From an uncultured virus (IMG/VR IMGVR_UViG_3300044724_004089) (lineage: Duplodnaviria; Heunggongvirae; Uroviricota; Caudoviricetes), in the IMG/VR virus record IMGVR_UViG_3300044724_004089: a stretch of DNA of 20,000 nucleotides. One strand, written 5' to 3'. Below the pieces are notes generated by a model, which was not told where the DNA came from, made no database searches, and saw only the letters and a list, made by a program, of their open reading frames with translations. Below, one piece after another: positions 1 through 20,000 of the stretch. Numbering within the stretch: the first letter of the stretch is position 1; each line of letters begins with the position of its first letter. A program made the position numbers and the translations under genes.

Positions 1-873
1 GATAAATACGATAAAAATTTAGACAAAGCAAAAAATGATTATGATGATTCTGTTTGTTATGATAGAAGTTTAACAAATTGTTTAAAAACTAATAAAAAAA
101 TAAAAGCAGTATTAATAGCAACAAAACCAGAATCACATTTAGATATTGCAAAATTGTGTTTAAAATATAATAAACATATATGGATAGAGAAACCTGTCTG
201 TGCTACTTACAAAGAGGCACTTGCATTACAAGAATACCATAATAAGATAAACAGTAGATTAAGAGTGATGGTAGATCACACCTTTTTATTTCACCCTGCC
301 ATACATAAATTATCATCAATAGACATAGGCGAACCACTATATTATGATAGTCATAGAATCAGTTTAGGTCTATTTCAAAAAGATGTAGATGTTGTGAAAG
401 ATTTAGCAATTCACGATCTAGCAATTATTAAGTATCTGTATCCTATGATGAAATTAAAGAAGAAGACAATAGTAAAGCATAATCATATAAATGATATGAA
501 AAATCAAGCAATATTGTGTTTAGAGTTCGAGCAGAGTGGTATCGTAAAGAAAAAGTTTACTGCAACCATTAATTGCAATTGGGTCAGTCCTGTAAAGAAG
601 AGAGAAATAATCTTGACAGGTACTAAAAAATCTGTTATATATGATGACATTGACGTAAACAAAATAAAAGTTTATGACACTGGAGATATAGGTGAAGACT
701 ATAATATCAATCAATTGGGTGATATGATTAGTCCTAAAATAGATACAACAGAGGCACTTGCAAATGGTAGAGAAAACTTTTTAAGTGCTATTGATAACGA
801 ATGTAGACCTATGATGTCAGACTTAAACTTTTCAGTTGACTTGATGAGATGGATAGATGATACCATATTATGA
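1..873 (+). CDS. Gfo/Idh/MocA-family NAD-dependent oxidoreductase (sugar dehydrogenase), 5'-truncated by window edge
   Basis: Frame is open from base 1 (DKYDKN...AVLIATKPESHLDIAKLCLKYNKHIWIEKP). Family motifs IAT-P--H, EKP and DLAIHD are present. Confidence 0.88.
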   Translation, partial: DKYDKNLDKAKNDYDDSVCYDRSLTNCLKTNKKIKAVLIATKPESHLDIAKLCLKYNKHIWIEKPVCATYKEALALQEYHNKINSRLRVMVDHTFLFHPAIHKLSSIDIGEPLYYDSHRISLGLFQKDVDVVKDLAIHDLAIIKYLYPMMKLKKKTIVKHNHINDMKNQAILCLEFEQSGIVKKKFTATINCNWVSPVKKREIILTGTKKSVIYDDIDVNKIKVYDTGDIGEDYNINQLGDMISPKIDTTEALANGRENFLSAIDNECRPMMSDLNFSVDLMRWIDDTIL

Positions 874-1951
874 TATGAATGAAATTCATAAACCTCTAAA
901 AGAAGAGTTTATGAGAGAAGTTGAAGAGTTACTTCGCAGAGGTGATTTTGTTTTTGGAACAGACAAATTTGAAGAAGATTTTGCAGAGTTTACAGGTGCA
1001 AAGTATTGTGTTGGTGTTAACAGTGGTACATCAGCATTAATACTTGCTCAATTTGCCTGTGGTGTTCGACCAGGTGATAAAGTTACTACAGTTTCACATA
1101 CATTTACTGCTACAGTTACAAGCATAAAACATTTAGGTGCTACACACGAATTTGTAGACATAGATGAAAAGACATATTGTATGAATCCTGATTTATTAAA
1201 TGTTGACTATAACACAAAAGTAATATTACCTGTTCATATGTATGGTAATGCTTGTGATATGCCAAGTATATTAAATAAAAAATCTGCTAATACAACTGTC
1301 ATAGAAGACTGCTCACAAGCACACGGTACAAGAATAAATGGTCAGCACGTTGGTACTTTTGGTAAAGCAGGTACATTTAGTTTTTACCCGGGAAAGGGTA
1401 TTGGTGCTTTTGGTGATGCTGGTTGTATTATAACTGATGATGAGGGGTTAGCAAAAGAACTAAAGGAACAAAGAAGTTGGAAAGAAAATGATGTTGGTTT
1501 TAATTTTAGAATGGCAAATATAAATGCTAAATTTTTAAGTTTAAAATTAAAATATTATCCAGAGGTGTTAAGAGCAAAAAGAGAAATTGCAGAATACTAT
1601 AACAAACATTTAGATTATTGTTATGTAAACCCAGGTGTAGAACATAGTTATCATATTTATCCAATATTACATAGAGATAGAAACAACTTAATTAGAAGAT
1701 GTGGTGATGAATTACAACTTAAAAAACATTATGATAAACCTGTACATCATAATCCAGCATTTCACTTCACATCTAAAACTTGCACATACTGTAGTGCTGA
1801 AGAATTTACAGATTTTAATTTACCAATTACAGATCAGATATCTAACTCACAAGTAAGTGTGCCTATATATCCAGGTCTAAATAAAGAAGAAGTTGTTGAT
1901 ATTTTACAAAAACATTGGAGTGGTAATGGTTTATCTAGTTCCGTTTTATAA
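857..1951 (+). CDS. DegT/DnrJ/EryC1/StrS-family PLP-dependent sugar aminotransferase
   Basis: Motifs NSGTSAL, VILPVHMYG, IEDCSQAHG and FSFYPGK (PLP lysine), followed by GAFGDAG. Confidence 0.95.
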   Translation: MIPYYDMNEIHKPLKEEFMREVEELLRRGDFVFGTDKFEEDFAEFTGAKYCVGVNSGTSALILAQFACGVRPGDKVTTVSHTFTATVTSIKHLGATHEFVDIDEKTYCMNPDLLNVDYNTKVILPVHMYGNACDMPSILNKKSANTTVIEDCSQAHGTRINGQHVGTFGKAGTFSFYPGKGIGAFGDAGCIITDDEGLAKELKEQRSWKENDVGFNFRMANINAKFLSLKLKYYPEVLRAKREIAEYYNKHLDYCYVNPGVEHSYHIYPILHRDRNNLIRRCGDELQLKKHYDKPVHHNPAFHFTSKTCTYCSAEEFTDFNLPITDQISNSQVSVPIYPGLNKEEVVDILQKHWSGNGLSSSVL

Positions 1952-2741
1952 GAACGCATCATTTAAAATAAAAGAGGCACCAGAGGTAATTGATTTTGTC
2001 AAAAAGAAGAGATACGATTATCATAGATTTTTAAATTGTTTAAGTGAATCATTTTACAGATACAATCCAGATGGTAAATTAATATTGTCCACAGATAATC
2101 ACACAAATCCATCAGGTTATGAGGGTCATTATTATAGACAAGACACTGATGAAAAAACTATCATACAATCTAAAGTTTACAATGAAACGAAATTTATATG
2201 TGATGACAATGGGTATGATGAGAATATAATTATGTGTGGAACAGACCATCTTATCAATAGAAACTTAGATAAGTTGTTTTTAAATCAAGACTTTGATATT
2301 AAGATACCTATAAGAAAAGGTACACGAGTTAACAATGCTATGATAGTTGTAAAGAAAGTTACAGATAATGTTAAGAGATTTTTTGATTATCGTTATGAAA
2401 GATTTATACAGAAGAACAAAGACCCACATTGGGACTGGTATGGTGACCAAAGAACATATGATAATATTTTAAGAGAAGAATTACATCTATTACCTGTTCG
2501 TGACCCACCTCAAAAATTTGATTACAAATTAGGTTCATACATTGTTAGAGGTTGTAAAATAAAATTAATCGAATATGGTGGTAACGAATGCGGTAGTTTT
2601 GATATATGGCCACACCATAGAAGAGGGTTTGAAGATAATACTTACTTCTACGATTTTAAAGGTAAAAGAAAAGCATATTTTTTCACATCATACGAAAAGG
2701 AAAGGAGAAACTATGAACGAAAAAAAGAAAAAAATTTATGA
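1926..2741 (+). CDS. Putative nucleotide-diphospho-sugar transferase (GT-A-like)
   Basis: ATG 1926 with GGAG SD at 1917-1920. Has LSTD, a degenerate DxD (GTD), N-x-x-(hydrophobic), WYGDQ and a C-terminal xFKG motif. Sits in the sugar cluster. Confidence 0.55.
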   Translation: MVYLVPFYKNASFKIKEAPEVIDFVKKKRYDYHRFLNCLSESFYRYNPDGKLILSTDNHTNPSGYEGHYYRQDTDEKTIIQSKVYNETKFICDDNGYDENIIMCGTDHLINRNLDKLFLNQDFDIKIPIRKGTRVNNAMIVVKKVTDNVKRFFDYRYERFIQKNKDPHWDWYGDQRTYDNILREELHLLPVRDPPQKFDYKLGSYIVRGCKIKLIEYGGNECGSFDIWPHHRRGFEDNTYFYDFKGKRKAYFFTSYEKERRNYERKKEKNL

Positions 2742-2982
2742 AAGAAATCCTGATACAGGTGAAGTAAGAGAAAGAGAATTCAATGATTTTACTGGTGAAA
2801 CAATAAGAATTATACACGATAAAAAACCAGAAGATTATGGCACTGCTAAAATGATACCTGCATATAATCCAGATGCACCTTGGATTGATGAGAGAGTAAA
2901 TGAAAATCTTGATGGTGAACTATTGAATGAGGATAAAAATGATGAACAAGAAGATAGGCAATTATCTATTCCCTTCGAGTGA
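2713..2982 (+). CDS. Hypothetical acidic phage protein (IYERNPDTGEVRER)
   Basis: Strong AAGGAG SD directly before ATG 2713. The ORF-track start at 2575 would overlap the upstream gene by more than 160 nt. Confidence 0.7.
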   Translation: MNEKKKKIYERNPDTGEVREREFNDFTGETIRIIHDKKPEDYGTAKMIPAYNPDAPWIDERVNENLDGELLNEDKNDEQEDRQLSIPFE

Positions 2983-3580
2983 TACACATTTCGAAAGATG
3001 GATATTAGACGGAGAGTATCAGAAGAAACAAAGAGATGCTCTCTTTGAATATATGGAAGAACGTAGACCTATAGAATATATTTTAGATGTAGGTGCCCAC
3101 GTTGGTTTGTGGTCAAGACCTATGATGCATAGAGCAAATACAAAATATATTTGGGCATTTGAACCTAATCAATTAGTCAGAGAATGCTATGTTTTAAATA
3201 TGGGTGGTTTTGATAACTATTCAATATATCCATTTGCATTAGGTGATAAAAATAGAAAAGGTCATTTAAATGTAGAAACTGATAACTCTGGTAATACAAA
3301 CATACACCCTACAAAAAATGGTGATACTGAGATAAGAACATTAGATAGTTTTAACTTTGAGCATATTGATTATATTAAAGTTGATGTAGAGGGTTTCGAA
3401 TATAACTTTCTAAAAGGTGCAGTTGATACTTTAAATAGATGCAGACCATTTGTTCATCTAGAAATGAAATCAAAGAATATGAGAAACAGTAAAGAAGAAT
3501 TTACCAGATTTATGAAAAATATAGGATACAGTCAAGTGTTGAAAGTAGGAGCAGAGGTATTATATGATTATAACACATAA
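2927..3580 (+). CDS. FkbM-family SAM-dependent methyltransferase
   Basis: Motifs LDVGAHVG, AFEP, ALGD and IDYIKVDVEGFE. The true start may be one of the Met codons a few codons downstream. Confidence 0.93.
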   Translation: MRIKMMNKKIGNYLFPSSDTHFERWILDGEYQKKQRDALFEYMEERRPIEYILDVGAHVGLWSRPMMHRANTKYIWAFEPNQLVRECYVLNMGGFDNYSIYPFALGDKNRKGHLNVETDNSGNTNIHPTKNGDTEIRTLDSFNFEHIDYIKVDVEGFEYNFLKGAVDTLNRCRPFVHLEMKSKNMRNSKEEFTRFMKNIGYSQVLKVGAEVLYDYNT

Positions 3581-4385
3581 ACTTGCTTGGGATAAATGTT
3601 TATCACATAAGTTATTTCCACTTATAGAAAAAGGTTGGAAAGATACAGATAGACCTGTGCATTTCTTTTGGGGATTAGCAGGTAAAAATATTAAAGAAAT
3701 TGCAGAATGTGAAGAGAAAAAAGAAGAATGGTATTATATTGATATTGGTTATATTACAGATGATATAACTAGATACCCTACACCAGAGATCACAAAACCA
3801 GATACAACTTACTTTAGAATTGTTAAGGGTGGATTACATACAATAAGAGGTAAAGTTGGTGATGGTGCCAGACTAAAAAGATTACAAAGAGAGGGTTTAG
3901 ATGCTGAATTTAAAGGTTGGTATACAGGTGATACTAAACACGTTTTAATATGTCCATCATCACCCACTGTAACAAGACAATTAAATAATATGACACAAGA
4001 AGATTGGGTATTTGAAGTGAAACTAGAATTAGAAAAACATACAGATAGAGAGTTGATAGTTCGTAATAAACCAAGACCTGGTAATGAATGGTGGGGAACA
4101 AACATTAGAGATCAACTAAAAGATTGTCATTGTTTAGTTACTAATATGAGCATTGCATCAGTAGATGCTATATTAAATAGAGTTCCTGTGATTACAGATG
4201 GTAGAAATGTTGCGTGGGCAGTTGCATCAAGAGATCCAAAGTATGTAGAGAAACCATTTAAACCTGGTAAGAAAACGGTTTTAGAGTGGTTAAAATTTAT
4301 TACCGAGCAACAATTTACTATGGATGAGATAGAAAATGGTACCGCATACAAAATATTAAAAGAACAAGGTGTTGTAAATGAGTAA
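3564..4385 (+). CDS. Hypothetical protein, possibly glycosyltransferase / capsule-polysaccharide-modification-like
   Basis: 273 aa ORF with YIDIGY, VRNKP and C-terminal CLVTNMSIASVDAILNRVPV, resembling GT-B/KpsS-like C-termini. Supported by cluster context. Confidence 0.45.
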   Translation: MIITHKLAWDKCLSHKLFPLIEKGWKDTDRPVHFFWGLAGKNIKEIAECEEKKEEWYYIDIGYITDDITRYPTPEITKPDTTYFRIVKGGLHTIRGKVGDGARLKRLQREGLDAEFKGWYTGDTKHVLICPSSPTVTRQLNNMTQEDWVFEVKLELEKHTDRELIVRNKPRPGNEWWGTNIRDQLKDCHCLVTNMSIASVDAILNRVPVITDGRNVAWAVASRDPKYVEKPFKPGKKTVLEWLKFITEQQFTMDEIENGTAYKILKEQGVVNE

Positions 4386-4548
4386 TTATGATAAAACTGA
4401 ATATCAAATAACAGTTGCTAAAAATATGACAAGTGAGTTGCTAAACTTCTATGAAAAATACAAGAAAGATGAAAAAGAAAATATTATCTTAAAAGCAAAT
4501 TTAATAATAGATCAATTAGAAAGAGTGAAAAAAGATTTAAATGATTAA
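4378..4548 (+). CDS. Small hypothetical protein (56 aa, MSNYDKTEYQ...KKDLND), not in ORF track
   Basis: Translated by hand. Fills the gap exactly, overlapping both neighbours by 8 nt. Confidence 0.65.
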   Translation: MSNYDKTEYQITVAKNMTSELLNFYEKYKKDEKENIILKANLIIDQLERVKKDLND

Positions 4549-5233
4549 TTTTTGTTGTGTGTTATATGGTACAAAATATAGCACAGATTATGTACAAAAC
4601 TTATACAATATGGTCAAAAGACACCTGACTATAGAACATAAGTTTTATGTCTTTACTGATAATGTAAGAATGCAGAACATCATACAAGGTGATGTAATTG
4701 TGCAACAGTTTCCTCTACACGATATGCAAGGGTGGTGGAACAAAATGCAGTTATTTCACCCAGATAACGGTTTATCAGGTGTCAATCTTTATATGGATTT
4801 AGATGTCGTTATTCTTAAAAATATAGACTGTTTTGCTACTTTCTCATCAGATACAACATTTAGCATTACATCAGATTTCAATGGTAGAATGATATGGTAC
4901 AATTCGAGTATTATGAAGTGGCATAGTGAAACTATGAAACCAATACTTTGGGATGAATTTATCAAGCAAAGACAACACTGGTATCGTCTACAAGGTGATC
5001 AAAATGCTATTACAGAGTTATTAAGACAGAACAAAGACTTTCATAAGAACAATGTTAGAACATTTCCAGATGATTGGTCTAACTCTTATAAGTGGTTTGA
5101 TAGAGAAAACCCTAGATTTGGTAAAAATTTATGGACATTTGAGCAAAAATCAGACAGTAAAGTAGCAGTATTTCACGGTTTTCCTAAACCACATCAATCA
5201 GAAGAACAGTGGGTTATAGATAATTGGAAATAA
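4541..5233 (+). CDS. Glycosyltransferase (GT-A fold, GT8-like), type common in marine T4-like phages
   Basis: Motifs GTKYS--YV, WWNK, YMDLDVV (DxD), NSS, GDQ and VFHG-PKP. Confidence 0.8.
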   Translation: MINFCCVLYGTKYSTDYVQNLYNMVKRHLTIEHKFYVFTDNVRMQNIIQGDVIVQQFPLHDMQGWWNKMQLFHPDNGLSGVNLYMDLDVVILKNIDCFATFSSDTTFSITSDFNGRMIWYNSSIMKWHSETMKPILWDEFIKQRQHWYRLQGDQNAITELLRQNKDFHKNNVRTFPDDWSNSYKWFDRENPRFGKNLWTFEQKSDSKVAVFHGFPKPHQSEEQWVIDNWK

Positions 5234-5238
5234 AGTTC

Positions 5239-5284
5239 TTGACTTTTTTGACGGTCCTGCTATTATAATAGTATGAGTGATTCG
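5239..5284 (+). promoter_or_regulatory. Early sigma70-type promoter with downstream TGATTCG
   Basis: TTGACT (5239-44), 16 nt, TGn-TATTAT (5261-66), AATAGTAT, then TGATTCG at 5278-84. Homologous to the cassettes at 10144 and 10595. Confidence 0.85.
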
Positions 5285-5309
5285 TTAATAATAAAAGAAA
5301 GGACAAACT

Positions 5310-5588
5310 ATGACAACGTATAATAATGATGATATTTACCAAATCCTAAATGAAGAAATTGGGGTCGATCAAGATAAAATCAAGGTCAACGTTGATAAAA
5401 TTGACACACAAATGTCAATTCTAGTTGAAACACTGAAGAAAATGCAAGTTCAACTAAACATTCTTCAGAATGATAATAAGACACTAAAAGCAGAAAATAC
5501 TGCGATTATATCGAAGATAGATTCAGAAAATACTGCGATTATGTCGAAGTTAGATTCAATTGAGCAAGATATTCTATTAACCGGATAA
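5310..5588 (+). CDS. Hypothetical coiled-coil protein (early)
   Basis: AAAGGA SD. Heptad-rich sequence with an internal 11-aa duplication. Confidence 0.8.
   Translation: MTTYNNDDIYQILNEEIGVDQDKIKVNVDKIDTQMSILVETLKKMQVQLNILQNDNKTLKAENTAIISKIDSENTAIMSKLDSIEQDILLTG
5491..5558 (+). repeat. 33-bp in-frame tandem duplication
   Basis: cagaaaatactgcgattatatcgaagatagatt and cagaaaatactgcgattatgtcgaagttagatt, 2 mismatches. Confidence 0.95.
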
Positions 5589-5604
5589 TAAAAGGAGATA
5601 CACT

Positions 5605-5877
5605 ATGGATTATTCTAAACAATTTAATAAAAGAAAGATTGAGTTCTTTGCCTCACTAATAAAAAGCATTGACTATAAGTCTTTTAAAAGTCAAGAAGAC
5701 TATGAAAAGACTATAGAAGGAACGTATATGACTATGTTTAGACACAATACAAAGGGTCAATACGTTTATGAAAACCCTAACCCTAACGCACCTGAAGATG
5801 AGGTTTGGTTAGTAGGTGAAACCTATGATGATGACGATAGAAAAAAAGTTCTTGACATTATTCACAAAAGGGTGTAA
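5605..5877 (+). CDS. Hypothetical protein
   Basis: AAGGAG SD; 90 aa ORF. Confidence 0.8.
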   Translation: MDYSKQFNKRKIEFFASLIKSIDYKSFKSQEDYEKTIEGTYMTMFRHNTKGQYVYENPNPNAPEDEVWLVGETYDDDDRKKVLDIIHKRV

Positions 5878-5905
5878 TATAATAATATAAACAATAAATG
5901 ATTCG
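5852..5905 (+). promoter_or_regulatory. Early sigma70-type promoter with downstream TGATTCG
   Basis: TTGACA (5852-57), 17 nt, TAATAT (5875-80). Upstream A-tract. TGATTCG at 5899-5905 runs into the AAAGGA SD. Confidence 0.8.
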
Positions 5906-5917
5906 AAAGGACTAAAT

Positions 5918-6127
5918 ATGACACTAACAAATGAACAAATAATCGATTTAGAAAATAAAGCATTCTCTGTATATCAAGATTTACAGGCAACTCTAGCAGG
6001 ACAATCAATGTCTGATGTTGATACTCTAGAAGATAACTTCAACACTATTGCAGACGAACTTAATACTAGTTCAGAAGACCTGTGGGAAAAGATGGAATGC
6101 TTTTATGATCAATATATAAATAGATAG
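5918..6127 (+). CDS. Small acidic hypothetical protein (early)
   Basis: AAAGGA SD; 69 aa. Confidence 0.8.
   Translation: MTLTNEQIIDLENKAFSVYQDLQATLAGQSMSDVDTLEDNFNTIADELNTSSEDLWEKMECFYDQYINR
6115..6122 (+). promoter_or_regulatory. Possible T4-type late promoter TATAAATA
   Basis: Exact gp55 consensus, 12 nt before ATG 6135. Could be chance in AT-rich DNA. Confidence 0.4.
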
Positions 6128-6134
6128 GAATAAA

Positions 6135-6323
6135 ATGACATACAATGAATTAGTAACTATTTTTGACGAGAGTTTCAACTATGCTCTAAATTTTAAAAGT
6201 TGGAAACAAAAAGATTTTATAAAGTTTGTAAAAGACTTTATGAACAACAAGACAGAGTATTATAAAGATGAATTCTTTATGAATAATTATAATGACAAAG
6301 TGAAAAAATATTTAGGAGTATAA
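6135..6323 (+). CDS. Hypothetical protein
   Basis: AGGA SD; 62 aa. Confidence 0.7.
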   Translation: MTYNELVTIFDESFNYALNFKSWKQKDFIKFVKDFMNNKTEYYKDEFFMNNYNDKVKKYLGV

Positions 6324-6542
6324 ATGGGTATGATGGATGATGCCTGGCGTGAGAGTGTGAGGAGCAAGAAAGTGGATAAAGACGAAAAAATATTTGATGA
6401 TATATACCTAGCAGAAGTAAAAGGTAGAACAAGAACTTCTGATGGTGATTTTACTACAGTAGGTAATAAAGATATTGATGAGATAAAAGAAATTCTAAAA
6501 CATCTCATAGAAAAACTTGACAAGATTTCAGGAATGAGATAG
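6324..6542 (+). CDS. Hypothetical protein
   Basis: AGGAG SD; abuts the previous stop codon. Confidence 0.7.
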   Translation: MGMMDDAWRESVRSKKVDKDEKIFDDIYLAEVKGRTRTSDGDFTTVGNKDIDEIKEILKHLIEKLDKISGMR

Positions 6543-6545
6543 ACT
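6517..6545 (+). promoter_or_regulatory. sigma70-type promoter
   Basis: TTGACA (6517-22), 17 nt, TAGACT (6540-45). The next ATG at 6557 has no SD, so the mRNA is probably short-leader or near-leaderless. Confidence 0.65.
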
Positions 6546-6556
6546 ATAATTATATT

Positions 6557-6871
6557 ATGAAAAAATTGACCAAAAAACAAAAATTACAAAAAGCACAGAA
6601 TGAACATAGAAAGTTTTTATTATCTATGGGTTTGACTATTAACACTAGAAATAGAGTTATTATCAAACAAAGATTAGGCACACCGTTTCCTGACTTGTCT
6701 ACAAAAGAAGAGTACAAAACAAGCAACAATATATCAGGTATAGGTAGAAAAAAATGGTCACCTAGTAAACCTTATATTCCTGCAGGGAAAACAGTGGGTA
6801 TTGGTTATAACAAAGGTACATATCAATTAGTTGATGGTTCTGATATTAAAACAATGGGGAGGAAAGTATGA
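6557..6871 (+). CDS. Basic hypothetical protein with C-terminal YNKGxYQ motif seen in T4-like phages
   Basis: Lys/Arg-rich; ends TVGIGYNKGTYQLV...KTMGRKV. Confidence 0.75.
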   Translation: MKKLTKKQKLQKAQNEHRKFLLSMGLTINTRNRVIIKQRLGTPFPDLSTKEEYKTSNNISGIGRKKWSPSKPYIPAGKTVGIGYNKGTYQLVDGSDIKTMGRKV

Positions 6872-7080
6872 GTGATTTTAAGTTAACTGTATCTGATTTT
6901 GATGATTGCTCAACAATAATATGTTTGAGTGAAAGAGCAAAAGAATTTTGGAATAAACGAGAGTATTCTAAATATGTGATCGTAGGTAATTCTCAGAATA
7001 ACCTATATGTTATTAACAACTTTGATAAAAGGAAAATTTGTAATGAAATTCGTGAATCTAATATGGATTTTACTGATTAG
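6868..7080 (+). CDS. Hypothetical protein
   Basis: GGAGG SD; ATGA overlap with the upstream stop codon. Confidence 0.7.
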   Translation: MSDFKLTVSDFDDCSTIICLSERAKEFWNKREYSKYVIVGNSQNNLYVINNFDKRKICNEIRESNMDFTD

Positions 7081-7522
7081 TGTATTGCTAGTAAATTGTG
7101 CTAGTCGTTCACAGAAAGGTGCTATTATAGGTGGAGCATCAGGTACAGGTACTTGTGTATCTTTAGGTGTGCAGAACCCCTATCTAGCATCTGTATGTGG
7201 TTTGATAGGTGCATTTGCTGGTGCTGAACTAATGTATAATGATGATTATGATGTACACAATGCTACATTTGTAGATCATTTAAATAATGGTCCTCAAGGG
7301 GCATCATACACAAATTGGTATAATCCAAATACAAAAAACAGTGGTATTATTCATACTACTAGGTCTTATATGAAAGGACCAATTAAGTGTAAAGATTACA
7401 GTGCAACAGTTGATGTAACTAATCAATGGCCTGTATTAGGTTATGGTACTGCACCTACAAGAGAAGTAGTACACGGAATTGCGTGTCAATTACCAGATGG
7501 GAGGTGGTTTGAATATGAATAG
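7043..7522 (+). CDS. Lipoprotein, Rickettsia 17-kDa surface antigen / glycine-zipper-like
   Basis: AAGGA SD before ATG 7043. Signal peptide with lipobox LVNC, glycine zipper GAIIGGASG...GLIGAFAG, W-NP-T-NSG, C--Y, and GIACQLPDGRW. Confidence 0.82.
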   Translation: MKFVNLIWILLISVLLVNCASRSQKGAIIGGASGTGTCVSLGVQNPYLASVCGLIGAFAGAELMYNDDYDVHNATFVDHLNNGPQGASYTNWYNPNTKNSGIIHTTRSYMKGPIKCKDYSATVDVTNQWPVLGYGTAPTREVVHGIACQLPDGRWFEYE

Positions 7523-7895
7523 TTTATTAAAAATAATGCTGATAGCATTTTTTATATTGTTATGTGTTATAGCAATAGTGAGAGATAGTGATGCTGGAGA
7601 TGATGTATTGTATAGTGAAATTGTGCCTTCACCAAGAAACGTTGATGGTCAACACTGTTTAATAAAACAAATTATTAAAAAGAGTGGTGACACCATAATC
7701 AAAGAAGAAATTATGGAATGTAGTGATGGTAGAAAAAGAATGGACGGTCCTAGTTATTGGGGATTGTTTGCTGAATTTTACTATAGAGATGTATCTGCAC
7801 CTGAATATTGTAGATATTATAGTAGAGATCGTCACGCATTTAAGTCGCACGGCAAAACTTGTTTAAAAACTAACGGAAGGTGGGAAATCAAATGA
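7515..7895 (+). CDS. Exported/membrane-anchored Cys-containing hypothetical protein
   Basis: GGAGG SD, hydrophobic N-terminus. C-terminal CRYY...GKTCLKTNGRWE resembles the end of the upstream lipoprotein. Confidence 0.7.
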   Translation: MNSLLKIMLIAFFILLCVIAIVRDSDAGDDVLYSEIVPSPRNVDGQHCLIKQIIKKSGDTIIKEEIMECSDGRKRMDGPSYWGLFAEFYYRDVSAPEYCRYYSRDRHAFKSHGKTCLKTNGRWEIK

Positions 7896-8059
7896 TAAAG
7901 AACTTGATTATAATAGGTCTTATAACTTGGTTGATTTATGTTATAGGATACAAACAATTTTTCAATGGTATACGAACTACGGTTGACAAAGTTGAAGAAT
8001 TGGTAGATAATAAAGACAAATTAATTGATAATTTAGATATTGAAAGTGAGGAAGAATAA
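7892..8059 (+). CDS. Small membrane protein (55 aa, MIKNLIIIGLITWLIYVIGY...), not in ORF track
   Basis: Translated by hand. ATGA overlap upstream and TAATG overlap downstream. N-terminal TM helix. Confidence 0.7.
   Translation: MIKNLIIIGLITWLIYVIGYKQFFNGIRTTVDKVEELVDNKDKLIDNLDIESEEE
7983..8011 (+). promoter_or_regulatory. Possible sigma70-type promoter
   Basis: TTGACA (7983-88), 17 nt, GATAAT (8006-11), upstream of the lipoprotein gene at 8059. Confidence 0.35.
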
Positions 8060-8679
8060 TGAAATATATTATGTTAATAGTGATAGTTAGTTTACTTGGT
8101 GCTTGTTCTAGTATGGGTAACTACAAAATAAAAAGTGAGAGTGGTGATGTTGTCAATACAGTACCAAAGTGGTATATGGCAGACATTAAAGAGTCAAGGG
8201 CGTGTGATACTTCTATGTTCACAAAGAAAGACGATAATAAAGTATGTATCTATGGTATGGGTACTGCCGTTTCACCTAGTTTAGATTTAGCAGTAGAAAA
8301 AGCAAAACTAAAAGCAAAAGCAGAACTTGCCGATTTAGTTAAAGGTGAAATGAATAAGCAGTCAAAAGCATATGCGAAAGAAGTTGGTCAGAGTGCTAAT
8401 AATAAACAAGTAGCAAATGATTTTGAAACAGTAACAGTCAATGAAATCAAAGCAACTGTTGTAAAAGGTTATGAAGTCTTTGAGCAAGATGTTACATTGA
8501 CACAAAACGGAAACTATAGGGCGTGGGTTGGTTTGAGATTACCTCTTGGTGAGTTTAATAAATTGCATAATTATAATGCAGATGAGATTTTAAATTCATA
8601 CAAAATAGAAGATAAGTCACAAGAGGCATACTCGAACCTTATGAAAGAAGGTTCAAATGAAAATAGAAATATTCAGTAA
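8059..8679 (+). CDS. LPP20-like lipoprotein
   Basis: Lipobox LGAC, VPKWY, G-G-A-S--LDLA-EKA---AKAELA and Y-AWV, typical of LPP20-type domains. Confidence 0.75.
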   Translation: MKYIMLIVIVSLLGACSSMGNYKIKSESGDVVNTVPKWYMADIKESRACDTSMFTKKDDNKVCIYGMGTAVSPSLDLAVEKAKLKAKAELADLVKGEMNKQSKAYAKEVGQSANNKQVANDFETVTVNEIKATVVKGYEVFEQDVTLTQNGNYRAWVGLRLPLGEFNKLHNYNADEILNSYKIEDKSQEAYSNLMKEGSNENRNIQ

Positions 8680-8923
8680 ACCTAACTGCATCTATTGTGA
8701 TAAATCCAAGACTCTGTTAAAGGGTCTTGGATTGTCGTATGTTGAGAACAGTATCAATGATTACAACACTAAACAAGAGTTTTTAGAGGCGATTGGTAAA
8801 CGTGTCAAAACTGTACCTCAAATTAAAATAAATAGTAAACTAATCGGTGGTTATAATCAATTAGTTGAATACTTTGCTGATAAAGGTAAAGTAAATTTTA
8901 AAGGAGAGATTATAAATGAGTAA
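8657..8923 (+). CDS. nrdC: Glutaredoxin (T4 NrdC-like)
   Basis: CIYC active site, TVPQI and IGGY motifs. Confidence 0.9.
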   Translation: MKIEIFSKPNCIYCDKSKTLLKGLGLSYVENSINDYNTKQEFLEAIGKRVKTVPQIKINSKLIGGYNQLVEYFADKGKVNFKGEIINE

Positions 8924-9086
8924 TGACAACGTAATACCATTTCCTAAAAGCAATATTAGAGAAGTTAAATTAAAAGATATTGCAGAAGATATTGCAAATC
9001 AAATGACAAAAATAAAAGAACAAAGAGAATTAATAGATAACCAGAAAAAATATATTATAGAAAGTATTTTGAATGACAAAAGATAA
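8916..9086 (+). CDS. Small hypothetical protein (56 aa, MSNDNVIPFPKS...), not in ORF track
   Basis: Translated by hand. AAGGAG SD. Shares its N-terminal motif with the next gene. Confidence 0.75.
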   Translation: MSNDNVIPFPKSNIREVKLKDIAEDIANQMTKIKEQRELIDNQKKYIIESILNDKR

Positions 9087-9543
9087 TGTAATACCATTTC
9101 CTAAAAAACATATCGATAGAGATAAACTAATTACTGATAAAAAAGAAGTAAAGAAAATCTCAAAAGAGATAGAGGAAAAACAAACAAGAGAATTTGTAGA
9201 GGCGTGTGTAGATGATACTGCATTACACCTAATTAGATTTTTTTATGATTTAAAAATTCATATAAATTCACCACAATTTATAAGAGATTTTGCATTGACG
9301 GTTGATTCATTAAGAGGTTTAATTTACAGAGATTTTGGTACTAACCACCCTTGTCAAAAATTAGTTGACGAATTAGTATCATTAACAGATAGTAAGACAA
9401 AAGGTCCTACTGCTAAATTAGATTACAAAAGATTATTAAAAAATGTAAAAGCAAATAAAAAAGATGCTTACAGTAAACAAATAAAAGAAGATTTAAAAGA
9501 TATGGAAGATGGTGTCACATTTGACCCGGATTTTGATGTATAA
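9073..9543 (+). CDS. Hypothetical protein (MTKDNVIPFPKK...)
   Basis: 156 aa ORF. Confidence 0.8.
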   Translation: MTKDNVIPFPKKHIDRDKLITDKKEVKKISKEIEEKQTREFVEACVDDTALHLIRFFYDLKIHINSPQFIRDFALTVDSLRGLIYRDFGTNHPCQKLVDELVSLTDSKTKGPTAKLDYKRLLKNVKANKKDAYSKQIKEDLKDMEDGVTFDPDFDV

Positions 9544-9546
9544 ATA
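9539..9546 (+). promoter_or_regulatory. T4-type late promoter TATAAATA
   Basis: Exact consensus at a gene boundary, upstream of an AAGGAG SD and ATG 9571. Confidence 0.7.
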
Positions 9547-9570
9547 TCTTTATGAATTGAAGGAGAAATT

Positions 9571-10131
9571 ATGGTAGATAGTAGATTTAAAGTGGAACAA
9601 TTAAACACTCCACAACAACCACAAGAAAACCCAAATCTTATATCAAAAAAGAGTATGGGTGCTTATGCTAGAACGGCAACTAAATCAAATAGAGCAACGT
9701 ATCACGAAATATTAACAAGAGTTAATAATGCAAAAGATAAACCTAAAAAGTTAAAGATATTACAAGATTATGATAGTGAACCATTAAGAATGTTAATGAA
9801 GGGTGCATTTGATCCTAAAATACAATGGGATTTACCAAATGGAACACCACCATACAAAGCAAATGAGGCACCTTTAGGGACACAACATACTTGGTTAGCA
9901 GACGAGTCAACAAAACTATGGCACTTTTTAGTGGGTGGTAATCCAGGATTATCTAAAACAAGAAAAGAAACTATGTTCATTCAAGTATTAGAAAATTTAT
10001 CAAAAGAAGAGGCACTTTTACTAATAAACATCAAAGATAAGAAGTTAAACAAAGTATATAAGGGTTTAACTGCTAATTTAGTAAAAGATGCGTTTGGTTG
10101 GAATGATGAATTTATGAGAAAAGATGCTTAA
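9571..10131 (+). CDS. Conserved T4-like myovirus hypothetical protein
   Basis: Pattern EIL--V--AK-K--K--IL...AFDP-I-W-LP-G-PPY...RKE-MFIQ-LE-L---EA-LL---KDK, which I recognise from marine T4-like phages. Confidence 0.8.
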   Translation: MVDSRFKVEQLNTPQQPQENPNLISKKSMGAYARTATKSNRATYHEILTRVNNAKDKPKKLKILQDYDSEPLRMLMKGAFDPKIQWDLPNGTPPYKANEAPLGTQHTWLADESTKLWHFLVGGNPGLSKTRKETMFIQVLENLSKEEALLLINIKDKKLNKVYKGLTANLVKDAFGWNDEFMRKDA

Positions 10132-10143
10132 TTAATTTTTTCC

Positions 10144-10188
10144 TTGACTTTTCTGTCGAATATGGTATTATAATAGTATACTGATTCG
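10144..10188 (+). promoter_or_regulatory. Early sigma70-type promoter with downstream TGATTCG
   Basis: TTGACT (10144-49), 16 nt, TGn-TATTAT (10166-71). TGATTCG at 10182-88. Confidence 0.88.
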
Positions 10189-10211
10189 AAATGATAATGA
10201 AAGGAAAAAAT

Positions 10212-10580
10212 ATGACAAACATTCAAAAACAATTAGACACTGGTATTAATAACCTTATTAATCACTGTATTAAAGACTATGAGAGATGGTCAACACGAAA
10301 CGGTACTGAGAAACTTAGTAACTATGGTTCTAGACAAATCGAAAGAGGTCTTGGTATGCACGTCAAAAAAGGTTCAAAATACATAAAAGTTATAAGTGAC
10401 TTGGGTAACGGTCAGCAATCTGTTTGGGGTTTTATCGTTGCTAGTGAGAATGATAAGAAGTTTCAAGTAGGTGATATACTTATGGCGGCAGGTTGGAGAG
10501 GTCCAGCAAGAAATAAAGCAAGAGGAAACGTCTTGTCTGGTAACTTTGGTAGTTCTTGGACTGGTCCTAATTATCTTTAA
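10212..10580 (+). CDS. Conserved phage early hypothetical protein (KYIKV...SVWGFI...GDILMAAGW-GPA-N-ARGN family)
   Basis: AAAGGA SD before ATG 10212. Motif recognised from T4-like marine phages. Confidence 0.8.
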   Translation: MTNIQKQLDTGINNLINHCIKDYERWSTRNGTEKLSNYGSRQIERGLGMHVKKGSKYIKVISDLGNGQQSVWGFIVASENDKKFQVGDILMAAGWRGPARNKARGNVLSGNFGSSWTGPNYL

Positions 10581-10592
10581 TTAGGACTTTTT
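10564..10592 (+). terminator. Intrinsic terminator / stem-loop
   Basis: Perfect 10-bp stem gtcctaatta/taattaggac with loop tctt, followed by TTTTT. Overlaps the stop codon and abuts the next promoter. Confidence 0.8.
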
Positions 10593-10594
10593 AC

Positions 10595-10639
10595 TTGACT
10601 TTTTCGTCAGATATGGTATTATAATAGTATAATGATTCG
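10595..10639 (+). promoter_or_regulatory. Early sigma70-type promoter with downstream TGATTCG
   Basis: TTGACT (10595-600), 16 nt, TGn-TATTAT (10617-22). TGATTCG at 10633-39. The span 10594-10642 matches 10143-10191 at 44/49 nt. Confidence 0.88.
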
Positions 10640-10651
10640 AAAGGAAAAAAT

Positions 10652-10822
10652 ATGACAAACAATAATATAAATGTAGATGAAGTAGTAGAAACTATTGCTA
10701 GAATGAATGCTGACGAAAGAAGAAAATTCGTGCAGACTATGGTGATAAAATGGACAGAAATGTCAACACAAATATCAAATACAATAGAACAAGAACTATA
10801 TCACCAAAAACATTATGGATAA
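10652..10822 (+). CDS. Small hypothetical early protein (56 aa, MTNNNINVDEVV...), not in ORF track
   Basis: Translated by hand. SD/start block identical to that of the gene at 10212. Confidence 0.8.
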   Translation: MTNNNINVDEVVETIARMNADERRKFVQTMVIKWTEMSTQISNTIEQELYHQKHYG

Positions 10823-10825
10823 ATT

Positions 10826-11101
10826 ATGAACAACATTCAAAAAATATTATTAGTGTGTGGTATGATTTTAATTGGTTATCTTACTGTAAAATCCTCACAC
10901 TCACAAGAAATTGATGCATCTAAAAGTTTAGAGTTAGAACTTGAACGAATGGCACACCAATACTCTATTGAAGTCATTAGTATAATGCAACAATATCTGC
11001 CAGCAATATTAGACAAAATTGCTACAGATTTAAGATTAGAGGCAGACAAGAAGTATAAGTGTAAATTACTTGAAGACACGAAGATTGAAGACGATTGTTA
11101 A
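10826..11101 (+). CDS. Hypothetical protein with N-terminal signal/TM segment
   Basis: Hydrophobic ILLVCGMILIGYLTV. Confidence 0.7.
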   Translation: MNNIQKILLVCGMILIGYLTVKSSHSQEIDASKSLELELERMAHQYSIEVISIMQQYLPAILDKIATDLRLEADKKYKCKLLEDTKIEDDC

Positions 11102-11122
11102 CTATATTATGAAAGGACTATT

Positions 11123-11383
11123 ATGTCAAAAGAAATTGATCATTACTTAAAATCATTAATAAAAGATGTACCCGATAAGTTAGACCGTTTTTATACATCA
11201 GAAGAGAAGACAATGGTGTATTATGTGGGTAACTTTGCAGAAGATGTACTAAATAACTTTACAGAAAAGCAGTCAGAAAAGTTATTTAAGAAGATTCGTG
11301 GTTATCACGATAATTACATTTTTCTACAACGTAAGTTAGAAAAAGACTTAGACGGATACGAGTACATTGTCACAAAAAAGTAA
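11123..11383 (+). CDS. Hypothetical protein
   Basis: AAAGGA SD; 86 aa. Confidence 0.75.
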   Translation: MSKEIDHYLKSLIKDVPDKLDRFYTSEEKTMVYYVGNFAEDVLNNFTEKQSEKLFKKIRGYHDNYIFLQRKLEKDLDGYEYIVTKK

Positions 11384-12032
11384 AACCTCGTGGAAGAATA
11401 GATTACTACTGCTATTGCATACCAGCATAGTGGTAGTAGTCGCATACGGTGTTGGTACATTTATGCCTAATGATTATGCTTATAAGAAGATATCAAACAA
11501 AATAGAAGAATTTTATACGGGTTGGGCATTAGGTATAGGTTTGCACGAACCTAGTTTTGAATATTCAAATGATGCTACGTTTGTAAGAGCAATGTATAAA
11601 TGTATTGATTTTGTTAATTTTACCACACCTAAAGAACAACGTATACCATACGAGATGATTACAGGTATGGCATCATTAGAAACTGGTTATGGTACAAGTA
11701 GGTTTGCAAATGAGGCAAACAATCTCTTTGGTATCAGAACTTATAATAAAAATATACCACACGTTCTTATTGAGTCTAAAAAAGAATGGTCTGGTTGGGG
11801 TGTAAGAAAGTTTGAAACCAAGTGTAAATCAGTTGAGTATCTTGTTAAATTACTAAATAGTCATTATGCTTATAAAGACTTTAGAAATAAAAGACAAAGA
11901 ATGCTTGACAAAGAGCAAAACCTGGAGACAGAAGAACTGTTAAGAACATTAACAGGAGTATTTCACACCACACCCGATTACACAGACAGAGTATTAAGAC
12001 AAATCCCTAGAATACGGAAATATATGCAATGA
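11367..12032 (+). CDS. GH73 glucosaminidase (Bax-like) with N-terminal membrane anchor
   Basis: A-LETGYGTSRFA-E-NNLFGI motif, FET-C-SV--Y---LN-H-AY--FR and Y-D-V. TM segment at about residues 13-31. Start codon TTG is uncertain. Confidence 0.88.
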   Translation: MSQKSKTSWKNRLLLLLHTSIVVVVAYGVGTFMPNDYAYKKISNKIEEFYTGWALGIGLHEPSFEYSNDATFVRAMYKCIDFVNFTTPKEQRIPYEMITGMASLETGYGTSRFANEANNLFGIRTYNKNIPHVLIESKKEWSGWGVRKFETKCKSVEYLVKLLNSHYAYKDFRNKRQRMLDKEQNLETEELLRTLTGVFHTTPDYTDRVLRQIPRIRKYMQ

Positions 12033-13093
12033 TATTCACACTACTAACATTCTTTTCAGCAATATCCATATCAATTATCGCCGCTGGTTATAGCATTATG
12101 GGTCTTGCTACGTTATTTTCTGGTGCAGTTGTACCAATTATAGCAATGGGTACTGCGTTAGAGATAGGTAAACTAGTAAGTGCAAGTTGGTTGTATCAGA
12201 ACTGGAAGAATAGTAACGTATCCTTCTTGTTAAAGACCTATCTATTTACTGCTATTGTTGTATTGGTATTCATAACATCAATGGGTATCTTTGGTTTTTT
12301 ATCAAAAGCACATTTAGATCAAGTCAAACCCACATCAAATAATGAAATACAAATAGAATTACTAGACAGTAAGATAAAGACACAAGAAAAAAGAATAGAT
12401 AGGGCACAAAATACTTTAGATCAATTAGATAAAGCACTTGATGTTTATATAGAAAAAGAATTTGTAACTAGAGGTCTAAAAGAAAGAAAGAAACAAGAAC
12501 CTGAAAGACTAGCATTGAATGAAGAAATTACAGATGCATCTACTATATTAGGTGATCTAATGCTAGAAAAGAATACAATAAAGATAGAGCAAGACAAGAT
12601 AGAGGCAGAAGTAGGACCATTAAAATATGTTGCAGAACTAATATATGGTGATAGTGCTGAAGATTACTTTGACTCAGCAGTTAGAATAGTAATTATTATA
12701 TTGGTGTTTGTTTTTGATCCATTAGCAGTATTATTATTGATTGCCGCCAATATATCTTTAGCAGAAAGAAAGCAGAAAAAAGAGTTGACAAAAATAAATG
12801 AAAAGGTTATACTAGAAGAGAAGTTGGAAAAGATATCTCATTCAGAAAAATTGAAAGATAAAAAATTGAGAGAGTTAAGAAAAAAAGAAAGAGATTATAA
12901 AAAGTTTGTACAAAAGTTAGGTGCAAAAGAACTTTCAGATTTAGATGCTGATGAGATTAAAGTAAAGTTAGATCAGATTATGGATTGGAATGAACAATCA
13001 GAAAAAGAACCACAAGACATATCTGATCAGTTTAAACCTAAAAAATATTTGGAGGTCGATAATGACAGATTTAATAGAAAAAAGAATAAGTAG
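12029..13093 (+). CDS. Multi-pass membrane protein with long coiled coil
   Basis: Three N-terminal TM segments (LEIGKLV, ITSMGIFGFLSKAH), a coiled coil, EVGPLKYVAE, and TM VFVFDPLAVLLLIA. Confidence 0.8.
   Translation: MIFTLLTFFSAISISIIAAGYSIMGLATLFSGAVVPIIAMGTALEIGKLVSASWLYQNWKNSNVSFLLKTYLFTAIVVLVFITSMGIFGFLSKAHLDQVKPTSNNEIQIELLDSKIKTQEKRIDRAQNTLDQLDKALDVYIEKEFVTRGLKERKKQEPERLALNEEITDASTILGDLMLEKNTIKIEQDKIEAEVGPLKYVAELIYGDSAEDYFDSAVRIVIIILVFVFDPLAVLLLIAANISLAERKQKKELTKINEKVILEEKLEKISHSEKLKDKKLRELRKKERDYKKFVQKLGAKELSDLDADEIKVKLDQIMDWNEQSEKEPQDISDQFKPKKYLEVDNDRFNRKKNK
12785..12813 (+). promoter_or_regulatory. Internal sigma70-type promoter
   Basis: Near-consensus TTGACA (12785-90), 17 nt, TATACT (12808-13). 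Confidence 0.65.
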
Positions 13094-13196
13094 AGCAGAA
13101 AAGGCAAAGTCTAGATGTTTAGACAAAGATATGATAAACTTCTGGAACAGAGTGATTGCATATTTTGAAAATAAACTAGAGAGGACTATTCATTAA
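13062..13196 (+). CDS. Small hypothetical protein (44 aa, MTDLIEKRISR...)
   Basis: GGAGG SD at 13051 before ATG 13062. TAATG coupling to the next gene. Confidence 0.65.
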   Translation: MTDLIEKRISRAEKAKSRCLDKDMINFWNRVIAYFENKLERTIH

Positions 13197-13792
13197 TGAA
13201 TGTATTTTATCTTGATAAATGTCCAGTGAAGTCAGCAGAAATGTCCTGTGACAAGCATTGTATCAAAATGATACTAGAGTCAGCACAATTATTATGCACA
13301 GTGCATAGAGTATCTGACGGTGTTGAATATTATGATAAGACTGCCAATGGTAGAAAGATAAAAAGATGGAAACACCCTAACTCTAATTTAGAAACTTTGC
13401 TATATAAAGCAGGTTGGTTAAATCACCCTAGCACACAATGGTTATTTGAAAGTCCATTTAACTATATGTGGTTATATGAGCATATGATGGCATTAAATGA
13501 AGAATATAAGAAAAGATACAATCATACTAATGACCACGTTACAATACAAAAGTTGGGTGAAGTTCTCAAGTCAGTTCCGTCAAACTTTAAAAATGAAAAT
13601 GCTATGGAAACTGAACCTAAACCAGCAATGCCTGATTATTGTAAAATAAAAGGTGATGCAGTTGCATCATATAGAAAGTATTATATTATGGAAAAAAGAA
13701 GATTTGCAACTTGGAAATCACCTGCTAAAACACCCGATTGGTATTTAGATGGTATTAATAACTTAAAGGAGAAAGAATGTCAAAGTCAATGA
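13196..13792 (+). CDS. Pyrimidine-dimer DNA glycosylase-like protein (Pyr_excise/DenV-related)
   Basis: MNVFYLD--P---A---CDKH--KMILESAQLLCT-H, NHPST-W, EY--RY---H and AMPD...YR-YY motifs. Confidence 0.75.
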   Translation: MNVFYLDKCPVKSAEMSCDKHCIKMILESAQLLCTVHRVSDGVEYYDKTANGRKIKRWKHPNSNLETLLYKAGWLNHPSTQWLFESPFNYMWLYEHMMALNEEYKKRYNHTNDHVTIQKLGEVLKSVPSNFKNENAMETEPKPAMPDYCKIKGDAVASYRKYYIMEKRRFATWKSPAKTPDWYLDGINNLKEKECQSQ

Positions 13793-14022
13793 GAAACGAA
13801 ATGATAGATGCAATCAGAATGAATTGTGAGGGTAATCTACAAACACATAAAACTAATATTGAATTGTATTTAAATAAATCAATAGGTATTGGTGAACACA
13901 GTGATATCATACAAACTGTTATCAAAGAATTAGAGCAAGTAGCAAAGTATGAAGAACTAATACAAACTTTAGATAAACACTTTAGTAAGGAAACAACACA
14001 CGAATTATATGAAAATAAGTGA
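13777..14022 (+). CDS. Conserved phage hypothetical protein (GIGEH-D motif)
   Basis: AAGGAG SD. HK-N-E-YL----GIGEHSDI pattern. Confidence 0.75.
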   Translation: MSKSMRNEMIDAIRMNCEGNLQTHKTNIELYLNKSIGIGEHSDIIQTVIKELEQVAKYEELIQTLDKHFSKETTHELYENK

Positions 14023-15061
14023 GATACCAGGTTTAGGTCGATTTGGAATTTACGTTGACGATCTAACAGTAGAAGATTTAAATAATGATAGATGGTTGTT
14101 ATTAGGTGAAGAACATCTAAAAAGTTTAGTGACCATAATTCGTGATGTAAAATTCAAAGATGCAGGTGAATATAAAAAGTGGATGAAGAAATGGGGTGAT
14201 CCACTTTATTTACCTATGTTAGCACTAAAAAGAAAATACAATATTAAAAAATGGACTGCTTATGATTTCTTTAAAATGAGTAAAGAAGATAAGCAATACA
14301 TTGAAGATGTTAAAAGAATGGTTGCATCAGCAGATGGTAGATTTAACAGTGTGTTAAGAGTAACGGAAAATAGAACATCAGATGATAAACCGATGGGATT
14401 ATTTGGTAGAGGTGATCTGGAATGGCATTGTAATGATGGTGGGTTATTATATTCAATACCTGGTATATCATTATGGGGTCAAAGAAATATGACAAACAGT
14501 AGTACAGGTTTTATGACTACAGTTGATTGGTATGAAGAACAACCCGATAGTGTAAGAAGAGATTTAGAAAATGTCATTGTAATACACAAATATACATCTC
14601 AACAAGTAAACCCCGATGGTGAAAAATATGATGATGGTGTTGTGAGTAGAAACGTGTTTTGTGATGATAATATAGCATCAGAGTTACATAATGATGAAAA
14701 CTTACCAGAGATACCATTAGTAAGAAAATCACTGTATGGTTACAAAGGTATACATTTAAGCACATCTTGTTATCAAGTTGTTGGTTTGTCTGTAAAAGAA
14801 TCTAGAAAGTTTTTTGACCATTTGAGAAAGTCACTATTAAAAGAAAAATATATTTACAGACATAAATATAAGAATGATAATGATTTATTAATTTTTGATA
14901 ATACGATTACACTTCACAACAGAGAGGGTAAAACAAAAGATAGATTAGCATTTAGAATACCAAATGATTACTCAAAATTAAGACCCGATTACAACCCTTA
15001 CATTCAAGAACCATATAAATCAGACTATAACAAAATAAGGAAAGATTATGCCAATATATGA
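14009..15061 (+). CDS. TauD/TfdA-family 2-oxoglutarate/Fe(II) dioxygenase
   Basis: GLFG-G-LEWH, T-F, Y-H-Y---DLLIFDN--TLH-R...R motifs. Confidence 0.85.
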   Translation: MKISEIPGLGRFGIYVDDLTVEDLNNDRWLLLGEEHLKSLVTIIRDVKFKDAGEYKKWMKKWGDPLYLPMLALKRKYNIKKWTAYDFFKMSKEDKQYIEDVKRMVASADGRFNSVLRVTENRTSDDKPMGLFGRGDLEWHCNDGGLLYSIPGISLWGQRNMTNSSTGFMTTVDWYEEQPDSVRRDLENVIVIHKYTSQQVNPDGEKYDDGVVSRNVFCDDNIASELHNDENLPEIPLVRKSLYGYKGIHLSTSCYQVVGLSVKESRKFFDHLRKSLLKEKYIYRHKYKNDNDLLIFDNTITLHNREGKTKDRLAFRIPNDYSKLRPDYNPYIQEPYKSDYNKIRKDYANI

Positions 15062-15350
15062 TTTTAGAGATACAAAGACTGGTAAAATATTTGAGAAGAT
15101 GATTTCAATTAGTGCTAAAGAACAGTATCTAAAAGACAATCCACATATTCAACAGTTAGTGTCTGGAATAAATATAGTAAGTGGTGTGTCAGGTATAACA
15201 CACAAAAATGATAGTGGGTGGAATGACAATCTAACTAGAATAGCAGAGGCACATCCAAAAAGTAATTTAGCAAAAAGACAATTAAGAAGAGATACAAAAA
15301 CAGTTAAGACTGAAGAAGTATTAAAGAAACATAGAAAGAGGATTAAATGA
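15048..15350 (+). CDS. FmdB-like (MP-Y-F) phage protein lacking zinc-ribbon cysteines
   Basis: MPIYDFRDTKTGKIFE...YLKDNPHIQQ and GWND-L-RI---HP. Confidence 0.65.
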   Translation: MPIYDFRDTKTGKIFEKMISISAKEQYLKDNPHIQQLVSGINIVSGVSGITHKNDSGWNDNLTRIAEAHPKSNLAKRQLRRDTKTVKTEEVLKKHRKRIK

Positions 15351-15748
15351 CAGATATTCCTGATTATATGCGTGGTTTTGATTTAGATGAAGATTATGGT
15401 TTTACACCTGTAACTTCTAAACCAAAATCAGAATCAGCAGTAGATAAAAAAGTGGTAGAAAATACCAATTTAGAATTATCAAAAGTAAAAAGTGATTTGT
15501 CTGATATCAAGTCTATGATGAATGAAGTATTGCAAGTGGTGGCAGAAAAAGATACCATCACAAAAGAGATAGAAGACACAGAAGTTAAACAAAGGTTCAA
15601 AAGTATAGAGAAAGTGATATTACCTTTTTTATATAATTTAAGTAAAACAGACGAACCTTACATACATTGGCCTAATCGAGGTCCAATAATAAAAGCACAA
15701 ATAGACAAAATTTTAGAACTAACAAGAGGTAGAAATGCAATTAAGTAA
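15347..15748 (+). CDS. Hypothetical phage protein (D-DYGF N-terminus, YIHWPNR C-terminus)
   Basis: GAGGA SD; ATGA overlap. Confidence 0.78.
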   Translation: MTDIPDYMRGFDLDEDYGFTPVTSKPKSESAVDKKVVENTNLELSKVKSDLSDIKSMMNEVLQVVAEKDTITKEIEDTEVKQRFKSIEKVILPFLYNLSKTDEPYIHWPNRGPIIKAQIDKILELTRGRNAIK

Positions 15749-16247
15749 GAATTTTTCGTTAGCAGAGATGACCAGATCACAAACGGCAACTAGAAAAGGT
15801 ATTGCTAATTCACCATCTGGAACTCATCAATCAAATTTAGTTTTATTATGTCAAAATGTATTACAACCATTAAGAGATTACTATGGTAGACCATTAAGAG
15901 TTACATCAGGTTATAGAAGTCCTGAATTGTGTATCGCAATTGGTTCATCAGTAAACTCACAACACGCCAAAGGTCAGGCGGCAGATTTTGAGATACCAGG
16001 TGTATCAAATAAAGATTTAGCAGAATATATAAATGAAAATTTAAATTATGATCAATTAATATTAGAGTTTTTTACACCTGATGACCCTATGAGTGGTTGG
16101 GTGCATTGTTCATTTAACAATAAAGTAGAAAACAGAAAACAGTTTTTAAGAGCATATAGAGATAATGGTAAAGTGAAATATGAAGTCTACCACGATGGAA
16201 TATTTCCTACAGAAAGTGACGTGATTAGTGGATCGAAAGCAAACTAA
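15735..16247 (+). CDS. Peptidase M15A family Zn metallopeptidase (candidate endolysin)
   Basis: LSKNFSL-E, SGYRS, SQH--GQAAD and GWVH zinc-ligand motifs. Confidence 0.92.
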   Translation: MQLSKNFSLAEMTRSQTATRKGIANSPSGTHQSNLVLLCQNVLQPLRDYYGRPLRVTSGYRSPELCIAIGSSVNSQHAKGQAADFEIPGVSNKDLAEYINENLNYDQLILEFFTPDDPMSGWVHCSFNNKVENRKQFLRAYRDNGKVKYEVYHDGIFPTESDVISGSKAN

Positions 16248-16479
16248 AGAATTTACACTAGACTGGTGGATTAAATGGGTATCAAGTATCTTTTTAATTA
16301 TTGGTATGGTGCTAACTGCTAATAATATATTTCCTATAAACCTATACTTTAGCACTGTAGGTATTGTGGGTTGGGTGATTGTAGGTATGTTATGGAGAGA
16401 TAGAAGTATAATGATATTAAATGCAATTGCATTTTCTATATACTTTAATGGTATAGTAAAACATTTATGGGGAGAATAG
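16228..16479 (+). CDS. Small 3-TM membrane protein
   Basis: W-IKW-SS..., FP-NLY and GW--VG-LW-DR----LN. Three hydrophobic segments. Confidence 0.7.
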   Translation: MDRKQTKEFTLDWWIKWVSSIFLIIGMVLTANNIFPINLYFSTVGIVGWVIVGMLWRDRSIMILNAIAFSIYFNGIVKHLWGE

Positions 16480-16480
16480 T

Positions 16481-16858
16481 ATGATTGTGGCAGAGGATCA
16501 CTTTATAGAAGAAGAAAATTATGTATATGCTGGTAAACATTTAATTGTCGACATATACGGGTTTGATAAAGAATATAAGAAGTTTAAAATGCTATTAGCA
16601 CAAGCATCACAATTAGCAGGTGCTAAATTATTATATGCTTATACACACGAATTTGATGGTGGTGGTATTACAGGTGTCGCCGTGTTAGCAGAATCACACA
16701 TATCATTTCACACTTGGCCGGAGAGAGATTACGTTGCATTTGATATTTTTATGTGTGGAGATACTCAACCATTTAAAGCAATCAATTATATCAAAAAAGA
16801 ATTAAAAGCAGATGACGTGAAAATTAAAACAATTAAGAGAGGTAAAATTGCAAAATAG
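16481..16858 (+). CDS. speD: Pyruvoyl-dependent S-adenosylmethionine decarboxylase proenzyme family (canonical copy)
   Basis: GKHLIVD, GGITGVAVLAESHISFHTWPE and DIFMCG. Confidence 0.9.
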   Translation: MIVAEDHFIEEENYVYAGKHLIVDIYGFDKEYKKFKMLLAQASQLAGAKLLYAYTHEFDGGGITGVAVLAESHISFHTWPERDYVAFDIFMCGDTQPFKAINYIKKELKADDVKIKTIKRGKIAK

Positions 16859-17216
16859 TTGGGGTTACCATTTAATATTAGACTGTAAAGGCAGTAAAAT
16901 GTCTACAGAGTTGGTAAAAGATGTAAAGTTTATAAAAGAGTTTACTAAAATGTTAGTTGATGGTATAGAGATGAAAGCATACGGTGAACCCATAATCGAA
17001 CACTTTGCTACACACGAAGAAAAGGCATCAGGTTTTAGTTTAGTCCAGTTGATAGAAACATCTTCTATCACAGGTCATTTTTGTGATATCAATGGTGATT
17101 TTTATTTAGATATTTTTAGTTGTAAGAGTTTTAGCATTGACACTGCGTTAGATATAGTGTATAGTTACTTCGAACCTAAAGCAATTAAAAAAATATATTT
17201 AGAAAGACAGGCATAA
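16848..17216 (+). CDS. Divergent SpeD-fold pyruvoyl decarboxylase (second copy)
   Basis: WGYHLILD, GFSLVQLIETSSITGHF and YLDIFSCK. Same fold as the upstream gene but with an altered cleavage motif. Confidence 0.8.
   Translation: MQNSWGYHLILDCKGSKMSTELVKDVKFIKEFTKMLVDGIEMKAYGEPIIEHFATHEEKASGFSLVQLIETSSITGHFCDINGDFYLDIFSCKSFSIDTALDIVYSYFEPKAIKKIYLERQA
17137..17165 (+). promoter_or_regulatory. Internal sigma70-type promoter upstream of exonuclease
   Basis: TTGACA (17137-42), 17 nt, TATAGT (17160-65). Confidence 0.6.
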
Positions 17217-17899
17217 TGAAATTTAATTTTATAGATATTGACAAAAGTGTGTTACCTACTGCAAAAGGTAAAAGAAAAGGTAAATATCGTTTTTATGATA
17301 TTAATGGCACAAATTATCCTAGTGTTACATCTATTCTTGGTGTAAGAAAAAAGATAGAACTACAACAATGGCGAGATAAGATTGGTGAAAATGTTGCTAA
17401 TTGGGAAATGGGTAGGGCGGCAAGACGTGGTACTGCAACTCATAATCTCATAGAAAATTACATAAAAGGTGAAACACTTACTGAAAAGAGTGTGTTACCC
17501 CTAGGATTATTTAAATTAATGAAACCATACATAGATTTAATTAACAATATACACTGTTTAGAAACAGTTATGTATTCAGAAAAATACAAGTTAGCAGGCC
17601 AAGTTGATTGTATAGCAGAATATAACGGTAAATTATCAGTCATAGACTTTAAAACTGCTAACAAAGAAAGAAAAGAAGAGTGGATTGAAAACTACTTTTT
17701 ACAATGCACTGCTTATGCTTTGATGTATGAAGAATTATATAAGACACCGATAGAAAATATTGTGGTTATTATTGGTGGTGAAGATGGTTCTATTGCATCA
17801 TATGTAAAAGAAACTAAAGACTATGTTAAAAAACTAGAAACTGTTATAGAAGATTTTTATAATATGTTTAATCTGGAGTATAATGAACAAGTATCATAG
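17216..17899 (+). CDS. PD-(D/E)XK exonuclease of T4-like marine phages
   Basis: YPSVTSIL, RGT--H, AGQVDCIAEY-G-LSVIDFKT and YFLQ--AY motifs. Confidence 0.9.
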   Translation: MKFNFIDIDKSVLPTAKGKRKGKYRFYDINGTNYPSVTSILGVRKKIELQQWRDKIGENVANWEMGRAARRGTATHNLIENYIKGETLTEKSVLPLGLFKLMKPYIDLINNIHCLETVMYSEKYKLAGQVDCIAEYNGKLSVIDFKTANKERKEEWIENYFLQCTAYALMYEELYKTPIENIVVIIGGEDGSIASYVKETKDYVKKLETVIEDFYNMFNLEYNEQVS

Positions 17900-18548
17900 A
17901 TATATTAAATTACCATTTTCTATACACGCACCTAAAGATGATGAGTATAATTATCCACTTGGTTCTTTAGAAAAGAAGAATATTAAAACAACTGATGCTT
18001 ACATTTTAAATAACTACGAACACGATAAACAAATAGAGAATTTTTTAGATCAATTTGATATAACATATGTCAATAGATTGGTTTTCTACACTAGTGCAAA
18101 TGATAAATTATCAATTCATATTGATAACAATACCACGCATCATTCAGATTTTAATAATTCTGATCTGTTAAATGTAATACACGAAAAATATGATTTTCTT
18201 GACAACCACGTTAAATTAAATTTAACATTTAACTCTAATGAAGGATATAGTACAATAAGATGGTGGGAGATTAATGATTTTAACAACGTAAAAAAAGCAT
18301 TGATAGAGAAAGAAAATGGTATGAAATGGTATGAACACGTTGCTGATGAGAAAGATTGTAAACTGGTATATGAGTGTGAGGGATTACAATCTAGTATTGT
18401 AAATACAGGTCAATTTCATTCTACAACCAGTAACGGTGAAACAAATAACAGAGTCACCGTATCATATTTACTTAAACATAGAGATATAAATAAATTAGTC
18501 TATTTCAATGAAATAGATAAAATATTTGGTGACATTTTATATGAATAA
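17883..18548 (+). CDS. Putative 2OG-Fe(II)/cupin-fold protein, paralogue A
   Basis: HID, KLN, WW, N-G-FHS and RVTVS, consistent with an HxD...H...R arrangement. GGAG SD. Confidence 0.55.
   Translation: MNKYHRYIKLPFSIHAPKDDEYNYPLGSLEKKNIKTTDAYILNNYEHDKQIENFLDQFDITYVNRLVFYTSANDKLSIHIDNNTTHHSDFNNSDLLNVIHEKYDFLDNHVKLNLTFNSNEGYSTIRWWEINDFNNVKKALIEKENGMKWYEHVADEKDCKLVYECEGLQSSIVNTGQFHSTTSNGETNNRVTVSYLLKHRDINKLVYFNEIDKIFGDILYE
18485..18492 (+). promoter_or_regulatory. Possible T4-type late promoter TATAAATA
   Basis: Exact consensus about 50 nt upstream of ATG 18541. Confidence 0.4.
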
Positions 18549-19236
18549 TTACCATAGATTTATAAATTTACCATTTGATGTAAAGAATCCTACTATTTTA
18601 AAAATCACAGATAACATTGATAGTTATGTAGAAGAATGTAATTACAATTTATCAGAGTGTAAAAATAGGTGTGAGTTTGGTAGTATTACGTCTTGCTATA
18701 AAATCTCATTTTGGGAATCTTTAAGAGATGATTTAAATGACAATGCTGAAAATGTTAAAAACTTTTTAAATGATTTTGGGTTGTTTTTTGATAATCCATT
18801 ATATTTTTGGACAAAAGCAAACGATAAATTACATATGCACGTTGATAATAACAAAGAATTCTCATATTATGAGGGTGCAAATAATATGAAAGACTTCTTT
18901 GATAATCACGTTAAAATAAATTTTACTTGGGGTCCTAGTGAAAGTAAAATGCAGTGGTGGAAATGTGATGAAAAAGATATTAAAATAAGTAATAAAAAAG
19001 ATAAAAATGGTAATATAACGGTTACACCTTATGCTTATGAGAAAGATTGTAGTTTAGTATTTGAGGAAACAATAAGTAAACCTAGTTTAGTAAACGGTGG
19101 TACGTTACATTCTGTTACAAATCCATCAAAAACAAAAAATAGACTAACGCAATCATTCAATGTAGTTAGTAAATCTAATTTTGAGAGCATAAAATTTAAT
19201 GATGCACTAAATATATTTAATGAATATGTGATATAA
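18541..19236 (+). CDS. Putative 2OG-Fe(II)/cupin-fold protein, paralogue B
   Basis: MNNYHRFINLPF start matches paralogue A. HVD, KIN, WW, NGG-LHS and RLTQS. Confidence 0.55.
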   Translation: MNNYHRFINLPFDVKNPTILKITDNIDSYVEECNYNLSECKNRCEFGSITSCYKISFWESLRDDLNDNAENVKNFLNDFGLFFDNPLYFWTKANDKLHMHVDNNKEFSYYEGANNMKDFFDNHVKINFTWGPSESKMQWWKCDEKDIKISNKKDKNGNITVTPYAYEKDCSLVFEETISKPSLVNGGTLHSVTNPSKTKNRLTQSFNVVSKSNFESIKFNDALNIFNEYVI

Positions 19237-19239
19237 ATA
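19232..19239 (+). promoter_or_regulatory. T4-type late promoter TATAAATA
   Basis: Exact consensus at a gene boundary, followed by an AAAGGA SD and ATG 19256. Confidence 0.72.
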
Positions 19240-19255
19240 GTAGAAAAGGAAAATT

Positions 19256-19840
19256 ATGGCAAATAAAACTATCAGAGTTTCTTTATTACAGAACGCAAAC
19301 TTACCATCTTCTTGGACTAGTTGTGACACAGATTTTAAAATAACCAATAATGGTAGTGATACTATTATAAAAAGTGATGTCGACACTACTTTAAGCATAA
19401 GTGGAGACAATGTCTATCAAAAAGTAGTTGACGTTGATATTACTCAAGATATAGTATTCAATGCTAAATCATATATGGTAACTCAAGATGGTGCTGGTTA
19501 TACTGGAGAGTATGTTGTGACAATTACAGGTTCATCAGATATTTCAAACCCTAGAAATATAAGTTGTAAGTATAAAGAAGTTGGTGATAGTGTTTTAGCA
19601 GAGCAGGCGTTTGAAGACAACACAGGACCTACAACCCCTTATATAGAATTCAGTGTAAATGGAACTCTAAAACAAACACATTCACCTCAAACTTTAGGGG
19701 TGTGGAATGATTTAGGAACACATACAAAGACTTGGAATGGCACTGATACCATAATTTGTTTAACTGAAGTTTTTCAACATCATATAGAAGATTCGACAAT
19801 CAACACAGGATTAAAAATAAAATTTGAAATAGAAGGATAA
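19256..19840 (+). CDS. Hypothetical late protein, beta-rich, possibly virion-associated
   Basis: Late promoter upstream, MA- start, and T/S/D/G/N-rich composition. Confidence 0.65.
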   Translation: MANKTIRVSLLQNANLPSSWTSCDTDFKITNNGSDTIIKSDVDTTLSISGDNVYQKVVDVDITQDIVFNAKSYMVTQDGAGYTGEYVVTITGSSDISNPRNISCKYKEVGDSVLAEQAFEDNTGPTTPYIEFSVNGTLKQTHSPQTLGVWNDLGTHTKTWNGTDTIICLTEVFQHHIEDSTINTGLKIKFEIEG

Positions 19841-19849
19841 TATTATATT

Positions 19850-20000
19850 ATGCGATTTGATGGTTTAATACCAGGTTATCAGGTAGATGTAAACGTGAAT
19901 GAAAAAAAGTCCTCTAAAAACATTTATTGGGACTTTGGTAGAATAGTTGATGGTGAAAAACAATTAGACCCACACCTACATTATGGTTGTTATCTACTTG
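19850..20000 (+). CDS. Partial ORF, possibly class-III PLP aminotransferase N-terminus
   Basis: Translated by hand: MRFDGLIPGYQ...YWDFGRIVDGEKQLDPHLHYGCYLL(G). Resembles the G----DG---LD-----C--LG pattern. Runs off the window. Confidence 0.45.
   Translation, partial: MRFDGLIPGYQVDVNVNEKKSSKNIYWDFGRIVDGEKQLDPHLHYGCYLL

Follow-up and report, generated by a model that had tools for sequence, protein, structure and literature searches.

Putative GcrA boxes at strong sigma70-type promoters of a T4-like phage with a probable SAR11 host

Promoter-proximal TGATTCG heptamers in the window

The locus lies in a 20,000-nt stretch of DNA (the window) of a T4-like marine myophage, with a GC content of 30.6% against 29.0% in SAR11. 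Its nearest isolates are the Pelagibacter phages HTVC008M and Mosig, and when 375 phage records are ranked against its M15 endolysin, Pelagibacter podophages take the first 12 places (54-59% aa), with Caulobacter phages next. Judging from sequence, SAR11 (Pelagibacterales) is the most likely host, in line with the alphaproteobacterial host to which an earlier sequence-only reading had pointed. The features of the region are as follows, with box centres counted from start sites predicted from the -10.

5239..5269, + strand: promoter P1; -35 TTGACT (5239-5244), extended -10 TGcTATTAT (5258-5266)
5264-5269, + strand: overlapping TATAAT of P1, 3 nt beyond the -10 TATTAT
5278..5284, + strand: candidate GcrA-type box TGATTCG of P1; predicted centre +9 (from TATTAT) or +6 (from TATAAT)
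5310-5588 (coiled-coil-like) and 5605-5877, + strand: two small genes behind P1, no family assigned
5852..5883, + strand: promoter P2; -35 TTGACA (5852-5857), -10 TAATAT (5875-5880), arranged TTGACA-17-TAATAT
5878-5883, + strand: overlapping TATAAT of P2, 3 nt beyond the -10
5899..5905, + strand: candidate GcrA-type box TGATTCG of P2; predicted centre +16 (or +13)
5918..10131, + strand: about 14 mostly small, tightly packed genes behind P2
8657-8923, + strand: glutaredoxin gene in the P2 run
9571-10131, + strand: gene for a DUF6433 protein in the P2 run
10144..10174, + strand: promoter P3; -35 TTGACT (10144-10149), extended -10 TGgTATTAT (10163-10171), TATAAT (10169-10174)
10182..10188, + strand: candidate GcrA-type box TGATTCG of P3; predicted centre +8 (or +5)
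10212..10580, + strand: gene behind P3, 122 aa, weak match to DUF7717 / phrog_5014
10563..10588, + strand: terminator-like hairpin, then a T run, directly ahead of P4
10595..10625, + strand: promoter P4; -35 TTGACT (10595-10600), extended -10 TGgTATTAT (10614-10622), TATAAT (10620-10625)
10633..10639, + strand: candidate GcrA-type box TGATTCG of P4; predicted centre +8 (or +5)
10652-10822, 10826-11101 and 11123-11383, + strand: small genes behind P4, no family assigned

The four sigma70-type promoters, each with TGATTCG downstream, were reproduced at the coordinates given by the sequence-only reading, as were its -10-to-heptamer gaps of 11, 18, 10 and 10 nt (P1 to P4). They occupy the sole four sizeable intergenic gaps among the + strand genes of the region, P2 being placed within the 3' end of the preceding ORF. 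P1, which scores 10/12 consensus matches, P3 (10144-10171) and P4 (10595-10622) are visibly paralogous cassettes of the form TTGACT-16-TATTAT with a TG ahead of the -10. At P1 and P4 the SD aaagga and then an ATG (5310 and 10652) come after the box; the P2 box directly precedes the same SD, with its ATG at 5918, and the likely start codon behind P3 is the ATG at 10212. The hairpin and P4 together have a stem-loop plus early-promoter layout.

The window contains exactly four copies of TGATTCG, all on the + strand, and zero copies of CGAATCA on that strand, as the sequence-only reading had also counted. Shuffling gives an expectation of 0.94 copies (sd 0.96), with at least four reached in 3/200 shuffles; given the paralogy of P1, P3 and P4, the window by itself amounts to about two independent events, and the strong statistics for the heptamer rest on relatives rather than on the window alone. 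Generic GANTC is depleted in the window (27 sites against 45.8 expected, sd 5.95), because all 200/200 shuffles give at least 27.

The heptamer at promoters of related phages

The relatives comprise 11 contigs (436,981 bp) with at most 6% common 25-mers, except for G015/G017 (22-35%). All were chosen for holding at least one downstream-class promoter; the spacer class described below was not a selection criterion. TGATTCG occurs 83 times in this set, against 9 for the reversed control, and 46/83 sites are located at promoters. The downstream class accounts for 34/46, with TGATTCG on the non-template strand centred at +5 to +20, and the spacer class for 8/46, with CGAATCA on the non-template strand between the -35 and -10, centred at -19 or -21; three of the remaining promoter sites overlap the -10 and one lies at -18. 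The spacer class derives from contigs G014-G021, which have 33-35% GC and may or may not be SAR11 phages. The enrichment is positional: across 95 unique promoter-like sites with an SD and ATG, TGATTCG is the commonest downstream 7-mer (30; CGAATCA 0) and CGAATCA the commonest spacer 7-mer (7; TGATTCG 1).

A scan of N14-class promoters that left the downstream region unconstrained returned 74 unique promoters, with an all-or-none pattern: 38/74 carry exact TGATTCG, and the other 36/74 have no GANTC whatever within 25 nt. Because orthologues and paralogues are included, neither these 38 nor the 46 promoter-located sites are independent events. Little information resides in the bases on either side of the heptamer, and no degenerate YGAKTCG variants were found at the phage promoters, a stricter usage than the Caulobacter consensus. 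In G007/G008, which have <1% of 31-mers in common with the window, orthologous promoters keep the box at different distances, placing it at +5, +8, +16 or onto the -10.

This promoter association is absent from the other phages compared. The related OM43 phage Melnitz (betaproteobacterial host) has 12 TGATTCG sites, 0/12 of them at promoters, so that the motif's occurrence in a phage of a non-alphaproteobacterial host, which the sequence-only reading had named as a refuting observation, does not extend to promoters. Among the cultured SAR11 myophages, HTVC008M has 0 TGATTCG in 147 kb and Mosig has 0/14 sites at promoters; in distant relatives, promoters are of the ordinary TTGACW-17-TATAAT kind and lack the box. 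No association was found in five SAR11 podophages or in the Caulobacter T4-like phage Cr30. The ratio of observed to expected GANTC is 0.61-0.68 in the window clade, 0.60 in SAR11, 0.17 in HTVC008M and 0.87 in the OM43 phage.

Host machinery and match to Caulobacter promoters

Both proteins invoked by the sequence-only reading were found in the presumed host: 5/5 SAR11 genomes encode full-length GcrA (E ~1e-38) and CcrM, the orthologue of which matches 6PBD at E 2e-140. The DNA-binding domain of SAR11 GcrA is about two-thirds identical to that of Caulobacter and keeps R33, N34, I37 and G38, which form the m6A pockets of GcrA (PMC5887438). In Seong et al. 2022 (PMC9516812), SMRT data show GANTC methylated in Pelagibacter, and methylated GANTC was also detected in Caudovirales MAGs. 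Neither a GcrA gene nor an N6_N4 methyltransferase gene was found in the 11 motif-bearing phage fragments, each 10-48% complete, a coverage at which a phage-encoded reader or methyltransferase is possible.

The presumed host itself appears to use the heptamer sparingly. TGATTCG occurs 62 times across the five SAR11 genomes, about 4-fold less often than its reversed control (228). In HIMB4 (800 kb), where ORFs cover 95.8%, 7/11 copies lie outside ORFs against 3/32 for the control. In SAR11 the box lies in sense orientation downstream of the -10 of several genes, including clpX, recA and a TPR gene, and four genomes conserve it despite differing flanks.

TGATTCG is the top published GcrA consensus (PMC4647560). 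Wu 2023 (PMC9976885) locates GcrA boxes either upstream, at -30+/-2 or -20+/-1, or downstream, from +5 to +30, with TGAGTCG at +12 in PmipZ. In that paper, the non-template strand of the -20-class cryo-EM scaffold reads TTGACA-CCCGGG-CGAATCC, and the downstream-class scaffold carries AGAGTCG/TGAGTCG on the non-template strand. On this account both phage classes agree in position and orientation with the pair of GcrA promoter classes known from Caulobacter cryo-EM structures, the orientation match being to one solved promoter per class.

A putative host-GcrA box and its alternatives

We propose, with a probability of about 0.68, that the four TGATTCG copies serve as host-GcrA boxes at strong sigma70-type promoters, within the initially transcribed region (centre ~+5 to +16), in a T4-like myophage with SAR11 as its probable host. 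By analogy with Caulobacter, host GcrA would ride RNA polymerase via sigma70 region 2, while its flexible N-terminal domain would read the heptamer, preferring CcrM N6-methylated adenines of the embedded GATTC. Contact between GcrA and the box may aid the holoenzyme in engaging and opening the promoter, and would be lost once downstream DNA enters the cleft. In this way the phage would equip its first transcription units with the same signal near the promoter that the host retains at a small number of promoters of its own, among them those of clpX and recA. We infer the host's identity, binding by GcrA, methylation at the phage boxes, where transcription starts, expression early in infection and any link with the cell cycle of the host. 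The interpretation of the sequence-only reading is supported overall, every refutation test that it named and that can be run in silico having come out in its favour, and suggests that the phage's first genes are tied into the host's epigenetic switch. We found no published report of such host GcrA boxes on phage promoters.

It is unlikely, though conceivable, that TGATTCG is the operator of a non-GcrA factor, whether a clade-specific phage protein (such as one that represses or activates early genes) or a different DNA-binding protein of the host, with the consensus match arising by coincidence or mimicry. The box occurs at many promoters of one clade and is absent in sister clades, including the cultured SAR11 myophages, which is the pattern expected from a clade-specific trans factor; moreover, each motif-bearing genome is covered to 10-48%, and the heptamer never varies, YGAKTCG variants being absent. 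However, this operator would have to equal the published GcrA consensus exactly, fit solved GcrA complexes in two positional classes and strand orientations, and recur identically at conserved SAR11 promoters, and dimeric repressors typically bind sites larger than an asymmetric 7 bp. Several observations speak against the GcrA reading: a phage factor specific to the clade would account just as simply for the clade-wide presence and absence of the box, the two cultured SAR11 myophages, the five podophages and Cr30 do not have it at promoters, the heptamer is used more strictly than in Caulobacter, and the phage promoters are near-consensus already, such that an activator may not be needed.

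The clear paralogy of P1, P3 and P4 could also reflect passive inheritance of a functionless heptamer within a cassette made up of a stem-loop and an early promoter, spread and homogenised by duplication and recombination in T4-like genomes. Mobile 'promoter-early stem-loop' (PeSL) cassettes of T4-type phages were reportedly described by Arbiol et al. in 2010; P4, behind its terminator-like hairpin, has this layout, and orthologues make up many of the 38 family members. We nevertheless regard passive inheritance as quite improbable, and the data bear out the earlier argument that cassette duplication is insufficient. Spacer positions in the 38 family promoters carry 0.1-1.2 bits against an invariant, sharply bounded heptamer; P2-type promoters keep the box despite their different sequence and spacing, and orthologous promoters shift it relative to the -10. 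Another promoter type has it inverted in the spacer, and family promoters possess either the exact heptamer or zero GANTC.

A role for the GATTC core through methylation itself, without GcrA (via RNA polymerase/sigma contacts or DNA melting, or in replication, packaging or defence evasion), would accommodate the depletion of GANTC in the window clade and SAR11, which is extreme in HTVC008M and less in the OM43 phage, as well as the GANTC methylation of Pelagibacter and Caudovirales MAGs noted above (PMC9516812). It is highly unlikely given that conservation extends to the entire asymmetric heptamer, with flanks and strand fixed, rather than to palindromic GANTC, and that box positions fit the GcrA tether model. 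Finally, that the heptamer works in RNA, as an element of the 5' leader through which early mRNAs are stabilised, processed or translated, is scarcely credible: all four window copies are predicted to be transcribed, 13-25 nt ahead of the start codon, and AAA plus the SD follow in 3/4, but the leaders fold into no stable structure (minimum free energy 0 to -1 kcal/mol, z-scores +0.3 to +1.6), the box keeps a far more constant distance from the -10 than from the ATG, and the spacer class, located on the opposite strand and ahead of the start site, cannot act as RNA.

Comparison with known systems

Read as putative GcrA boxes, the phage sites resemble those of the GcrA/CcrM sigma70 promoters of Caulobacter crescentus (PmipZ, PcsM), with a heptamer identical to the consensus. 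Like that of PmipZ, phage boxes at +5 to +20 lie downstream of the predicted start on the non-template strand, and like the PcsM-type scaffold, relatives' boxes are inverted in the spacer at -19 or -21. As in Caulobacter, there is one box per phage promoter, and the presumed host has GcrA and CcrM. Unlike those of Caulobacter, the phage promoters lie on a lytic phage genome rather than a chromosome, are AT-rich and near-consensus with an extended -10, and carry an exact, invariant heptamer in place of YGAKTCK. The setting also differs, the SAR11 host group being without CtrA (PMC2877005).

The window's strong sigma70 promoters front small-gene clusters in a hyperplastic region, as do T4-type early promoters. 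Its cassettes are paralogous, with one behind a terminator-like hairpin, like T4-type PeSL cassettes. No host epigenetic reader site is known on T4-type cassettes; window-type promoters differ from these in the added heptamer, their most conserved element downstream of the -10.

The pelagiphages of Seong et al. 2022 (PMC9516812) have the identical host group and methylation motif. The accessible text of that study reports a split in GANTC density among pelagiphages, takes depletion as possible defence evasion, and contains 0 occurrences of GcrA. GANTC depletion is also seen here; unlike in that account, the sites that persist are one particular heptamer located at promoters.

Mascolo et al. 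2022 (PMC9437464), in the portions available, applied a GcrA matrix to phage genomes as well and describe positional asymmetry for no subset. The CtrA boxes that they report in alphaproteobacterial phages ('lytic deferment') involve another regulator and another mechanism, and SAR11 has no ctrA. The phage promoters described here are nonetheless like those systems in placing sites for a host cell-cycle regulator within phage regulatory regions, where such sites may time the phage programme to the state of the host.

A putative GcrA box follows each recognizable promoter of the window

The heptamer TGATTCG occurs at four exact positions in the 20-kb window (5278, 5899, 10182 and 10633), all on the + strand, and its reverse complement CGAATCA is absent from that strand throughout. 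This count agrees with the sequence-only reading, which had placed four heptamers 11, 18, 10 and 10 nt beyond a -10 box and had seen no further copy in either orientation. The shuffle expectation is 0.94 sites, and four were reached in 3 of 200 shuffles. Generic GANTC is depleted, with 27 sites observed against 45.8 expected (sd 5.95). Each heptamer lies downstream of a sigma70-type promoter:

Promoters of the window and the position of their TGATTCG box
P1: 5239, + strand; TTGACT-16-TATTAT with a TG extension; heptamer 11 nt after the -10
P2: 5852, + strand; TTGACA-17-TAATAT; heptamer 18 nt after the -10
P3: 10144, + strand; TTGACT-16-TATTAT with a TG extension; heptamer 10 nt after the -10
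P4: 10595, + strand; TTGACT-16-TATTAT with a TG extension; heptamer 10 nt after the -10

Every one of these -10 boxes is overlapped by a TATAAT shifted 3 nt further. With the transcription start site (TSS) predicted from the -10, the box centres fall at +8, +8, +9 and +16, or alternatively at +5, +5, +6 and +13, which is the promoter-proximal position of GcrA boxes. All four sites are exact copies of the best form of that box, a GANTC with YGAKTCG/K flanks; the available portion of Haakonsen et al. 2015 gives the consensus as 'TGATTCG or, more broadly, YGAKTCK' (PMC4647560). The window's genes are all on the + strand, and P1-P4 take up every sizeable gap between genes of the region; a stem-loop at 10563-10588 precedes P4 only. 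A repeated sigma70 promoter cassette in front of small-gene clusters of a T4-like genome, in many cases behind a stem-loop, is the arrangement of T4-type early promoters, and early timing is predicted. We interpret the boxes as sites for the GcrA of the host, a reading that is well supported in silico and to which we assign a probability of roughly two in three.

The window phage and its probable host

The T4-like kinship of the phage is shown through Kyanoviridae relatives. Its genes include an LPS-type cluster, a glutaredoxin, a DUF6433 protein, two lysis enzymes, a TauD-like dioxygenase, two AdoMet decarboxylases and a PD-(D/E)XK exonuclease. Among phage records, nucleotide-level similarity is confined to the Pelagibacter phages Mosig and HTVC008M; megablast of the window against phage records returned no match, and blastn of the short promoter cassette returned chance-level matches only. 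For the DUF6433 protein, identity reaches 64% with HTVC008M, 52% with Mosig, 50% with the OM43 phage Melnitz, and at most 48% with cyanophages among the best 40 matches listed. The M15 endolysin matches 375 phage records; the best 12 of these come from Pelagibacter podophages (54-59% amino acid identity) and the next ones from Caulobacter phages (50.7%). Lysins are often common to unrelated phages of one host. Since the endolysin has this kinship, and the GC content of the window (about 30%; 30.6%) is close to that of SAR11 strain HIMB4 (29.0%), we infer a SAR11 host; together with the nearest phages, this points to the alphaproteobacterial host that the motif had suggested.

The stretch is present in estuarine and marine metagenomes, and 42% of its words are present in sequencing run X19, labelled as a single organism rather than a metagenome; none of the runs listed as containing the stretch is an RNA run. 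Positions 1-5233 hold the sugar/LPS-type cluster, with a GFO/IDH/MocA oxidoreductase, a DegT aminotransferase, an FkbM methyltransferase and a glycosyltransferase; Mosig carries a comparable cluster. The AdoMet decarboxylase (speD-like) genes are neighbours at 16481-17216 and overlap by 11 nt. CTNAG is very rare in the window (7 sites, where palindromes of equal composition have 35-78; 15 and 38 sites in the related contigs G001 and G008), which may reflect avoidance of a DdeI-type restriction site.

The promoter box in related phages

G001, the nearest record, represents almost the same phage as the window and offers no independent evidence. Two further contigs, G007 and G008, share less than 1% of 31-mers with the window and keep the box at orthologous promoters at differing distances, overlapping the -10 in two cases; box-free promoters also occur in these contigs. 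Among 80 loci found via the DUF6433 protein, 11 close relatives (at least 77% identity) account for 33 of the 36 + strand copies of TGATTCG; 25 of the 36 lie behind a promoter by regular expression and 6 more by eye. The heptamer is absent from all 25 unique TTGACW-N15-20-TATAAT promoters of the 69 more distant loci, and it is therefore a clade-specific feature. Because the box is present or absent clade-wide, the main rival to the GcrA interpretation is that TGATTCG is the site of a clade-specific phage factor.

A second alternative is that the heptamer is passively inherited with the promoter cassette. We scanned the collection with only the -35, the spacing and TGnTAYTATAATAGT fixed, leaving the downstream sequence free. 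This returned 121 unique promoters, 40 of which have TGATTCG 4-6 nt further on. In one spacing class of this family (N14), 38 of 74 promoters carry the exact heptamer, and the remaining 36 lack any GANTC within 25 nt. In this class, the bases flanking the heptamer hold little information, and spacer positions hold 0.1-1.2 bits. The heptamer is thus invariant and sharply bounded amid variable spacers; moreover, it is shifted between orthologous promoters and used inverted in another promoter type. As the sequence-only reading had argued for the window, inheritance of the cassette alone does not explain it. Scans of IMG/VR found the promoter with TGATTCG in at least 121 stretches and with the reversed heptamer (the same word read backwards) in at least 119, both lower bounds from which no enrichment is derivable. 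In other marine contigs (loci L536, L541, L588, L596, L601, L609, L626 and others), many promoters of this family read TATAATAGTATGAA..., and the ATG begins 3 nt after the -10; their sequence suggests leaderless or very short-leader transcripts.

To describe the placement of the box, we used 11 motif-bearing contigs (436,981 bp) with at most 6% of 25-mers in common, except for the pair G015/G017 (22-35%). These were picked for carrying a promoter with a downstream box; a box in the spacer was no selection criterion. They contain 83 TGATTCG sites against 9 of the reversed heptamer, and 46 of the 83 are located at promoters, counted after removal of two rows that mirrored spacer sites. In the downstream class (34 of 46), TGATTCG is on the non-template strand, centred +5 to +20 from the predicted TSS, most often at +8/+9 if the count starts from TAYTAT and at three less from TATAAT. 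In the spacer class (8 of 46), where the box lies between the -35 and the -10, the non-template strand reads CGAATCA, with the centre at -19 or -21; three of the other sites overlap the -10 and one is at -18. Spacer boxes are supplied by G014-G021, contigs of 33-35% GC. A count of 7-mers at 95 unique promoter-like sites with a Shine-Dalgarno sequence (SD) and ATG gave the same orientations: TGATTCG is the commonest downstream word (30, its complement CGAATCA 0), and CGAATCA is the commonest in the spacer (7, its complement TGATTCG 1). The enrichment at promoters extends beyond the window. In G015, around 5766-5779 (L823), two tandem TGATTCG on one strand create a promoter on the other, with the first box overlapped by its -35 (TTGACGAATCACGAATCA...).

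An RNA element of the 5' leader is an unlikely explanation, because the leaders do not fold (minimum free energy 0 to -1 kcal/mol, not below that of shuffled sequences, with no stable or conserved structure) and spacer boxes are not transcribed. A sigma-dependent pause element or extended SD pairing was set aside on inspection by eye, because the heptamer is unlike a -10 and is located 5' of the SD.

GcrA, CcrM and conserved boxes in SAR11

SAR11 genomes (Pelagibacteraceae) were located with a SAR11 16S probe sequence. As expected of the host if phage promoters recruit GcrA, gcrA and ccrM homologues were found in all five: each has a GcrA (PF07750; E about 1e-38) and one N6_N4 methyltransferase. 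The HIMB4 GcrA aligns with Caulobacter GcrA over both domains (31 of 49 residues identical in the first aligned stretch) and keeps R33, N34, I37 and G38 of the m6A pockets, so that a SAR11 host would supply both the DNA-binding and the sigma-interacting domain. The HIMB4 methyltransferase matches CcrM 6PBD (E 2e-140), and a CcrM homologue in SAR11 has been described (PMC3973325). The gene is seen in the genomes, and GANTC methylation comes from the literature: the available part of Seong et al. 2022 (PMC9516812) reports 71-95% of GANTC methylated in a Pelagibacter MAG, with GANTC enriched between genes, and methylated GANTC also in Caudovirales MAGs.

TGATTCG is rare in the five SAR11 genomes (62 vs 228 for the reversed word). 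Across 800 kb of HIMB4, 95.8% covered by ORFs of at least 80 aa, 7 of 11 TGATTCG lie outside ORFs against 3 of 32 controls. Over the same 800 kb there are 907 GANTC vs 1261-2086 for palindromes of the same composition, and 8.9% of GANTC are intergenic, part of them in tRNA genes, vs 2.0-4.6% for control palindromes. The intergenic TGATTCG lie 3' of -10-like boxes in sense orientation, in the following set (G002-G005; loci L472-L497, L629-L636 and L736-L755):

Genes with an upstream or neighbouring TGATTCG box in SAR11
clpX, recA, a TPR protein, a 531-aa protein and DUF2721: box precedes the gene, sense orientation
Gene for a 29-aa basic, lysine-rich peptide: two boxes upstream, as in Caulobacter PmipZ
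Proteorhodopsin/acs (acetyl-CoA synthetase) spacer: box within the spacer

Orthologous boxes recur in HTCC8051, HIMB1412 and AG-426-E17 despite different flanks, and the conserved set resembles a minimal group of SAR11 genes under GcrA control.

Phages without the promoter box

HTVC008M has no TGATTCG, and its GANTC is reduced to 43 sites vs 252 expected (0.17), none of them intergenic; in canonical form, the core is preceded by a purine and followed by C or A in 41 of the 43 heptamers, and the remaining two are CGAATCC. Mosig has 14 TGATTCG sites, none at promoters. Boxes are sparse in five SAR11 podophages, and essentially all of them fall within genes. In the Caulobacter phage Cr30 (L757-L786), YGAKTCG outnumbers its reversed control by 68 to 11, an excess that may be compositional; none of the 43 site contexts inspected by eye from 30 loci is promoter-like, 42 lying in open frames of at least 58 codons and one in a 31-codon frame. 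A generalization to other SAR11 phages and to the Caulobacter T4-like phage was rejected on these results, and box use is therefore a habit of particular myophage lineages and not of all phages of GcrA-bearing hosts. Melnitz, whose host is betaproteobacterial, has 12 TGATTCG sites, all genic, in line with the prediction that phages of non-alphaproteobacterial hosts lack the promoter box. The observed/expected ratio of GANTC is 0.61-0.68 in the window clade, 0.60 in SAR11 and 0.87 in Melnitz. No gene for GcrA or an N6_N4 methyltransferase was found in 11 motif-bearing fragments (G001, G007, G008 and G014-G021; 10-48% complete), none for GcrA or a CcrM-type methyltransferase in HTVC008M or Melnitz, and none for GcrA in Mosig.

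Implications and comparison with Caulobacter GcrA promoters

GcrA/CcrM is a textbook case of epigenetic transcription control in bacteria, although to our knowledge work on it has centred almost entirely on Caulobacter and its close relatives. Among the papers listed on GcrA with phage promoters or GANTC, judged by title and the start of the abstract, none concerns phage promoters, and the literature on GcrA/CcrM in Pelagibacter and Pelagibacter GANTC methylation yielded no report of GcrA boxes on phage promoters. The accessible text of Mascolo et al. 2022 (PMC9437464) describes phage genomes scanned with a GcrA matrix as free of positional asymmetry, and GcrA goes without mention in the available part of Seong et al. 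2022 (PMC9516812).

If host GcrA does act at these boxes, a virus would be seen for the first time to exploit this reader, through promoters fitted with the optimal GcrA box. That the boxes sense methylation or couple expression to the cell cycle is a hypothesis. In the fullest version, which we consider less likely than not, a SAR11-type myophage lineage would have placed its early regulon on host GcrA through both box classes, as an epigenetic gate on the onset of infection. Two things would then govern first-wave transcription: the m6A marks that CcrM of the previous host had left on the injected genome, and how far GcrA and CcrM are available in the new host. Through this gate the start of infection would be linked to the cell cycle or growth status of SAR11, the ocean's most abundant bacterium. 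The conserved boxes at clpX, recA and others would define the minimal host regulon, a small set of promoters in a group without CtrA, whose cell-cycle control is poorly understood. Moreover, the box could help to assign uncultured marine phages to hosts from sequence alone, and GANTC depletion in pelagiphages may be regulatory rather than only defensive.

The GcrA interpretation can be compared with promoters already characterized. In the available part of Wu et al. 2023 (PMC9976885), GcrA boxes are placed in the spacer at -20+/-1 or -30+/-2, or at +5 to +30, with a single box at most activated promoters. Their spacer scaffold, TTGACA-CCCGGG-CGAATCC, has the box on the non-template strand, centred at -20, and the PmipZ scaffold has AGAGTCG and TGAGTCG downstream on the non-template strand. 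The strand orientation of the phage boxes agrees with these solved complexes, one Caulobacter example per class. In both classes the word is turned with its TGA end toward the -10, as would suit a DNA-binding domain held by a tether at sigma region 2. With class centres inside the published ranges and strands as in the scaffolds, the phage contigs reproduce both positions and both orientations of Caulobacter GcrA promoters, each class being represented there by one solved promoter.
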